Shown piece by piece: positions 1 through 64,000 of a DNA stretch of 64,000 nucleotides. The notes beneath the pieces were generated by a model, which had not been told where the DNA came from, made no database searches, and saw only the letters and a list, made by a program, of their open reading frames with translations. Where the stretch lies: the sequence record PP579741.1, one strand, 5' to 3'. The translations under genes were made by a program, and so were the position numbers. The DNA comes from Enterobacter phage KKP_3711. Every line of letters starts with the position of its first letter. Position 1 is the first letter of the stretch.

Positions 1-653
1 TAGATATTCCAATTGGTTCCTTCACTGGTTCCTTCGAAGTTACCGGTTCTCTGAGTGCATATATGAATGACAAATCTATGGGTTCTGCGGAACTTTATCA
101 GGATCTGTTAACTACTTTGAAATCTGTTAACAAATTCGAACTGTCAATCGTATTAGGTGGTGAATATGATGTTGAGCGTCCAGCAGCTATCCTTACTGCT
201 AAACAAGCTCACATGAATATTCCTTCTATCGAAACTGATGATGTACTTGGCACTACAGTTGAGTTTAAGGCTATTCCTACCGAACTGGATGCAGGTGATG
301 AAGCATTCTTGGGCTTCAGTCCTAAATATACTAAAACCACTATCAACAACTTCATCGTTAATGGTGATGGTGCAGAAGCAGTTAATGTTCCAGTAACTGG
401 TGTAACAGTTGCTCCTAAAACTGCAACTTTAGCTCCAGGTGCTACTCAACAGTTAACTCCAACTATTGCCCCAACTAATGCAACTAATAAGTCTGTAACT
501 TACTCTTCCTCTGCTAATGCAGTGGCAACTGTAAACTCTAGCGGTCTTGTTACTGTAGCACCTGCGGCAACAGATGGTCAAACAGCAACTATCACAGTAA
601 CTACTGCTGACGGTTCTAAGACCGATACTTTTGTAGTGACTGTACGAGTATAA
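1..653 (+). CDS. tail tube protein, C-terminal part (pb6-like); partial at the window edge
   Basis: The reading frame is open from position 3 with no upstream stop, so the gene starts outside the window. The C-terminal ~90 aa form a Big_2-type Ig-like domain (VTGVTVAPKTATLAPGATQQLTPTIAP...TATITVTTADGSKTDTFVVTV). Its position upstream of the chaperones and the tape-measure gene fits the T5 tail module. Confidence 0.5.
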   Translation, partial: DIPIGSFTGSFEVTGSLSAYMNDKSMGSAELYQDLLTTLKSVNKFELSIVLGGEYDVERPAAILTAKQAHMNIPSIETDDVLGTTVEFKAIPTELDAGDEAFLGFSPKYTKTTINNFIVNGDGAEAVNVPVTGVTVAPKTATLAPGATQQLTPTIAPTNATNKSVTYSSSANAVATVNSSGLVTVAPAATDGQTATITVTTADGSKTDTFVVTVRV

Positions 654-662
654 GGGACTTAA

Positions 663-1556
663 ATGCGTTACTCTTTACTGCGAGAGTCTAGAGTAGTGAT
701 TCATTATGACGGCAGGGCGTACGAATTTGACGCCCTGTCAAATGTGAGCGCCGGAATAGACTATCAAGAATACAAAACAACACGTAAAACATTACATAAG
801 CGTAGAAACTACCCTTTATCTAAAGTGGTATCTAAAAATCCTTCCGATATTTCTTTAGCTGTTAACTTAACAGATAATCAACTGGAAATCAATTTTTTCC
901 GTTGGTTAGGTCTACAGGAATACGGAGCACATATAATGTATCTTCCAGATGTATCGGAATTAACTCCGGTAGTATTTGATATGTACATTATTACTAAAGG
1001 ATCTATTCTTCGTTGTAAACACTGTTTTGTATCTGCTGTGGATTTTACACTAGAGAAAGCTGTACCTTTGTTAAATATTGCAATTGAAGGTGCAGATGTT
1101 GTCGAAGTGTATGATTACCCTGATACTGGTTCTCTAATGCAAGGTAATATCCTTACATACAGCCCGTTAAGAGTGAACATTAATAATAATGAGATGCCTG
1201 CACTAATTGGTGCTGGTATTTCTTTCCAACAGCAGTGCAATTGGAGAGAACAACGAACTATTCATGACATAGGTAGAATATACACACATAAAACAGCCAT
1301 TGTCAGCGAAATGAATGCTTCAGCTACTATTAACTTCAACTTTGCCAATAGGTTTAGTAGAAGTACAATGATAGAAGATGTTCCTCTATATAGTGTGCCA
1401 GTGGCACTTTTTAATAGACATATATCTATTAATTTTCCTAATTCCAAAATAACTAAACGCCTAAGTGTTGCTGATGTTTATTCCATCTCTTTTGATGTTA
1501 CTCCTATAGAAGAGAGTGAAGAACCAGTAACAATTCAATTCTTCGGAGAGAATTAA
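663..1556 (+). CDS. tail-associated hypothetical protein (297 aa)
   Basis: Long ORF placed tightly between the tail tube gene and the chaperone ORFs. No motif is recognisable. Confidence 0.45.
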   Translation: MRYSLLRESRVVIHYDGRAYEFDALSNVSAGIDYQEYKTTRKTLHKRRNYPLSKVVSKNPSDISLAVNLTDNQLEINFFRWLGLQEYGAHIMYLPDVSELTPVVFDMYIITKGSILRCKHCFVSAVDFTLEKAVPLLNIAIEGADVVEVYDYPDTGSLMQGNILTYSPLRVNINNNEMPALIGAGISFQQQCNWREQRTIHDIGRIYTHKTAIVSEMNASATINFNFANRFSRSTMIEDVPLYSVPVALFNRHISINFPNSKITKRLSVADVYSISFDVTPIEESEEPVTIQFFGEN

Positions 1557-1558
1557 TA

Positions 1559-1963
1559 ATGTTAAATTTAAAAGATATTGCAATTGATACCAAAGAAGTA
1601 GAAGTTTCCTTCCCTGGTTTTGATACCTTCAAAGTTCGTATTAAGTATGTAAGTCGTGCAGCTTCTAAGAAATTGCTTGAAGATTCAGAAGTTAAAGAAT
1701 TTAAAAACGGTACTCTGATTAATATCCGCCGTGACGAGGATAAATTCTCTAACCTGTTCTCACAGCACTGTATTACTGGTTGGTCTGGTCTAACTCTAGA
1801 TATCGTTAGCCATCTTATTCTGGTTGATATTGGTGATCGAGATCCTTCTGCTGAAGTTCCTTACTCTTCTGATAACGCAGCTATGCTGTTGAAGAATAGT
1901 GTAGCATTTAACCGCTTCATTGATGAAACTGTGTTCGACTTAGAAACGTTTCGTACAAAATAA
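1559..1963 (+). CDS. tail assembly chaperone candidate (G-like), 134 aa
   Basis: Small ORF immediately upstream of the tape-measure gene, where the chaperone pair normally sits. It ends in AAA-UAA. Confidence 0.4.
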   Translation: MLNLKDIAIDTKEVEVSFPGFDTFKVRIKYVSRAASKKLLEDSEVKEFKNGTLINIRRDEDKFSNLFSQHCITGWSGLTLDIVSHLILVDIGDRDPSAEVPYSSDNAAMLLKNSVAFNRFIDETVFDLETFRTK

Positions 1964-2387
1964 TCGGTTAGCTTTAGAAAAGGCTATTATACGATTTGCA
2001 AAACAAGTTAATAGTCCTGCTGCCTCTAAAATAAATAAGGAGAAATACCTCCTTATTTGTGAGCAGATGGGGCATGAACCTGATCCAGAAGCTATGCCCT
2101 TAGAAATGTCGGATTTTCCTCCTATTGTTTCTTTAGGTATACATTTATTTAACCAATTACGAGATCATTATATTCCTGGGGAAATGCCCATATATTCAGG
2201 TAAAGACCTAACCGCCCTACCGGTTTTATTTGACATATATGAAATAACTTCTCCGATAGAAAAGGAATTTTTGCTTCGAGTAATTAATATCCTAGATACT
2301 GAAGCTGTTACGGCAGCAAGAAATAAGGCTAAAAAAGCTATAAAGCCTAAAGTCTCGGATGTAAAGGGTGGTTCCAGAATTAAGTAA
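1944..2387 (+). CDS. second chaperone-like ORF. It is either a +1 frameshift extension of the preceding ORF (GT-like) or an independent gene starting at ATG 2067
   Basis: Frame 0 is open from 1944 to 2387 and overlaps the last 20 nt of ORF 1559..1963. The first ATG at 2067 has no Shine-Dalgarno sequence. The only good SD (TAAGGAG at 2035) lies 25 nt upstream and is paired in a hairpin with CTCCTTA. Confidence 0.3.
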   Translation, partial: KRFVQNNRLALEKAIIRFAKQVNSPAASKINKEKYLLICEQMGHEPDPEAMPLEMSDFPPIVSLGIHLFNQLRDHYIPGEMPIYSGKDLTALPVLFDIYEITSPIEKEFLLRVINILDTEAVTAARNKAKKAIKPKVSDVKGGSRIK

Positions 2388-2422
2388 TTTCCTCCAAGAT
2401 GGGCGTTCCACGATGAGGGTTT

Positions 2423-2455
2423 GGCTCTGAGTGTAATTGCTCAGAGCCTTTTTTA
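2423..2455 (+). terminator. rho-independent terminator between the chaperone ORFs and the tape-measure gene
   Basis: GGCTCTGAG-N8-CTCAGAGCC hairpin followed by TTTTTTATT. Confidence 0.55.
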
Positions 2456-2477
2456 TTGTCTAAAATACAGGTGAATA

Positions 2478-5400
2478 ATGGATAAGCTAATACGTGAATT
2501 GCTAATTAACGTTAAACAGCAAGGTGCTACTAAAACAACTAAAGCTATTCAAGGTATCGTTGATGCTCTGGAAGATGCAGCTGTTGGCGCTGAACTGGCT
2601 AATGAACAATTAGCTAAAATATCTCCTACGTTAGCCGGAATTGAAAAGAATGCTCGTAAAACAGCAGCTTCAATGGCTGACCTAGGTGCAACAAAAAACC
2701 TGGATAGAATTTCCAAGAGTCTTTCTACAATTGAAGATTACCTTGATGAATTACTTACTACATCTACTGTGGCTTCTGAAAAGATGGCAGCAGGATTTGG
2801 TACTGTAGCAAATGCAGTAAATAAGATGGGTAATAATATTGCAGGTACTGTAGAAAGAACAGAAGATCAATTAATTGGTCTTAATACAACTGTAGGTAGA
2901 ACAGGTAAATCTTTTACTGATACTGCTACTTCTGCAACAAAAGTAACACGTGCGGTAGGTGATACATCAGGTGCTGCTCGTGGTGCAACTAGAGACTTCG
3001 CTTCTTTAGCAAAAATTGGTGGGGGGCTACCAATAATGTATGCTGCTATTGCATCTAACGTGTTCGTTTTGCAATCAGCATTTGAACAGTTCAAGATTGG
3101 TGATCAGCTGAATCGTCTGGAAAGATTCGGTAGCCTAGTTGGTAGTATGACTGGTACTCCAGTTCAATCTCTAGCAGTAGCGTTACAAGGTGCGGTAAAT
3201 GGTGCGATCAGTTTCCAGGAAGCTATGCAACAAGCATCTGTAGCTTCTACTTATGGATTTAACACAAAACAAATTGAACAATTTGGTTTAGTAGCTCGCC
3301 GTGCATCCGCAGTATTGGGTGTTGATATGGTTGACGCTCTTAACCGTGTTATTAAAGGTGTTTCTAAGCAGGAAATTGAACTTCTGGACGAATTAGGTGT
3401 AACTATTCGTTTAAACGATGCTTATGCTAAATACGTACAAGTTCTTAATTCTGCTAATACTGGTATTACCTATAATATTAATACACTGAACACGTATCAG
3501 AAACAGCAAGCTTACGCTAACGCTGTTATTGATGATTCTACTAAAAAGCTAGGTCAATTAGATAGTGCTCTTCGTGCAACAGCATGGGAACAGTTTGCAG
3601 CTAATGCTAACGCAGCATTACGTTCTGTGCAACAAGCAGCGGCTTCTTTCTTAGACCCGGTTATTGAACGCATTAATATCATCATGAACCGTGCTCCTGT
3701 ATTAAACAGAATAGCAGAATCTCAGGCAGCAATTCAGTCTATTCAAACTATGGATTCAAAAAACGTAGGTGCTGTCCTAAACGCTTATAATAATGCCTTT
3801 CAACGTAGTGCTGAGTCAGCCAAGGAAACTATGGCTACTATGCAGCAAGTTCGTGATAATGAAAAGCAAATAGATGAAATCTACAGTAAGCGTCGTAAGA
3901 TGGAAGGTCAAACCGCTAAAGAGTTAGGCTTATCTTGGAGTGCTTACAAAGAGCAGATTACTTCTCTAGTTAGACAGGAAGATCAGTTAAGTGCTGAAAA
4001 CGAGAGATTAAATAAGAACTTAGAAGAATCTTCTAAAAATGCTTTAGCATTTACTAGAGAACAGGATGTTGCTACTAAAAAATTACAGCAGAATAAGACT
4101 TTATGGGATAGTATTACAGATGCCTCAGGTAATGTAAACCCAGATAAATTGACTGCGGCTTTAGATGCAGCAAATGCTACTACAACTTCTATTAAGAATG
4201 ATATACCTGCTATAAATGGTATGTTAGGAGATCAATCTTCTACTCTTAAGAACTCTCAGAAAATTGCAGCTGACCTAGCAGGTGTTATGAACACCGTTAA
4301 GAATAACGCAGCAGCAACTGGTAGATCAGAAGATGAGGTTTTAGCTACTTATGGTCTGCAATACAAGACTATGAAAGAGCTAGAAGCAGCTCAGAAAGGA
4401 TTTAATCAAGTATTTGAAGCTACCAAATCTAACTCTAAGGATGCTCTGGAAGTGCAGCAGAAAATCGCTGATGTTTATGCTCAAACTAGAGATAAGGAGA
4501 AAGCACAAGCTGCTGGTAGAGAATTGGAAGTTCAACAGCTTGATAAGCAACTGAGTAAGTTAAAGCAAGCGCAAGCTGCTGGTGTAGCTTCAAAAGAGAT
4601 TCAGGATGAAATTAATAAACTGGAAACTCAGAAATTAAACATCCAGAACCAGAGTATGGAAGCAGCTAAGAAAACCAAAGATATATCTGACAAAATTGTT
4701 GGTATTGAAGAGCAGATAAAACTGTTAAAAGATACTACCTTAAACTCTGATCAGTATGCTATGGCTAACTTACAGCTTCAACTGCAAATAGAGAAACAGC
4801 GTCAAGCAATTTTAGCAGGTAACGCACAGAAACAACGAGATTATATGCAGTCTAAGTTAAACGAAGCTCAGATCGAACGTCAGATCAATGAGTTAACTTT
4901 CTCTCAGGCTGAGGCTGCTAGTAAGAGACAGCGTGAGCAAGAAATTGCTATGCGTAATGCTACTGGTGAGTATACTTCTCAGGAAAACTTACTAAACCAG
5001 ATTAATAATCTCGAACGTGAACGTGTAGAGCTTATTAAAAACGCTAAAGATGCAAATGTTGCGCTAGATACTAATAGAATCACAGATTTGCAAAATCAAG
5101 TGTTGGTATTAAAGCAGCAATTAAAAACTGAACAAGCAGATAAGAATCGTAACTTCCAAAACCAAACCACTGGTTTATTAGGTGGCACTTATAGCTCTAG
5201 TATGGGTCAATCAGCCGGTATGAAGGAAATGACTGAGTTCATGAATAACCAGCAGGGATATGCACAAGCTATATCTAACCTACAGGCGATTAACTCTGAA
5301 GCTACAGCGGCAGGTCAAAGTCTTGGTAATATGGTTAATGCGATGATGCAGTTTTCCAATGGTTCTCTGGATGCTACCTCTATGGTTGCTGCCGGTATGC

Positions 5401-6134
5401 AAACTATATCTTCTGCTATTCAGTATTCTACCAGCCAACAGATTAGCTCTATTGATGCGGCTATTGCAGCTGAGCAAGCTCGTGATGGTCAATCTGAGGA
5501 ATCTAAAGCTAAGATCAAGAAGTTAGAAGCTGAGAAGATTAAAGTACAGCAAGAATCTGCTAAGAAACAAATTCTTATCCAGACAGCAGTTGCAGTAATG
5601 CAGGCAGCTACCTCTGTACCTTATCCTTGGTCTATTCCTCTGATGATTGCAGCTGCGGCAGCAGGTGCTTTATCTTATGCTCAGGCATCTAGTGCTACTC
5701 CTCAGTTGGATGGTATGTCTGGTGGTTCTGGTACTACTGCTTCTCTAACTCTAGGTAAGCGTGATAATTCTGTAGACGTATCTAGAAATTCTAGTGGCGG
5801 AGAATTATCCTATATTCGTGGTGAATCAGGTGTAGGTAACGCAAATAACTTTGTACCACGTGCAGAAGGTGGTAACATGATCCCAGGAGTTGGTTATATA
5901 ACTGGTGAGAACGGAATAGAAGTTATTACTCCTAGTGTACCATCTAAGGCAGTTCCTGCTGATCAGGTAGGTTCCGCTGGTAAAGGCGGTAGTGCAGTGA
6001 TTCTACAGGTTCAAGCTATGGACGCTAGAAGTTTTGTTGACTTTGCTAATGAAAACAGTGCAGCTCTGCGTGGTGCTGTAGAAATAGCATTAAATGAAAA
6101 TGGAATGTCCTTGGACAACCTAAGTAGACGTTAA
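2478..6134 (+). CDS. tail tape-measure protein (pb2-like), 1218 aa
   Basis: Length matches T5 pb2 (~1219 aa). It has a long coiled-coil and Q/A/K-rich central region, hydrophobic and Gly-rich C-terminal segments, and sits directly upstream of Dit. Confidence 0.85.
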   Translation: MDKLIRELLINVKQQGATKTTKAIQGIVDALEDAAVGAELANEQLAKISPTLAGIEKNARKTAASMADLGATKNLDRISKSLSTIEDYLDELLTTSTVASEKMAAGFGTVANAVNKMGNNIAGTVERTEDQLIGLNTTVGRTGKSFTDTATSATKVTRAVGDTSGAARGATRDFASLAKIGGGLPIMYAAIASNVFVLQSAFEQFKIGDQLNRLERFGSLVGSMTGTPVQSLAVALQGAVNGAISFQEAMQQASVASTYGFNTKQIEQFGLVARRASAVLGVDMVDALNRVIKGVSKQEIELLDELGVTIRLNDAYAKYVQVLNSANTGITYNINTLNTYQKQQAYANAVIDDSTKKLGQLDSALRATAWEQFAANANAALRSVQQAAASFLDPVIERINIIMNRAPVLNRIAESQAAIQSIQTMDSKNVGAVLNAYNNAFQRSAESAKETMATMQQVRDNEKQIDEIYSKRRKMEGQTAKELGLSWSAYKEQITSLVRQEDQLSAENERLNKNLEESSKNALAFTREQDVATKKLQQNKTLWDSITDASGNVNPDKLTAALDAANATTTSIKNDIPAINGMLGDQSSTLKNSQKIAADLAGVMNTVKNNAAATGRSEDEVLATYGLQYKTMKELEAAQKGFNQVFEATKSNSKDALEVQQKIADVYAQTRDKEKAQAAGRELEVQQLDKQLSKLKQAQAAGVASKEIQDEINKLETQKLNIQNQSMEAAKKTKDISDKIVGIEEQIKLLKDTTLNSDQYAMANLQLQLQIEKQRQAILAGNAQKQRDYMQSKLNEAQIERQINELTFSQAEAASKRQREQEIAMRNATGEYTSQENLLNQINNLERERVELIKNAKDANVALDTNRITDLQNQVLVLKQQLKTEQADKNRNFQNQTTGLLGGTYSSSMGQSAGMKEMTEFMNNQQGYAQAISNLQAINSEATAAGQSLGNMVNAMMQFSNGSLDATSMVAAGMQTISSAIQYSTSQQISSIDAAIAAEQARDGQSEESKAKIKKLEAEKIKVQQESAKKQILIQTAVAVMQAATSVPYPWSIPLMIAAAAAGALSYAQASSATPQLDGMSGGSGTTASLTLGKRDNSVDVSRNSSGGELSYIRGESGVGNANNFVPRAEGGNMIPGVGYITGENGIEVITPSVPSKAVPADQVGSAGKGGSAVILQVQAMDARSFVDFANENSAALRGAVEIALNENGMSLDNLSRR

Positions 6135-6139
6135 CAGAA

Positions 6140-6166
6140 GGAGGGCGAAAGCTCTCCTTTTTCTTT
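6140..6166 (+). terminator. rho-independent terminator after the tape-measure gene
   Basis: GGAGGGC-GAAA-GCTCTCC hairpin with a GNRA-type tetraloop, followed by TTTTTCTTT. Confidence 0.55.
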
Positions 6167-6187
6167 ATGTGAGATTAAAAAAGTTTG

Positions 6188-6215
6188 TTGATATATCTTT
6201 TCAATAGTGTATAAT
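6188..6215 (+). promoter_or_regulatory. sigma70-like promoter (TTGATA-N16-TATAAT) upstream of the Dit gene
   Basis: -35 at 6188-6193 and -10 at 6210-6215. A GGAGG SD lies at 6228-6232 and the ATG at 6237. Confidence 0.4.
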
Positions 6216-6236
6216 AATTATATTAACGGAGGTGAC

Positions 6237-6848
6237 ATGAGACTACCTGATCCTTTTACTAACCCGTCTCTTTGCCCTGGTTTCGAAACAGCGGATCTTG
6301 TGGATAATGACCCAATGATACGTGATGAGATGCCAAACGGCAAAGTTCTCGAGGTTAAAAGCTCAGCCCAATATTGGGGCATTAACATAACAATGCCAGA
6401 TTTACTGCCAAAAGAATTCTTCTTTTTGGACGCATTTATTGGCGAATATAAACGTACTGGTGGATACATTGATGTTCTATTGCCTCAATATGAAAATGTT
6501 CATGTTAGAGGTGGGGCAGAGTTACTTACTATTGCTTCAGGACAAAAAGGGTCTACTGTTGTATTAGGTAACTTATCAGCTTTAACAGGTTTACCTGTTG
6601 CTGGTGATATATTCCAGTTATCTACCCATCCTAAAGTTTACAAAATAACAAAAGTTGCCACAACAGCAACAACTATGACGTTATCTTTATACCCTGATTT
6701 ATTTATAACTACTACAGGTGCCGAGAAACCAGTCTTTAACGGGATTCTATTCCAGACTAAGTTAATGAATGGTGATGCTTGGTCTCAGAATATAACTAAT
6801 GATGGTGTGTATACTGGTGTAACGCTTAACCTGAGGGAAGCTCTATGA
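6237..6848 (+). CDS. distal tail protein Dit (pb9-like), 203 aa
   Basis: ATG at 6237 is preceded by GGAGG at a 5-nt spacing. The ORF tool's start at 6207 has no SD. The length matches T5 pb9 (~204 aa) and it sits between the tape-measure and baseplate hub genes. Confidence 0.6.
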   Translation: MRLPDPFTNPSLCPGFETADLVDNDPMIRDEMPNGKVLEVKSSAQYWGINITMPDLLPKEFFFLDAFIGEYKRTGGYIDVLLPQYENVHVRGGAELLTIASGQKGSTVVLGNLSALTGLPVAGDIFQLSTHPKVYKITKVATTATTMTLSLYPDLFITTTGAEKPVFNGILFQTKLMNGDAWSQNITNDGVYTGVTLNLREAL

Positions 6849-9706
6849 AAACTATTTTGCCAGCAGCTCAAACGTATCTGAATACACATACGAAAATTAA
6901 GACTGCTATGCTTATCTCCATGGAATTGCCAGGCTCAGATCCTACAGCATCTACCTTTGCATACTATACTGATTATTTTAGAGATATTACATATAGAGGC
7001 ATTCCTTATCGTGCTGGCAAGATAAAAGTGGTAGGAGCACATAAACAAGATAGACAACTATCTATTGGTACTTTATCCTTTACTATCACAGGTGCTGATG
7101 ATGTAGAAGTTATTAAATTAGTACAACAGGGTGTTTCATTTATTGATAGAAATGTAACAATACTGCAAGCAATCATTGATGACAATGGTGAAATTATGGC
7201 AGTTGATCCTGATACTAATGGACCTATTCAGTTCTTCAGAGGTAAAATTACTTCTGGCGGTATTCGTGATGATGTTACTGCATCTGATGGTGGTAGTTCT
7301 ACAATTACATGGACTTGCTCTAATGCATTTTACGATTTTGAACAAGTAAATGGTAGAGTTACAGATGATGCCTCACATAGAGGTCTAGAAGTTGTTAATG
7401 GAAAACTAGAACCTTCTAACGGGGCTAAAAGGGAAGAGTACAAAGAAGATTATGGATTCTATCACTCAAACCAGTCAGTAAATATTTTAGCTCAGTATCA
7501 AGTTAAAGAACTTAGATACAAAATGAAGTCTAAGAAAAAATTCTTTGGTTTATCAAAAAGTTATTCTCTAGTAGAATACTACGAAACAGTAACTAAAGAA
7601 GTAGATTTAGATTTGAACTTAGCTGCCAAGTATCTTCCAGTAGTTTATGGGGTTCAACAAATACCTGGTATCCCAGTGTTTGCAGACACGGAGAAAGATA
7701 ATCCAAATGTTGTCTACGTTGTATATGCTTTCTGTGAGGGAGAAATTGACGGTTTCTTAGATTTCTATTTTGGTGATAACCCAATGATTTGTGTTAACCA
7801 AGAGGATTCACAAGCAAGAACCTGTTTTGGTACTAAGAAAATAGCAGGTGATACGATGCAACGTATTGCATCTGGACAGCCTAGTACTGCAACTTCTGTT
7901 CACGGACAAGAATATGTATATAATGACGGTAATGGTGATATACGTATTTGGACATATCACGGGAAAAGAGATCAAACAGCAGCACAGGTACTAGTAGATT
8001 TAGCAGCGAAGAAAGGTTTTTATTTACAAAACCAAAATGGTAATGGCCCAGAATACTGGGATTCTAGATATAAACTATTAGATACTGCATATGCTGTTGT
8101 TCGTTTCACTATTACTGAGAACCGTACAGATATTCCTGATTTAGCTGCGGAAGTACAAGGTAAAAAGATCAGAGTTTATAAATCAGACGGTAGTTATGAT
8201 GCAAGTAAAACTTCTCTTAACCCAATCTGGCAAACTCTTGATTACTTAACTTCAGACCTATATGGACCTGGTGTTACTCTTGATCAGTTTACTATGAGTC
8301 AATTGCTGCAAGAAGCAGCAGTACTCAATACTATAGATACTAGCTACCAGATGTCTTGGCAGCCATATTGGCGTTATGTAGGTTGGACTAGTAATGCTAA
8401 TGTTGATTTCCGCCAAATGGTGCAATTAAACACCATAGTAGATACAGCAGATACCGTATTTAAAAACGTACAAGCACTATTAGATGCGTTCAAAGGAGCT
8501 TTAAATAACTTATCTGGAACTTACAGATTAACAGTTGAAAAATATAGTAAGACTCCTAGAAAAATACACTACCTAGATACTACCGGTTCTATTGATCTAC
8601 AAGATACTACAGGCAGAAGTAAATATAACTCTGTCCAAGCATCCTTAATTGATCCTGCACTTATGTGGAAAACTAACAGTGTTACATTCTTTAACTCTGA
8701 ATATAAGAATCAAGATAAAGGGGCGGACAAAAGATTACAATTATCTTTTGCTTATATTACTAACTACTATACTGCCAGAGCATTTGCTGAAAGAGAGTTA
8801 AAGAAATCTCGTTATTCCCGACAGTTAACAATAACTGTTCCTTACTCTTTTATAGGTATTGAGTGTAATGATCCTATTGCATTTACATACCCTAGGTATG
8901 GTTGGGTTGACAAATTCTTTTTAGTAGATTCTGTTGAAAATACCAGAGATGGTAAAATCAATTTAGTTCTACAAGAGTACGCAGAAGATGTGTTTATTAA
9001 CTCTGATCAAGTAGATAACTCTGGTACAGATATACCAAACGTAACAAACTCTGTATTACCTCCTAGAGACTTCAAATATGTTCCTACGCCTGTATCTACA
9101 AGCCAGGATTTTACTACAATAGGTAAAAATGGTGAATTAACATGGTTGCCTTCATTTACGGGTAATGTAATTTACTACACTATTTTACAGTCTGGTAGAC
9201 TAGACCCTTATGTAGTAGATCAACTTACTCAAGATCCTAATGTTCGATTAAAACAGGATATTATGGGTCAGCCAGCAGGACTTTATATATTTGAAATTAG
9301 AGCTGTAGATGTTAACGGTAGACGATCTTCTCCTGTTACTCTTACCGTAGAATTAAATGCTGCTAGAAATTTAGCTCCTGTATCTAACTTTAGAGCATTA
9401 AATGCTTTACCTTCTGACGGCAGTGAGTTTACGGGGCCAGATCTTCTATTAGCATGGGATCCAAACCCCGAAGAAGATTTATTAGAAGGACTTTACTACG
9501 AGCTGGAACTTTCAAACTCAGTAGGTACTATGTTAAGGAGTATAAGAATCGAGAATCAGTGGACATATGATTACTTACTCTTATACAACAAGCAAGATTA
9601 TGCTACTCAAAACAGTGGCAAAATAGGTATTAATAGACGGATAAATGCACGAATTAGGGCAAAAGGTCCTAATGGCGAACAATCCGTAACATGGACAACA
9701 CTTTAA
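6845..9706 (+). CDS. baseplate hub / tail tip protein (pb3-like), 953 aa
   Basis: Size and position match T5 pb3 (~949 aa). Its start overlaps the Dit stop (ATGA). Confidence 0.7.
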   Translation: MKTILPAAQTYLNTHTKIKTAMLISMELPGSDPTASTFAYYTDYFRDITYRGIPYRAGKIKVVGAHKQDRQLSIGTLSFTITGADDVEVIKLVQQGVSFIDRNVTILQAIIDDNGEIMAVDPDTNGPIQFFRGKITSGGIRDDVTASDGGSSTITWTCSNAFYDFEQVNGRVTDDASHRGLEVVNGKLEPSNGAKREEYKEDYGFYHSNQSVNILAQYQVKELRYKMKSKKKFFGLSKSYSLVEYYETVTKEVDLDLNLAAKYLPVVYGVQQIPGIPVFADTEKDNPNVVYVVYAFCEGEIDGFLDFYFGDNPMICVNQEDSQARTCFGTKKIAGDTMQRIASGQPSTATSVHGQEYVYNDGNGDIRIWTYHGKRDQTAAQVLVDLAAKKGFYLQNQNGNGPEYWDSRYKLLDTAYAVVRFTITENRTDIPDLAAEVQGKKIRVYKSDGSYDASKTSLNPIWQTLDYLTSDLYGPGVTLDQFTMSQLLQEAAVLNTIDTSYQMSWQPYWRYVGWTSNANVDFRQMVQLNTIVDTADTVFKNVQALLDAFKGALNNLSGTYRLTVEKYSKTPRKIHYLDTTGSIDLQDTTGRSKYNSVQASLIDPALMWKTNSVTFFNSEYKNQDKGADKRLQLSFAYITNYYTARAFAERELKKSRYSRQLTITVPYSFIGIECNDPIAFTYPRYGWVDKFFLVDSVENTRDGKINLVLQEYAEDVFINSDQVDNSGTDIPNVTNSVLPPRDFKYVPTPVSTSQDFTTIGKNGELTWLPSFTGNVIYYTILQSGRLDPYVVDQLTQDPNVRLKQDIMGQPAGLYIFEIRAVDVNGRRSSPVTLTVELNAARNLAPVSNFRALNALPSDGSEFTGPDLLLAWDPNPEEDLLEGLYYELELSNSVGTMLRSIRIENQWTYDYLLLYNKQDYATQNSGKIGINRRINARIRAKGPNGEQSVTWTTL

Positions 9707-11839
9707 ATGATTTCTAATACCGCTCCTGCCAAGATGGTGCTGCAATCCGCAGTCGCTGGATATACGATGATCTTCTTCCAGCACTCCATCTTTACAGATC
9801 CTGACGTATATGATAGATCTTTCTGGATTACTACAGGAAGCACAACGGTACGTAGGGATTATACAGATGTGTCTAAATTTACTATAACTCTTCTGGGTCT
9901 CTTAGCTGAGACCCAGTATAGTGTTCAAGGTGCATTCGTAGATAGTATTATAGATGAACAACTATTAGCTGCAAAATTCTCTTTAAACCTTTCTGATGTT
10001 GCAACGGTTAAAACAATTAAAAGACCAAAAATACTAACTGCAACATCCACTGCTCAACCTGTTGACGTGGGCGTAGGTTCTCCTGTAGTAGTTATTACTA
10101 CAGAAGGAGATGGAGATTTTTGTACAATTGAATTACAAAAAGTAGGAGAGACTACTTGGACTATTGCTTACCAAGGTCCTCTTCTTCCAACCATCCAATT
10201 TGGTGGTGTACCAATTGGAGATTATAAAGTAAGGATCTCAGGTCAAGTATCTATGCCAGACGGTGTTACTATTGATACCTCTGGAGTTGCACAATTTGCA
10301 GGTACTTTGACTGTTGCGTATAATTTCGTACCACCTTCTGCACCTACAGGTATCACCTTCAAAGTTGCGAATGTTAAGGATGGTAAGGAAAGATATGATT
10401 TACGTGTAGGATGGACGTGGACTAAAGGTAATGGGGCAAACGTTAGAGAATTCGTTCTAGAATATGTAGATTCTGCTGCATTTGCTGCATCTGGGTGGAC
10501 TAAATCTCAAAAGATAAACGTAGGCTCAGCTAAAGAAGCGACACTATTCTCCTTCCCGTTCAATGTGGAACATAAATTCCGAGTTACTGCTATTGCTTGG
10601 GGTCCAGCTACTCAAGATGCTACTCCTAGTGCTGTAGCAACATTTAGAATTACAGAATCTACTCCGATAGACAATAGCTTTATAAATGAAACTGGTATTG
10701 ATGTAAACTACGCATATATTATGGGTAAGTTGAAAGACGGAACAGCTTGGAAACAAACTTTCCTTCTAGATGCTAAAACTGGTGCCGTTGCTATTGGTTT
10801 ACTAGGTTCAGATGGTAGAGCTCCTATATCTTTTGATCCAGTTCAAAGAATTGTAAACGTTGACGGTAGAGTTATTACTAAAATAATCAACGCCGCAAGT
10901 TTTGTATTAACTAACTTAACAGGTCAAGATAACCCAGCATTATATACTCAGGGTAAAGCATATGGTGATAATAACTCCGGTGTTTGGATTGGTATGGATA
11001 ATGCCACTGCTAAACCAAAAGTAGATATAGGTGGTCCTACTCAGTATATTAGATTTGATGGTACTACATTAAGGATTGCTGGTCAAGTAGTAATTGGGAC
11101 GCCTACTGGTGATATTTCCTTAACGGAAGGTGTACAGGGTAAACAAACAGTATTTATCTATATATTAGGTACATCTATTCCTGCGAAGCCCACATCTTCA
11201 GCATATCCACCTCCAGGCTGGTCGAAATTACCTCCTAATAGAACTAATGCTACTCAGAATATTTATTCTTGTACAGGTCAAATAGATCCTGTAACTAATA
11301 CATTGTTATCTGGTACAGGTTGGTCAGATCCGGTGCAGTGGAGTGGTACTGAAGGTTCAGATGGGGCTCCTGGTTCTCCGGGTGCACCAGGGGCAACAGG
11401 CCCACAAGGTCCACAAGGACCACAAGGGCCGGCAGGTTCTAATGGTGCTGCAGGTGCTCGTGGCCCTGGGTTCTACGCGCAATCTATTGCGGGCTTAACA
11501 GCATTTAATACTACTCAAGCAAACTCATACTTCCAATCACTGTTTGGTACTGGACCTACACGTTATGATGTACTGACTCAGTATAACTCTAGTAACCCTG
11601 CAACTGCGTTTACTAGACAGTGGAATGGTTCTTCATGGATTGCTCCTGCTTTAGTAGTTCATGGTGATATGGTTGTTAATGGTACTATTACAGCACAAAA
11701 AATTGTTGCTAACTATGCTTTCTTTGCACAGTTAGGTGTAGATGTAATCTATAACAGGGCTGCTGCGCTAAGCACAAACCCAGAGAGTTCCTATACAATG
11801 AAAATTGATTTAGCAAACTCTTACATACATATACGATGA
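9707..11839 (+). CDS. pb4-like baseplate / central fibre protein with collagen-like repeat, 710 aa
   Basis: Position and size match T5 pb4 (~688 aa). It has FN3-like beta-rich segments. It also contains GSDGAPGSPGAPGATGPQGPQGPQGPAGSNGAAGARGPG, about 13 Gly-X-Y triplets. Confidence 0.6.
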   Translation: MISNTAPAKMVLQSAVAGYTMIFFQHSIFTDPDVYDRSFWITTGSTTVRRDYTDVSKFTITLLGLLAETQYSVQGAFVDSIIDEQLLAAKFSLNLSDVATVKTIKRPKILTATSTAQPVDVGVGSPVVVITTEGDGDFCTIELQKVGETTWTIAYQGPLLPTIQFGGVPIGDYKVRISGQVSMPDGVTIDTSGVAQFAGTLTVAYNFVPPSAPTGITFKVANVKDGKERYDLRVGWTWTKGNGANVREFVLEYVDSAAFAASGWTKSQKINVGSAKEATLFSFPFNVEHKFRVTAIAWGPATQDATPSAVATFRITESTPIDNSFINETGIDVNYAYIMGKLKDGTAWKQTFLLDAKTGAVAIGLLGSDGRAPISFDPVQRIVNVDGRVITKIINAASFVLTNLTGQDNPALYTQGKAYGDNNSGVWIGMDNATAKPKVDIGGPTQYIRFDGTTLRIAGQVVIGTPTGDISLTEGVQGKQTVFIYILGTSIPAKPTSSAYPPPGWSKLPPNRTNATQNIYSCTGQIDPVTNTLLSGTGWSDPVQWSGTEGSDGAPGSPGAPGATGPQGPQGPQGPAGSNGAAGARGPGFYAQSIAGLTAFNTTQANSYFQSLFGTGPTRYDVLTQYNSSNPATAFTRQWNGSSWIAPALVVHGDMVVNGTITAQKIVANYAFFAQLGVDVIYNRAAALSTNPESSYTMKIDLANSYIHIR

Positions 11840-12249
11840 GCATAGAGAATAAAATGGTTGACCTTAGCGTGGAGGCCAATATCCCTTACGGTTTATTAAT
11901 GCAGTTTGAGGATGTTGAAACGCTACTTGATTCTGAGAATATTGTTCCTATTAACTTAACAGGATCTACTTTCAAAGGAGCTATCAAAGCTTCCTTAGAT
12001 CCGGGAGCAGCTCTGTTGGAAACTTTTACCATCACAGTTGTAGACGCTGCTAGTGGGGTAGTTGCGGTAAGCTTATCCAAAACTCAAACAGCTAATCTTA
12101 CTACTAAAGCATCTAAGATAAGAGACAAGTATAATCCTAGGTTGCGTTTTGTTGGTTACTATGATATTATAATGACTAAGACAAGTAGTAATACTAACTT
12201 TAGAGTACTTGAAGGTAAAGTATATATTAGTGATGGAGTGACAACCTAA
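11836..12249 (+). CDS. collar / tail fibre attachment protein (p132-like), 137 aa
   Basis: T5 has p132 (~140 aa) between pb4 and the L-shaped tail fibre gene. The sequence is rich in predicted beta strands, consistent with an Ig-like fold. Confidence 0.5.
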   Translation: MSIENKMVDLSVEANIPYGLLMQFEDVETLLDSENIVPINLTGSTFKGAIKASLDPGAALLETFTITVVDAASGVVAVSLSKTQTANLTTKASKIRDKYNPRLRFVGYYDIIMTKTSSNTNFRVLEGKVYISDGVTT

Positions 12250-15200
12250 TGGCAACAACTACTCGTATAGTAATCCAGCAAGCTGTAAACTTAGATAAAA
12301 ATAATCTTACAGCTGGTAAGTATCCAAGATTCGTTGTGAGTCTTGGTTCTTCCATTACTGGTGTTACTATCAATGATTTAACAAACGCTATTCAGGAAAC
12401 AGCAGATAACGCAGCGGCTGCCGCTGCTTCTGCTACTGCTGCAAAAGCGTCTCAAGATGCTGCAAAAATTTCTGAGAATAATGCTCTAGCATCTCAGAAT
12501 GCTGCTAAAGCATCACAAACTGCGGCTAAAACGTCAGAAACAAATGCTAAGACTTCCGAGACTAACGCTAAAAATTCTGAAACTGCTGCAAAAACTGCTC
12601 AAACTGCTGCGGAACTAGCTGAAACAAACGCTGAGACTGCGGAAAGAAATGCTGCTGAAAGTGCTCGTTTAGCTAAAATATCCGAAACTAATGCTGCAAA
12701 CTCTGCTTCAGCTGCTGCTATTTCTGCAACTAACTCTTTTAACTCAGCAACACAATCTGCAACTTCAGCTACTAACTCTAAGAACTCTGCTGATGCTGCT
12801 GCTGCATCCGCTACTGCTGCTGCTAATAGTGCAACAAAAGCTGCTACTTCTGAAGATGAAGCTGCTGACCACGTAGTAGATGCTGCTGCCGAAGCTGATA
12901 GAGCTAAAGCAGAAGCTGATCGTGCACAATCCGTTGTTGATGCTGCTCTAGATGCTGAAGATATTGCGGGGTTCTATAAATCTTACAAGACTAAAGCTGA
13001 GGCTGATGCTGACGTTGCTAACCGTGTTGTTGATGAAGTAGTTCAGGTTTGGAATCAGACAGCTGCACAATATGGCTGGTATAAAGTAATTTCAACAAAC
13101 GGAACTAAATCTTTACAATTGGTTGAAACAGAGAATAAACTTATATCTGTTAATAACATTAAAGCAGACACTAATGGTAACGTACAGGTAACTATTCCTG
13201 GTGGTAATCCATCTCTGTGGCTTGGTGAAGTTACTCTGTTCCCATATAGAAGCACTGATACCGTTGGTTACTCTGGTATCCTTCTAGCGGATGGTCGTTT
13301 ACTTAACCGTGCAGATTATCCAGATTTATGGGCTTCTATTTCTGCTGGACTTATTCCTTCAGTTTCAGAAACTGAATGGCAAGCTGGTCAAAATCAGTTC
13401 TACTCTACAGGTAATGGAACAACGACTTTCCGTTTACCTAATATGCTTCAAGGTCAGGCTCTTCGTTCAGCCACAGCTGGTGAAACTGGCACTGGTGCCA
13501 TTAAGGCTCAGATCCCTTACATCACTACAGTTAACGGCAAAGCTCCTGCCGATGCTACCGGTGCTATAACATTAGCAATTGGCGATGTAGTATCTGGTGG
13601 TATTATCCCTATAGCTAATGGTGGTACAGGAGCTAATACTGCGGCAAATGCTAGAACTAATCTAGGGGTAGATCGTTTTTCTCAAGGTAGTACTGTTACT
13701 TATATTTACAGTGCAAATAACTCCCATACTGTACAGGTAGCTGACAATGGTTTGTGGGGATGCTACAAACAAGGAACTGGTTGGAATGCTTTAGGTATAG
13801 CCCAAGGCGGTACAGGAGCTCTTAATGCTGCTGATGCTAGAGTTAATCTAATTTTAGATAGACTTGTACAAACTTCAGCTAGTACAAACTTAAACTTCCC
13901 TACAAAAAATGCTGCATTAGTTCTTAGAGATTCAGATCTTGCTTGGGGTGTTTTTGATAATAGTGCAAATGCTTGGCAAGCTCTAGGCATTGGACAGGGC
14001 GGTACTGGTGGCAGAACTTCTTTAGAAGCACTAAATAATCTTGGTATTCCTGGTATTGGTAAAAGTTTTGGAGATGATGCTCCACTAAATGCTAACTCAA
14101 TAGCTATTAACGGTATTTTTGCAGGTGCAGGTGTTAATGGAGTTAACTGGGGACAGCAATATTCTCCTTTATTACATATGGTTAGATTTGCAGGTGGTGC
14201 ATCAGGCCAGATGCAGATTACTGGAGATGGTTATGTTTGGTTCCGTGGTAGTGCTAATGGTACTTCATGGACTGCTTGGAAATTAGCACTTCTAACCGGA
14301 GATTATGGTGTTGGACTTTCTGGTGAGTCTTTACCAGGATCTGATTGGGGTAGTAGATTCATATCTACATCTAATGCTAGTTCTGACTGGACTCCAGCAA
14401 ACGGTGCAGGTTTCCAAAGTTCTTATGCAAACAATCGTTCTGCTCAGCTGTGGATGAATACCTCTGGAGAATTATACGGACGTTTTAATATGTCTACCTC
14501 TCCACAAGCTACAAAAGCTGCATCTCCTTGGAAACGCTATTTAAATGAGTCCGATGTCTCTAATTTCTTTAGATCTGGTGGTAGTATTGGTACTGGCTCC
14601 CTTAATGTATTAAGAGGGGACTTATCTGGTGTTTATCTGCAAAGTATGAATGCTAATGCTACTCCTGCTTTAGGTTATTCCCCAAATATGCAAGCCGGTA
14701 GTTTACTAGTTCTTCAAAATGGCGCCAATGGTGCATATGGTGCTACACAGCTATATTTCAACTATTTAGGCTCTGGCGGGCTATTCTTCCGTAGATTATT
14801 AGCGTCTGATGGTGGTGCTGTAGAACCCGGCGGTAACGGAGCTGGCTGGAGAGAAATTTGCTCTAATAATGGTGATGTTTGTGGAGGAAGCACTCCAACT
14901 ATCACAGATTGGAATAGTTTTATACCTAACCATACTGGTTTTGGTTATGGAGGAGGTACTACAAACTCTCCTGGAACAAATGGTATAGTCAGAACAGATA
15001 GTAATCATAGATTTTATGAGTATAAGTCCCAGATAGCTCACGATTATGCTACCGGTAGAATGTTTATTAGAACATTCAATGCGGACTCTGTTAAAACTTG
15101 GACTGCTTGGAAAGAAGTTACAACTACTGCTGCTTCTGATGAAAACCTAAAAGAAATAAAAGGTGATTTAAACGTTGAAGGTGCATTAGACAATATAAAC

Positions 15201-15494
15201 AGAATGGACTTCAAACTGTTTAGATTCTTAGATGATGAACCTGATCGTAGTGCAAGACGAGGAGTTATCTCTCAGCAAATCAGACTGATTGATAAAGAGT
15301 ATACTAGAAAAGTAGGCGAATATTGGCACCTTGACCAAACTCCTATGCTTCTAGATGGTCTGGCAGCTATCAAAGCCCTGAGAGCTAGAGACGTAGAGAA
15401 CAAAGAGAGAATCTCTAATTTAGAAAGTGAATTAGATGCATTAAAATCTCTAGTTCAATCTTTACTTCCAAAAGAAGAGGAGACTTCTGAATAA
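12249..15494 (+). CDS. ltfA: L-shaped tail fibre protein A (LtfA) with C-terminal intramolecular chaperone, 1081 aa
   Basis: The N-terminal region is an Ala/Ser/Thr-rich coiled coil built from repeated SETNAK/AAKASQ units. It carries several phage-fibre repeats of the form GGTGA..A..AR.NLG. The C-terminal 119 aa (15135..15491) begin at SDENLKEIKG, which is the conserved autocleavage-site Ser of S74 / endosialidase-type intramolecular chaperones. Confidence 0.8.
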   Translation: MATTTRIVIQQAVNLDKNNLTAGKYPRFVVSLGSSITGVTINDLTNAIQETADNAAAAAASATAAKASQDAAKISENNALASQNAAKASQTAAKTSETNAKTSETNAKNSETAAKTAQTAAELAETNAETAERNAAESARLAKISETNAANSASAAAISATNSFNSATQSATSATNSKNSADAAAASATAAANSATKAATSEDEAADHVVDAAAEADRAKAEADRAQSVVDAALDAEDIAGFYKSYKTKAEADADVANRVVDEVVQVWNQTAAQYGWYKVISTNGTKSLQLVETENKLISVNNIKADTNGNVQVTIPGGNPSLWLGEVTLFPYRSTDTVGYSGILLADGRLLNRADYPDLWASISAGLIPSVSETEWQAGQNQFYSTGNGTTTFRLPNMLQGQALRSATAGETGTGAIKAQIPYITTVNGKAPADATGAITLAIGDVVSGGIIPIANGGTGANTAANARTNLGVDRFSQGSTVTYIYSANNSHTVQVADNGLWGCYKQGTGWNALGIAQGGTGALNAADARVNLILDRLVQTSASTNLNFPTKNAALVLRDSDLAWGVFDNSANAWQALGIGQGGTGGRTSLEALNNLGIPGIGKSFGDDAPLNANSIAINGIFAGAGVNGVNWGQQYSPLLHMVRFAGGASGQMQITGDGYVWFRGSANGTSWTAWKLALLTGDYGVGLSGESLPGSDWGSRFISTSNASSDWTPANGAGFQSSYANNRSAQLWMNTSGELYGRFNMSTSPQATKAASPWKRYLNESDVSNFFRSGGSIGTGSLNVLRGDLSGVYLQSMNANATPALGYSPNMQAGSLLVLQNGANGAYGATQLYFNYLGSGGLFFRRLLASDGGAVEPGGNGAGWREICSNNGDVCGGSTPTITDWNSFIPNHTGFGYGGGTTNSPGTNGIVRTDSNHRFYEYKSQIAHDYATGRMFIRTFNADSVKTWTAWKEVTTTAASDENLKEIKGDLNVEGALDNINRMDFKLFRFLDDEPDRSARRGVISQQIRLIDKEYTRKVGEYWHLDQTPMLLDGLAAIKALRARDVENKERISNLESELDALKSLVQSLLPKEEETSE

Positions 15495-17422
15495 TGGCAC
15501 GTAATTTTATGCCACAAAGTGGGGCGCTTGCGCCCTACGTTGTTGTTAATAGAGACGCCGCTGTGGCCGGCGTTTTCTCTGTTGACGGACTGAGAGGTTC
15601 GGTAGACTTAACTACTAAATATCTAACAATTGCAAACTTTAATGCTTATAAAACCACGACCGATGGTTCTATCTCTAGTATCAATCAGTCAATTACTGCT
15701 TTAAATACTGCTGTAAGTAATAAAGCAGCTAAAGGTGCTAATAGCGATATTACTTCTATTACTGGACTTACCACTGCATTAGGTATCGCTTATGGTGGTA
15801 CTGGTGGTAAAACAGCGGCTGAAGCTAGAACTAATCTAGGATTAACCACCGCTGCCACTACCTCTATTGGTACTGATGGTGCTCGTATACCTTTGCTTAA
15901 TGGAGTGAATACCTGGGCAACTAATCAAACTTTTAGTGGTACGCAAACAATATTCTCTAACATTAATCCTGGTGGTATAGAGATTGGTAGTTACGGAACG
16001 GCAGGAGTGGCGTATATTGACTTACATAGTTCTGGTACGGGTAATGACTATGATGTTCGTATACGATCAGATGGGGGTAATAATACGGCGGGTAGAGGTA
16101 CATTATCTATAGCTGCTGATTTAGTAAAACTTCCAGCATTAGAATTAACTTCTCCTTTAGGTATCGCTTATGGTGGTACAGGGGCAGTTAGTGCAGAAGG
16201 TGCCAGAACTAATCTAGGTTTAGGAACTAATGCAAACGCTGTATTTAGTAATTTATCTGTACCTAACGGGATATATATTACAACTTCTGATAGTGGTTCA
16301 AACCCTTCTGCACCTATAGTGGCTAAGATAATGGCTGCCAATGGTACCGACACTTTAGGTCAAGCAGAATTTAGAGCCGATAGGAATGGTAATCTATCTC
16401 TTATTAATAGAACGGATCCTTCTAGGCCTCAATTCATGACATTAGATACTACCGGTATGCTATCTGCTCCTGCATTCCAAGCTAGTGGCACAAGCAGGCT
16501 TAGTAGTTTAGAAGTAGGTATAACTACACCTAATACTGCATCTTTTATAGATTGGCACTATAGTGGTAGCTACGATTATGATTTTCGTATATTATGTAGT
16601 TCTTCTGGATCTGGTATAGGTAAAGGTGCTGTTAATTTTTATGGTGGAGTTTACACCTTTGCTGGGGATTCTTTCATATTTAATAACCCTATCACTTCCC
16701 AAAATACTATTACAGCAGAAGGAGAACTTAGAGGAGCTTCAGTAAGAACTACTTCTGGCACCGCGCTTCGTTCTGGTACCTCTAATGGTTGTTATGCGTC
16801 TGTTAGTGCAGAATCTGGATATGTATTATTGTGGAGACGAAATGATCCTGGTACTAAATCAGATGAATTTTTAGGTATAAGAAATACTGGTGATGCTATT
16901 TTCCGTCAATCAACAGGTGCTTCTACTTATGTTGATAGAATTATCTGGCACCAGGGAAATACAACTGTAGATGCTAACGGTTTTATTAAAAGAGCTTCTC
17001 CTATTGTTAAGATCTTCAATGATGATTTCTCTGTAAATGAAGAATCAGAAGGTTGTACAGTAACTCATGTTGAGACTGGAGTATACAGAATAAACGGATG
17101 TCTAGGTCTTTCTGCTGACTTAGCTTGGGGTGGTGTGAATGGTGGTATTGAAGTTCCTAAGGATATCAATGGTCAGCCATTACTATGGGTAGATTATAAG
17201 GTAGATAGTGAAGGTACTATTATTCTTAAAACTTATCATAGAGAACACCCTGAGTCTCCTGCTTTTGCACAGAATAAGCGTGAAGGATACTCAAATGGAG
17301 ATCCTATCGATATTCCATTTGATGTTTTCGTTTCTGTTCGTGTGGAAATGCCAGAAGATTCCAAATACAATCTTTGGAAACAGCAAGAAGCTAAGCTTAA
17401 TGCTGAGTCTGAAGAAGAGTAA
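15494..17422 (+). CDS. ltfB: L-shaped tail fibre protein B (LtfB), 642 aa
   Basis: Its start overlaps the LtfA stop (TAATG). The same fibre repeats appear (GIAYGGTGGKTAAEARTNLGL and GIAYGGTGAVSAEGARTNLGLG). This two-gene fibre arrangement is the one described for DT57C-type T5-like phages. Confidence 0.7.
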   Translation: MARNFMPQSGALAPYVVVNRDAAVAGVFSVDGLRGSVDLTTKYLTIANFNAYKTTTDGSISSINQSITALNTAVSNKAAKGANSDITSITGLTTALGIAYGGTGGKTAAEARTNLGLTTAATTSIGTDGARIPLLNGVNTWATNQTFSGTQTIFSNINPGGIEIGSYGTAGVAYIDLHSSGTGNDYDVRIRSDGGNNTAGRGTLSIAADLVKLPALELTSPLGIAYGGTGAVSAEGARTNLGLGTNANAVFSNLSVPNGIYITTSDSGSNPSAPIVAKIMAANGTDTLGQAEFRADRNGNLSLINRTDPSRPQFMTLDTTGMLSAPAFQASGTSRLSSLEVGITTPNTASFIDWHYSGSYDYDFRILCSSSGSGIGKGAVNFYGGVYTFAGDSFIFNNPITSQNTITAEGELRGASVRTTSGTALRSGTSNGCYASVSAESGYVLLWRRNDPGTKSDEFLGIRNTGDAIFRQSTGASTYVDRIIWHQGNTTVDANGFIKRASPIVKIFNDDFSVNEESEGCTVTHVETGVYRINGCLGLSADLAWGGVNGGIEVPKDINGQPLLWVDYKVDSEGTIILKTYHREHPESPAFAQNKREGYSNGDPIDIPFDVFVSVRVEMPEDSKYNLWKQQEAKLNAESEEE

Positions 17423-17460
17423 TAAAAAAGCCCAAGTGAATTTCACTTGGGCTTTTCTTT
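17423..17460. terminator. bidirectional rho-independent terminator where the late (+) and early (-) transcription units converge
   Basis: AAGCCCAAGTGAA-t-TTCACTTGGGCTT perfect palindrome with an A-run on the 5' side and a T-run on the 3' side. Confidence 0.65.
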
Positions 17461-17699
17461 TAGCTGTCTCTAGATCCTGCGAGAATACCTAAATTAAATA
17501 TAGTTAGCATAATATGAAATAGTGGTTCATTGGAAGTTTCGCAAACATGCACAAAACCATCTTCATCCCACTCTAATATATTACCTTCCATATCAACTTT
17601 TAAAATATCTCTACCCTTTTCATCACGAAGTACATGATATTTTCCATTTTCGGTAGGATCGTTTTTAATTTCGTCCTGAGTGTCCGAATCCATTTTCAC
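17460..17699 (-). CDS. hypothetical protein, 79 aa
   Basis: ORF immediately downstream of dut on the - strand. No motif. The start may be an internal Met. Confidence 0.35.
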   Translation of the reverse strand: MKMDSDTQDEIKNDPTENGKYHVLRDEKGRDILKVDMEGNILEWDEDGFVHVCETSNEPLFHIMLTIFNLGILAGSRDS

Positions 17700-18117
17700 C
17701 TCGTTTAGTTTCTTCTAAGGACTCTACACGTTCACGTAGCATCGGTGGGAAGTGGGGAACAATAACCATCTGACAAATACGGTCGAAATTGTACAATAGC
17801 TGTGTTTCAGTTCCATAGTTATGAACACGGAGTTTAACTTCACCAGTATAATCAGAGTCAATAACGCCGATAGTATTTTCTAACATTATACGAAGTTTAC
17901 CAGTAGAGCTACGTGGAGTCACTAAGCCCACCCACAGTTTAGGAATTTTAAACTTAACTCCCGTACCAATTACAATTGTATCTCCTGGATGAAGTTCAAT
18001 AGCTTCAACTCTGGGTTTAGGGCCGATAAAGATCCTAAGATCTAAACCGGCTGCATCTTCTGAACCTACAAAGGGTTCACAGCGATCGTCAGATAATACA
18101 TACTCTAATTTATTCAT
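17665..18117 (-). CDS. dut: dUTP pyrophosphatase
   Basis: dUTPase motifs are present (AAGLDLR and a GLV.PRSS-like motif III). At 150 aa it matches the size of the T5 dut protein. Confidence 0.8.
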   Translation of the reverse strand: MNKLEYVLSDDRCEPFVGSEDAAGLDLRIFIGPKPRVEAIELHPGDTIVIGTGVKFKIPKLWVGLVTPRSSTGKLRIMLENTIGVIDSDYTGEVKLRVHNYGTETQLLYNFDRICQMVIVPHFPPMLRERVESLEETKRGENGFGHSGRN

Positions 18118-18983
18118 ACTAATTTACGTAGCTCCTGTACAAACTCTTCCAAATATCCTGCGGCTTCTACAGCTTCTTCGCAGAAGGAAGGTAAATCAAC
18201 TAATTGAATGTTTCGTTCTATAAGATCATAAGACTCATTGAGATTCTTAATGAACATCTGTTTCCCTGGTAAAGGAATATTATCTAAGATTCCTATGACA
18301 TCTCCATACTCACGAAGTAGACCATAACAACGCTTAGGACCAATACCATCTACACCTCTAATATTATCTCCAAGATCCCCTTGGATTGCTTTCAGAGATA
18401 TAAACTGTTCAACTGTATCTACGCCATGTTCTTCATACATAGTTTCAGTAGTATATTCTCTACGAGTTTTATAAGAGAAACGTTTCACACGTCCTTTATC
18501 TGCAAGAAGAGTGTCCCAGTCACCATCGGTAGATACTAACCAAATTGTATCGTAAGTATCTTCCTCTAGCATTACTTTAACAATAACGCCAGCTAAGTCA
18601 TCTGCTTCCACACCTTTTTGATAGAAAGTTGGGAATGTAGTTTCACAAAGTTTTAGAGCTTCATGGTAGTATTCAAAGAATATACGATCATCTTCCTTCT
18701 CGTCGTCTGTCTTATTAGCAAACCTTTCATCGCGGTTCGCCTTGTATTCAGGAAAAATTTCTTTACGAAAAATTGATTTTCCTTTATCAGTCACTATGAT
18801 GACACGTCTTGCACCGTAAGATTGTGCAAGAGATTGTACGGTACGAACGTAGTCAGAGGCAAATGGCTTGCGCTTATTATGTTTCCAGCGGAATGCCAAG
18901 TTCAATCCATCAACTACTAACAGATTATTGTTTCGACCGGCTCGTTCGTTAAATTCTGCTTGAGATTGTTTCCAACTTTTCAT
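18114..18983 (-). CDS. flap endonuclease / 5'-3' exonuclease (T5 D15-like), 289 aa
   Basis: Its N-terminus and acidic cluster resemble the 5' nuclease domain of the PolI family. The size is that of T5 D15 (291 aa). A C-terminal helix-3-turn-helix motif is present (GIGPKRCYGLL). Confidence 0.85.
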   Translation of the reverse strand: MKSWKQSQAEFNERAGRNNNLLVVDGLNLAFRWKHNKRKPFASDYVRTVQSLAQSYGARRVIIVTDKGKSIFRKEIFPEYKANRDERFANKTDDEKEDDRIFFEYYHEALKLCETTFPTFYQKGVEADDLAGVIVKVMLEEDTYDTIWLVSTDGDWDTLLADKGRVKRFSYKTRREYTTETMYEEHGVDTVEQFISLKAIQGDLGDNIRGVDGIGPKRCYGLLREYGDVIGILDNIPLPGKQMFIKNLNESYDLIERNIQLVDLPSFCEEAVEAAGYLEEFVQELRKLV

Positions 18984-19468
18984 TAAACAACTAAATCCTC
19001 TAAGTTCGCCTCAGCCAACCACGGTTTAAATTTACCAATTATAATACCCGTTGTCATTCTGGACGATCTGAATGTTAAGTAAGCATTATCCATTAGGTAT
19101 GCAGCATTTTCGTCGTCTTCCCACAGAGCCATTAACCATTCACCCCTGTCTTTCTTGAAGACTAACATAGACTTGCTATTCATTTCACCAGCTTCTCTAA
19201 CTGTCTGATCCCACCATTTTTCTAAGGTAGATACTGTTGCATTTGTTAGATTACTAGTTATTGTATCATCTTTATAATGCTTAACTTCAATACAATATAG
19301 ACTACGTTTATTGGTGGAGATTGGGAGATAAATATCTCCCTTTAATCCGTGTTGTGCACCAAAGCCACCTGAGCCGGGAACTCGTTCCCAGCCTAAACCA
19401 GTTTTTTCTCTTAATAGATCACGTACATCATATTCGGCACGCTTACCTTTATCTCTACTATCAACCAT
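18983..19468 (-). CDS. D14-like protein, putative PD-(D/E)xK nuclease, 161 aa
   Basis: A GDIYLP...CIEVKHYKDD motif resembles a PD-(D/E)xK nuclease core. It sits between D15 and D13 as in T5. Confidence 0.45.
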   Translation of the reverse strand: MVDSRDKGKRAEYDVRDLLREKTGLGWERVPGSGGFGAQHGLKGDIYLPISTNKRSLYCIEVKHYKDDTITSNLTNATVSTLEKWWDQTVREAGEMNSKSMLVFKKDRGEWLMALWEDDENAAYLMDNAYLTFRSSRMTTGIIIGKFKPWLAEANLEDLVV

Positions 19469-21362
19469 TTTCTTTAATCATCGAATTCCCTTCGGAATCT
19501 CCCACCACATTTAATACGTGGGTAAGTGGATGTGTCATTCCATGCGACACTAAGAAAGAGTTTAATTCATGCTCTTCTAGTAGAAGCTCAATTAAAGTAT
19601 TCATACCTTTAGTATCTAGGAAGCTAATAACTTCATCTAAGAACAGCAGGTTAATATTTACTTTACTAATAGCACTCATTAGCTTTCGAATTGCTAATAG
19701 AGTGGAGAGCTGGATTCTATGCTGCTGTCCAGTAGAGCATGATTCGATTGTAGTTCTTACACCATCATTATAAATAACCACAAGTAGTTTAGTAGCATCA
19801 AGCTCGAAACCAAGAGCAAACTTACCACTAGTAAGAATTGATAAATATTCATTAATAAGCTCCTCAAAAGCCTTCACAGAATACTCTAGCTTATATGCTA
19901 CTAGATCCTTAAATGCTTTCTCTAGAACTTCTAAGTCAAATAGATCATTCTGTAGTGAAGCTATTTTACTGCCTATTACAGACAGATCTTTATTAGCTTT
20001 ATCTAATTGTTCTTGTAATGCCTGTATCTTAGCATTATGAACAGCAGCAGACATATTATGCTCTGTGATTCTTTCAATCTCAACTTTTTGCTGTCGGATT
20101 TGCACCTGTAGTCTATTGATTTCAGCTCTAGCGTCAGATACATCTATAATTTCATAGACATTGGTATCTAACACACTTAGTTCAGAAGCATTGAAGTCTG
20201 CAAGATTTTTTCTAGCTACCTCTAAAGAGTTCTTACTTAAAGTGTAATTAGTGTAAAGTTCTTGAGCTTTACTTAATTCAGCTTGTACTTCTTCTAGTTT
20301 AGAGCGTCTATCAAATAATGGTTGGTATTCTTTAGCTGCTATGGAGGCTGCATGTTGTGCTTCTGAAACATCCATCGGTTTTCCACATGTAGGACAATTG
20401 CAAACTTCTGCTTGTGCTTTGAATGACTTATACCGTTTCTTAACAGCTGTCGCTTCTGCACTTACAATTGCAAGCTCACGTGTAACACTTTGGAGTTCTA
20501 CAGATTTATCTTCTGGGGCGCAGGGAAGATTTTCAAATGGTTTAAAGGTTTGTTCGGCCGCTTGTACTTTGTTGTCCAAATCCTTTCGTTGCTTCTCAAT
20601 TTTTGCATTGTGAGCATCACGTTTTCGGATCTTAGCTTCTATCTCATCTACTAAGACTACCTTTGCCTTATAACCAGATATCTTTTCCAGAATCTCTTCT
20701 TCACTATACTCAAAGCTAGGAATTGCTAATACATCCATAGGGCTTCCAGCTTTTGAAGCATTAGTGATTATTTTTTGTATTGCTTGTAATTTACCAGATT
20801 CAGTGTCTAATTCGCTTTTAAACTCTTTAGCATCTGCTTTAATTTCTTCGGCAATTTGTTTATATTGCTCTTGCGCTAATAGAGTTGTTAAGAATTGTTT
20901 TCTATTAGCATCTGTAGATCTCAAGAAATCTAAACTAGACCCTACAGATTGATAAATCAACTTTGTGAATGTAGTAAAATCACAACCGATAATATCTTCT
21001 AATAGTTTATATGTTTGAGTTGCTGTATGTCCACTTATATCTTCAGATTCTTTTTTCAGAATCATTTTAGCGGTAGACTTTACAGTCTTATGCACTTCAT
21101 ATTCAACATCATCTTTAGAGAAGTAGACTGAAATAGAATATTCTTTCTTATCTAAGTTCCAGTTGAACAGTGCTTCTTTCTTAATGCCTCTAGAGTTTTT
21201 ATTATATAGGCACTCTTCAAGAATAGTAGCAATAGAAGATTTACCAGCACCATTTTCTCCTATTAACTGAGTAACAGGATGCTTCTCAAAATCAATTGAA
21301 GTATGAGAAGCATATGATAGAATGCCAGCAAATTCCATGCGTTTGATTTTAATCACGGACAT
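19461..21362 (-). CDS. SbcC/Rad50-like recombination ATPase (T5 D13-like), 633 aa
   Basis: Walker A GENGAGKSSI, a long coiled-coil middle, a CPTCG zinc hook, and a C-terminal signature/Walker B region (LLFLDEV). Confidence 0.8.
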   Translation of the reverse strand: MSVIKIKRMEFAGILSYASHTSIDFEKHPVTQLIGENGAGKSSIATILEECLYNKNSRGIKKEALFNWNLDKKEYSISVYFSKDDVEYEVHKTVKSTAKMILKKESEDISGHTATQTYKLLEDIIGCDFTTFTKLIYQSVGSSLDFLRSTDANRKQFLTTLLAQEQYKQIAEEIKADAKEFKSELDTESGKLQAIQKIITNASKAGSPMDVLAIPSFEYSEEEILEKISGYKAKVVLVDEIEAKIRKRDAHNAKIEKQRKDLDNKVQAAEQTFKPFENLPCAPEDKSVELQSVTRELAIVSAEATAVKKRYKSFKAQAEVCNCPTCGKPMDVSEAQHAASIAAKEYQPLFDRRSKLEEVQAELSKAQELYTNYTLSKNSLEVARKNLADFNASELSVLDTNVYEIIDVSDARAEINRLQVQIRQQKVEIERITEHNMSAAVHNAKIQALQEQLDKANKDLSVIGSKIASLQNDLFDLEVLEKAFKDLVAYKLEYSVKAFEELINEYLSILTSGKFALGFELDATKLLVVIYNDGVRTTIESCSTGQQHRIQLSTLLAIRKLMSAISKVNINLLFLDEVISFLDTKGMNTLIELLLEEHELNSFLVSHGMTHPLTHVLNVVGDSEGNSMIKENG

Positions 21363-22326
21363 AGATAGTTGCTTTACTCACTAAGCGTTCCACAGACTCT
21401 TTGTCAAGTCCTTGAACGTCTGTTAAATATAATGCGAGTTCTTCTAATGTGGTTTTGTTTTCTAGATTTAGCTTTGCGTCTTTCGAGACTTTGGTGTTGA
21501 TCTTCTTGTCTAATAGATCTGACCCCTTTAGCTTCTTTAGTTCGGAAACATCACCTTCTACTTCATAAATAACACGATCATAAGGATCTGGAAGTAGTTC
21601 ATCATTAATAGTTACTGTCTTACGTATAAGTTGAGGAAGATCTCCTAACTCAATCCATTTATACTCTAAAGTTTCAGTATCAATTATCAAGCATCCATTA
21701 GTATTTTTTGTTCTTTCTCTGTGGAAAGATGTAGTTAATGGTGAGCCAGGATAAAGTAGAGTTAATGAATCGTTAATTTGCTGAGTATTCTGATAACTAT
21801 GTAAGTCGCCAGCTACTACTAGCTTATAGCCATGTTCAGCAAACTTATTTAAGTCTATTTCTGGTTGTACATGCGGAGGGATTGATCCGCGTACATGTGT
21901 GAAACATAACTTACTTTTTGCAGGTTCCCATGTTTTCTTATGGAGATCTGCGTAATCTATAACATCCCAATCATGAAGTCTCTTATTTCTCAAGAGTCTC
22001 CATCTACCATTTGTAGAATCTTTAATAGCATCACTAAGATGTGTTAGACAGGATATAGTTTTTGATAACATCTCATGATTGCCTGTATAAATACGGCCTT
22101 CATGCGTCATACTTTGTAGAAATGCAAATAACAGCTCTAGTTCTTCTGTGGAAGGGTTTGCTACGTCTAGAATATCACCGCCAATAATATGTAAATCACA
22201 ATTATATTCGATGAATATCTTATTAAAACGTTCAGCAAGCATTAAGAATCTGTTCTTTTGCCATTCCTTAGGAACATTCTTTTGTCCTAGTTTAATATGA
22301 TGGTCAGCAGAGAATAATATTTTCAT
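21349..22326 (-). CDS. SbcD/Mre11-like nuclease (T5 D12-like), 325 aa
   Basis: Calcineurin-like phosphoesterase motifs (FSADHHI, GGDILD, GNHE). It overlaps the D13 start. Confidence 0.8.
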   Translation of the reverse strand: MKILFSADHHIKLGQKNVPKEWQKNRFLMLAERFNKIFIEYNCDLHIIGGDILDVANPSTEELELLFAFLQSMTHEGRIYTGNHEMLSKTISCLTHLSDAIKDSTNGRWRLLRNKRLHDWDVIDYADLHKKTWEPAKSKLCFTHVRGSIPPHVQPEIDLNKFAEHGYKLVVAGDLHSYQNTQQINDSLTLLYPGSPLTTSFHRERTKNTNGCLIIDTETLEYKWIELGDLPQLIRKTVTINDELLPDPYDRVIYEVEGDVSELKKLKGSDLLDKKINTKVSKDAKLNLENKTTLEELALYLTDVQGLDKESVERLVSKATIYVRD

Positions 22327-22334
22327 TCCATAGA

Positions 22335-22363
22335 TACGAAAAAGGAGGCCGAAGCCCCCTTTC
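22335..22363 (-). terminator. hairpin plus T-run terminator or attenuator on the - strand, upstream of the SbcD gene
   Basis: On the - strand: AGGGGGC-ttcg-GCCTCCT followed by TTTTT. Confidence 0.4.
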
Positions 22364-22368
22364 TTTTA

Positions 22369-23139
22369 TTAATCGTCCAGATCGCTAGCGGCTTCTTTTG
22401 CAGCTTCCTGCTTAGCCTCAGACTTCTCGTCTTTCTGATCACCATCTTCATCTTTCTTACCTTCAAGGAAGGAACGAATAGACTCAAGCTGTTCGTCGTA
22501 AGAAGGAATCGGGAACTGTGCATCCAGGCTAGGAACTTTTTCAAATTCAGCATCACCAGTTTCAGGATCTTCACTCAGTTCACCCAGAATTTCGAGGTCT
22601 TTCTGATGCAGTTTCCACTCGTCAGAACCTTCGACAGCTACTTTTGCCTGGAACTTAGATGCTGCGATTTCCTGAACTTTGTACTCGGTATTGAAACCAG
22701 TACCAGAACGCTCAATCACAAAGTCAATGCTCATTGGATCATCAATTTCCAGCTGACCCATAGTAGACTGAATACCTTTCAGGATAGTTGCTTTAACTTC
22801 CATGATTTTCAGCTTGTTATCAGCACGATCGATTACCCAGCAAACGTAGTTCTTTTTAGGCTTCAGAGCAGTAATTTCGCCTTTATCGTTTGGTTTTTCT
22901 TCTTTCAGACCCAGAGTAGTGATTGGATCTTTAGCACCAGACATGAAACGCTCAGTTTCACGGTTAAAACGAAGGCAATCAAATGCTGCTGGTTTACCAT
23001 CTGGATTTTTCAGCCAGTAAACGTAACGTGGAAGTACCGGAGATACGATACGAACAACGTTTTTACCGGATTTGAAAGACATATATTCAACTTTATCAGA
23101 AGAAGTAGTACCTTTAGTAGAGCCCCAAGATTTAGCCAT
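22369..23139 (-). CDS. hypothetical protein with an acidic C-terminal tail, possibly an ssDNA-binding protein, 256 aa
   Basis: C-terminal DEDGDQKDEKSEAKQEAAKEAASDLDD tail typical of phage SSBs (gp32 and gp2.5 type). Located among replication genes. Confidence 0.3.
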   Translation of the reverse strand: MAKSWGSTKGTTSSDKVEYMSFKSGKNVVRIVSPVLPRYVYWLKNPDGKPAAFDCLRFNRETERFMSGAKDPITTLGLKEEKPNDKGEITALKPKKNYVCWVIDRADNKLKIMEVKATILKGIQSTMGQLEIDDPMSIDFVIERSGTGFNTEYKVQEIAASKFQAKVAVEGSDEWKLHQKDLEILGELSEDPETGDAEFEKVPSLDAQFPIPSYDEQLESIRSFLEGKKDEDGDQKDEKSEAKQEAAKEAASDLDD

Positions 23140-23494
23140 GTGTTATTTCCTCATTGAAGATTAGTTTGTTTTGTTTAATTGCGATTAGTGGGTTGTTTTC
23201 TACAACTTCTCTAGGAATCCATGGATATATTAGTTGTATATCCAGTGAGGTATCCCCCGATACTAAGTAGTTATGATAACTGCGAATACTTAATATTCCT
23301 ATGTACTCTGCAAGTTGTTGTGATGTTAAGTGGTTTGAGTTCCAGATAACCACATCCTCATTCACAATGAATGAGGAACCTAGCAACATTTTATACTGCT
23401 CAGGTTTATATTTTATGTTCTTTATATATCTAATAATCAGGTCACTTCGTCCTGCTGCTAGAACATAAATCTTCTCATAATCAAAGAATAACAA
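23132..23494 (-). CDS. hypothetical protein, 120 aa
   Basis: ORF only. It lies downstream of an early-type promoter on the - strand. Confidence 0.4.
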   Translation of the reverse strand: MLFFDYEKIYVLAAGRSDLIIRYIKNIKYKPEQYKMLLGSSFIVNEDVVIWNSNHLTSQQLAEYIGILSIRSYHNYLVSGDTSLDIQLIYPWIPREVVENNPLIAIKQNKLIFNEEITHG

Positions 23495-23590
23495 TATTAT
23501 ACACCAAATTTTGTATATTAGGCAAGTAAAATTTTTATTTATTTGCCTAAGCTTTGGAGAAGAAATCCTTTCGTTTCAAACTATGAGAAT

Positions 23591-23619
23591 ATTATATCAA
23601 TTTTGAGGATGTTTAGCAA
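23591..23619 (-). promoter_or_regulatory. T5 early-type promoter on the - strand (TTGCTA-N17-TATAAT)
   Basis: -10 corresponds to plus 23591-23596 and -35 to plus 23614-23619. It is part of a 30-bp element that recurs at 35163-35196. Confidence 0.5.
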
Positions 23620-24967
23620 ATACAATTTCTTTAAACTTATGCTGTTGCTCTGGCGTCATCATTACAATATCCCATCCGTTATTAATATATACTGCTCGTC
23701 TACCTCTTGCCTGCCCCATAGCAATACCACCTTTCAACATTGTATCAACTACAATAGGTCTAGGCTTGCCTGGTACAATACGCTGGATACGTCCAACTAA
23801 TTGTTCCAATAGTGCTTCATTGTTGAGCAAACTAGCTGTGATTAAGCATGATAGACTATTAACAGAAATGCCTTCTGAAAATATACTTTGAGCAGCAGTA
23901 AGCACACATGGCCCGCCATTAGATAATTCTTCTATGACTTCTCCACGATTAGCTGTAGAACCTATAATCTTATACACAGGTACATTAAATTCTTCTAGAA
24001 TTTCACCTACATACTCAATTAGTTCAGTTCTGTCTGAAACAAATAAAACTTTATGACCTGCTTTCCAGTAAAGATAGCAAGATTCTATTAAATGATCTCT
24101 GTAATCATCATTATTGTAAACATCGTTAGCCCTGTTAGCCCAAGCAACCATTTGATTGCCACTAAGCTCTACTTCTAGTGGATAAATGTGTATTTCGGGA
24201 TCTACTACGTTATTCTTTGATGGAATATGTATAGTATACCCGAAATAGTCCTTAAACATCACATTGAGACCATCTTTTCTTTTTAAAGTACCGGATAGCC
24301 CTATTTTATACCTAGCATGACTAAACTCTAAAAAGTTAGAGAAAGTAGTAGCTACACAGTGATGTACTTCATCTACAATGACTAATCCAAATTCTTTGGA
24401 TAAAAGAGTAGAATGCTTATTAACTGTCTGTATATTGCTAACAGTTATAGGTTTAGAAATATCATATTTACCAGATCCTATTACACCTGGCTTAAATCCA
24501 AACCATTTTTCAATTTCTGCTTCCCACTGCTCACGTATACTTACGTTTGTACAGATAACAAGGGTTTTTTGTTGTAACTTATGTGCTATTGCTAAAGCAG
24601 TAATGGTTTTACCAAACCCCGGATTACCATTTATTAAACACGTATCATCACAAGCGTCTAATATTTCTTGTTGATCTATACTACCATCTACCCCTTTACG
24701 CAAAGTAAATGAAGGTTTTGGTATTTCTGCGGATACGCAAATCCTTTTATCCACTATTTCTAGTGGTATACCTTTGGATTGAAGAATATCCAACCTAGAT
24801 GCAGGTATACTACGTAGTCTAGCTCCTAATTTAGATGAGGTTATATAAACCTCAGGAAACTTAGCTCCTGGTCTAAATATCTGATACGTAGTTTGTGCAC
24901 AACAATGCTCCCAAAGTTCATCATCGTCACAGTTAAAATATGCTTTGTTAGATAATACTACCTTCAT
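23597..24967 (-). CDS. SF2 DNA helicase (T5 D10-like), 456 aa
   Basis: Walker A GNPGFGKT, DEAH-box DEVHH, and a helicase C-terminal domain. Position next to the polymerase gene as in T5. Confidence 0.75.
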   Translation of the reverse strand: MKVVLSNKAYFNCDDDELWEHCCAQTTYQIFRPGAKFPEVYITSSKLGARLRSIPASRLDILQSKGIPLEIVDKRICVSAEIPKPSFTLRKGVDGSIDQQEILDACDDTCLINGNPGFGKTITALAIAHKLQQKTLVICTNVSIREQWEAEIEKWFGFKPGVIGSGKYDISKPITVSNIQTVNKHSTLLSKEFGLVIVDEVHHCVATTFSNFLEFSHARYKIGLSGTLKRKDGLNVMFKDYFGYTIHIPSKNNVVDPEIHIYPLEVELSGNQMVAWANRANDVYNNDDYRDHLIESCYLYWKAGHKVLFVSDRTELIEYVGEILEEFNVPVYKIIGSTANRGEVIEELSNGGPCVLTAAQSIFSEGISVNSLSCLITASLLNNEALLEQLVGRIQRIVPGKPRPIVVDTMLKGGIAMGQARGRRAVYINNGWDIVMMTPEQQHKFKEIVFAKHPQN

Positions 24968-25455
24968 TATAATTTTATTCTATGCTTGATGTGCTCCGGC
25001 ATCTCGTCATGGACGTCAAATAAAACAAAAGAGTTGTTGTAATGTACAAGTGCTAGATAATTGTAAGGCTCTTTAGTAATAAAGGGTGTGTTTACTCCTG
25101 AGACATAGCACTGATACTTACCATTAAATATACGTACACAACTAACAACTCTTTTATAAATAATTCTACTAAACTTGGTCTTTTTAAGGGTGAATAAATT
25201 CCCCTCTTCATCAATAAAGTCTTTAGTCCTAGCATGAATAGCTTGACTTAAAGTATTAACTGAATATCTAAGTTTATAAAGCTTGTAGGGCTTATTATCG
25301 TCAGCTAGTAATTGCATTCGTCGTAGAACATAATCACCAGATAAAGAAGGCTTGTCTAGGACATACCTATCATAGTATGTCTCTAGACAAATATATCCAT
25401 TTTCTTCAAATTTACGATTAAAACCCCTTACAATGTATAAGGGGAATTTTATCAT
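24967..25455 (-). CDS. hypothetical protein, 162 aa
   Basis: ORF between the polymerase and helicase genes with an overlapping start and stop. Confidence 0.45.
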   Translation of the reverse strand: MIKFPLYIVRGFNRKFEENGYICLETYYDRYVLDKPSLSGDYVLRRMQLLADDNKPYKLYKLRYSVNTLSQAIHARTKDFIDEEGNLFTLKKTKFSRIIYKRVVSCVRIFNGKYQCYVSGVNTPFITKEPYNYLALVHYNNSFVLFDVHDEMPEHIKHRIKL

Positions 25456-28016
25456 AATGCAAAGCCCAACTTCTCGATATTGTTATAGTCCTTCACATAG
25501 GATGGGATATCAACCCCATATTCTTTGTAAAGTTCTTTTAACATCTTATCATCTTTTACAGATGCAAGATAGTCAATATCTTCTGATGCGCCAAGACGTT
25601 CAACTAGTGTGCGATATTCTGGATCATCAATACAAGCGATTGACGGATGCTGTTTTTTGATCTTACCACAAGAGTAGTCACGAGAACCACCATCTTCAGA
25701 ATCAGATTCCAGACCGATTGGACAACCTGGGATAGATAGACCACGATCATTCTGAACATGACGTAACAGAATCTCATTATAATCATCTACCAGATCTTCA
25801 CGAACCAATGCAACAACGGAGTCATGAACCAGCATAATGATTTGCATTTCTTTCTGCAAACCACGAGCAATGATTTCTTCATCAGCTCCAATTGCACCAA
25901 GCAGAAGGTTATCAGAAGACGCACCCTGAATGATTGCGTTGAAGCCAGAACGAAGTTCTTCACCCTGAACTCCACGATCTTCGGAGTTGATATTCAGCAG
26001 ACGACGCTTACGACCAAAGTGGCTGTAGATATAACCCTGAGACAGGATTTGTCCATGAGAAGCATCGATCCACTTCTTAAGCTGACGGAATGTACGGAAG
26101 TACTCATCAATATATCCCTGAGCCTGCGCTTTAGTACATTCTTCATATGGCTTACCAGTCTTTAGACTTTCTTCCAGCAGAGATTCGTTGATTGATGCAG
26201 CGACTTTAGCAGCACCAGAACCGAACAGAATACCGAATGTGATTGCTTTAGATGCCTGACGAAGAGAAGGATACAGTTTCTTCAATTCTTTTGCAGAACA
26301 TCCTGGCTTAAATACCATGTGCGCAATCATGCTGTGGAAGTCAGCACTGTTTTCTGGATCATTACGCATATCTACGAAAATTTTCTGTAGATTTCTATCA
26401 CCAGATAATACAGCAGCTACGTATACTTCAGCAGTTGTTAAGTCCCATGCAACAATTCTATAACCAGGTGGAGCTACAATACAACCTTTAATTATAGATT
26501 CATCACGAGGTAACTGCTGTAAGTTCAATTTACCAGAAGAACTCAAACGACCAGAAGTTGTCATGTGAATGTTGAAACCCGTTCTAACACGACCATCTGC
26601 ATCTATACTTTGCAGAATCTTTTCCACATAAGTAGATATCAACTTCTTGGTTTTACGAATATCTAGTAATGTTTTAGCTACTGGATGTTGATCTGCTAGT
26701 TCTTGCAATACTTCTGCATCTGTAGAGATAGCACCAGTACCTGTAAGTTTACCTGTTGGAGTAAGTCCCAGATAATCAAATAACAATACTCGTAATTGAG
26801 CTACAGAGTTAGGGTTAAATTGTTTACCTTGTGCTTTTTCTAAAGCGTGCACTTCTTCATACTGATACAGATCTTGTTCAGCAGCACGAAGTTTATCAAC
26901 TAATTGGATCTGTGCTTCTTTAAGACGAGGTATAGAAACAGGTACACCTCGATCTTCAACACGAGTTAGGAACATTGTCCCAGGAATCAAGAGATCATAG
27001 TACAAACGAGACAGATTTTCATTCTTCTCAATCTTAGGAAGGAAGAAGTTATGTAAACGAAGTGTTGCATCTGTATCTTTTGCAGCATATGGCCACATAA
27101 TATCAAATGGAATCAGATCATAGGTAAAATCTTCTTTCTTAATACCATGTGATTTGCAATAGTTGTCTTTGAACTGATCTAATTCAAAGTCATAATCACC
27201 CATATCTGTATACTTCATAGCTAGTTGTTTCAAACCATGTGTACCACGACGTTCATCAAGAACATAGTGCTGCAACATAGTATCATGAAGTCTCTTTTCA
27301 CGATATGGACGTTCAAAATCTAACCCAAAGTGATATTTATACATGTGCATATCGAACTTCAAGTTATGGAAAACGATTGGACGTTCTGGAGTATCAATAA
27401 TTTTCTGTAAATAATGCACTACCACTTCGGTAATTGCATCAGAATCAATATAAACACCTTGATACTCTTCATGACTCATTGAAAGACCTAATACATACCC
27501 ATCACGAGCATATAAAGCTGAGGTTTCGGAGTCAAAAGATACTGGAGTTGCCAGCATTGCGTAAACCATCTTAACATACGCTTCTGCTTCTTCTTCCGTA
27601 GTGATAGGTCGCCAGTCACCTTCTTTAGCAACTTTTTCATTCCCACTGATAATTGCATGGAAACTCTCTACTGTTGCTTCAAAGACAGGCTTCATCTCTG
27701 GTTTGAAGTGTAACATGGCTGGGCTGATACTTGCTAACCATCCAGAATACCCATTATACTCTACACGTTTACCAGAATAATCACCAATACCTGTTTTACC
27801 TGCATATGCTTTAAATGGTTCTGCACCTACTAGAATTACATAGTCAAATTGGTGTGGATCAAAAGGATTATCTTCTGTTCCTAGGTCAATATGTTTCTTT
27901 AGCAGACGACCGTCTAGCTTTTTAGAACACATATGGAATACTTCTAAATCCTTAATACCGAAATGCTTATCATAACGAGTATTATTCAAGGATTTATCGA
28001 CAACTGCTATTCTCAT
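25452..28016 (-). CDS. DNA polymerase, family A, with 3'-5' exonuclease domain, 854 aa
   Basis: The N-terminal half carries a 3'-5' exonuclease-like acidic motif (VSFDSETSAL). The C-terminal half carries PolA motifs A, B and C. The size matches T5 pol (855 aa). Confidence 0.9.
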   Translation of the reverse strand: MRIAVVDKSLNNTRYDKHFGIKDLEVFHMCSKKLDGRLLKKHIDLGTEDNPFDPHQFDYVILVGAEPFKAYAGKTGIGDYSGKRVEYNGYSGWLASISPAMLHFKPEMKPVFEATVESFHAIISGNEKVAKEGDWRPITTEEEAEAYVKMVYAMLATPVSFDSETSALYARDGYVLGLSMSHEEYQGVYIDSDAITEVVVHYLQKIIDTPERPIVFHNLKFDMHMYKYHFGLDFERPYREKRLHDTMLQHYVLDERRGTHGLKQLAMKYTDMGDYDFELDQFKDNYCKSHGIKKEDFTYDLIPFDIMWPYAAKDTDATLRLHNFFLPKIEKNENLSRLYYDLLIPGTMFLTRVEDRGVPVSIPRLKEAQIQLVDKLRAAEQDLYQYEEVHALEKAQGKQFNPNSVAQLRVLLFDYLGLTPTGKLTGTGAISTDAEVLQELADQHPVAKTLLDIRKTKKLISTYVEKILQSIDADGRVRTGFNIHMTTSGRLSSSGKLNLQQLPRDESIIKGCIVAPPGYRIVAWDLTTAEVYVAAVLSGDRNLQKIFVDMRNDPENSADFHSMIAHMVFKPGCSAKELKKLYPSLRQASKAITFGILFGSGAAKVAASINESLLEESLKTGKPYEECTKAQAQGYIDEYFRTFRQLKKWIDASHGQILSQGYIYSHFGRKRRLLNINSEDRGVQGEELRSGFNAIIQGASSDNLLLGAIGADEEIIARGLQKEMQIIMLVHDSVVALVREDLVDDYNEILLRHVQNDRGLSIPGCPIGLESDSEDGGSRDYSCGKIKKQHPSIACIDDPEYRTLVERLGASEDIDYLASVKDDKMLKELYKEYGVDIPSYVKDYNNIEKLGFAL

Positions 28017-28076
28017 TTATTCTCCTCTATGTAAGAAAGTTCAACTTCAGTGTTCCTTCTCAAACTTACATAAATA

Positions 28077-28964
28077 TTATACCTCATTTTTGAGGTACTT
28101 AGCAACTATTTTTTTAATATTCTCATCTAACTCTTTAACTTCATTCTCACTTAATTCTCCAGGATCTTTATTATCCGGAAGTAAGTGATTTACAACTAAT
28201 GGAGTTAATCTGGTCTTAAATTTTATCATTTTTGCTAGTTTTTCAGCAGCATCATTACCTGCTTTATCATTATCTAGTAAAATAGCTACAATTCGTGTAC
28301 CAGCTAGTATAAATGAGCTGAATTTATCAGCAATATTATCATTGCTGAACTGATGTGTACCAAAACAGCAAGAAACATTCTCCATGCCCTTATCTTCTAG
28401 ATTAAGCATGTCGAACATACCTTCTGTTAGAACTAAAATTGGTTGATTATATCTTAAAGGAAAGATAGGAGCGGAAATATCCTTGGGTTTAAGGAGGTAT
28501 TTAGGAGGTGCAGAAGATTGTCTACTTCTCCCCTGAAATACCACTATCTTACCAGTAGCATCTGTAATAGGAAATACTATGCGATCAGGCCAATCTTCCT
28601 CATGTATGAATGCAAAATATTTTTTGAAAGTTTCAGGCTTAATTCCACGATATTCTTCCTCAAACATCATAGCTGCATCAGGAATCGTTAGAACATTAGA
28701 CTGATTTAATAATTCTTTTATTCTTTTCTTAACTGTGACTAGTCTGGGAGACTGTCTAAGCATATCTTCATTAAAATAATGAAAAATACTAGGGATGCCT
28801 TTACCATAACCACAACTTAAACAGTGAAAAACACCCGTCTCTCTATCAACTCGGAGAGACGGGTGAGCATCGTTGTGTTCTGGATTAAGACAACGGATAA
28901 GTATATCACCACCCGTGTCTTTATATTCTATCCCTTTTAAATCTAAAAGTTCTAGAACGTTCAT
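28077..28964 (-). CDS. DNA primase (Zn finger plus TOPRIM), 295 aa
   Basis: CHC2-type zinc finger CLNPEHNDAHPSLRVDRETGVFHCLSCGYG. A TOPRIM-like region EGMFD...LDNDKAG. Confidence 0.8.
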   Translation of the reverse strand: MNVLELLDLKGIEYKDTGGDILIRCLNPEHNDAHPSLRVDRETGVFHCLSCGYGKGIPSIFHYFNEDMLRQSPRLVTVKKRIKELLNQSNVLTIPDAAMMFEEEYRGIKPETFKKYFAFIHEEDWPDRIVFPITDATGKIVVFQGRSRQSSAPPKYLLKPKDISAPIFPLRYNQPILVLTEGMFDMLNLEDKGMENVSCCFGTHQFSNDNIADKFSSFILAGTRIVAILLDNDKAGNDAAEKLAKMIKFKTRLTPLVVNHLLPDNKDPGELSENEVKELDENIKKIVAKYLKNEV

Positions 28965-30427
28965 TAAATGTCTGCGGCTCCTTCACCATCAGATTGTGCT
29001 TTAGCAGCAGGTTTTTGTCTTTGTTTAGACTTATTATCCTCAATAGGAAGAACAAACTCAGCTTGCATTTCGTTAATATCTATAGTAGTAAGGTTAGTAG
29101 TATTGTCAATTTTCAGACAGTTCCAATCTGTTGCAGGCATAAACTTAATACCAGACATGCTTCGGACTTTTACGAAGTCAAATAAGATACCACCTTGGTT
29201 CTTATCGTTTTTAGCAGCATTTAGGTTCATAGCCATATCACAAGAATCTAGGATACCTTGAGACATACGAGCATTACCATTTTTATCCATCTGATAAGGT
29301 GTAACACCACCCACGTTAAGTTTTGCACATGTATTCTTGAAAGATTTACTCACAATCATCTGCTGCTTCCAATCATACATATCGGTTTCACTAGATCCAT
29401 CGACTTTTACTTGGTTAATGTAATCTAGGATGATTAATGGAACTTTATCTTCACCATACTGAGATACTGTTTTGTAAGCAATACCATCTAACTTGGCTGT
29501 AGTTAATTCTGGATCATGAATAATGATCATAGGAGTATGCAGTTCAAAATCTCCCATCAATTTCTGTTCAAACTCGTAAAAGTCTGACATCTCTTTGACA
29601 GAGTACTGCTTAATATACTGTTGATAATACTCTTCGCCGCCTAAGAACATTTTAGCTCTAGTTCTAGCTAATTGCATTACAGCTAAATCTTTAACTTGCT
29701 GCTTACGAATATCCAGTGCAGATATACCAGACATTATAGCTAGATTCCTACGAAGAACTTCAACAGCTTTCATTTCTAAAGAGAAATAAGGAGCTATGTT
29801 ACCCTGCTCATACTGATTAACTTGTAAGTTAGAACATACAACTGATTTACCAGTACCGCGATAACCACCAATTAACAGAGTTTCTCCTCTACCTAATCCA
29901 CCAGAATATGCATCAAATTCATTACATAATCCTAGAGGGATAAGAGTTAGGTTTGTACTATCCTTCTCTTCAAAAATACTGATCTGATTAGCGTTAAAGA
30001 TATTACCAGTATATGAGACTTTTTCTTCTAATTTTAAAGCTAGGCCACTAACCCTATCAATAATCTCATCTTTATCCAACATGGTTATATCACGTAAAAT
30101 ATCAGAATCTACAAGCTGCAAGAATAAATCTTGTGTGTATTCAGACTCTAATACTTGGATTGCATGTAGAATATCAACTTGTGGGATTGGTGTATTAATT
30201 AATACACTCAATGCTTGAGAGAGCTTAGCGTTCCTAGAACTCTCAAGAACCAGCGAGTCAATACTCGGCATGTCACCATGCTTTTTATAATAATTGTGGA
30301 TAGACTTGTAGATAGAAGCGAAAGCATCATTGAATAAATCTTTATGCAATCTAGAGAATATGTTAATAGCAGTGATCTTATCAGCCATTAACAGCATTTT
30401 CAGCACTATAGATTGTGTATTGAACAT
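28964..30427 (-). CDS. DnaB-like replicative helicase, ~487 aa
   Basis: Walker A GGYRGTGKS with RecA-fold motifs. The start is placed at the ATG preceded by AGGAAA (MFNTQS...). The ORF tool's longer start at 30469 would translate the T-run of the upstream terminator. Confidence 0.75.
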   Translation of the reverse strand: MFNTQSIVLKMLLMADKITAINIFSRLHKDLFNDAFASIYKSIHNYYKKHGDMPSIDSLVLESSRNAKLSQALSVLINTPIPQVDILHAIQVLESEYTQDLFLQLVDSDILRDITMLDKDEIIDRVSGLALKLEEKVSYTGNIFNANQISIFEEKDSTNLTLIPLGLCNEFDAYSGGLGRGETLLIGGYRGTGKSVVCSNLQVNQYEQGNIAPYFSLEMKAVEVLRRNLAIMSGISALDIRKQQVKDLAVMQLARTRAKMFLGGEEYYQQYIKQYSVKEMSDFYEFEQKLMGDFELHTPMIIIHDPELTTAKLDGIAYKTVSQYGEDKVPLIILDYINQVKVDGSSETDMYDWKQQMIVSKSFKNTCAKLNVGGVTPYQMDKNGNARMSQGILDSCDMAMNLNAAKNDKNQGGILFDFVKVRSMSGIKFMPATDWNCLKIDNTTNLTTIDINEMQAEFVLPIEDNKSKQRQKPAAKAQSDGEGAADI

Positions 30428-30461
30428 GATGTTTCCTGATACGCATGCTTGCGTCTTTCTA

Positions 30462-30500
30462 CAAAACAAAAAGGGGAGGAGACATTAGCCCCCTCCCCTT
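30462..30500 (-). terminator. rho-independent terminator or attenuator on the - strand between the D5-like and helicase genes
   Basis: AAGGGGAGG-N11-CCTCCCCTT hairpin followed by TTTTTGTTTTG on the - strand. Confidence 0.5.
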
Positions 30501-30513
30501 AGGAGATTATTGA

Positions 30514-31275
30514 TTACTCAGCAGCTTTCTTAGCGTCCAGTTTTTCACGCTTAGCAGCACCATCATAATCAGCGACTTTAACACCACGACGAGACAGCAT
30601 GCTACGAACACCACGCTCAGTAGTACCAACCTTCTCAGCGATTTCTTTAACAGTCAGATTTGCAACATCCAGACCTTCCAGAACATCAGCACGTTCTTTA
30701 GTAGCCAGTTCACGCTGCTTAGGAATAGCGTTAATACGACCTTCACGCATCAGGCTCAGAGCCTTACCACGAACCTGTTTAACTTCACGGTTGAATGCAG
30801 AAGCGATATCTTCTACGAAAGCACCAGAGTTTACAAGATCAATAAACTTAGCTTCTTCTTCCGGAGTATAAGTACGAGGAGCAGCAACTTTTTCAGTTGG
30901 CTTAACCAGATGAGTCAGTTCTTCACTCAGGATCTTACCCTGAACCTGCTTAGCAGAGAACTTGCTACCACAAACAGCCGCAGCGATTTCGGTATAAGTA
31001 TGGGCGTTAGGATTAGCGTCCAGGAACTCTTTCAGTTCAGCAGTATCTTCGTCAGACCATGCAGATTTTGCGGTTTCAGAAGCTTTCTGAACTTCAAATC
31101 CCATCTTACGCAGTTTGGAACCGATTGAACGAGCGGTAACTTCTTTACCAGTTTCTGCACCCATAGCTTCAGCCAGAGCACTTACCTGTTCTTGAGAGAT
31201 TACTGCAACGCCCAGAGCACCAGCTTTTGCGTTCAGAGATTCAGTAGTAGTTTCGTTCCACGTTAATTTAGCCAT
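30514..31275 (-). CDS. DNA-binding protein (T5 D5-like), 253 aa
   Basis: At 253 aa the size matches T5 D5. It has C-terminal HTH-like segments and uses highly expressed-type codons. Confidence 0.5.
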   Translation of the reverse strand: MAKLTWNETTTESLNAKAGALGVAVISQEQVSALAEAMGAETGKEVTARSIGSKLRKMGFEVQKASETAKSAWSDEDTAELKEFLDANPNAHTYTEIAAAVCGSKFSAKQVQGKILSEELTHLVKPTEKVAAPRTYTPEEEAKFIDLVNSGAFVEDIASAFNREVKQVRGKALSLMREGRINAIPKQRELATKERADVLEGLDVANLTVKEIAEKVGTTERGVRSMLSRRGVKVADYDGAAKREKLDAKKAAE

Positions 31276-31283
31276 GTTATTTA

Positions 31284-32039
31284 TTATCCTTTAGTATTTT
31301 CGATTAATTCGTTAATAGAGATGACAGGAATGTCATACTCTAGAGCTTTAAGATATGAAGAGGAGCTACGTTTGCTCTCATCTTCGCAGATCAAATATTT
31401 GACATCTTTTGTCACAGATTTCTTAACTGTGAACCCAAGAGATTCCAAATGTGAACTGGCGTCTGTCCTGTTCTTGAAATCTTTCAGGCTACCAGTAATG
31501 CAAATGATAATACCGTTAGATTGAGAAATTGGTGCCGTAACATTAGTTGACGTTTTACCAAATTTCCAAGGTACTTCCATTATATCCTTGCCAACAAGTG
31601 AATCTTTCCATGATTTAAGATTTTCACCTGCCTTGCCGTCTGCTTTAACATCTTCCAGATTATTAAAGTTAACAGCTAGCTTCCTTGCAGCAACTTCACC
31701 GATCAAAGGAATACCGAGCGATCCTAGGAATTGACCGAATTCCATTTCTCCATGAAGTTTTTCTTCCAGTTCCTTTGCTAGCTTGTCTCCAGTTTTTACA
31801 CCTACTGCTTCATGCAAATCATCCAGAGTTACATAAAACAGTTCAGAAATCCTTACAAGTCCTAGCTTCTCAATAGTAGCTGGGCCAAAGCCTTTTAACT
31901 TCATCTTTTTACAGAAGTTCTCTAATAACTTTGAGGATTGTGCAGGACAGGATTCTGAATTACGACAGAATAGCTGAGCATTTACTAATTCCAACTTACC
32001 ACCACAAGAGGGGCAAGAGGTTGGCATTTCGATTTTCAT
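31284..32039 (-). CDS. ligB: NAD-dependent DNA ligase, subunit B (Zn finger, HhH, BRCT), 251 aa
   Basis: LigA-type zinc finger CPSCGGKLE...CRNSESCPAQ, HhH (GFGPATIEKL) and a C-terminal BRCT (ICITGSL...). Confidence 0.75.
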   Translation of the reverse strand: MKIEMPTSCPSCGGKLELVNAQLFCRNSESCPAQSSKLLENFCKKMKLKGFGPATIEKLGLVRISELFYVTLDDLHEAVGVKTGDKLAKELEEKLHGEMEFGQFLGSLGIPLIGEVAARKLAVNFNNLEDVKADGKAGENLKSWKDSLVGKDIMEVPWKFGKTSTNVTAPISQSNGIIICITGSLKDFKNRTDASSHLESLGFTVKKSVTKDVKYLICEDESKRSSSSYLKALEYDIPVISINELIENTKG

Positions 32040-32228
32040 TTACTCGTTGTTGCCTCTTCAATTTATATAAATATTATAGCAATAATTTTGACTCTGAGCA
32101 ACTACATTTTTAAAGTATTTGCTTGAGGCTTATTGCTTTGAGAGGTTATCCCGAATCAGTGAATATAGTATATACCTCTGATTCGAGAAAGTCAATTGTA
32201 GTTTATTTTTCTGGATAAGAAATCGGGG

Positions 32229-33194
32229 TTAATCAACTCGTTCAACAATTTTTGGAATAACACCACCAGAACGAATTACCCTGACTTGACATCCTAACTC
32301 TAAACCTAGGGCATTGATATAATCAATGTTGTTAAGGGTAGCTTTTGTAATCCTAGCATCATCAATAACTATTTCTTCGAAATGACCTACTGGAGTTACT
32401 TTACCAGATTTACCTACATCCCATGTTACTGCTAGTAATGTAGTAACTTCACCTTGTTCATCAACTTTGATAGCATAGGCTCCACGAGGGAACTTATTAG
32501 TCCAACCTAAACGATTAAACTCATTATTGCTATTAAGTCTGACTACTCTACCGTCTGACGGGAACCAAGATAATCTATTAGTCCCTAATACACTAATAAA
32601 GCCATGATTTTCCAGCCACTGCATATCTTCGGTATATGTTCCATGGCAACCCACCTTTCCAACTTCACACTGAATACCATATGCTACGAAAGTAAGTTCA
32701 GCTTCATCAATACGATTTTGGAATTCTTTGGGATCTTTAAGACCCATAGCACCAGAAGCATAGTTTCGCATATTTTCTACTGGTTTAGTAACGGTAACTT
32801 CACCAGTAATTTGAGTTGGAACTTTCTGACTGATAGATAATGGGATATTCAGAAGTTTGGCATTTTCTGTAACATCACGTCCTTTAATACCATCACCGCG
32901 AGTTAGTACTTGAACTAAACGCCCACCAATATACAGTAAAGATATTGCGCATCCATCTAGCTTAGCTGTTTCTACCTGGTCTAGTGACTTAAAGGGTACT
33001 TCATCACCACGATCGAAATATACTTTTTGCAAGGAATACATGCGGTATAAGTGAGGTACATCACCAGTCGGACCGATGGAACCTTCCGCTTGAGGAAAAC
33101 GTTTTACTAGACAATCATATTCTTCATCAGAAATAATTGCCATACCATTGTAATATGTTTCCTGGCACTGCTCAATAAAGCTCTTTACGTTCAC
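32229..33194 (-). CDS. ligA: NAD-dependent DNA ligase, subunit A (adenylation and OB domains), 321 aa
   Basis: KxDG adenylation motif (ETAKLDGCAISLLY) plus further ligase motifs. It is separated from ligB by a 189-bp spacer. Confidence 0.8.
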   Translation of the reverse strand: MNVKSFIEQCQETYYNGMAIISDEEYDCLVKRFPQAEGSIGPTGDVPHLYRMYSLQKVYFDRGDEVPFKSLDQVETAKLDGCAISLLYIGGRLVQVLTRGDGIKGRDVTENAKLLNIPLSISQKVPTQITGEVTVTKPVENMRNYASGAMGLKDPKEFQNRIDEAELTFVAYGIQCEVGKVGCHGTYTEDMQWLENHGFISVLGTNRLSWFPSDGRVVRLNSNNEFNRLGWTNKFPRGAYAIKVDEQGEVTTLLAVTWDVGKSGKVTPVGHFEEIVIDDARITKATLNNIDYINALGLELGCQVRVIRSGGVIPKIVERVD

Positions 33195-33820
33195 ACAATT
33201 TCTCCAGCACGTTTTTTGTAAAGTAAATCTAAATGACCTTTAACACCTAGATTATAGCATGGAATATTATATCGAGTGGCTAGCTTCCAAGCACTTGCAG
33301 TACCTCCCAATGCATTACCAAAACGATCTGTCTCAGCATAGCAAATAAGAAATTCTGAAGGAGTATTAAGATCACGTCCTAAAACCTGATACATATTACG
33401 AATGTGTGCTTCTCTAGCAAATCCACGTAAAAATTGACCTTTAGGATGAATACTAAACATTAAATCCTCTGCTTCTTCATAATTATCCCACTCAGAAGGA
33501 TCTAATTCACCCAGTCGACCATACTTTACATTAAAACGTTTATTTGGTACATAAATTTCTTGTTTAAGACGAGTACTACTAATCATCGCCTTTTGTTTGT
33601 GCTGATATTCTGCTCCTCGCTGAAAAGCATAATCAGAACCATCTGCTCTACCAGATCTTAGTATGTAATCAGCACCGTACAATACAACTGCTATATTACT
33701 CATTAAATCTGTAATATTTTCAGGAGTATTTCGTGAACCCACTCCTGTATAGAATTTAGACTTCATAAAATTTAGGTTCCCTACTATCTCCGTGCCATGT
33801 AAAATCTTTACATAATCCAT
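33191..33820 (-). CDS. SLOG / DprA-like Rossmann-fold protein, 209 aa
   Basis: TGVGSRNTPEN...VVLYGADYILRSGRADGSDYAFQRGA resembles the GSR/SG.A.G.D core of DprA/Smf and LOG-type SLOG domains. The true start may be the internal MKSKF. Confidence 0.4.
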   Translation of the reverse strand: MDYVKILHGTEIVGNLNFMKSKFYTGVGSRNTPENITDLMSNIAVVLYGADYILRSGRADGSDYAFQRGAEYQHKQKAMISSTRLKQEIYVPNKRFNVKYGRLGELDPSEWDNYEEAEDLMFSIHPKGQFLRGFAREAHIRNMYQVLGRDLNTPSEFLICYAETDRFGNALGGTASAWKLATRYNIPCYNLGVKGHLDLLYKKRAGEIV

Positions 33821-34025
33821 AGAAAGATGTTTTTACAATTCTTTCAGAGTTAGGTGAGTATATCTCTACCATAAGTTGATTATGTTCATAAGTATATGAA
33901 ACTAATTTGTATCCACTTCTACTTTTATGGTACTTTTGTCCATTAATTTTCTCAGTCCAGACCAAAATTAAAGACTGCCCTATAAAGGGTAGAGGCTTAT
34001 ATGCATCTATTATAATAGGTTTCAT
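33756..34025 (-). CDS. hypothetical protein, 89 aa
   Basis: ORF whose 3' end overlaps the annotated start of the next gene. Confidence 0.35.
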   Translation of the reverse strand: MKPIIIDAYKPLPFIGQSLILVWTEKINGQKYHKSRSGYKLVSYTYEHNQLMVEIYSPNSERIVKTSFYGLCKDFTWHGDSREPKFYEV

Positions 34026-34085
34026 TATGATATCCTCATTGATTTATAAGAATATTATAATAAATTTTTAACGTTTAAGCAAGTA

Positions 34086-34119
34086 ATAAAAAAGCCAAAG
34101 ACACTATTCATCTTTGGCT
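34086..34119 (-). terminator. rho-independent terminator on the - strand after the PC4-like gene
   Basis: AGCCAAAG-N11-CTTTGGCT hairpin followed by TTTTTT on the - strand. Confidence 0.55.
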
Positions 34120-34418
34120 TTGTTTGCTTCTATCATTACTTCTTGCAGAACCTCTGCCTCACTCAGTATTTCCACAAGTGCTTTGAATAGTCTAGAAGTT
34201 GAATCGAGGTTATACGGCATAGAGAAGCCAGCTTTTGTAGGAACCCATTCATTTTCTAGATCCATAATCCAATAGCGAATTCCGAGGTACAGATTGCCCC
34301 GGAATTCTGATATAGTCAATCTAACCTGTTGGCCATCATCTTTTTCCCAGATGATTACAGATTGTTCATCCTCATGACCAACATAGTCTTGATTAACTCT
34401 TTCGCTTTGGTTTGCCAA
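34104..34418 (-). CDS. PC4/Sub1-like ssDNA-binding protein, 104 aa
   Basis: QVRLTISEFRGNLYLGIRYW...PTKAGFSMP matches the conserved PC4 fold motif (..EFRG...LDIREW...PTKKGISL). Confidence 0.55.
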   Translation of the reverse strand: MANQSERVNQDYVGHEDEQSVIIWEKDDGQQVRLTISEFRGNLYLGIRYWIMDLENEWVPTKAGFSMPYNLDSTSRLFKALVEILSEAEVLQEVMIEANKAKDE

Positions 34419-34695
34419 ACGGAGAAGCTTTATCCAACTCCGAATTTAGTGAGGTAATACGACGGATCTTTTTCGTAGGGAGATAGCGGAAGCTATCATT
34501 TGTACGACTAAATACCAGAATTTCGTCCTCTTTAGCGGGACGTGGATTTTCATCCTTGAAACGTTTTGCGAGGTATTTGTCAGTAAAATCTATAGTACCT
34601 TGTAGGTAAGTAACTCCGCGTTCACGGAGTTTCTCATACTTGATATAGAATTCACCAAACTGGTCACACTGCGCAAGAATTGTTGCTTTATCCAT
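34393..34695 (-). CDS. hypothetical protein, 100 aa
   Basis: ORF only. Confidence 0.4.
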   Translation of the reverse strand: MDKATILAQCDQFGEFYIKYEKLRERGVTYLQGTIDFTDKYLAKRFKDENPRPAKEDEILVFSRTNDSFRYLPTKKIRRITSLNSELDKASPFGKPKRKS

Positions 34696-34717
34696 GTTTG
34701 CTTCCTTCTATATTGGA

Positions 34718-35119
34718 TTATTTGGTTACTTTACGGATCAGTTCTGCCAGATGCAGAGCGGCTTTACCAGTAAGTTTTTCGATAATTTCAGCGTCGATAT
34801 CTTCATCGGTAACACCACCGTCAGTCAGAGCTGCTTTCAGTTCTGCGTGAGCAGTTGCCTTAGAAGTACGAGAACCACCTTTAGATTCACCAGATTTTGC
34901 TTTGCTGGTGGATGCAGTTTGTTCTTTCTTAACATAGCAACCATCTTTAGACAGTTTCATACGGAAACCGTTACTAGATGTACCGTAAGCCTGAGCAATT
35001 TCTGCAACTACTTCAGATGAATGTTTTGGAGCATCAGCACCCAATTCTTCCATTCGAGACAGATACTCTTGTTTCATCTCTGCAAAAACTTCGTCAGTCC
35101 ACTTAAATACTTCTGCCAT
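34718..35119 (-). CDS. hypothetical Lys-rich protein, 133 aa
   Basis: ORF immediately downstream of an early-type promoter on the - strand. Confidence 0.45.
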   Translation of the reverse strand: MAEVFKWTDEVFAEMKQEYLSRMEELGADAPKHSSEVVAEIAQAYGTSSNGFRMKLSKDGCYVKKEQTASTSKAKSGESKGGSRTSKATAHAELKAALTDGGVTDEDIDAEIIEKLTGKAALHLAELIRKVTK

Positions 35120-35183
35120 ATTATGTTTATCCTTTATGTTGTTTAAGAAAAGTTTTCATAGTTCGTTTCCAAACTATGAGAAT

Positions 35184-35212
35184 ATTATATCAAGTTAATA
35201 GGTACTAAGCAA
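35184..35212 (-). promoter_or_regulatory. T5 early-type promoter on the - strand (TTGCTT-N17-TATAAT)
   Basis: -10 corresponds to plus 35184-35189 and -35 to plus 35207-35212. It shares a 30-bp element with 23572-23603. Confidence 0.5.
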
Positions 35213-35221
35213 CCACAATTT

Positions 35222-35515
35222 TTAAATTATTACCCAATCGTCCGCACAATGATCTTCCTCATCTAGCTTAAAACTATAAGGTATAGTATCTCCATCCCTG
35301 CACTTACACATAGGGATTTCGCTAACACGTACTTCTAATTCCCCCACAGTACACTTATTTCGTTTGGAAAATAATACTTCAAAACTAGTAATAATATGAG
35401 TTCTGCTAGTTAGTTCCAGCCAGAACTCTAAATACTTCTTATTCCAAGAAGGGCGAGTTACTGAAATAGTAACTCCTGCCTGTGTCATACTCGCTCTGAT
35501 TTCATCAAGAGTCAT
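35222..35515 (-). CDS. hypothetical protein, 97 aa
   Basis: ORF only. Confidence 0.4.
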   Translation of the reverse strand: MTLDEIRASMTQAGVTISVTRPSWNKKYLEFWLELTSRTHIITSFEVLFSKRNKCTVGELEVRVSEIPMCKCRDGDTIPYSFKLDEEDHCADDWVII

Positions 35516-36213
35516 TAGTCTTTATCCTTATTTGCTTGCTTACGTGCTTTTGCTAAAGCCTCATTAAGCAAAGGAATTGTATTTTCACGAGTCCACCCAT
35601 GATAACCTAATGACTTAATGTTAACACCTAGCTCCTTAAAAGGCTTCATGCTACCTAAATCCCAACCATGTTGGTGAACAAATTTTTGACGATCTTCTGC
35701 TAACAACCACACACGATATACATCGTTATCCATTACTTTACGGATTACACCCATGCACTGATAAGCAGATACCCACACTTCTTCATCTAATTCAAAAGAA
35801 TCAGCCATAAGCTGTTCTGGAATTTCAGGTGGATTCAATTCCAAAGGTTTTGCAGGATCTAACTTCTCAGAAAATTTAAGGTTTGCACCTCTGCGTTCTA
35901 GTTCTGCTTTAACCATTGCAGTTGAACGATACAAACGATTTGCAATTTCATCTAAAGAATCACCTTGTAAGTAACTTTCAATGATGATTACAATTTCATG
36001 TGGTTGTAGAGGTGTTCCGCGCTTTTTCTTTTTCATTTCAGCAGACATTACCTGCTGATCTTGCCATTCTTGGATTAGACGTTCCATCGTAGCATTAGAA
36101 CCAACGCCTAAAATTTCACAAGCACCTTTTTTGGTATTACCGTCTTCTAGCCATTTGATGGCTTCTTTGAATTTTTCATCAGAAATGGTATGTGCTTTAA
36201 TTCCACGAGCCAT
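35515..36213 (-). CDS. putative HTH DNA-binding protein, 232 aa
   Basis: N-terminal HTH-like segment (KKGACEILGVGSNATMERLIQEW). Downstream of promoter 36244-36272. Confidence 0.4.
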   Translation of the reverse strand: MARGIKAHTISDEKFKEAIKWLEDGNTKKGACEILGVGSNATMERLIQEWQDQQVMSAEMKKKKRGTPLQPHEIVIIIESYLQGDSLDEIANRLYRSTAMVKAELERRGANLKFSEKLDPAKPLELNPPEIPEQLMADSFELDEEVWVSAYQCMGVIRKVMDNDVYRVWLLAEDRQKFVHQHGWDLGSMKPFKELGVNIKSLGYHGWTRENTIPLLNEALAKARKQANKDKD

Positions 36214-36243
36214 AACAGTCTCCTCTCATCAATTTATAAAACT

Positions 36244-36272
36244 ATTATACGTGAAATTTAACTATTTTGCAA
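36244..36272 (-). promoter_or_regulatory. T5 early-type promoter on the - strand (TTGCAA-N17-TATAAT)
   Basis: -10 corresponds to plus 36244-36249 and -35 to plus 36267-36272. Its transcribed-strand downstream sequence TTATAAATTGATGAGAGG matches the conserved downstream element of the + strand early promoters. Confidence 0.55.
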
Positions 36273-36280
36273 ATACAAAT

Positions 36281-36526
36281 TTATTCAAAATCATCGAAAC
36301 GCTCTTGGCTTTGGTGGTACTGTATTAGTTCAGAGATTGTTCTATAGGCTTTTTTCAAATCGTAAGGAATAGTGGTTGATAACCTAATAGTCCTATCTTT
36401 GTAAAGCCAGTCTGCAATATCTGGAATACGAGCCAATAAAGGCGGGACAACCCTACAAATAGGATCTCCCGCCTTTTTAGGTTTAGAGACTTTGGGACGT
36501 TTATACACAGGATCCCATTTACTCAA
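36281..36526 (-). CDS. hypothetical protein, 81 aa
   Basis: ORF only. Confidence 0.4.
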   Translation of the reverse strand: MSKWDPVYKRPKVSKPKKAGDPICRVVPPLLARIPDIADWLYKDRTIRLSTTIPYDLKKAYRTISELIQYHQSQERFDDFE

Positions 36527-39261
36527 ATTTCAGTCACCTCTTCTCCATGTGTATGGATATTTAACAGAGTTCTAGGAATACCAATACCTTCCTTAGCACA
36601 ATATATTTTAACCCATTCTACCACATGATCATATTCAAGATTATAACCAATACCTATTGAATACAGAACATGCGACAATCTACTAGCTTTATAATGAAAA
36701 CCAAAAGCGTGATAAAAACCTTTCTTATTACTAGAGATGTATTGACGCAATGCACCAATTTTATCTTTAGCTGCTCTGGCTTTCTTAATTAATGGGATAA
36801 TATATGATGCAGACTGCATTAACATAATAGCTCGTTCTTCAGGTCTATTTTTAACATACCACACCGCATCTTCCATTTCAATCTCTTCGACTGTCTTTTC
36901 TAGATACATTGCACACTTTTGTTTTTCTTCAAAAGCATTCTGGTACATTGGAATAATACCTTGAGCCTGTGAAGCCATAATAGCTTCCGCATGTTTAACT
37001 TTCTCGGCAGCTCGATTAGGTTTAATAATATCCCAATCTGCAATATCTGCCTTGCTGAGAATGTCTATCTCTGCACCCTGATCTGCTAACAAATAACGTA
37101 AAGTACCTGCATAGGCTTGAGATTCACGCAAATAACGAGCTTCCATAATTTCTTTAGAACCAGTTAATATTTCACCAATTCCACTGAAAATATCTTTTAA
37201 TGTAACCCCATCAATATAAGGACTACTACACTGTGGTGCCACATAATAACAGATAAACTTAGCTCCACGATCTCGACGAATTGCCTGGAATCGAACATAC
37301 GGAGTATGGATTGGAGTATCAGTTACAGAAAATACGTTATCAAAATACCTAAAGTCAACCCCGTTAGTAACACTTGGACTACAGATTAAACCAGCTACTT
37401 TCTGTTTGAGAAGCTCTTTGTTAGTATATTGCAGAATCTTTCTGTTTACTTTCTCTAGTGAAGAATCACTATGAATAGCTCGAACAACTCCTGAAAACTG
37501 TTCACAGATTACTTCTAGATACGCATTAATGGTACTAGGTCCTTCGGTTGTTACCATTAAGGACTTCTGACCAGCTACTAAAGATTCAAAGAACCATGTC
37601 CAAACTGCTTTAGATGTTGGAACTTCTACTGCGCGAACTCCATCAAGCATTTTACGATCATGAAGAATTAGATCGATATCTTTTTCATCTTCAATAATTT
37701 GAGAATATAATTTGATAGTTTCTTCTGATAAGTCACCATCTGCCAGAACAACATAAGTTGCACTGTTAATTAATTCTGCAAATGCTCGTAAAATCTGTGG
37801 ACGTCTTGCTTCGGTTAATGAAGATTTCAGAAGATCATTTAAGATTGCGTCTGCTTCATCCAAAAACAGAAAATCACAACCACATCCTAAAAGTCTATGA
37901 GTAGAATGAATTGTAATTGACAATCTCTCTACATCACCACTAGCGTATGCATCAGCACCACCATCAGAATATGATTCCATTCCTAGTTTTAAAGCATTTG
38001 CTTCTACTAGAGATACAGTGTTTGTAATTGCAACACATCGTTTACCAACTAATTCTGGAGATTTTAACCATTGAGCTACAGTATGAGTTTTACCAGACCC
38101 AAGACTGGCCTTAATAAACGTTAGTTTATGTTTGGCCGGAAGCTCTTTAATGTCAAGATAATTACCTTTAGCATTTGGTACAATTACATTAACACCAGGC
38201 ATACTAATTTCACGTTTCGCATTAGATACCCATGCATGAACTGCTGCTTTTCTGGCGTTATTAACATAATCTGCGGGAACTTTCTGTTTATCATTATCCA
38301 TTACATATCTTTCAATATGTGGTAGAATGGCTCTGTCCAATGCATCGAAAGAATAACCTTCGGCAAGAGCTTTATGATAAATACGAAGAATGTGACGAGT
38401 ATACCATTCATCACTTTGTTCTGGCAGATTTTCTAACTCACGTTCAAGAATTGGAGAAGGAGTTTTCTGGAAGTTAATTTTTCCATAAAGTTCAAACTCT
38501 TTATCTGTTACTCTGGAACGGTTATAGGTTTTCTCAATATCCCTGTAGTAATCAGGTGGAGTCATTTTTGCACCCTTACGTTTAATAAGGCGAGGCAAAT
38601 TCTCCACAACAAAGGGATCTTTACAACGTTGGAATGTCGGACTAGCAAAATATAGAATGTGAACGCGATGATAAAGTGAGGTATCTATTAATGCTTTCTT
38701 TGTTCCCATCTTTTCACGATACTCATTATTTAGAGATGCAAAAAGTTGCCCTAACTGAATAGGGTTCAAAGCAATATTGCTTTCTAAGAACATGTGTGCA
38801 CGAATACCTGACTTAATACCAGCAGATGCTGAGCCTTGAACAATATATCCTAAATCTTTAGGGAAAATGTCTGGACGTAAGTCATGCAAAATACTTGCAA
38901 TGTGTTCACCAACCTTATACATATTACAAGGGTTTACGGATGACTCTAGGTTATCGATGTCCAAACATACAATATTACTTTCCACCAGAGGTGAAAAAGC
39001 CTCGGATACCCTTCTTAATGAACTTGGGCTATCTCCGATATATCGTTCTCGAATTACAGCAACATCCTGTCGTCCCATGAGTGATTCTACAAAATCAAAC
39101 ATTTCGTCTAAAGATTCCGGATACACTTCATCCTCTAGCACAAACCTAGATACTTTGGGAACTGACTGGAGTTCTACATAGTTGCCACTGTTGTCCATAC
39201 CAAATTGTTTTGAAAACCTAGTATTATTACGACGACCCCAAGCTTTCAATAATGTAAACAC
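36523..39261 (-). CDS. replication-origin-binding-type SF2 helicase, 912 aa
   Basis: Walker A KASLGSGKTH, DEAD-like FLFLDEAD and a helicase C domain. Its size and position match the T5 protein annotated as a putative replication origin binding protein. Confidence 0.6.
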   Translation of the reverse strand: MFTLLKAWGRRNNTRFSKQFGMDNSGNYVELQSVPKVSRFVLEDEVYPESLDEMFDFVESLMGRQDVAVIRERYIGDSPSSLRRVSEAFSPLVESNIVCLDIDNLESSVNPCNMYKVGEHIASILHDLRPDIFPKDLGYIVQGSASAGIKSGIRAHMFLESNIALNPIQLGQLFASLNNEYREKMGTKKALIDTSLYHRVHILYFASPTFQRCKDPFVVENLPRLIKRKGAKMTPPDYYRDIEKTYNRSRVTDKEFELYGKINFQKTPSPILERELENLPEQSDEWYTRHILRIYHKALAEGYSFDALDRAILPHIERYVMDNDKQKVPADYVNNARKAAVHAWVSNAKREISMPGVNVIVPNAKGNYLDIKELPAKHKLTFIKASLGSGKTHTVAQWLKSPELVGKRCVAITNTVSLVEANALKLGMESYSDGGADAYASGDVERLSITIHSTHRLLGCGCDFLFLDEADAILNDLLKSSLTEARRPQILRAFAELINSATYVVLADGDLSEETIKLYSQIIEDEKDIDLILHDRKMLDGVRAVEVPTSKAVWTWFFESLVAGQKSLMVTTEGPSTINAYLEVICEQFSGVVRAIHSDSSLEKVNRKILQYTNKELLKQKVAGLICSPSVTNGVDFRYFDNVFSVTDTPIHTPYVRFQAIRRDRGAKFICYYVAPQCSSPYIDGVTLKDIFSGIGEILTGSKEIMEARYLRESQAYAGTLRYLLADQGAEIDILSKADIADWDIIKPNRAAEKVKHAEAIMASQAQGIIPMYQNAFEEKQKCAMYLEKTVEEIEMEDAVWYVKNRPEERAIMLMQSASYIIPLIKKARAAKDKIGALRQYISSNKKGFYHAFGFHYKASRLSHVLYSIGIGYNLEYDHVVEWVKIYCAKEGIGIPRTLLNIHTHGEEVTEI

Positions 39262-39278
39262 TAATATTTCCTTCCGGT

Positions 39279-39313
39279 GAAGAAAAATAAAGCCATAACA
39301 ACATTATTATGGC
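39279..39313 (-). terminator. rho-independent terminator on the - strand
   Basis: GCCATAA-N8-TTATGGC hairpin followed by TTTATTTTTCTTC on the - strand. It ends the ncRNA-like unit that starts at the promoter 40431-40459. Confidence 0.55.
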
Positions 39314-40423
39314 ATACACAAAAGAACTACCAATATACTCATTAATCGTGGGATTAATAGTACCCTGCTTTCTGGCTACGCATCATGCTGCATTGCACAA
39401 ACATGAAGAAGATCTAATATCTAGTTTCACCTTACTCGCACATCCACTTAATGGGTGTTTCTTAATTTCCAGTATAATCCGATATTTTGCGGTCGATGGT
39501 AGACAAACCTTGATTGATACTGTCCCATAACTTTAAGTGGGGAAGTTTCATGCACTGTTCCTTGTTAGTTATCACCCTAATCATGTATAACCACGCTCTT
39601 GAATTAGTCGACGGGGAAAGCCGGCAAGCATCTCTCCCTCAGTCCAGAACCTCAGATCCCATAGCTAGTACGACGTTTTCCTAAAGTGCTTTTAGGTCAG
39701 TCTTGGCATTCAGCACCGTCTCTTGCTTATCACATATATTCAGGGGTTCGCACCCTTCGTAAAGACAGTTATCATCCTAATAGGTATGAAAACTCTGCCC
39801 CTAATATGTAGCTCAGCTTTACTCCCAGTACTAGCGTGATCAGGCCAATTTTTCCTCCCATCCCGGTCGGCACGCCCCGTTGCTTATGGTCGGGGAAGAC
39901 TCGTGGGTTTCTGCGACTTGAATCGATCTTATCTTCTTCGAAATACTTCTGCACATCATTGTCCCACAGACTTACGAGAGGTCATTGAACGCCGAGTTAT
40001 GTTACGACGACAGAAGTATGCATACGCTTTAATATGCTGTTTTGTTAGGCTCCAGAGGCCGCCGGCACCACCGGTCGATCTGCTCCTCGGACTTGTAAGG
40101 TGTAAACACTCGAACGCATCCTCTAACCCACATGTGCGCTTGACTCTACAGCTTTTCACATGTACTTATCACCATTGCATCCCATGCTCAGGTCTTCAAT
40201 CCGTCCGTCTAGCAACTCGTCTCTCATTATTGGATTTGCGGTCGAATAATAAGTTCTTAGCTCTAGAGTTTCAGAAGGTCGTAAAGCTTTTCCCTCAGGT
40301 CTACTTTACAATTTTTGACTTATATAATTGGTTGAGTATGAAATAGCTCTACGATTGAATTAACCCCCGTAAGTGAGCACGTATTTCATAGAAATTTACT
40401 TTAGGTATAATCTCCTCAACTGA
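39285..40423 (-). ncRNA. candidate ~1.1 kb non-coding transcript (no plausible ORF, GC-elevated) between a T5-type promoter and a terminator
   Basis: Promoter at 40431-40459 (TTGCCA-N17-TATAAT with the conserved downstream element) and terminator at 39279-39313. Read by eye, the segment is about 48-52% GC against about 38% for the surrounding genome. Six-frame ORFs here are short and non-protein-like (Cys/His/Arg-rich). The longest - strand ORF with an ATG near the transcript start is 9 codons. Confidence 0.4.
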
Positions 40424-40430
40424 TACAAAT

Positions 40431-40459
40431 ATTATACCTAAAATTAATCTCATTGGCAA
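40431..40459 (-). promoter_or_regulatory. T5 early-type promoter on the - strand (TTGCCA-N17-TATAAT)
   Basis: -10 corresponds to plus 40431-40436 and -35 to plus 40454-40459. The transcribed-strand downstream sequence ATTTGTATCAGTTGAGGAG matches the downstream consensus of the other early promoters. Confidence 0.55.
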
Positions 40460-40489
40460 CTAAAATTTTAAAATGATGATCGGACAGCA

Positions 40490-40528
40490 TAAAAAGACCC
40501 TGTAAACCAATTTAGTCTACAGGGTCTA
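40490..40528 (-). terminator. rho-independent terminator on the - strand (10-bp stem)
   Basis: AGACCCTGTA-N13-TACAGGGTCT hairpin followed by TTTTTA on the - strand. It lies immediately upstream of promoter 40431-40459. Confidence 0.6.
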
Positions 40529-40534
40529 ACGGAT

Positions 40535-40741
40535 TTAAAAGGGTACTACCACTTTATCCAATGGATTGACATACAACCATTCAGCAGTGGTAGCGTAGAT
40601 AGTGTTAAAGTCACTGCCAAGGGCTTCTTTGTAACCTTTCAATCTGTATTGAAATCGATAACACCAAAAGCCTTCTTTATTCATGAATATATCCCACTCA
40701 CTTCTCATTACTGTACTTATCCATAAATTTGTCAAAAGCAA
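40535..40741 (-). CDS. hypothetical small protein, 68 aa
   Basis: ORF downstream of the Sir2-like gene. No motif. Confidence 0.35.
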   Translation of the reverse strand: MLLTNLWISTVMRSEWDIFMNKEGFWCYRFQYRLKGYKEALGSDFNTIYATTAEWLYVNPLDKVVVPF

Positions 40742-40857
40742 GCTGCCGGAGATGGGATTGTTCAGAATAAGAAATAATTAGACGAGTTTCTTCCATTGAA
40801 AGATTGAATCCATGTTCTAGTTTATTTTCTAATTCTCTAACTCTATATTCTAAAACC

Positions 40858-41670
40858 TCATTTATTGGCAATATATGGTCTCCCTTCTAAATGTGCTTCT
40901 ACTCGTTCAATAAACTCTGGATCGCTAAAAGCATCCACAGCACCCTTATACCAGTAAGGAATTCCTCGCTCCTCTAGCTGATACATATCACTACGAGTCA
41001 TACCAGCGTAATCTACTTCACTGGCTTTGGTACTATCATGATAGTTAACTACCATCAGTTTAGCACCTGTTCTGTTCAACACAGGGAACAGATCCCAATA
41101 GAAGTTAATTACTTGGTTAGACGCCCCAACGATAATAACCATGTCTTCACTAGTAATATCATCGAAAGTTTCGTACATATCTTTATACGCTGGAGCTGCT
41201 TCTCCAAAGAAGATAACGTTGGGTTTGCACCAGTCATAGTCATCTGGGTCAATCTCATTATAACCAACATCAATGACCTTTTTTTGTTGCGTAAATGCAT
41301 CTTGGACAACGATTTCTTTTAGATACCCATGGATGTGAAGCACTTTATCCCTTGGAATACCTGCACGCTCTAGCAAATCATCCACGTTAGTAGTAAGGTT
41401 AACTACTTTACCCAAAGGGTAGCGTTTATACCATTCTGCAATGCGTAGATGTGCTAGGTTAGGCTCTACAGAGGCAAGCTCCTGACGACGCTTGTTGTAG
41501 AACATATGGGTCTTATGGTAGAAATTGCCACGAAAGGCATGAATGTCACACACTTCTTCAATGTTATACTCATCCCACATAGCTTTACCAGTTGCAGTAT
41601 CCGTACGAAAAGCACGGATACCACTTTCTACACTAAGACCTGCCCCACTGATAAATAACACTCTACGCAT
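40858..41670 (-). CDS. Sir2-family (sirtuin-like) NAD-dependent protein, 270 aa, without the Zn ribbon
   Basis: GAGLSVESGIRAFR matches the sirtuin GAGIS.ESGIPDFR motif. Also present are P..AH..L, the TQNID-like TTNVDDLLERAG, HIHG, FFGE and a VGAS(T)..V C-terminal Rossmann motif. There is no CxxC...CxxC module. Confidence 0.65.
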   Translation of the reverse strand: MRRVLFISGAGLSVESGIRAFRTDTATGKAMWDEYNIEEVCDIHAFRGNFYHKTHMFYNKRRQELASVEPNLAHLRIAEWYKRYPLGKVVNLTTNVDDLLERAGIPRDKVLHIHGYLKEIVVQDAFTQQKKVIDVGYNEIDPDDYDWCKPNVIFFGEAAPAYKDMYETFDDITSEDMVIIVGASNQVINFYWDLFPVLNRTGAKLMVVNYHDSTKASEVDYAGMTRSDMYQLEERGIPYWYKGAVDAFSDPEFIERVEAHLEGRPYIANK

Positions 41671-41679
41671 ATCATTTCC

Positions 41680-41961
41680 TTAGTCTTTCAAATTAATTTG
41701 AATATTGTCCGTCTGTCCCATGCTAGCTTCTTCTTCATTAATTCGAATCTGAAGGAAGTCTACTAGCTGTTCTGCTGGAATTACCGGTACATAATTTTCA
41801 TCTTGTGCAGCATTTTCTCGCTGACCTTCTACAGCAGATTCTACCGCGCGCAGCAGAGATAGAAATGCATCACGACGACCTGTAATATACATGTTATTCA
41901 TAGCAGTTTTCAGTTCGTTTACAATTTCTGCTGGAGACTGATCAATATTAGTGTTTTCCAT
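41680..41961 (-). CDS. hypothetical protein, 93 aa
   Basis: ORF only. Confidence 0.4.
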   Translation of the reverse strand: MENTNIDQSPAEIVNELKTAMNNMYITGRRDAFLSLLRAVESAVEGQRENAAQDENYVPVIPAEQLVDFLQIRINEEEASMGQTDNIQINLKD

Positions 41962-42463
41962 CTTTAATCCTCTGTTTTAAAATTTCTACATCTTCATCGG
42001 TTAACCCGACTAATCCATTAATCATATGAGTATCAAATTCATACATATATGAACCTGCATCATCAATTACAATCCAGTCTTTTAAATCGAGAGTATTAAC
42101 TATTCGTAGAACTTCCCGACCTCTTCCTAAACCCCCACCTGTGTGTTTAGATACTAGGAGGGTTCGACTGGTAAGACCTAGAAAGTCAATCATACCTAAG
42201 TTTTCTAGGATATGCTTTTTAGTTTTAGGATCTCCCCAAAACCAACTTGATACCATCACTACTCTAGCGTCAATTTCATCTAAAAATTTCTGCAAACGTT
42301 TTAGTTTATATTTGCAGATAAAATCTCCACCTTTGAAAAATTTCAAGGAGGAAATATGTCCAATTCTCATTAAATCAAGGTCCGCGCGAGAATTTAAGAC
42401 ACCATCAATATCTAAAAAGACAACAGGTCTATTCATGTACTTTATCCACAAATTTAATTTCAC
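41948..42463 (-). CDS. HAD-superfamily phosphatase-like protein, 171 aa
   Basis: HAD motif I VVFLDIDGVLNS and a later VIDD acidic motif. This may be a deoxynucleotide phosphatase-type enzyme. Confidence 0.5.
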   Translation of the reverse strand: MKLNLWIKYMNRPVVFLDIDGVLNSRADLDLMRIGHISSLKFFKGGDFICKYKLKRLQKFLDEIDARVVMVSSWFWGDPKTKKHILENLGMIDFLGLTSRTLLVSKHTGGGLGRGREVLRIVNTLDLKDWIVIDDAGSYMYEFDTHMINGLVGLTDEDVEILKQRIKDGKH

Positions 42464-42680
42464 CTACTTCTACAGAACCAGACTTTTCTTTATACTTTAT
42501 AATTAAATCTTTATCGCCAAAACCATGATATCTAATACCAAAAAATTTAAACTTTTTGTTTTCATAGTCAGCAAATTCTACTGTTCTCTTAGAGAAGCCA
42601 CCTAATTTATCCAGTGCTAACTTTTCTTTACTAGGACTACCTAAGTGAGAATACTCAGGTTTTGGGAGTAAATCAGACAT
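42429..42680 (-). CDS. hypothetical protein, 83 aa
   Basis: ORF only. It is not NrdG-like because it has no CxxxCxxC motif. Confidence 0.4.
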   Translation of the reverse strand: MSDLLPKPEYSHLGSPSKEKLALDKLGGFSKRTVEFADYENKKFKFFGIRYHGFGDKDLIIKYKEKSGSVEVGEIKFVDKVHE

Positions 42681-42733
42681 ATAGTTTCCTTATCAATTTA
42701 TGTAATTATTATATCTAAATTTTACCTGTTTAG

Positions 42734-42773
42734 CAAATAAAATAAAACCCAGACTCGTTTCCAAGCCTGGGTT
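42734..42773 (-). terminator. rho-independent terminator on the - strand after nrdD
   Basis: AACCCAG-N14-CTGGGTT hairpin followed by TTATTTTATTT on the - strand. Confidence 0.55.
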
Positions 42774-42777
42774 AATA

Positions 42778-44610
42778 TCAAGATACTTTTAAATTCATGT
42801 GTTTTATACGACCCATAACCTCAGCTTGCTTACCTGGGTTAAATGGGCGACTGCCAGGAGATCCTAAATATCCACAAACACGTTTAGTAACTTCAATATT
42901 TGTGCTACCGCATCCAGGACAAATAAACCCTTGATCTGAACTTACACTATCTCCCATAAAACCACAATCCTGACAAGTATCAATAGGAATATTCACACCA
43001 ATATAATGAGAGTGATTCAATCCATAATCAATAACCCACTCTAAGGCTGGTAAGTGCTTTTTCATTTGTGGAAGTTCTACAAAAGAAATATTACCACCGT
43101 TAGCAATACTAGTAAAGTTAGACTCATAATCGTATTTAACATTAGGAGCAACCTTTTCTCTAACATCTAAGTGATGGCTGTTAGTTAAATAGCCTTTATC
43201 TGTGAGCCAGTCATACTCTGGATATTGTTCCGCAATCAAATTATTAAAACGATTACATAGTGATTCACTAGGAGTAGCATAAAGACTGAATCCAAGTTCA
43301 GTTTCTTTGGCTTTCTCGTCACAAAATGTTTTCATATAATTTAAAACTTGCTTGGTAAATTCAATGTGATCTACCTGTTTAGCACCTTCTCCGTAAAGTG
43401 CTTGACACATTTCATAAACACCAATATATCCTATAGATACAGAGGCTCTACCTTTAAATGAATCCCAAACTAAATCATTAGGATTTAATCGCAGACCAAA
43501 TCCACCATGCATATACAAAATAGGGGCCTGCTTGGCTCGTACTCCTTTAAGTCTACTAAATGCCCAATCATGAGCTTTATATGCTAACTCCAAATATTCA
43601 TCTAATACACCAAAGAAGCTAGTTTCTCGCTCTTTACTTTCTATAGCTACCATAGGAAGATTTATAGATACAACTCCCAGGTTATTACGTCCAGCAGTTT
43701 CACCTGTCGGAATTGCACTTAAGAAGGAGCGACATCCCATAGGGAATTTAAAATCTCCTGTAACTGCACATACCCGCTCGTAACTCACATAATCTGGATA
43801 CATTCTTTCTGCTGTGCAGCGCAGGGCTAGTTTTTTAATGTCATAGTTTGGATCCCCTTCTTTTTTATTAAGCCCTTCTTTAACTGCAAAGATAAGCTTA
43901 GGGAATACAGCTGTGTGTCCTGAAGCACCCAGACCTTTCATACGAACTTCTAGAATTGATTTTTGAACCATCCTAGCTTCCCAGGATTCTCCCAAACCAA
44001 ATCCAAAAGTAACGAAAGGTTGCTGACCGTTAGAATTAAACAAAGTATTAACTTCATACTCTAATCCCTGCATAGCACTAGCTACTTCTTTTTCTGTCAT
44101 TTCAGTAGCATATACAGCAGCCTTCTTATCATTTTTGAGCCAACGAAGTCCTGTTGCGAGGTGTTTATCATATGATTTACGTACATACGGGGCTAATACT
44201 TCGTCGATACGATCAATAGAAGTACCACCATATTGGCAGCTAGACACCTGGGCAATAATCTGAGCTGTGATAGCTGTTGCTGTAGAGATAGATTTAGGAG
44301 TTTCAATTTCTGCACCACCTACTTTTAGGCCTTTCTCTAGCATATTAGCTAAATCTACTAAGCAGCAATTAGTATAGCCTTGAGCACGGTAATCCATATC
44401 ATGAATATGAATTTTACCCTTATTATGTGCGATTAATAGTCCTGCGGGAATTTCTTGGCTAACAATATATTTGCTAACTTCTCCAGCAATCATATCACGT
44501 TGGGTAGGAAATTGTTCGGATGCTTTATTTGCATTATTAAATAGGAGATCTTCATCAGCTTCCTGCTCTAGAATCCCATATACGTTATTAATTAGTTCTT
44601 GTTCGTTCAT
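42778..44610 (-). CDS. nrdD: anaerobic ribonucleoside-triphosphate reductase, 610 aa
   Basis: C-terminal glycyl-radical motif RVCGYLGS and a Cys cluster CPGCGS. The overall NrdD architecture is present. Confidence 0.9.
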   Translation of the reverse strand: MNEQELINNVYGILEQEADEDLLFNNANKASEQFPTQRDMIAGEVSKYIVSQEIPAGLLIAHNKGKIHIHDMDYRAQGYTNCCLVDLANMLEKGLKVGGAEIETPKSISTATAITAQIIAQVSSCQYGGTSIDRIDEVLAPYVRKSYDKHLATGLRWLKNDKKAAVYATEMTEKEVASAMQGLEYEVNTLFNSNGQQPFVTFGFGLGESWEARMVQKSILEVRMKGLGASGHTAVFPKLIFAVKEGLNKKEGDPNYDIKKLALRCTAERMYPDYVSYERVCAVTGDFKFPMGCRSFLSAIPTGETAGRNNLGVVSINLPMVAIESKERETSFFGVLDEYLELAYKAHDWAFSRLKGVRAKQAPILYMHGGFGLRLNPNDLVWDSFKGRASVSIGYIGVYEMCQALYGEGAKQVDHIEFTKQVLNYMKTFCDEKAKETELGFSLYATPSESLCNRFNNLIAEQYPEYDWLTDKGYLTNSHHLDVREKVAPNVKYDYESNFTSIANGGNISFVELPQMKKHLPALEWVIDYGLNHSHYIGVNIPIDTCQDCGFMGDSVSSDQGFICPGCGSTNIEVTKRVCGYLGSPGSRPFNPGKQAEVMGRIKHMNLKVS

Positions 44611-44638
44611 TTATTCCTCCTTCAAGTTGAATACAGAT

Positions 44639-44667
44639 ATTATACTCCAATTCTGCGTGGTGGTCAA
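44639..44667 (-). promoter_or_regulatory. sigma70 consensus promoter on the - strand for nrdD (TTGACC-N17-TATAAT)
   Basis: -10 corresponds to plus 44639-44644 and -35 to plus 44662-44667. A GAAGGAGG SD precedes the nrdD ATG. Confidence 0.55.
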
Positions 44668-44813
44668 TAAGAATTTTTAATAATTCAAGGCTGTTACATT
44701 TTATTAACAAAATTTTATTTGCCAACTACGAGAAATTATGTTATTCGCGTACGCCTCCGCGCGTTATAATAAAGGAAAGAAATGATCTTTCGATGGGTTC
44801 TAGAAAATTGTGG

Positions 44814-44842
44814 TTGCAAAACGCACAAAAACTTGGTAATAT
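44814..44842 (+). promoter_or_regulatory. sigma70-like promoter for phoH (TTGCAA-N17-TAATAT), divergent from the nrdD promoter
   Basis: -35 at 44814-44819 and -10 at 44837-44842. Confidence 0.45.
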
Positions 44843-44884
44843 ATAAGTGTAGTCTGAAATATATGTTCCATTTTCGGAACCTCT

Positions 44885-45667
44885 ATGAGAACTTTAAGGA
44901 AAATACCTATGGTACAAAAAGCTGTTCGTCGTAAACGTAATGGGTCACGCAATCGTAATCACGTAGCCGAGGTTTACAATATCGAAAATGGTAAACCAAT
45001 GGATATTTCTGGTTATGCTAAACCAGAACAAAAGAAACTCATTGCCAAAAACCAAGAACAATCAACGTATATTAACTCTCTTAAAAACCATACTGTGACA
45101 GTATGTTTGGGTTCAATCGGTTCTGGTAAGACCTTTATTCCTTCTGTACTAGCAGGTAATGCTCTTACTGATAAAAGTTCCGGTATTAAAAAAGTTATCT
45201 TAATACGTCCTAATGAACCTTTAGGTAAATCCTTAGGTATGTTACCGGGTGATTTAAAAGAAAAACTAAAACCTTGGCTGGCACCTATCGCTGATGGTGT
45301 GCAATACGCTGTAGGTAAAGGTTTTTACGAATACGCAGTTGAATCAGAGAAAGTTGAGTATCTTGCTGTAGAACACGTTCGTGGTCGTACATTTAATGAT
45401 GCTTATGTAATTGTAGATGAAGCTCAAAACTTGAGTGTAGAAGCTATGGTTGCAATTCTTACTCGTATTGGTGAAAACTGCAAGATGGCAATCTGTGGTG
45501 ATATAGCTCAGAAAGATATTAAGGGTGCATCAGGCTTAGGTATGCTTAAAAAGCTTTCCGAAGATTACGATTACCTTCCATACAATATTGTAGAGCTTAC
45601 TGAGTGTGTGCGTTCTAAAGAAGCCGCAGCGTTCCTGTCCGTATTCCAACAAGAAGGATTGCTTTAA
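44885..45667 (+). CDS. phoH: PhoH-like ATPase, 260 aa (an alternative start is ATG 44909)
   Basis: Walker A GSIGSGKTF and Walker B VIVDEAQN. The second ATG at 44909 has the better SD (AAGGA). Confidence 0.85.
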   Translation: MRTLRKIPMVQKAVRRKRNGSRNRNHVAEVYNIENGKPMDISGYAKPEQKKLIAKNQEQSTYINSLKNHTVTVCLGSIGSGKTFIPSVLAGNALTDKSSGIKKVILIRPNEPLGKSLGMLPGDLKEKLKPWLAPIADGVQYAVGKGFYEYAVESEKVEYLAVEHVRGRTFNDAYVIVDEAQNLSVEAMVAILTRIGENCKMAICGDIAQKDIKGASGLGMLKKLSEDYDYLPYNIVELTECVRSKEAAAFLSVFQQEGLL

Positions 45668-45867
45668 TGGCAGTAGTGCACCTTGCAAGACCTACCAAGT
45701 TTTCCCGAAAAAATATGTCAGCCGCCAATATTGTTTGTGCAAGTTATCCAGGTGATGAAGATGCACACAAGATCATTTGGGGTTTAGTATCTCGCTCTAG
45801 CAATGATATTAATCTTGAAGCCCTCAAACAAGCCGTTGAGCATATTATTTTTAAGTCTAGACTATAA
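45667..45867 (+). CDS. hypothetical protein, 66 aa
   Basis: ORF coupled to the phoH stop (TAATG). Confidence 0.4.
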   Translation: MAVVHLARPTKFSRKNMSAANIVCASYPGDEDAHKIIWGLVSRSSNDINLEALKQAVEHIIFKSRL

Positions 45868-45874
45868 CCTAGGA

Positions 45875-45908
45875 GACCCGAGTACTACTGTACTTCGGGT
45901 CTTTTTTA
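45875..45908 (+). terminator. rho-independent terminator upstream of nrdA
   Basis: GAGACCCGAGTAC-tact-GTACTTCGGGTC hairpin with one bulge, followed by TTTTTT. Confidence 0.6.
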
Positions 45909-45928
45909 TCTAAAATTTTAATTGCCTT

Positions 45929-48304
45929 ATGACCGAATCTAAAGTAAACTATTTCCTAAATCCTGCAAACCAAGGAAATTCAATGCAAACTAAACTAAAA
46001 GAAGTAATTAAACGTGATGGTAGCATCGAACCATTTATGCCAGAAAAACTAAATAACTGGGCAAAATGGTCTTGTAAAGGATCTACCGCTAGCTGGTCAA
46101 GTCTTGTACTTACAGCTGTAAAACAAATTTCTGACAGTCGTGTAACGACTGATTTTCTGCAAGAACTTCTAATTACTACGGCAATGAACTTGTTAGATGA
46201 AGATCCTGCATATGATAAAGTTGCAGTAGAGTTGATGATCGCACAACTTCGTAAGCAACTGTTCGATTCTTATTACCCACCACACCTTAAATCTTTCCAT
46301 GATCACATGGTTGAGATTGGACAGTGGTCTAACAAAGCTGAATGGCTGAGCGCAGAAGATTTCGAATATCTTAACAGCATTATCGATCATGAACGAGATC
46401 ATTTGTTTACTTCTGCTGGATTTAAACAGTTTAAGGATAAGTACTCTCGTCGTTCTACTATTACCAATGAGATCTTTGAGACTCCACAGTTCGCCTACAT
46501 GGGTATGGTAATGGAAATGTTAGCTTTACCTCACTGGGATCTTGATGATGCAGAAGAACTTTACAATGCACTTTCTCTCCAGAAAGTTAACGTTCCAACA
46601 CCTCCACTGGTTGGACTTCGCTCGGGCGATCGTGGTTTTGCTAGTTGCTGTCTGGTTGATGCAACTGATACCCTACAAAGTATTGATGCAGCTGAACATG
46701 TTGTATTTAACATGGTGGCAGCTCGTGCAGGTATCGGTTATCATCTGGAAAGCCGTTCATTAGCAGATCCAGTTCGTAATGGTACTTTCCCACACTCTGG
46801 TAAGTTACCATACTATCGTCATATTGATCGTTCAGTAAAATCCAATACTCAGCAGTCTCGTGGTGGTTCTGCAACAGTATACTACGCGTTCTTCGATCCA
46901 GAAATTATCAAGATGATTCAAGTTAAGAGCCAGCGTTCTGCTCAAGAAGATCAAATTGATAAAATGGATTACAACCTAAAATATAACCAGCTGTTATTCA
47001 AGCGTTATGTTAAGAAGCAAGATATTACTCTTATGAGTTTCTTCTATGCTCCAGAAGTATGGGAAGCATTCCATAGTGGGTCTTATGAAGAGTTTGAGCG
47101 CTTGTATATTGCAGCTGAAAAACGCCTGGAAAACGAAACTAAAGTAGGTTTCAAAGGTGAACGTCTGCCAGTAGCTCCAAAGATTCCAGCAGCTGATATT
47201 CTGGAAGAATGGGTAACTGTTCGTATGGAAACTGGTCGTGCCTATGCAATGGATATTGCGGAAACTAACCGAAACTCTCGTTTTAGTGACCCTATTCGAA
47301 TGTCTAACCTTTGCGTGGAAATTGTTCAGCCTACATATCCTATTCGACATGTAGTAGATATGTATCGTAAACCAGAAGAGTTAGATCTGATGGATCCTTC
47401 AGAATATGGAGAAGTCTCTCTGTGTAACCTGGGGGGTATTGCTCTTGGTCGAATCCATTCTTTGGAAGAATGGGAATCTATTAGCTACATTCTCTTGAAG
47501 TTTGTTGATTCAATCATTGACATTCAGGATTATCCATTCCCTACTCTAGCATATACAGCTAAAAAGCGTCGTAATGTGGGTATTGGTCTTATGAATGCTG
47601 CTGGAGCAATGGCAGAAGTAGGTTTAGCTTATGAAGGTGTAGAAGCCCGTAACTGGATTCACCGCGAAGCTGAAAAAGCATCCTATTTCCTACATAAAGC
47701 TTCTGTTCGTCTTGCTCAAGAGGTTGGTGCAGCTGAATGGTTCCATCGTACTCGCACCTCAAAAGGTGAATTGCTTGTAGATACGTACAAGAAAACTGTA
47801 GATGATCTGGTAACTGTAGGATTAGAAATGGATTGGGAGAGTCTGCGCAGCGATATTCTGAAATATGGTATGCGTAACTCTGTACTTATGGCTAACATGC
47901 CTGGTGAATCCAGTTCTGTACTGCTGGGGGTTACTAACTCTGTAGAACCTCCTCGTGGTCCTCTAACTGTTAAGACTTCTGGTGTTAACAAGGTAGTTTC
48001 TCTGGTTCCTAATATTAACGATTGGGATATCTTTGTAAACTATAAATATGCTTTTGAGTTAGATCGTACAGAGCATATTAAGTGGATTGCAGTTCTTCAG
48101 AAATTTACATGTCAGAGTTCTAGTGCTCAGCTATACTATGACTATAATAAATACCCTAAAGGTATTATTCCTCAGGCAGAAGTTATCAAAGACCTGATGA
48201 ACCAAACCAAGTATGGTATTAAAACTATCTATTACGCAAACTTTGATGTTGATAATGGTGGTGCAGCAAACTCTGGCTGCGAAAGCGGAGCTTGCCAAAT
48301 CTAA
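45929..48304 (+). CDS. nrdA: ribonucleotide reductase large subunit with N-terminal ATP cone (the probable true start is ATG 45983)
   Basis: ATP-cone signature VIKRDGSIEPF, active-site PTPPL...SCCL, and a C-terminal GCESGACQI identical in pattern to E. coli NrdA. ATG 45983 has an AAGGAA SD. Confidence 0.9.
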   Translation: MTESKVNYFLNPANQGNSMQTKLKEVIKRDGSIEPFMPEKLNNWAKWSCKGSTASWSSLVLTAVKQISDSRVTTDFLQELLITTAMNLLDEDPAYDKVAVELMIAQLRKQLFDSYYPPHLKSFHDHMVEIGQWSNKAEWLSAEDFEYLNSIIDHERDHLFTSAGFKQFKDKYSRRSTITNEIFETPQFAYMGMVMEMLALPHWDLDDAEELYNALSLQKVNVPTPPLVGLRSGDRGFASCCLVDATDTLQSIDAAEHVVFNMVAARAGIGYHLESRSLADPVRNGTFPHSGKLPYYRHIDRSVKSNTQQSRGGSATVYYAFFDPEIIKMIQVKSQRSAQEDQIDKMDYNLKYNQLLFKRYVKKQDITLMSFFYAPEVWEAFHSGSYEEFERLYIAAEKRLENETKVGFKGERLPVAPKIPAADILEEWVTVRMETGRAYAMDIAETNRNSRFSDPIRMSNLCVEIVQPTYPIRHVVDMYRKPEELDLMDPSEYGEVSLCNLGGIALGRIHSLEEWESISYILLKFVDSIIDIQDYPFPTLAYTAKKRRNVGIGLMNAAGAMAEVGLAYEGVEARNWIHREAEKASYFLHKASVRLAQEVGAAEWFHRTRTSKGELLVDTYKKTVDDLVTVGLEMDWESLRSDILKYGMRNSVLMANMPGESSSVLLGVTNSVEPPRGPLTVKTSGVNKVVSLVPNINDWDIFVNYKYAFELDRTEHIKWIAVLQKFTCQSSSAQLYYDYNKYPKGIIPQAEVIKDLMNQTKYGIKTIYYANFDVDNGGAANSGCESGACQI

Positions 48305-48310
48305 TTAACA

Positions 48311-48364
48311 GTCCAGCCGAAAGCAAAATTTCATTTGCCAGTAGGCTGGATTTTTTGTTATAAT
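48311..48364 (+). promoter_or_regulatory. terminator-like hairpin and promoter (TTGCCA-N18-TATAAT) between nrdA and nrdB
   Basis: TCCAGCC...GGCTGGA stem followed by TTTTTTG. -35 at 48335-48340 and -10 at 48359-48364. Confidence 0.35.
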
Positions 48365-48394
48365 ATTATCGAAATCTGAAAAATGAGGTAAATA

Positions 48395-50107
48395 ATGTCT
48401 ACAATTTTTAACCGTAACTGGGATTCTAATGAGAAACGTTTATTCCTGGGACAAGAGCTGGGTCTAGCAGATTATGTTAATGTTCTGTATCCACAGTTAG
48501 AAGATTTAGCGCTGAAACAGCGTTCACAGTACTGGATTGAAACTGAAATCTCTCTAGAGAATGATAAGAAACAATGGCCACTGCTTCCTGAGCATATTCG
48601 TAAGAAAACCAAATTAAACCTTGGTTGGCAGACTATGGCAGACTCTTTCATTACTCGTGCTCCAGAGAATGCGATTATGAAATTGGTTTCCCGTCCAGAA
48701 TTGGAAGGTATGCTAATTCAGTGGTCTTATTTTGAGAATATTCACAGCCGTGCTTATTCCAACATTATCCGTAACGTACTTCCCGATCCTTCAGAATTTA
48801 TTGATTCTGTAAAAGATAATGAAGAAGCGTTTGCTCGTATCGCAATGCCTGTAGCAGTTCTAGATGAACTTGCAGAAGTAGGGGATTATTTTCTTGCAGT
48901 TCGTGATGCTGAGCCTAATACTTATCCAGAAGATGAACTGGCCAAGGTAACAGAAGAATGTCAGCTCCTTCTGTTAAAAGCATACTTTGCAATTTATGGC
49001 TTAGAAGCTATGATGTTTTACGCTTCTTTTGCATGTACTTTTGCTCTGGCAGAAAATGATATTCTGTCTGGTATTGCTAAAAACTTGCAGTTAATCGCTA
49101 AAGATGAAGCACTGCATACAGTAATGTCTAAAGAGATTCTTCAAATTCTGTTTAAAGAAACTCCAGCACATATTGTAGAAGAAGCTAAATTAGCTGCTCC
49201 ATTAATTCTGCGTGAAATTCTGAAAACAGAAATTAACTGGGCGCACTATATTTTCCCAGATGATGAACCTGGACTGGTGGGTCTTAATGCAGAACTTTTA
49301 GTAGAGTACCTGTATTATATTGGTCGCATTGCTTTCCAGAATATTGGAGTAGCTTGGCCAGAAGATTTACCTGTGATTACTAAAAACCCAATCCCATGGA
49401 TTAACTTCTGGATTGAAACTAAGAATCAACAACCGGCTCCTCAGGAAATTCAGTTGTCCAACTATCGAGTTGGTCAAACTGCTGAAGCTTCTGATGATGA
49501 TATTAGCAAATTAGGGGAAAGAATTCGATTGGTAACAGCTATTTTTGCAGTAGGTTCAGAAGGTCAATTTGGTTATGAAGGGAGACTACCTTGGGGTAGT
49601 TTTCCTCAGGAATTGGAAGCATATCATTCAGCTTTAGAACATGCTTTCACTGCCAATTATAATCCTAGAGTTTTACTAGTAGGATCTAATACGTGGAAGA
49701 GTTTACCTAAAAAAGCAATAGATAGACTTTTAGGTTATACCACCAATGTTTGGGTATTATCTAGCGATGGATTTGTAAATCCTAGAGGTGGAGAAAAACT
49801 CTCAATTTTAACAAATATTGGTTATGCACTTCCTGAAAAGTGGGATCATCATAATGTTGTTTGTATTGGTGGGGCATTTCTTTTAAAAACCCTCTTCGAC
49901 CATTGTCATATTACAAAAGCATACGTTTCCACTATTTATTGGGATAAACTTGTATGGCATCCAGAAACTAAGAGCAGTTTCTTGGCAGATACATGGCTTC
50001 AGCCTCCAATTGAAGATGCTACTAAAGTGCTAATGAAAACAGGTTACATGCTAGTACCAGAACAAGATAATTGTCTACGTTTTAAACAGGAGTTACATTA
50101 CCTTTGA
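48395..50107 (+). CDS. nrdB: RNR small subunit NrdB fused in frame to dihydrofolate reductase (570-aa ORF). DHFR could alternatively initiate internally at ATT 49523 or TTG 49529
   Basis: Residues 1-~376 are NrdB, with di-iron ligands and a C-terminal tail ([19 protein letters not shown]) resembling the E. coli tail ([22 protein letters not shown]). The next residues, [11 protein letters not shown]...RLPWG...[12 protein letters not shown], are the DHFR N-terminal strand and the PWN/GR.TW motifs. There is no stop between the two parts. Confidence 0.75.
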
Positions 50108-50958
50108 AACAGTATCTAGAAGTAGGAAAAAGAATCCTTGAAGAAGGTGTATGGGTAACAAATCCTAGGACAGGGGTTCGTTGTCTAACCATAATTGATG
50201 CTGATTTTACGTTCAATGTAGGGGAGGGAGAATTCCCTCTTGTAACTACAAGAAAATCATTTGCAAAACAAGCAATTATGGAACTTATTGGATATCTACG
50301 TGGATATAGTTCTGCTGCTCAATTCCGTGAAATTGGTGTAAATACCTGGAATGCTAATGCTAATGAAAATGAAGCATGGTTAAGGAATACAAACCGTAAA
50401 GGGGAGGATGACATGGGTCGAGTATATGGTGTACAAGGTAGACAATGGACTAATTCTAGAGGAGAGGTATTTGATCAATTAGAGAAAATCTATATGAATC
50501 TTTCTCAACGAGTAGATGATCGGGGGGAGATTTTAACCTTCTGGAATCCAGGAGAGTTTTCTCAAGGTTGCTTACGTCCTTGTATGCATACACATCAATT
50601 CTCTATTTTGGGAGATACTCTTCATTTAAACTCTTTCCAGAGGTCTAATGATTTTCTTCTAGGACAAGTGTTTAATATGGTGCAGTGCTACACGCTCTTA
50701 GCACTAATGGCTCAAATTACAGGTCTTAAACCAGGGTTGGCCAAACAGAAGATCATAAATCTACACGTTTATGAAGATCAGTATAATGTATTAATGGAGC
50801 ATAAACAGTTTGATCGTAAACCTTTTGAAAGTCCAAAACTGTGGATTGATCCTGATATCAAAACTCTGGAAGATGTTCTTACTTGGGTAGATAAAGATTG
50901 TTTCCAAGTATTTGATTATAATCATCACCCTGCAATTTCTTATCCATTTACTGTTTAA
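50104..50958 (+). CDS. thyA: thymidylate synthase, 284 aa, with a TTG start overlapping the preceding stop (TTGA)
   Basis: The N-terminus [15 protein letters not shown] aligns with E. coli ThyA MKQYLELMQKVLDEG. The catalytic region is conserved ([10 protein letters not shown]). Confidence 0.9.
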
Positions 50959-50978
50959 GCCTCTTCGGAGGCTTTTAT
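50957..50978 (+). terminator. rho-independent terminator after thyA
   Basis: GCCTC-ttcg-GAGGC hairpin followed by TTTTAT. Confidence 0.5.
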
Positions 50979-51017
50979 ATAAAATTTCTTTTGCCAAACA
51001 GAAAGGATTTTTATATA

Positions 51018-51209
51018 ATGATCACAGAAATTAAGAACAGAGAGCAACTTATAAAATATTTTAACGAGCATGGTAAATTGCACGTTAGTAAATATAGTAA
51101 GGAACACACAAGATTACGAGCTTTGTGTAATAGGTTGCATAAAGAAGGTAAGTTAACTAAATTGACTTGCGCTAACACATTTTTATTCATCCAAGTAAAG
51201 GTAAAATAA
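51018..51209 (+). CDS. hypothetical basic protein, 63 aa, translationally coupled to the HslV-like gene
   Basis: ATG 51018 has an AAGGA SD upstream. The ORF tool's TTG 50991 start is less likely. Its stop overlaps the next start (TAATG). Confidence 0.4.
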   Translation: MITEIKNREQLIKYFNEHGKLHVSKYSKEHTRLRALCNRLHKEGKLTKLTCANTFLFIQVKVK

Positions 51210-51787
51210 TGACAGCTATTGTAGCATTCAAACGTAATGGCAAAGTATTTTTGGCAGGTGATCGTATGGGTTCCAACGGTTATACTAAACAAGTAGTTAG
51301 TGCCCCAAAAATCTTTTCTGTAGGCGAAGATCTTCACTTTGGATATACCCATTCATTTTACATGGGTCAGCTGCTACAGCACATGTTTATTCCGCCTACT
51401 AAAGACCACCGTGATACGGATGATCGTCACCTATTTACTAAAATTGTTCCAGCATTGAAAAAGATGTTTGACGAAAATGATTTTGGTAAGAAAAAAGATG
51501 ATACAGATAATGAACCTGATTATGGTCAATTTCTCATGGTTTATAAAAATCGTATTTTCGTATTCCAAGGCAACTCCTCTATCTTAGAGTATGATTTTGC
51601 TGGTGTAGGTTGTGGCGGTGATGATGTAGTTACTAGTATTAACACGGCTTTGGATTTGCTAGATGATAATGCAGGTGATGAAGATATTGAGTTTGTAATT
51701 GAACGAGCTTTCTATCATTCTAGCATTATCTACACTGGAGTATCTAGTGAACATGACGTAATCATTATCGGAGGTAAAAATGCCTAA
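51209..51787 (+). CDS. HslV / proteasome-beta-like Ntn-hydrolase peptidase homolog, 192 aa
   Basis: The N-terminus MTAIVAFKRNGKVFLAGDRM aligns with HslV [19 protein letters not shown]. Thr is residue 2, so it becomes the N-terminal nucleophile once Met is removed. Lys33 is conserved. GVGCGGDD aligns with the HslV GSGG motif. Confidence 0.6.
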   Translation: MTAIVAFKRNGKVFLAGDRMGSNGYTKQVVSAPKIFSVGEDLHFGYTHSFYMGQLLQHMFIPPTKDHRDTDDRHLFTKIVPALKKMFDENDFGKKKDDTDNEPDYGQFLMVYKNRIFVFQGNSSILEYDFAGVGCGGDDVVTSINTALDLLDDNAGDEDIEFVIERAFYHSSIIYTGVSSEHDVIIIGGKNA

Positions 51788-52262
51788 GTTTGTAGTATAT
51801 ACTGATGGTGGCTGTCGTGGAAATGGTAAGTCTGATGCTGTAGGTGCCTGGGCATTTATTGTTTATGACTACCAAGGTAAGCGTATTGGTAGTAAATCTG
51901 ACTGGCAGATTGGTTGTACTAATAATCAAATGGAAATGGCTGCTGTTCGTCAGGCATTAAGTTGGGCTAATAAACATGGCTACCAGATTGAAATTTATAT
52001 TGACTCTAACTTTGTTAAACAAGGTTGTGAATCTTGGCTTTGGTCTTGGGCTAAGAAAAATTGGCGTAAGTCTGATGGAGAAGTAGTTCTCAACAAGGAA
52101 CTATGGCAACAGATTCATAAAGAACTCAGTGCATATATGGATAAGCACCGTGAAATTCCTACCTTTGTCAAAGTAAAGGGTCACTCAGGTGATCCACAAA
52201 ATGATGAAGTGGACAATCTCTGTAATGTTCGTATGACAGAAGCTGAGATGGAAATGATGTAA
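51780..52262 (+). CDS. rnh: ribonuclease H (RNase HI family), 160 aa
   Basis: The RNase H catalytic motifs TDGGC and NNQMEMAAV are present. Its start overlaps the end of the previous gene. Confidence 0.8.
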   Translation: MPKFVVYTDGGCRGNGKSDAVGAWAFIVYDYQGKRIGSKSDWQIGCTNNQMEMAAVRQALSWANKHGYQIEIYIDSNFVKQGCESWLWSWAKKNWRKSDGEVVLNKELWQQIHKELSAYMDKHREIPTFVKVKGHSGDPQNDEVDNLCNVRMTEAEMEMM

Positions 52263-52270
52263 AAATTTGG

Positions 52271-52299
52271 TTGCTTTTCATCGAAAATTAAAGTATAAT
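52271..52299 (+). promoter_or_regulatory. T5 early promoter (TTGCTT-N17-TATAAT)
   Basis: -35 at 52271-52276 and -10 at 52294-52299. The downstream sequence ATTTATATAAATTGATGAGGAG is the conserved element. Confidence 0.6.
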
Positions 52300-52328
52300 A
52301 TTTATATAAATTGATGAGGAGCAACTTA

Positions 52329-52565
52329 ATGAAAACAATCATCATTATGATAAATAATGTGCCAGTATTAGTTATTCAAACTAATTGTTGGCAAGAGTTT
52401 ATTGATAAATTGTGTTCTGGCGCTTTAGTAGAAGATATGAACACAAATATTCAACTCAAAGAACTAAGTCAAAACTGGAGCAATTATAAGTTCTCTGAAC
52501 TAGAGAATGTTTGGTTCCGTTTAGGATTTGACATTTTATCATTTAAAGAGGTTCCAATTGTATAA
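52329..52565 (+). CDS. hypothetical protein, 78 aa
   Basis: ATG 52329 is preceded by a GAGGAG SD. It is the first gene after promoter 52271. Confidence 0.45.
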   Translation: MKTIIIMINNVPVLVIQTNCWQEFIDKLCSGALVEDMNTNIQLKELSQNWSNYKFSELENVWFRLGFDILSFKEVPIV

Positions 52566-52845
52566 TGAAAAGAACCCGCTTGGATTTATCCCAAAAAGAA
52601 ATCCAAAAGCTACTTCTAGACGAAGTATTAAACCAGCTAACATCGGGGAACCCTCTACGCGTCTTCCGCCAGCCCCAAAAAGTCGTTTTGTCGATTATGG
52701 GGAGAATCACGAGGAAATGCTTGCGAGAGAAGCTAAAGCACAAGCTGAAATAGAACGTAAGAAACTGTGTACAGGCATCCTCTATAATAAAGGAGGATAT
52801 CAGTATATTTATTCAGAGGAACAAGCAAAAAATCTTGGAAAGTAA
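52528..52845 (+). CDS. hypothetical protein (start uncertain)
   Basis: This frame uses more A/T at third codon positions than the overlapping 52565..52753 frame, which fits the codon usage of the rest of the phage. A protein-like C-terminal segment is present (HEEMLAREAKAQAEIERKK). Confidence 0.3.
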   Translation: MTFYHLKRFQLYNEKNPLGFIPKRNPKATSRRSIKPANIGEPSTRLPPAPKSRFVDYGENHEEMLAREAKAQAEIERKKLCTGILYNKGGYQYIYSEEQAKNLGK

Positions 52846-53365
52846 GTTATCAAACGAAGAATTAATAGGAATAGATACTCTTAAACAAAGGATAGATTAT
52901 GACCCTGTTAAAGGTACCTTAACTTGGAAATTCTTACCTGAAGGTATTCCCGATCCATCAGGATTTAATAAAAGACTAGCAGGAAAAGTAATAACCACAT
53001 TAAAAAATGGTTATATATCTTTACAATTAAATGGTATACAGTTATACGGACATAGAGTAGCTTTCTACTTATATCATGAATGGCTCCCAGTACAGGTAGA
53101 TCACGAAGACAGAGTCAGATCCAATATTAAGATAGACAATTTAAGGCCTGCTTCTCATTCTGAAAATATGAGAAATAGAACCGTTTCTTCAAAATCTGCT
53201 CTAGGCATTAAAAATGTAAGTATGGACTCGAAAGGCCTTTATTATGTAAAAATACGTTTTGAAGGTAAAAGATTAAGTAATTCTTTCGCAACGTTAGAAG
53301 CAGCCATTAGATGGAGAGATGAAAAATTACTAAGTTTACATGGTGACTTCGCGTCCTGTGGCTAG
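52835..53365 (+). CDS. HNH homing-endonuclease-like protein (HNH plus AP2-type DNA-binding domain), 176 aa, TTG start
   Basis: YGHRVAFYLYHEWLP..VDHEDRVRSNIKIDNLRPASHSENMRNR carries the HNH core (H-N-H with DH..N..NL). The C-terminal part is AP2-like (GIKNVSMDSKGLYYVKIRFEGKRLSNSFATLEAAIRWRD). Confidence 0.65.
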   Translation: MESKLSNEELIGIDTLKQRIDYDPVKGTLTWKFLPEGIPDPSGFNKRLAGKVITTLKNGYISLQLNGIQLYGHRVAFYLYHEWLPVQVDHEDRVRSNIKIDNLRPASHSENMRNRTVSSKSALGIKNVSMDSKGLYYVKIRFEGKRLSNSFATLEAAIRWRDEKLLSLHGDFASCG

Positions 53366-53393
53366 TAGCTTACTAAAAAGTTTAAAAATTTAC

Positions 53394-53422
53394 TTGCTTA
53401 ACATCACGTTTTAACGTATAAT
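53394..53422 (+). promoter_or_regulatory. T5 early promoter (TTGCTT-N17-TATAAT)
   Basis: -35 at 53394-53399 and -10 at 53417-53422. An AAAGGAAAACAAAT leader follows. Confidence 0.6.
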
Positions 53423-53458
53423 ATATTTCTAAATTCGAGAACAAAAGGAAAACAAATA

Positions 53459-53956
53459 ATGGCAAAAGCAAAGAAAGCAGCTCAGAAAGTTGAAGTAGTA
53501 GTTAACACCAAAACTGAGCAGAACCGTGCTCGTCGTCTGGCTAAGCACCAGAAAGCTCATCCGAACGACAAGCAAGCGGCTCGTGCTTCCGCAACTGCTC
53601 CTGTTCGTAAAAAATCTAAAGCTAAAGGTAACTTCCCTGCTCCGGTAGTGAAGATTCGTGATGCTGCTGGTAATCTGATCCATCGTGGTGCTATTTACGG
53701 TTTTGTACCTGATGCCCCTCGTAAGCGTGAAGAAATCATGGCTGAAAAACAGCCGTTCTATGACTTCATGGTGCGTGGTGTAGCTTCTTTTGGTGATATT
53801 AAGCCAACTGAAGATCAGATCAAGGAGAATGTAAAAGCCCTGTGCTTTGGTCTGGGTATTCAGTATACTGGTCGTCGTGCTGGTGAACGTAAAGGTAGTC
53901 GTGTGCCTGGTAAAGGGAACAAACAGCGTGCCCCTCATCAGCGTAAAGCTAAATAA
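53459..53956 (+). CDS. highly basic hypothetical protein, 165 aa, with E. coli high-expression-type codon usage
   Basis: MAKAKKAAQKVE...RKKSKAKG...QRKAK is Lys/Arg-rich. Codons are dominated by CGT, CTG, GGT, GCT and AAA, unlike the neighbouring AT-rich genes. It sits directly behind a consensus promoter and is followed by a terminator. Confidence 0.55.
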   Translation: MAKAKKAAQKVEVVVNTKTEQNRARRLAKHQKAHPNDKQAARASATAPVRKKSKAKGNFPAPVVKIRDAAGNLIHRGAIYGFVPDAPRKREEIMAEKQPFYDFMVRGVASFGDIKPTEDQIKENVKALCFGLGIQYTGRRAGERKGSRVPGKGNKQRAPHQRKAK

Positions 53957-53964
53957 TTAATAGA

Positions 53965-53989
53965 GGGAGGCTTCGGCCTCCTATCTTTT
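53965..53989 (+). terminator. rho-independent terminator
   Basis: GGAGGC-ttcg-GCCTCC hairpin followed by TATCTTTT. Confidence 0.55.
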
Positions 53990-53999
53990 GGAGAATAAA

Positions 54000-54257
54000 A
54001 TGACTGGATTTCAGAAAGATATTTTAAGAGTAGCTATTACCAGATTGTTTAATGAACAGGCTGTACAAGTAACTAAAACAGAATACCCACATATCTTCAG
54101 ATTTGATTTGTGTGGTAGTCAGTTTGATAATGATTTTCATTTGAAGATTCACTGGTTTGATTTTGAGGATGAAACTCAGAATTACTTTGATGGTTTCTTT
54201 CATACCTTAGAAGAAGCAAAAGAGTGTTTTGACAAGTACTGCAAGGAGTACCTATGA
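54000..54257 (+). CDS. hypothetical protein, 85 aa
   Basis: ATG 54000 is preceded by a GGAG SD. Confidence 0.45.
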   Translation: MTGFQKDILRVAITRLFNEQAVQVTKTEYPHIFRFDLCGSQFDNDFHLKIHWFDFEDETQNYFDGFFHTLEEAKECFDKYCKEYL

Positions 54258-54499
54258 GAAATTTTGTAGCTAAAAATGATTTCAATCGTGGTGGAGCACA
54301 TAAGTCTCCTCGTGACTACACCAGAGCTTCTAAGCAAAGTTTGCTATATGAAGCTCATGAATATAAATATCAGCAATATGATTATATTGACCCTAGCATG
54401 GAAGAAGATTGGGGAGTCCATTGGGAAGATGGAGAAGAAGACTTACCGCTGAAAGATCCCAAACAGTGGGAGTCTAGCAATAAGACCGCTTATTGCTAG
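54254..54499 (+). CDS. hypothetical acidic protein, 81 aa
   Basis: ORF with an ATGA overlap to the upstream gene. Confidence 0.45.
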   Translation: MRNFVAKNDFNRGGAHKSPRDYTRASKQSLLYEAHEYKYQQYDYIDPSMEEDWGVHWEDGEEDLPLKDPKQWESSNKTAYC

Positions 54500-54519
54500 A
54501 TTTCTATAAAGGAAAAACT

Positions 54520-55200
54520 ATGATAAATAAATTTGGTGTTCTAGATATTGAAACTCTAGGAACCCCTGGAGATTGTGGTACTACACATGTGGCTATGCCA
54601 AGTGCGGCCTTTGTAATCTGGAAAGGCAAAGATGTGTTGCCAAGCATTTATTACGGCATATATAATGTTTCTGAACAGCTTTATATGGGTGCTAAAGTAT
54701 CCACAGGAACTATTGCATTTTGGATGAATGAAGCTAAACATAATTCTGCCGCACAAGAAATTATTGATATTTTGCTTTCTAATAAAGCAGGAGTCCAAAT
54801 TTGGAATCATGTGCATAATGGGAAATTCATCCCTGTTGATTCTAATGCTGATGTAAATAGACACATCTCCAGTTTAATGTCAGCTAACAACTATAATTCC
54901 TTACGCTTTTATGGTAATGGTCCAGATTTTGATATGACTATTTTCGAAGCTAATGGTTATCATTCAAATGCTGGGACTGCTGTCGTGCCTTGGAAATTTT
55001 GGGCTGTACGTTCTGCTCGTAATGCTAACGAACATGATGTTGTAATGGCCGATATCAAGAAAGATGCAGAAGTTTGGGCACATAGAGTATTTAAAGAATA
55101 TAATATGATGGGTAGAACTAATCATACACCTTCTAAACACAATGCAATTTATGATGCTCTAGTAGAGGCATATATTATCGCACAAACCTGTGAAGCGTGA
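54520..55200 (+). CDS. DEDDh 3'-5' exonuclease (DnaQ / RNase T-like), ~226 aa
   Basis: Exo I motif VLDIETLG and Exo III motif H..IYDALVEAYI. ATG 54520 is preceded by an AAGGA SD. Confidence 0.6.
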   Translation: MINKFGVLDIETLGTPGDCGTTHVAMPSAAFVIWKGKDVLPSIYYGIYNVSEQLYMGAKVSTGTIAFWMNEAKHNSAAQEIIDILLSNKAGVQIWNHVHNGKFIPVDSNADVNRHISSLMSANNYNSLRFYGNGPDFDMTIFEANGYHSNAGTAVVPWKFWAVRSARNANEHDVVMADIKKDAEVWAHRVFKEYNMMGRTNHTPSKHNAIYDALVEAYIIAQTCEA

Positions 55201-55216
55201 TTTTGAAAAATTTCAC

Positions 55217-55245
55217 TTGCTAATCTGCTAGATTTAACGTATAAT
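55217..55245 (+). promoter_or_regulatory. T5 early promoter (TTGCTA-N17-TATAAT)
   Basis: -35 at 55217-55222 and -10 at 55240-55245. The leader AAAAGGAAATAAAG is almost identical to that of promoter 53394. Confidence 0.6.
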
Positions 55246-55280
55246 ATATCTTATAAATTTGACAACAAAAGGAAATAAAG

Positions 55281-55478
55281 ATGCCAGTATCTCGTAAAAC
55301 TCGTACTAATGGTAAGTTCAAAAATAAAGTAAAATCTCGTAATGTTTCTGTTCGTCAGCTTGGCGATCGTATTAATGGTGTACAGAAAATTCTGCAACTG
55401 ATGAATCGTGCTACCCAAGGTCGTATTGACGCTTCTGAAAACAAAGCATTTATTACTGCTACTCAGCTCGGCCTGTAA
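55281..55478 (+). CDS. small basic hypothetical protein, 65 aa, with high-expression codon usage
   Basis: MPVSRKTRTNGKFKNKVKSRNVSVRQLG. Codons are enriched for CGT and AAA. It is the first gene after promoter 55217. Confidence 0.5.
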   Translation: MPVSRKTRTNGKFKNKVKSRNVSVRQLGDRINGVQKILQLMNRATQGRIDASENKAFITATQLGL

Positions 55479-55537
55479 TACTTTATTTAACTAATCAAAT
55501 TCAAATTCAAATTTAAGCTTAAAACGAGGAAAGATAT

Positions 55538-56179
55538 ATGACACAACAGATCACTGTTACCCGCGCACTGGCTACTTCCAAAGCTCTGTCTGAAAAGATT
55601 GAGCGTGCTATTACTCGACTGAAGCTGTATGCTACAGCAGAAGGTCAGGGTGCTCTGAAACGCATTAACGGTTTCCGTGAAGGTGTTAAAGAGGAAGAAG
55701 TAACCGAAGCAATGAAACGTGATTATCAATCCGTACAGGATATGATCACACAACGCGCTGCCCTGAAAGCCGCAGTGGTTGCTAGCAACGCTGTTACGAA
55801 AGTAACAATTGCTGGTAAAGAAATGACAGTTGCTGAGGCAATTGAGCATAAAACCACTATTGGTTTCAAGGTTCAGCTTCTGGCTCAGTTGCGTAAGCAG
55901 CATTTGCTGTTAACCACTGAGGTACGTAACCAGCGTGCTTCTTTCGAGGAAAAGCTGGTTAAAGCAGAAGAGAATCTGTACGGGCGTGACAAGAAAGTTA
56001 CGGATGATGAACGTAAAGTAGCCACTAATCCTGTCTATGCTCGTTCTGAGCCTACTTCCCTTGACCCAATCAAGCTGGAAGAGGAGATTCGTAATCTGGA
56101 GAAAGAAATCGAAGATTTCCGATCTGAGGTTGATTTCGTTCTGTCCGAATCTAACGCTAAGACTCTGGTCAACGCGTAA
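55538..56179 (+). CDS. hypothetical alpha-helical protein, 213 aa, with high-expression codon usage
   Basis: ORF with an AGGAAAG SD. Codons are enriched for CTG, CGT, GCT and GGT. A terminator follows. Confidence 0.5.
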   Translation: MTQQITVTRALATSKALSEKIERAITRLKLYATAEGQGALKRINGFREGVKEEEVTEAMKRDYQSVQDMITQRAALKAAVVASNAVTKVTIAGKEMTVAEAIEHKTTIGFKVQLLAQLRKQHLLLTTEVRNQRASFEEKLVKAEENLYGRDKKVTDDERKVATNPVYARSEPTSLDPIKLEEEIRNLEKEIEDFRSEVDFVLSESNAKTLVNA

Positions 56180-56184
56180 TGCTC

Positions 56185-56209
56185 TTGCCCTAGAAATAGG
56201 GCAATTTTA
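56185..56209 (+). terminator. rho-independent terminator
   Basis: TTGCCCTA-gaaa-TAGGGCAA hairpin followed by TTTT. Confidence 0.6.
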
Positions 56210-56377
56210 AAATCACTTTGTTCAGTAGATGAAGAAGTACGTCATCTTACCTCTCAAGCGGCCACATTGGAGGAAAAACTTAGGTGGCCGACCATTATAC
56301 TATTAAATACATATGATGAATGTATTTCAGTCGTTTATACTGAAAAAGACAATCTCTCGCGAAGAGAAACCTCTTAA

Positions 56378-56420
56378 AGTTCAACGATCAAAGTTCAATG
56401 GTCAAAGCTCAAACTTTAAC
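56378..56420. repeat. three tandem ~14-bp repeats (GTTCAACGATCAAA / GTTCAATGGTCAAA / GCTCAAACTTTAAC) in a 285-bp region without an ORF
   Basis: Direct repeats seen in the intergenic region 56213-56497. That region also contains a GCGGCCAC...GTGGCCG stem and a TCTCTcgcgaaGAGA palindrome. Confidence 0.4.
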
Positions 56421-56563
56421 TTTTAAACGTTAAATACTAAAGCTGAAAGAACAAAGTTTATCCAAAACCTAGGGTAATAGCTCACGACTCATAAGATATG
56501 GTCTGTACCGCTACTAGGCTATTTATTGGACAAAGTGATTCTAAAATTAAAAAGGAGACAAAT

Positions 56564-56881
56564 ATGTTTCACATTCTTTTCGATGATCAGCGTAATTTAA
56601 CTGGAATGGATTTTATCATTCGTTCTGCTAAAGCTATGGAACGTTTCGTTGATTCATTTGATACTACTGGCCACTTTGTGTATTTTGACTCTGATATTGG
56701 AGATATGGAAGTACAAGGATATGATATTCTTTGTTATCTTATTTCTCTAGGTCAACGTCCAGCACATGTGGCCATTGTTACTTCTAATCCAGTAGACGCA
56801 GATCGTATGCGAGTTCTTCTGGCTGAGGAAAATTATACCACTACCGATCGTATTCAATACACTTATCAAGGAGATAAATAA
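56564..56881 (+). CDS. hypothetical protein, ~105 aa
   Basis: ATG 56564 is preceded by an AAGGAG SD. The ORF tool's start at 56498 is upstream of that SD. Confidence 0.45.
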   Translation: MFHILFDDQRNLTGMDFIIRSAKAMERFVDSFDTTGHFVYFDSDIGDMEVQGYDILCYLISLGQRPAHVAIVTSNPVDADRMRVLLAEENYTTTDRIQYTYQGDK

Positions 56882-57138
56882 TGAGTAATCAAGAACTTCC
56901 GGGTCACATCGTTCGCATGCAACAGGAATATGAACAGCTTACCGCTCGCACAGGTAAACTTCATAATTTCATGAACAGTGACGCTTACATGGATCTAGAA
57001 CAGGTAGATCGTCGTCTGCTAGAACTGCAATTTGCGTCTATGATTCAGTATCAGTTCTTCTTAGAACAGCGTCTACATTTCGCACTTCAACCTTTTATGC
57101 AGCCTCAAGTTCAGGAATCTGCTGAAGCAGCTAAGTAA
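56881..57138 (+). CDS. hypothetical protein, 85 aa
   Basis: ORF with an ATGA overlap to the upstream gene. Confidence 0.45.
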   Translation: MSNQELPGHIVRMQQEYEQLTARTGKLHNFMNSDAYMDLEQVDRRLLELQFASMIQYQFFLEQRLHFALQPFMQPQVQESAEAAK

Positions 57139-57152
57139 GGTAGGAACCTAGA

Positions 57153-57602
57153 ATGAAGCTAACAGCAATTATCGTTAGCTTCCTCCTAAGCTTCAATGGG
57201 ACTGTAGAAGCAGCTCCAACATTAAAAGAACAAAAACAAATAAATTGCATAGCTACTGCTGTGTACTTCGAAGCTAGAGGAAGCTCTACTGAGGGACAGG
57301 CGGCAGTCGGTCAAGTAATTCGTAACAGAGTAAATTCTGTCGGTTTTCCACAAACATATTGTGGAGTAGTATATCAAAAAGGTCAATTTTCCTGGACAAA
57401 GCATAAGAATCTTAAAATAAAAGATCGTAAGTCTTGGGAAGAGGCTAAAAAGATTGCAGCCGTTACATATTATTTAGGCTGGCCAGACTCTCTAGTAGGA
57501 AATTCCACATACTTCCACAGCGGAAAGAAACCTTACTGGACTAAATCTGTAAGTAAAGTAACAAAAATTGATGGACATAAGTTCTATCAGATAAAATCGT
57601 AG
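57153..57602 (+). CDS. secreted SleB/CwlJ-family cell-wall hydrolase-like protein, 149 aa
   Basis: N-terminal signal peptide MKLTAIIVSFLLSFNGTVEA. The Hydrolase_2 core is present (AVYFEARGSSTEGQAAVGQVIRNRV...FPQTYCGVVYQKGQFS). Confidence 0.55.
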   Translation: MKLTAIIVSFLLSFNGTVEAAPTLKEQKQINCIATAVYFEARGSSTEGQAAVGQVIRNRVNSVGFPQTYCGVVYQKGQFSWTKHKNLKIKDRKSWEEAKKIAAVTYYLGWPDSLVGNSTYFHSGKKPYWTKSVSKVTKIDGHKFYQIKS

Positions 57603-57631
57603 TTGCAAAACATCTTAAAATTCTGTATAAT
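57603..57631 (+). promoter_or_regulatory. T5 early promoter (TTGCAA-N17-TATAAT)
   Basis: -35 at 57603-57608 and -10 at 57626-57631. The downstream sequence TTATTTATAAATTGAGAACGGAG matches the conserved element. Confidence 0.6.
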
Positions 57632-57660
57632 TTATTTATAAATTGAGAACGGAGATATTT

Positions 57661-57825
57661 ATGAAAAAAGTAATTATTGGTGTTGATACTAAAGGCGTTC
57701 GTACTACTAAAGTAGTTGAAGCGGATAATAACTCTATTGTAGCAAACCCAAACAAATTCGGTTTTTCCAAAGTATCTGCTGTAATGACAGAAAAAATGTT
57801 TAATCAAATCAAAGAGGCCGAATAA
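57661..57825 (+). CDS. hypothetical small protein, 54 aa
   Basis: ATG 57661 is preceded by a GGAG SD and is the first gene after promoter 57603. Confidence 0.4.
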   Translation: MKKVIIGVDTKGVRTTKVVEADNNSIVANPNKFGFSKVSAVMTEKMFNQIKEAE

Positions 57826-58268
57826 TGGGCGAAAATATGTTGGAAATCCTGCGTGGTATGCTAGAGCGTGCACGCTATAAAGCTGATTATGACAAAATGA
57901 AAGCTGTTCAAACTGTCATTGGTGATCTTCAGCGAGTAGATAAAGATTATGTTTCTCGTGAGCAACTGGTAGCTTATGTAAAAGCCCAGATGAAAGCTGA
58001 AGAACGTTCTGCTAAGAAAGCCCAGGAATTAAATATTCCTTATGATCCAGATCATGTTTATCTTTCTTTGCTAGCAGATCTAGAATTTGACTTTGCACCT
58101 CAGCAGCTAACAGAAGTACAGATTCGCCAGTATTTTGCTGAATTAACTAAACTGAATCCAAACCTGAACAAAGGTTTGCTGATGAAGGCTATTAAAGAAG
58201 AGTTCCCAGGCCGATATGATGGGAAACTCGCAGCACAAATTGCTGGTGAATTTCATACAAATAAGTAA
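57825..58268 (+). CDS. GatB/YqeY-domain protein, 147 aa
   Basis: The C-terminal half aligns with YqeY: LPKQLSEEELEAIV...GRADGKLVNQIVREKL against the phage APQQLTEVQIRQYF...GRYDGKLAAQIAGEFH. Confidence 0.5.
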   Translation: MGENMLEILRGMLERARYKADYDKMKAVQTVIGDLQRVDKDYVSREQLVAYVKAQMKAEERSAKKAQELNIPYDPDHVYLSLLADLEFDFAPQQLTEVQIRQYFAELTKLNPNLNKGLLMKAIKEEFPGRYDGKLAAQIAGEFHTNK

Positions 58269-58286
58269 CTTAATTTAAAAATGTAG

Positions 58287-58315
58287 TTGCTTAACATCGA
58301 AAAAGTTGATATAAT
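58287..58315 (+). promoter_or_regulatory. T5 early promoter (TTGCTT-N17-TATAAT)
   Basis: -35 at 58287-58292 and -10 at 58310-58315. Confidence 0.6.
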
Positions 58316-58321
58316 AGTTTC

Positions 58322-59222
58322 ATAAATTAAAGAGAACAGCGAGCCGATTACGCTGATTCAATATGGATCTCAGATTGATGGGGTATTGAGTGAATAGAGT
58401 CGGTGAGTTGCAACGAGTAGTAATCATACCTCGAAAGTTGCGTCAAACTTGGGAGCTGTCCCGAAATCTCGTAAACTCTTCTCTTAATTTATTTATGGGG
58501 TGTCGAACTGACTTACGTAATAACACTGCCGTCCTAGTATAATAGGTATTATCATGGCGTAACTGCCGGAAGATGCAGGTTCGAATCCTGCGGTCGGAAA
58601 GAATTGGGTAACTCGGGCTTCTAACGGTGAAGCACTCGCAGACAGTTGCGCGCTGTCAAAACCATGCGGTAGTTGATTCCAGGCTAATCAACCTTAGAAG
58701 GAAAGTGTAACTACGGTTTACTTTGCCGGATTAAAGAAGAACTTTAGGCTTTAGCCTAGATAGTGAAGTTTTTCCTCCATGAGGAGTCGTTTTTCAAGCT
58801 ATCAGACGAAGAGAAAGATGCCCATTTTCTTCTCCCGTATAGACATGGGCATTATATATTGAAAAGCGGCGGTATGTAATTTGATGAGATCCCGTGGAAT
58901 TAGGATAGTGATTGGACTATCCTTATCCAATATATGTTCCAATCGAAAGTGGGAAATGGCGAAAGCCTCAATGGGACAGGTAAGATTATTAGTGAACCGC
59001 GGATAACACTATTAACGCCTGTGAAAATGCTAAGGGAGTCATGACCCTGATTGCGGCCCGATCACCAATGGGTGAATAACCACAAAATAGTCACCTTGAC
59101 TTTAACTGGAAAATATGTATGACAGCAGGGCTTAGACTTAATAAGGGGCGATCCCTCTACCTCCTGTCAATATTTTTAAGATTCTTTACGAGGAATCTTA
59201 AAAATATTAAAGAGGACTAAAT
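58322..59222 (+). ncRNA. ~0.9 kb transcribed stretch without an ORF; candidate structured stable RNA or RNAs, or degenerate tRNA-derived sequence
   Basis: No ORF of 60 aa or more on the + strand across ~900 bp immediately downstream of a consensus promoter. The stretch contains a canonical tRNA T-arm (GCAGG-TTCGAAT-CCTGC at 58564-58580) with no matching acceptor stem. It also has stable hairpins (GATGCCCAT...ATGGGCAT at ~58808-58840 and AAGATTC...GAATCTT at ~59170-59192) and looks GC-richer than its flanks. The next SD-led gene starts at 59223. Confidence 0.35.
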
Positions 59223-59699
59223 ATGAATTTAGGAACAACCTGTGTATTTGACCATATGGAGATGTGCTGCCCTAGAATTTTATATGTAGTGCATTTCACA
59301 GAACAATTGACTCTTGAAGAAGCTCGTACTAAAATGACAGAGATCACAGGTACAGATTTTTCAGAAGGTGCATATTTCAGTGTTGGATTAGATTTTGTAG
59401 ATTGTACACGACTCTACCATCTAATCCAACTCGGTGTAGAATCTGACGAAGTAAAAGAAGGAATTAAAATCCTCAAAAATTATCGTCCACAGATTCTTGA
59501 AAATGTTATCGCAGGTCGCCCTAGTAATCCACTAATGATCCGCATGTATGATGAAGATGCTAGAGATTATGAGTGGCAAAATAGGTTTCATGAACGTATT
59601 AAAGTAGTTATGGATGAAGGTTATGCGGAGCTTCGCAAACGTTCAGAAGAATATTGTGAGAAACGTCGTTTAGAGCGTGAATCTAAGACAACAGACTAA
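59223..59699 (+). CDS. hypothetical protein, 158 aa
   Basis: ORF with an AAGAGGA SD. Its stop abuts the tRNA-Arg gene. Confidence 0.5.
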   Translation: MNLGTTCVFDHMEMCCPRILYVVHFTEQLTLEEARTKMTEITGTDFSEGAYFSVGLDFVDCTRLYHLIQLGVESDEVKEGIKILKNYRPQILENVIAGRPSNPLMIRMYDEDARDYEWQNRFHERIKVVMDEGYAELRKRSEEYCEKRRLERESKTTD

Positions 59700-59774
59700 G
59701 TTCCCTTAGCTCAATGGATAGAGCAGTTGCCTTCTAAGCAATAGATATAGGTTCGATTCCTATAGGGAATACCA
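59700..59774 (+). tRNA. tRNA-Arg (anticodon UCU)
   Basis: Cloverleaf folded by hand. Acceptor GTTCCCT / AGGGAAT, D-arm GCTC-AATGGATA-GAGC, anticodon stem GTTGC / GCAAT with loop CTTCTAA, T-arm ATAGG-TTCGATT-CCTAT, CCA encoded. The D-arm and anticodon loop closely resemble E. coli argU. Confidence 0.8.
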
Positions 59775-59787
59775 ATTTGAGGAAAAT

Positions 59788-59946
59788 ATGGCTAAGTATC
59801 AGTTTACTACTAAAGATGAAAAAACTACAGAAATTGAAGCAGATGTAGTTCGTAACGAAGGTGCTTCTACTGTCTTTTATAAAGAAGGATCTATTATCAA
59901 AATGGTTCCTGTAGAATCAATTGTTAATTTAGAAGTTGTAGAATAA
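59788..59946 (+). CDS. small hypothetical protein, 52 aa (below the ORF-track cutoff)
   Basis: ATG 59788 is preceded by a GAGGAAAAT SD. The ORF reads MAKYQFTTKDEKTTEIEADVVRNEGASTVFYKEGSIIKMVPVESIVNLEVVE and fills the gap between tRNA-Arg and the next gene. Confidence 0.4.
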   Translation: MAKYQFTTKDEKTTEIEADVVRNEGASTVFYKEGSIIKMVPVESIVNLEVVE

Positions 59947-59947
59947 T

Positions 59948-61009
59948 ATGGGTTATTACTTAACTCTGATATTAATCCCTGCATTTGTTGTTGTCTTATG
60001 TGCAAAATGGTTACTCCCACATAAGATCTCTATGAAAGAGTGGGGATTACAATTTCTAGGTTTAGTAGTCTCCACATTATTATGTGCTCTGTTTATTGGT
60101 ATCGCATCTTTTGCGAATACATATGATACAGAGATTCTTAATGGTTATGTAACCAGCAAGAAATCAGTTCATGTATCTTGTGAACATCAATACAAATGTG
60201 GAGAAACATGTTCCACAGATAGTAAAGGAAATCGTAGTTGCGTACCAATTTATTGTGATGAACATGCGTATGATGTTGATTGGGATGTTCATACTACTGT
60301 AGGTACATTTACTATCGATCGTGTTGATCGTCAAGGTTTACGCGAGCCAAAGAGATTCACAGATGTAAACATTGGTGAGTTTGCAGCTACTTCTCATTAT
60401 ACTAAAAACTATCTTCTAGTAGATAAAGGTCGCTTCGACACAGACGAGGCAATTGTAAAGAAATATGAAGGCAAAGTTCCTAAGTATCCTGATACTTTTG
60501 ATTACTATCGTTTTAATCGCGTAGTAAATACAACAGATCGTTCGTTTAATTATCTTAATGTATTTTTAAACAATAATCTGCGAGAGATGGGTGCTAGAAA
60601 GCAATTAAATATTATTGTAGTAGTTACAGAATATAGTGATGACTTCTACAATGCTCTGTATAAAGAATGGAACGGCGGTAAGAAGAACGATGTAATTCTC
60701 ATATATGGGATTGATTCTTCTAATAATATTAAGTGGTTTCGTTCAACATCTTTTGCAGATGGTCAAGATAATCGTGAGCTTCTCGCTAGACTGCGTTTAG
60801 AAACGCATGATCAGCAGCTTTCCCTTAATCTTGTACAAAAGCAGTTAAGTATTATTGATAAGAACTTTACTAGACTTCCTAATGAAACTTTCAGCTATAT
60901 CGATAGTTTCCAGGACACTTCTATCGGTCTTATTTTATTTTGTATGTTCTTTAACATACTAACTTCAATCGGTATTGCATATTATATGTATAAAGAGGAC
61001 GTAGCTTAA
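59948..61009 (+). CDS. membrane protein (N-terminal and C-terminal TM helices, Cys-rich extracytoplasmic segment), 353 aa
   Basis: Hydrophobic helices at the N-terminus (LTLILIPAFVVVLCAKWLL and FLGLVVSTLLCALFIGIASF) and at the C-terminus (IGLILFCMFFNILTSIGIAYYMY). A CEHQYKCGETCSTDSKGNRSCVPIYCDEH cluster is present. Translationally coupled to the LemA-like gene. Confidence 0.5.
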   Translation: MGYYLTLILIPAFVVVLCAKWLLPHKISMKEWGLQFLGLVVSTLLCALFIGIASFANTYDTEILNGYVTSKKSVHVSCEHQYKCGETCSTDSKGNRSCVPIYCDEHAYDVDWDVHTTVGTFTIDRVDRQGLREPKRFTDVNIGEFAATSHYTKNYLLVDKGRFDTDEAIVKKYEGKVPKYPDTFDYYRFNRVVNTTDRSFNYLNVFLNNNLREMGARKQLNIIVVVTEYSDDFYNALYKEWNGGKKNDVILIYGIDSSNNIKWFRSTSFADGQDNRELLARLRLETHDQQLSLNLVQKQLSIIDKNFTRLPNETFSYIDSFQDTSIGLILFCMFFNILTSIGIAYYMYKEDVA

Positions 61010-61581
61010 TGTCAAAAGGTTTGAAAATCACTCTGGTAATTCTTGGTGTATTGTTTGCTCTGGTAGTTGCCGTGGGTGCTACATTGTTTACTAGCTATAT
61101 TTCCGCAGTAAATGATGGTGCGCGTATGGAAGGTAATGTAGTTATGCTGAACCAAGATTCAGAAAACAAACTTTCCAACTATACATTGAAGATTCAAGAA
61201 AAAGTACAGATTCCAGAAATGTATGCCAAAGATCTGAAAGAAGTGATTCGTGCTACATTTGAAGGTCGATATGGTGCTGATGGTTCTAAAGCAGTAATGC
61301 AGTGGATCCAAGAACAAAATATTCAATTTGATTCTAGTCTTTATAAAGATCTGCAAGTAACTATTGAAGCTGGTCGAGATGAATTTCGTATCTCTCAAAC
61401 ATTAAAGTTACAAGCATGTCGTGATTATAAAGTTCAGTTGAATACTTTCTGGAAGGGTATGTGGTTAAAGTTTGCTGGCTATCCTAAAGAAAACTTAGCT
61501 GATGTATGTAAAGTTGTTTCTGACTCTCGTACTTCTGAGATTTTCAAGACTGGTAAACAAGAAGCCTTGAAATTCAATTGA
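61009..61581 (+). CDS. LemA-family membrane protein, 190 aa
   Basis: N-terminal TM helix (ITLVILGVLFALVVAVGATLF) followed by a ~160-aa helical domain. The size and layout are typical of LemA family proteins. Confidence 0.5.
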   Translation: MSKGLKITLVILGVLFALVVAVGATLFTSYISAVNDGARMEGNVVMLNQDSENKLSNYTLKIQEKVQIPEMYAKDLKEVIRATFEGRYGADGSKAVMQWIQEQNIQFDSSLYKDLQVTIEAGRDEFRISQTLKLQACRDYKVQLNTFWKGMWLKFAGYPKENLADVCKVVSDSRTSEIFKTGKQEALKFN

Positions 61582-61659
61582 TACACATGTAACACTTTGC
61601 AGTACGCCTGCGTTTCCTCTGGAAGCGCAGGCAATTAGATGAATTTATATAAAATTTTG

Positions 61660-61689
61660 CTTGCTTTTGCGCGTAAAATTTTATATAAT
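61660..61689 (+). promoter_or_regulatory. T5 early promoter (TTGCTT-N18-TATAAT) driving tRNA-Ser
   Basis: -35 at 61660-61665 and -10 at 61684-61689. The tRNA starts at 61704. Confidence 0.5.
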
Positions 61690-61703
61690 ATTTACTCAAA
61701 TTT

Positions 61704-61795
61704 GGAAGGATTCGCTAATTAGGTAAGCGAGCAGATTGCTAATCTGTCGGCTCTGAAATATGGGTTTATGGGTTCGAGTCCCATTCCTTCCGCCA
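61704..61795 (+). tRNA. tRNA-Ser (anticodon GCU), class II with long variable arm
   Basis: Acceptor GGAAGGA / TCCTTCC, anticodon stem GCAGA / TCTGT with loop TTGCTAA, ~20-nt variable arm, T-arm ATGGG-TTCGAGT-CCCAT, discriminator G and CCA encoded. Confidence 0.8.
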
Positions 61796-61844
61796 CTTTT
61801 AAAGTGTTGTTGCAAAATCTACAATATATTGGTATAGTAGAAAA

Positions 61845-62162
61845 ATGAACTTGCAAAACTTACTTGTGTATCATAAATCTCTAGTAGATTTGCTAGAGAA
61901 GATTGATGAAATGGGTGGTGCTTATGACCTTCTCCCAGAGGGTTATAAAATAGTTATTGATGGAAAGACTATATATCCTGCTTTTCAATTTGTTGATAAT
62001 GATGAAGTGCAGAAAGCAATACGATATGTAGCTAATCATTATGCACTACTAGGAGATCAATCAGGATTGAGTATGTTTAGTTTTTTAATACTGAACTGGG
62101 ACTCTATAAAATCTGGTGATCCAATTAAGATAGCAAATGTGTTAAATCAGTTAAAAATGTAG
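61845..62162 (+). CDS. hypothetical protein, 105 aa
   Basis: ORF with an SD-like AGAAAA sequence upstream. No motif. Confidence 0.45.
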   Translation: MNLQNLLVYHKSLVDLLEKIDEMGGAYDLLPEGYKIVIDGKTIYPAFQFVDNDEVQKAIRYVANHYALLGDQSGLSMFSFLILNWDSIKSGDPIKIANVLNQLKM

Positions 62163-62191
62163 TTGCTAAACACCTAATTTTCAAGTATAAT
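62163..62191 (+). promoter_or_regulatory. T5 early promoter (TTGCTA-N17-TATAAT)
   Basis: -35 at 62163-62168 and -10 at 62186-62191. The downstream sequence ATTTATATAAATTGTTGAGAAGGAAAG matches the conserved element. Confidence 0.6.
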
Positions 62192-62222
62192 ATTTATATA
62201 AATTGTTGAGAAGGAAAGTGAA

Positions 62223-62486
62223 ATGCAAAAAGAACTAACTGGTTTTGAAAAGAATTTTCTTAAGTCCTGGGTTACTTGGGATCAAGATGATTTAACATTC
62301 ATCTTTATTCAAGCAAAACTGACAGATCGTTTATACGCCATCTGTAAGTGCCTGGAAATGCCAGAAGGTGAAATAGATGTTAGTTTTGATTTAGAAAACC
62401 TGATTCTAGAAATCATGGTGTACAAAGCTAATGAAGATGGTAATATGATCTGGAATCAGCAATTGCCAGTAACACTTTCTGTATAA
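62223..62486 (+). CDS. hypothetical protein, 87 aa
   Basis: ORF with a GAAGGAAAG SD. Confidence 0.45.
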   Translation: MQKELTGFEKNFLKSWVTWDQDDLTFIFIQAKLTDRLYAICKCLEMPEGEIDVSFDLENLILEIMVYKANEDGNMIWNQQLPVTLSV

Positions 62487-62505
62487 TAAAAATTTGGGGG
62501 TTTAT

Positions 62506-62582
62506 TCCGTAAGTGGTAGCGGAGCTGACTGTAAATCAGTTACCTTCGGGTTCGGGTGGTTCGACTCCATCAACCCCCACCA
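62506..62582 (+). tRNA. tRNA-Tyr (anticodon GUA) with long variable arm
   Basis: Acceptor GGGGGTT / AACCCCC. The anticodon loop CTGTAAA is identical to E. coli tRNA-Tyr. The variable arm is TTACCTTCGGGTTCGGG, the T-arm GGTTCGACTCC, and CCA is encoded. Confidence 0.75.
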
Positions 62583-62589
62583 AATTAAT

Positions 62590-62666
62590 GCACCTATCGT
62601 CTAAGCGGTTTAGGACATGAGACTTTCAATCTCAAAATCGGAGTTCGATCCTCCGTAGGTGTACCA
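62590..62666 (+). tRNA. tRNA-Glu (anticodon UUC)
   Basis: Acceptor GCACCTA / TAGGTGT. The D-arm TCGTCTAAGCGGTTTAGGACA resembles E. coli tRNA-Glu. Anticodon stem TGAGA / TCTCA with loop CTTTCAA, T-arm GGAGTTCGATCCTCC, CCA encoded. Confidence 0.75.
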
Positions 62667-62672
62667 AATTTT

Positions 62673-62747
62673 AGGAGGGTAGTCTAAAGGTATGACAACG
62701 GCCTTTGACTCCGTTAATAGTAGGTTCGATTCCTCTCCCTCCTGCCA
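62673..62747 (+). tRNA. tRNA-Gln (anticodon UUG)
   Basis: Acceptor AGGAGGG / CCCTCCT. The anticodon stem ACGG(C) / (U)CCGT has a 31-39 C-U mismatch. The loop CTTTGAC has U33 and A37. T-arm GTAGGTTCGATTCCTCTC, discriminator G and CCA encoded. Confidence 0.55.
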
Positions 62748-62790
62748 ATTTTAAAGAACGCCCATCATCACCGCCAGTCGGCAGAAACAG

Positions 62791-62976
62791 ATGGGATATA
62801 TCATGAACTTAGATCAGATATATCGTCTTGGTTTCTATGCTGCTGTATCTGGATGTGAGTCCATTGATGATTGTCCTTATACGGACTTTGAAAGGGAAGA
62901 AAAGAGAGCATGGGTGCTCGGTTTCATCGAAGGGTTACGTCAGTTATGGTCTGATGGAACTAAGCACGATGAGTAA
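62791..62976 (+). CDS. ribosome modulation factor (Rmf)-like small protein, 57-61 aa
   Basis: GFYAAVSGCESIDDCPY...RAWVLGFIEG aligns with E. coli Rmf GYQAGIAGRSKEMCPY...SQWLGGWREA. The true start may be ATG 62803. Confidence 0.5.
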   Translation: MGYIMNLDQIYRLGFYAAVSGCESIDDCPYTDFEREEKRAWVLGFIEGLRQLWSDGTKHDE

Positions 62977-62998
62977 CTTAACTTACTAGGATTAAAAA

Positions 62999-63313
62999 AT
63001 GATTCATATTCTTCGAATTACTGGTAATTATGCAGATGAATTTGATGTTTTCGGTATGCATTCTATTACAGAAGAACAGGCACAGTTTCTAGTAGAGACT
63101 GAAGGCAGATGCTTCACCCATAATAAAGAAGAAATTTATTTTGGGACTAACGAGTGTGTCCAGTTGAATGATCTTCATATTGAACTAGACACTATTACTA
63201 CAGAAGAAGCAGAAATAGTAATGCGAGTACTGAATATTCCAGATTTATCTTATGGTCTAATTGATCTTACAGATATAATCGAAGAAGCAATGGAATCTTC
63301 CACCGATAGCTGA
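62999..63313 (+). CDS. hypothetical acidic protein, 104 aa
   Basis: ORF only. Confidence 0.45.
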   Translation: MIHILRITGNYADEFDVFGMHSITEEQAQFLVETEGRCFTHNKEEIYFGTNECVQLNDLHIELDTITTEEAEIVMRVLNIPDLSYGLIDLTDIIEEAMESSTDS

Positions 63314-63393
63314 GATGGATTAGCGCTTGCCTGAAAAGCTCGAGAGACTGGATCGTTACCAGTTTGGTGGACCACTTACTAACTAGAGGTATT

Positions 63394-63648
63394 ATGAATA
63401 ACCTATTCTTCATTTACTGTACAGATGATTGTCTTAAAAGACGAATATCTAAAGTTTACACATTTAAAACAGGTAAACAATACGTGTACGGTCGTGATGG
63501 TGAAGCAATACCTTTAGTACAACTTTCACGAGATTATATGTTTCTCGAACATTTTAATGAAGAGAACATAGCAAGTGTACATAATTGTCAGAATAGTCTG
63601 ACATGGTGGTACAAGAAACGTAAGAAAGGGATTAAATATGCACGATGA
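63394..63648 (+). CDS. hypothetical protein, ~84 aa
   Basis: ATG 63394 is preceded by an AGAGG SD. The ORF tool's 63364 start has none. Confidence 0.4.
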   Translation: MNNLFFIYCTDDCLKRRISKVYTFKTGKQYVYGRDGEAIPLVQLSRDYMFLEHFNEENIASVHNCQNSLTWWYKKRKKGIKYAR

Positions 63649-63808
63649 ATTCGACGGCTTTATTATCTCTGAAGAAAATTGGGGTGTTTAATATGAAATC
63701 TGGTTGCAATGAAATCGGCTACGGAGATGGTATTCGTAATGCTGAAGATGTAGACTTTTTCGTAGGTTTTGGTGAAGGTCTCTCTTCTACTGAATTAGTT
63801 TAAGTTTC

Positions 63809-63885
63809 TATCTCCCGAGTGTTACTGGACAGCACGCCGGTCTCCAAAACCGTGCAGTCAGGGTTCGAGTCCCTGGGGATTTGCC
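63809..63885 (+). tRNA. tRNA-Trp-like sequence (anticodon CCA) with a defective acceptor stem; possible pseudogene
   Basis: The anticodon arm GCACG-CCGGT-CTCCAAA-ACCGT is nearly identical to E. coli tRNA-Trp (CCGGT-CTCCAAA-ACCGG). D-arm GTGT-TACTGGACA-GCAC, T-arm CAGGG-TTCGAGT-CCCTG and a 3' GCCA are present. However the acceptor 5' ATCTCCC against 3' GGGATTT has two mismatches, and position 8 is G rather than U. Confidence 0.35.
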
Positions 63886-63913
63886 AAATTAATGAATTTA
63901 ATTAAAAACTCAT

Positions 63914-63942
63914 TTGCTTTCTCCCTTAATAATTGATATAAT
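63914..63942 (+). promoter_or_regulatory. T5 early promoter (TTGCTT-N17-TATAAT)
   Basis: -35 at 63914-63919 and -10 at 63937-63942. The downstream sequence ATTTATATTGAAAGTTAGGAGAG follows. Confidence 0.55.
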
Positions 63943-63972
63943 ATTTATATTGAAAGTTAGGAGAGAAACCAA

Positions 63973-64000
63973 ATGACTAAAGAAGAGTTTATAACTCGGC
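63973..64000 (+). CDS. 5' end of a hypothetical early gene (partial, runs off the window)
   Basis: ATG 63973 is preceded by an AGGAGAG SD, 31 nt downstream of promoter 63914. Confidence 0.3.

Follow-up and report, generated by a model that had tools for sequence, protein, structure and literature searches.

The window analysed here is a 64,000-nucleotide stretch of Enterobacter phage KKP_3711 (PP579741.1). In its tRNA region, an early sigma-70 promoter is followed by ~0.9 kb of sequence free of long ORFs, an ORF of 158 amino acids without a Pfam or PHROG family, and tRNA-Arg(UCU) (Table 1). The promoter had been recognized as a consensus promoter in the original prediction, and it aligns with 'promoter P 16-17' annotated at the same position in T5; the sequence through TATAATAGnTTCATAAATT resembles T5 early promoters. 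A generic sigma-70 scan did not report it because TTGCTT agrees with TTGACA at 3 of 6 positions. An internal promoter at TTGACTT(T/A)AACTGGAA was considered and rejected, as it has no conserved -10 element and the scan reports none. Rad, the anti-retron protein, was likewise rejected as the neighbouring ORF, being a primase-like protein encoded elsewhere in the region.

Table 1. Positions of the RNAX-type RNA, its structural elements and the flanking genes in the window.
Feature	Position	Strand	Details
Upstream gene	57825-58268		PHROG 1460 'tRNA amidotransferase'; weak YqeY match (E = 0.006, below Pfam cut-off)
Early sigma-70 promoter	58287-58315	+	TTGCTT 58287-58292, 17-nt spacer, TATAAT 58310-58315; read from sequence
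Whole RNAX-type non-coding RNA	58322-59209	+	~888 nt, inferred start to terminal-hairpin end; homology to T5/DT57C rnaX
Optional 5' module	58322-58492	+	closed by P0 (58322-30/58484-92, 58332-36/58479-83)
Hairpin CAGCG/CGCUG	58337-58354	+	inside optional 5' module
P1, 5' strand	58493-58498	+	pairs with 59080-59085, closing ~590-nt core
Junction P1-P2 GGUGUCGAA	58499-58507	+	nearly invariant; invariant alignment columns
P2, 5' strand	58508-58521	+	CUGA-C-UUAC-G-UAAU; pairs with 58603-58616
Junction AACACU	58522-58527	+	invariant; with AAGA 58599-58602 forms internal loop beneath tRNA-like domain
tRNA-like domain	58528-58599	+	Rfam tRNA model, 30.1 bits (gathering score 29)
Acceptor of tRNA-like domain	58528-34/58592-98	+	5 of 7 positions paired in the window
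D arm	58537-40/58549-52	+	
Anticodon-like arm	58555-58/58565-68	+	6-nt loop
T arm	58575-79/58587-91	+	loop UUCGAAU
P2, 3' strand	58603-58616	+	AUUG-G-GUAA-C-UCGG
Hairpin P3 GCUUC/GAAGC	58617-58633	+	100% paired; 3 of 5 pairs changed on both sides
Middle module	58634-58945	+	58672-78/58686-92, 58702-07/58720-24, 58736-45/58765-74, 58746-49/58754-57, 58775-78/58783-86
Sub-module	58806-58945	+	common to some relatives only; adds hairpin 58818-25/58845-52
AGUGGGAAA motif, then variable hairpin	58948-58967	+	window hairpin GGC-GAAA-GCC, 58958-67
Loop B hairpin	58976-59022	+	outer stem 58976-80/59018-22, inner stem 58990-94/59007-11
Loop B AACCGCGGAUAA	58995-59006	+	palindrome CCGCGG at 58997-59002
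Loop A hairpin GGG-AGUCAUGA-CCC	59034-59047	+	loop invariant, self-complementary
Variable hairpin UCACC/GGUGA	59062-59075	+	5' of AUAACCAC motif
Conserved AUAACCAC	59076-59085	+	59080-59085 is the P1 3' strand
Hairpin AGUCA-CCU-UGACU	59089-59101	+	conserved; 93% paired, no pair changed on both sides
Conserved single strand UUAACUGGAAAAUA	59102-59115	+	
3' domain	59121-59168	+	GACAG/CUGUC 59121-25/59164-68; AGG/CCU 59127-29/59160-62; predicted from window sequence
3' domain hairpins	59131-45; 59146-55	+	CUUAA loop; GGG-CGAU-CCC; predicted from window sequence
Terminal hairpin	59169-59208	+	18 bp, UACG loop; probable 3' protective end
SD AAGAGG	59210-15	+	precedes ATG 59223
158-aa ORF	59223-59699	+	between RNAX-type RNA and tRNA-Arg(UCU)
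tRNA-Arg(UCU)	59700-59774	+	3' of the 158-aa ORF

From the promoter spacing, and from helix P0, which pairs from that base on, we infer A58322 to be the transcription start. The same rules for placing the ends give 720 nt for the T5 RNA and 637 nt for that of DT57C, versus 719 and 636 nt annotated. The terminator scan found no terminator-like site separating the RNA, the 158-aa ORF and tRNA-Arg(UCU), and the three presumably share one transcript. The + strand has two weak terminator-like sites (58772-86 and 58834-49), both within the RNA. The former falls in a segment swapped for another module in other lineages, where stem and U-run are not kept, and the latter in the sub-module, which is absent from many members.

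No + strand ORF of at least 60 aa was found between 58316 and 59222 (the longest has 50 aa and a GTG start), and the next SD-led gene is the one starting at 59223, both as first noted. That one or more short ORFs encode the functional product here is most improbable. ORFs of 27-50 aa are present in the window, and tiny hypothetical proteins are annotated at this place in several GenBank records, but no small-protein ORF that had been missed proved to be conserved in position, frame or start across the members, and one of them (UTK0009) has none of at least 30 aa. The recurrent reading 'VEDVGSNP..' is the translated T arm, indels are not multiples of three, and substitutions preserve base pairs.

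Homologues of T5 rnaX

By blastn, the region is 77-78% identical to DT57C and T5 over ~330 nt, with further conserved blocks, and the hit falls under the feature 'rnaX: RNAX'. The homologous interval is annotated as misc_RNA rnaX, 'stable RNA with unknown functions', in both T5 (AY543070, 40848-41566) and DT57C (KM979354, 30992-31627). The core is 72-78% identical, all core motifs are common to the three phages, and they also have in common the promoter type, the terminal hairpin and the gene order on one strand (T5.081-like gene, promoter, RNA, tRNA-Arg(UCU)). The stretch is thus very likely the orthologue of T5 rnaX, a conserved large structured non-coding RNA, which agrees with the original suggestion of a structured stable RNA of the kind known from the T5 tRNA region: the interval is annotated rnaX in T5 and DT57C, and its covariation shows that an RNA structure is conserved.

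The window RNA differs from its two annotated counterparts in several respects. It is ~888 nt long versus 719 and 636 nt; T5 has neither its ~140-nt 5' module nor the ~140-nt sub-module 58806-58945; the variable hairpin after AGUGGGAAA and the version of the 3' domain are other ones; loop B reads CCGCGG in place of CGCGCG or UCGCGA; and the 158-aa ORF separates the RNA from tRNA-Arg.

A blastn match to the region was obtained in 528 phage records, and about 45 distinct homologues, all from Demerecviridae, were used for the comparison of structures. RNAs of this type measure 0.64-1.03 kb and are kept across Tequintavirus, Epseptimavirus, Sugarlandvirus, Myunavirus and the unassigned phage AAS21, while a covariance model found the P2/P3 core in Priunavirus PR1 (62.9 bits). 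Structural homologues are confirmed in five T5-like phage genera plus AAS21, with core motifs that stay the same from Escherichia phages through to those of Pectobacterium. When bacterial and archaeal genomes were scanned, the pattern matched three times, which equals chance expectation (the best match scored 12.7 bits by the covariance model), and in IMG/VR and metagenomes the scans gave T5-like phage contigs only, apart from chance matches to an initial, shorter pattern. Genome annotations label parts of the RNA as tRNA-Sec, tRNA-Ser, tRNA-Leu, tRNA-Pro or tiny hypothetical proteins.

The status of T5 RNAX as a 'stable RNA' comes from its GenBank annotation and the title of Ksenzenko et al. 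1982. In the portions of the literature on RNAX, T5 stable RNAs and T5 non-coding RNA that were available to the search, the 1982 paper appeared only as a reference-list citation, and neither a study of this RNA nor a published structure or function for T5 RNAX was found. The GenBank entry carries no structure model, and Rfam has no family for this RNA.

The RNA always lies 5' of tRNA-Arg(UCU) in the same orientation. Together with the lack of an intervening terminator-like site and, in T5, a terminal hairpin that stops 6-7 nt short of the tRNA, this would suit a cis-acting leader whose sole purpose is the expression, processing or stability of tRNA-Arg(UCU) and, where present, of the small ORF, and which has no function once cleaved. 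We consider such a leader quite improbable: a closed multi-domain fold of 0.64-1.03 kb with invariant loops far exceeds the need of any known tRNA leader, in several phages the RNA is unchanged with one or two protein genes separating it from the tRNA, and other tRNAs in the cluster have no such leader.

A conserved modular secondary structure

Alignment of the interval with its homologues, those of T5 and DT57C among them as had been proposed at the outset, brought out compensatory base changes and no conserved ORF. The RNA has a large, modular and conserved structure, and this structure belongs to the + strand transcript because many of its G-U pairs would turn into A-C mismatches in the complement. 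The minimum free energy (MFE) of the 891-nt transcript is -257.9 kcal/mol (z = -3.57 versus 20 shuffles). Averaged single-sequence base-pair probabilities recovered local hairpins only and missed the long-range helices. An all-against-all scan of column pairs yielded many spurious 4-bp candidates, and its pairs were kept only if mutually consistent and separately confirmed.

Helix P0, which closes the optional 5' module, is present in the MFE fold; by eye, insertions and deletions match between its two strands, and one U-A pair changes to U-G (AAS21, 26175I, phiR201). In T5 and DT57C the module is shrunk to a small hairpin. P1 is 92% paired in 32 sequences, with 3 of 6 pairs changed on both sides (for example, ACGG/CCGU in My1 versus GUGG/CCAC in T5), and none of 500 shuffles matched it. 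The pairing GGGGUG/CACCUU proposed by RNAalifold was dropped in favour of P1, since My1 and AAS21 have no CACC and yet keep P1 by compensatory changes. In P2, 99.6% of the cells of its 12 pairs are paired, 7 pairs are changed on both sides, and both 1x1 mismatches (C-C and G-G) are conserved. Taken together, P2, the stems of the tRNA-like domain and P3 comprise 37 pairs, 90.8% paired and 21 of them changed on both sides; no shuffle out of 500 matched this, and slid controls fell to 32-43%. The middle module contains 42 pairs in RNAalifold on 18 distinct sequences (99.6% paired, 7 changed on both sides), and other phages carry a different module in its position.

A T arm, GCAGG-TTCGAAT-CCTGC, had been placed at 58564-58580 and described as an orphan for which no acceptor stem could be paired. 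Its true place is 58575-58591, 11 nt further on, and acceptor, D and anticodon-like arms complete the cloverleaf, with covariation in all four stems. Thus, the idea of a tRNA-like element was correct for these 72 nt and failed for the rest of the ~890 nt. The scanners disagreed: the Rfam tRNA model matched, at a marginal score (30.1 bits versus 31-73 bits for the true tRNAs of the window), whereas ARAGORN called no tRNA or tmRNA in the interval. With permissive thresholds, whether the interval or the surrounding 7 kb was scanned, the tRNA model was the sole accepted Rfam match; miRNA-like hits (terminal hairpin) and hits to potC (hairpin 58818-52) and RsaD were far below thresholds and rejected as chance. 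A tmRNA-like element, another early suggestion, is unsupported, neither ARAGORN nor Rfam reporting a tmRNA; moreover, the domain is contiguous and internal, unlike that of tmRNA, which is built from both RNA ends.

The cloverleaf follows the Rfam tRNA family in its canonical T loop (UUCGAAU), in the GG of its D loop and in the covariation of its acceptor stem. It differs from that family in the G-A and U-U mismatches of its acceptor stem, in having no CCA and probably no free 3' end, and in being dispensable in some members: in Sepoy-type phages and PR1 a plain hairpin replaces it, and the remaining RNA, including the AACACU junction, is retained. No seven-nucleotide anticodon loop with a conserved anticodon was found, the relatives having loops of 3-6 nt or a long insertion; where ARAGORN assigns 'anticodons' in different phages, they are tca, act, cga, aga, tag or none. 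No CCA is encoded, and the domain probably stays embedded in the RNA, since its invariant flanks pair with each other over 12 bp in P2. The tRNA-like tip is a peripheral domain that can be exchanged, and not a decoding tRNA. The T-loop of tRNA, UUCGAA, is a palindrome too and has no self-association role, which weighs against arguing from palindromes. Elsewhere, tRNA-like domains inside larger RNAs occur in bacterial Y RNAs and in the MALAT1 mascRNA.

Decayed tRNA genes had also been considered, and with mobile-element scars they might make up evolutionary debris, transcribed but functionless. Debris would account for a single degenerate tRNA-like sequence called inconsistently by tRNA finders, for the mosaic character of a region whose modules come and go (T5 has a duplication) and for the homing endonuclease genes close by in relatives. 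Covariation already contradicts it, however, and we regard it as very unlikely: conservation and covariation reach far beyond the single tRNA-like domain, at least six helices outside it are maintained by compensatory changes, and the core motifs do not vary between Escherichia and Pectobacterium phages. The DNA of the RNA region is 72-94% identical versus 48-57% amino acid identity for the adjacent protein, the relatives compared not all being the same phages.

The two hairpins first noted at ~58808-58840 and ~59170-59192 were found near both places, at 58818-25/58845-52 (8 bp) and 59169-86/59191-59208 (18 bp). The latter, the terminal hairpin, is predicted in the MFE fold and is 95.3% paired, with 7 of 18 pairs changed on both sides by the stricter count and no match in 500 shuffles. 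It lies 6-7 nt 5' of tRNA-Arg in T5 and DT57C. The hairpin is A+U-rich, not G+C-rich, and is not a terminator, because no U-run follows it. The loop A stem (90.6% paired) and AGG/CCU (81% paired) were likewise matched by none of 500 shuffles, and both controls, shuffles and slides, bear out these two helices together with P1 and the terminal hairpin.

Column-wise counts failed for the variable hairpins and for GACAG/CUGUC because lineages carry non-homologous versions. The AGUGGGAAA motif is kept in nearly all members, and the hairpin after it differs but, by eye, remains self-complementary (UGGCAU/AUGCCA, UGACAU/AUGUCA, UCACGU/UCGUGA), while column-wise counts fail there through misalignment. 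Site 59062-59075 is similar, with a hairpin of differing sequence in every lineage by eye and uninformative column-wise counts. The GACAG/CUGUC helix is unsupported by column counts, as T5-type sequences bear a different version of it.

Palindromic loops and possible self-association

Two hairpin loops in the 3' part are self-complementary. The self-complementary sequence of loop A is UCAUGA, or GUCAUGAC with the closing C counted. Region 59089-59115 carries the same half-sites, and from the sequences loop A could instead pair in cis with the AGUCA/UGACU hairpin, for which My1 shows a possible compensatory change. Loop B varies by lineage, reading CCGCGG, UCGCGA, CGCGCG, CUCGAG, UCCGCGGA, GUGCGCAC or GUGCAC, and so stays palindromic through seven distinct sequences of 6-8 nt; its palindromes were compared with composition-preserving shuffles. 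Three lineages have CGCG alone in loop B, which counts against self-association. Pairing of loop B in cis with an ACGCGG/AUGCGG segment was rejected, since the CUCGAG lineage cannot form it.

As loop B changes in sequence between lineages and nevertheless remains palindromic, an RNA-RNA self-association is suggested. We tentatively propose that loops A (UCAUGA) and B (CCGCGG) might pair between copies of the RNA, giving a dimer or a larger RNA-only assembly like those of GOLLD and ROOL. Two distinct self-complementary loops per molecule would provide two kinds of symmetric RNA-RNA contact, which would fit a closed dihedral ring or cage, or a filament, with tRNA-shaped arms.

The palindromes could instead be read at the level of DNA, as part of a cluster of protein-binding sites, of a signal for replication or nicking, or of a hotspot of recombination. 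CCGCGG and GTCATGAC could bind dimeric proteins, and T5 nick sites contain GCGC according to an annotation note. Such an element is exceedingly unlikely, however: G-U pairs, which maintain the helices, are specific to one strand and meaningless in duplex DNA; a loop B that varies and stays self-complementary behaves in the opposite way to a conserved site for a protein; GCGC is absent from most loop B variants; and a strong promoter lies immediately upstream.

Proposed role and relation to other phage RNAs

In the model that we propose, host RNA polymerase would make an RNA of ~890 nt early in infection from the T5-type promoter, at the head of a transcript running on into the small ORF and tRNA-Arg(UCU). 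P0 closes the optional 5' module and P1 the core, the P2 arm bears the tRNA-shaped domain at its tip, and many hairpins display invariant loops and junctions. The 18-bp hairpin would form the 3' end and, with the paired 5' end, would probably shield the RNA and let it build up as the 'stable RNA' of T5; in T5, cleavage by RNase P at the 5' end of tRNA-Arg would release RNAX. Since the T5 tRNA region is an anti-defence island, the most likely area for the role of this RNA is tRNA or translation biology, or counter-defence.

In a rival reading, the RNA would act as a tRNA mimic, displaying a tRNA-shaped domain that soaks up a tRNA-binding factor, the rest being a stabilizing scaffold; the target could be, for example, a host tRNA-cleaving defence nuclease, an enzyme of tRNA modification or processing, or the YqeY-like protein encoded upstream. 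The conserved and covarying T arm, D arm and acceptor stem are consistent with a decoy, as are the PHROG assignment and weak YqeY match of the upstream gene and the anti-defence setting, in which phage tRNAs counter retron and PARIS nucleases. However, the anticodon arm, the target of anticodon nucleases, is the least conserved part, Sepoy-type phages and PR1 have a plain hairpin in place of the whole domain and keep the remaining RNA, the invariant nucleotides lie mostly outside it, and in the Sugarlandvirus records KpGranit and Sugarland the YqeY-like gene does not adjoin the RNA. We therefore consider a decoy unlikely.

Stable RNAs other than tRNAs have a precedent in phage T4, whose RNAs C and D (species 1 and 2), about 120-140 nt long, are encoded in the tRNA gene cluster and co-transcribed with the tRNAs. 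By description, the window RNA, as a putatively stable non-tRNA RNA encoded among tRNA genes, resembles these RNAs of a lytic coliphage; neither is known to have a tRNA domain within a larger fold. In GOLLD and ROOL, large RNAs of phages and prophages found near tRNA islands, kissing loops between molecules bring about assembly; GOLLD is conserved in its 3' part and variable in its 5' part, and its linker sometimes contains a tRNA (PMC12286853). The window RNA is likewise phage-encoded, several hundred nucleotides long, elaborate and conserved in secondary structure and adjacent to tRNA genes, and it too appears, from sequence comparison, to have a conserved 3' and a variable 5' part. In contrast, its class is hosted by enterobacterial lytic phages, and its multimer is predicted from palindromic loops. 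The Rfam models of GOLLD and ROOL gave no hit up to E = 10 in 58280-59230 or in 57000-64000, so that the likeness is an analogy without sign of common descent. It is possible, although doubtful, that RNAX-type RNAs add a third class to the self-assembling 'ornate' phage RNAs, unrelated to these two.

Large RNAs this structurally conserved usually have a sophisticated biochemical activity. A covariance model of the RNAX family would fix the misannotated tRNAs and tiny hypothetical proteins. T5 has served as a model phage for seventy years and, if the self-assembly is true, RNAX would be a coliphage counterpart of the GOLLD and ROOL cages, testable by ordinary E. coli and T5 genetics.

The RNA behind the early promoter and its homologues

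An early promoter had been placed ahead of this stretch in the original prediction, and TTGCTT and TATAAT hexamers with a 17-nt spacer were found at that position. The promoter was not listed by a generic consensus scan, since TTGCTT matches TTGACA at just three positions; the aligned position of T5 carries the annotation 'promoter P 16-17'. As also proposed, the + strand between the promoter and the SD-led start at 59223 has no ORF that reaches 60 aa; the longest has 50 aa and a GTG start.

By blastn, 528 phage records matched this interval. Nearly all among the matches listed were T5-like phages, and every record opened belonged to Demerecviridae. The DT57C match lies under a misc_RNA annotated as 'rnaX: RNAX, stable RNA with unknown functions' (30992-31627), and rnaX is also annotated in T5 (AY543070, 40848-41566), between 'promoter P 16-17' and tRNA-Arg. 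The order in the window (a T5.081-like gene, the promoter, the ORF-free stretch and tRNA-Arg(UCU) at 59700) is that of T5 and DT57C, with a 158-aa ORF ahead of the window's tRNA-Arg as the sole difference. If the RNA is taken to begin 7 nt past the -10 element and to finish with the terminal hairpin, it would measure 720 nt in T5 and 637 nt in DT57C (annotated: 719 and 636), ~888 nt in the window and up to ~1,030 nt in Yersinia phage phiR2-01. On the grounds of homology and synteny, we identify the window RNA as a member of the T5 RNAX family and the orthologue of the annotated T5 RNA. Compared with DT57C (L003), T5 rnaX (L005) carries an insertion of ~83 nt between 23-nt direct repeats, AGTCACCTTGAC(T/A)TAAACTGGAA, which accounts for its length of 719 nt where DT57C has 636; the insertion is shared by L063, a relative from a metagenome. 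In the literature on T5 RNAX we found no paper analysing it, the only trace being a citation of Ksenzenko et al.

Architecture and covariation

We gathered ~75 homologous loci, corresponding to 45 distinct sequences, from IMG/VR, metagenomes and GenBank phages of several genera (Tequintavirus, Epseptimavirus, Klebsiella Sugarlandvirus, Pantoea phage AAS21 and Pectobacterium phage My1). In their alignments, invariant single-stranded motifs alternate with helices that vary in sequence yet stay complementary, and entire modules are present, absent or swapped between homologues. The T5 and DT57C RNAs, for instance, do not have the 5' module closed by helix P0 in the window.

Features of the window RNA and of its surroundings, in 5' to 3' order
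Feature	Position	Strand	Remarks
YqeY-like flanking gene	57825-58268	+	
Early promoter	TTGCTT 58287-58292; TATAAT 58310-58315	+	17-nt spacer; read from sequence
Putative transcript start	~58322	+	First bases paired in P0
P0	58322-36 with 58479-92	+	Closes optional 5' module
P1	58493-98 with 59080-85	+	Directly after P0; closes ~590-nt core
Junction GGUGUCGAA	Inside core, ahead of P2	+	Invariant
P2	After GGUGUCGAA	+	Long arm; two conserved 1x1 mismatches
Internal loop AACACU + AAGA	Top of P2	+	Invariant; tRNA-like domain at the arm's tip
tRNA-like domain	58528-58599	+	
P3 hairpin, then middle module	After P2 arm	+	Module in at least two unrelated versions
Hairpin CUCC-AUGA-GGAG	58775-58786	+	Small, conserved; followed by UCGUUUUUC
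Motif AGUGGGAAA and variable hairpin	After middle module	+	
Loop B hairpin, then loop A hairpin GGG-AGUCAUGA-CCC	After AGUGGGAAA hairpin	+	Loop A GUCA/UGAC at 59037-59044
Second variable hairpin, then AUAACCAC	After loop A	+	AUAACCAC returns to P1
AGUCA-CCU-UGACU, conserved strand UUAACUGGAAAAUA, 3' domain	Beyond P1	+	AGUCA-CCU-UGACU at 59089-59101
Terminal hairpin	59169-59208	+	18 bp, UACG loop; end of the RNA
158-aa ORF	59223-59699	+	SD AAGAGG
353-aa protein	59948-61009	+	Downstream of tRNA-Arg
Rfam tRNA model match	63300-63371	+	34.3 bits, over threshold

The structure of the first conserved block (P2, the four stems of the tRNA-like domain and P3) was tested on an alignment of 39 sequences. 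Of its 37 pairs, 21 changed on both sides, with 90.8% of cells paired; none of 500 shuffles matched these values, and pairing fell to 32-43% when partners were slid by 1-3 columns. P2 by itself was 99.6% paired, with compensatory changes in 7 of 12 pairs. Since U-G and G-U pairs are frequent, the structure is that of the + strand transcript. The helices of the 3' half were counted in 32 sequences. Pairing was 92% in P1 and 95% in the terminal hairpin, with three and seven compensatory pairs, respectively. The AGG/CCU helix and the stem of loop A also outscored all shuffles, and AGUCA/UGACU was conserved without variation. The same counts did not support a GACAG/CUGUC helix by covariation, because versions of the 3' domain differ between lineages. 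For the middle module, RNAalifold gave 42 pairs, 99.6% paired and 7 compensatory. The fold of the whole transcript had z = -3.57 versus shuffles, and its minimum-energy form includes P0, P2, the acceptor and T stems, P3 and the terminal hairpin.

A conserved reading frame was sought across the RNAX homologues and none was found; one member is without any ORF of at least 30 aa. The YqeY-like protein encoded upstream shares only 48-57% of its amino acids with homologues in other T5-like phages, versus 72-94% nucleotide identity of the RNA region (58322-59209) to relatives that are partly other phages than in the protein comparison, so the non-coding stretch appears better conserved than its coding neighbour.

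The finding is real, and its main interpretation as a structured stable RNA was right: homology to T5 RNAX and covariation bear it out, with stability taken from the T5 and DT57C annotation. The two hairpins originally noticed correspond to 58818-25/58845-52 and to the terminal hairpin. In the window the latter adjoins the SD of the following ORF, and in T5 it stops 6-7 nt short of tRNA-Arg. The small hairpin that precedes UCGUUUUUC was called terminator-like by a scan; the CCUCC of its 5' arm exactly matches the 16S rRNA anti-Shine-Dalgarno sequence. Other lineages carry a different module at this segment, where the stem and U-run are not kept.

The tRNA-like domain and the self-complementary loops

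The T-arm GCAGG-UUCGAAU-CCUGC exists as predicted, but at 58575-58591, 11 nt from where it had been placed, and it is not an orphan: the Rfam tRNA model aligns a full cloverleaf around it (30.1 bits versus a gathering score of 29). ARAGORN, the other scanner applied to the interval, makes no tRNA call. The acceptor, D and T stems covary and the T loop is canonical. No part of the RNA is less conserved than the anticodon arm, whose loop has 6 nt in the window and T5, 3 nt in My1 and a long insertion in the Klebsiella phages. ARAGORN labels for the domain change from phage to phage (SeC, Ser, Leu, 'undetermined'), which together with the variable arm explains the contradictory tRNA annotations in GenBank. 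There the domain appears as tRNA-Sec, tRNA-OTHER, tRNA-Ser, tRNA-Leu, tRNA-Pro or tRNA-Undet (e.g. MK907267, MT074464, JX195166, MW713578, OY979429), and the remainder of the RNA is often tiled with tiny 'hypothetical proteins'; these labels are probably systematic mis-annotations.

A functional tRNA was rejected: a 7-nt anticodon loop and a conserved anticodon are missing, and the flanks pair with each other. Nor is the window RNA a tmRNA. Sepoy-type phages have a plain hairpin in place of the entire domain. In Providencia phage PR1, the covariance model of the first block matches the P2/P3 core (62.9 bits, E ~2e-15), again with a short hairpin where the domain is expected. These replacements and the variable anticodon arm mark an exchangeable tip, not a decoding tRNA. 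That RNAX acts as a simple anticodon-nuclease decoy is unlikely, given an unconserved anticodon arm on a dispensable tip. In PR1 (L094, KY363465), a distant relative, the core sits at the 3' end of an ORF-free stretch (~1990-2720) in which we found no loop A, AACCAC motif or terminal hairpin, and a T-arm-like GAGAGGTTCGATTCCTCC lies ~230 nt upstream; the PR1 RNA seems rearranged or merely partly homologous.

Two further loops are self-complementary. Loop A is invariant and holds UCAUGA, or GUCAUGAC with the closing C included. Loop B, the more informative of the two, presents CCGCGG at the hairpin tip in the window. T5 has CGCGCG there and most relatives UCGCGA; the 26175I/bobsandoy/SB13 lineage has CUCGAG, the Klebsiella phages UCCGCGGA, ende and phiR2-01 GUGCGCAC, and My1 GUGCAC, and three lineages keep only CGCG. 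CCGCGG and CUCGAG differ symmetrically (C-G to U-A at positions 2/5, G-C to C-G at positions 3/4). Because a six-base loop palindrome cannot pair within itself, the simplest reading of loop B is that two RNA molecules pair with each other through it. Shuffles of individual loops gave modest values (0.0075-0.29 for 6-8-nt loop B variants) and the T loop UUCGAA is likewise palindromic, so self-pairing is something we infer rather than demonstrate. A cis partner for loop B was ruled out, as the CUCGAG lineage is unable to form the pairing.

Loop A may pair in cis with AGUCA/UGACU. The two elements have common half-sites in the window. In My1 (L053), the loop A sequence GUCAUGC has its exact reverse complement, GCAUGAC, in the hairpin region, which may be a compensatory change that preserves a cis pseudoknot. 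AAS21 retains loop A in the absence of such a partner. Closed dihedral assemblies use two different symmetric contacts per molecule.

Known RNA families, neighbouring genes and possible roles

GOLLD and ROOL RNAs form closed dihedral cages of this kind through kissing loops, and GOLLD RNAs at times carry a tRNA in a variable linker (PMC12286853), much like the exchangeable tip described here. The window RNA further resembles both in size, ornate conserved structure, phage origin and tRNA-island position, and in having modules that vary, a tRNA-like element within the fold and loops that are candidates for intermolecular contact. It belongs to neither GOLLD nor ROOL, nor to any other Rfam family, even with E allowed up to 10. 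Among 185,579 bacterial and archaeal genomes scanned, three matched the search pattern, a number within chance expectation, and the covariance model gave the best of these 12.7 bits. RNAX-type RNA thus appears confined to Demerecviridae.

The window's 158-aa ORF, which sits between the terminal hairpin and tRNA-Arg and has its stop codon next to the tRNA, matched no Pfam or PHROG family. A hypothetical-protein ORF, likened by position, is found there in 26175I, bobsandoy, ende, Ace and AAS21, and T5 and DT57C have none. In phiR2-01 (L050, 2594-3129), the ~530 nt between terminal hairpin and tRNA-Arg have no annotated gene and by eye resemble a T5orf172/GIY-YIG-type ORF; My1 has an annotated ORF there. 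These two cases suggest that the junction between the RNA and tRNA-Arg is a target of mobile-element insertions. Downstream of tRNA-Arg, the 353-aa protein belongs to PHROG 2087 (unknown function) and differs from the SPFH/band-7 protein that T5 has there. The closest relative of the 353-aa protein comes from Pantoea phage AAS21 (61.5%), and many jumbo and Vi1-like phages encode it too. The Rfam tRNA model match beyond it, where ARAGORN finds no tRNA, may be a further atypical or degenerate tRNA of the cluster.

The upstream flanking gene falls in PHROG 1460 ('tRNA amidotransferase') with a sub-threshold YqeY match, which hints at a tRNA-binding partner; in Klebsiella phages the YqeY-like gene is not adjacent to the RNA. 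Since the tRNA region of T5 acts as an anti-defence island, it is plausible that RNAX serves counter-defence or the biology of tRNAs and translation. T5 RNAX was already known as an annotated, uncharacterised entity; what is new is the evidence that RNAs of its kind form a conserved family of giant structured RNAs that carry a tRNA-like arm and loops through which they probably self-associate.
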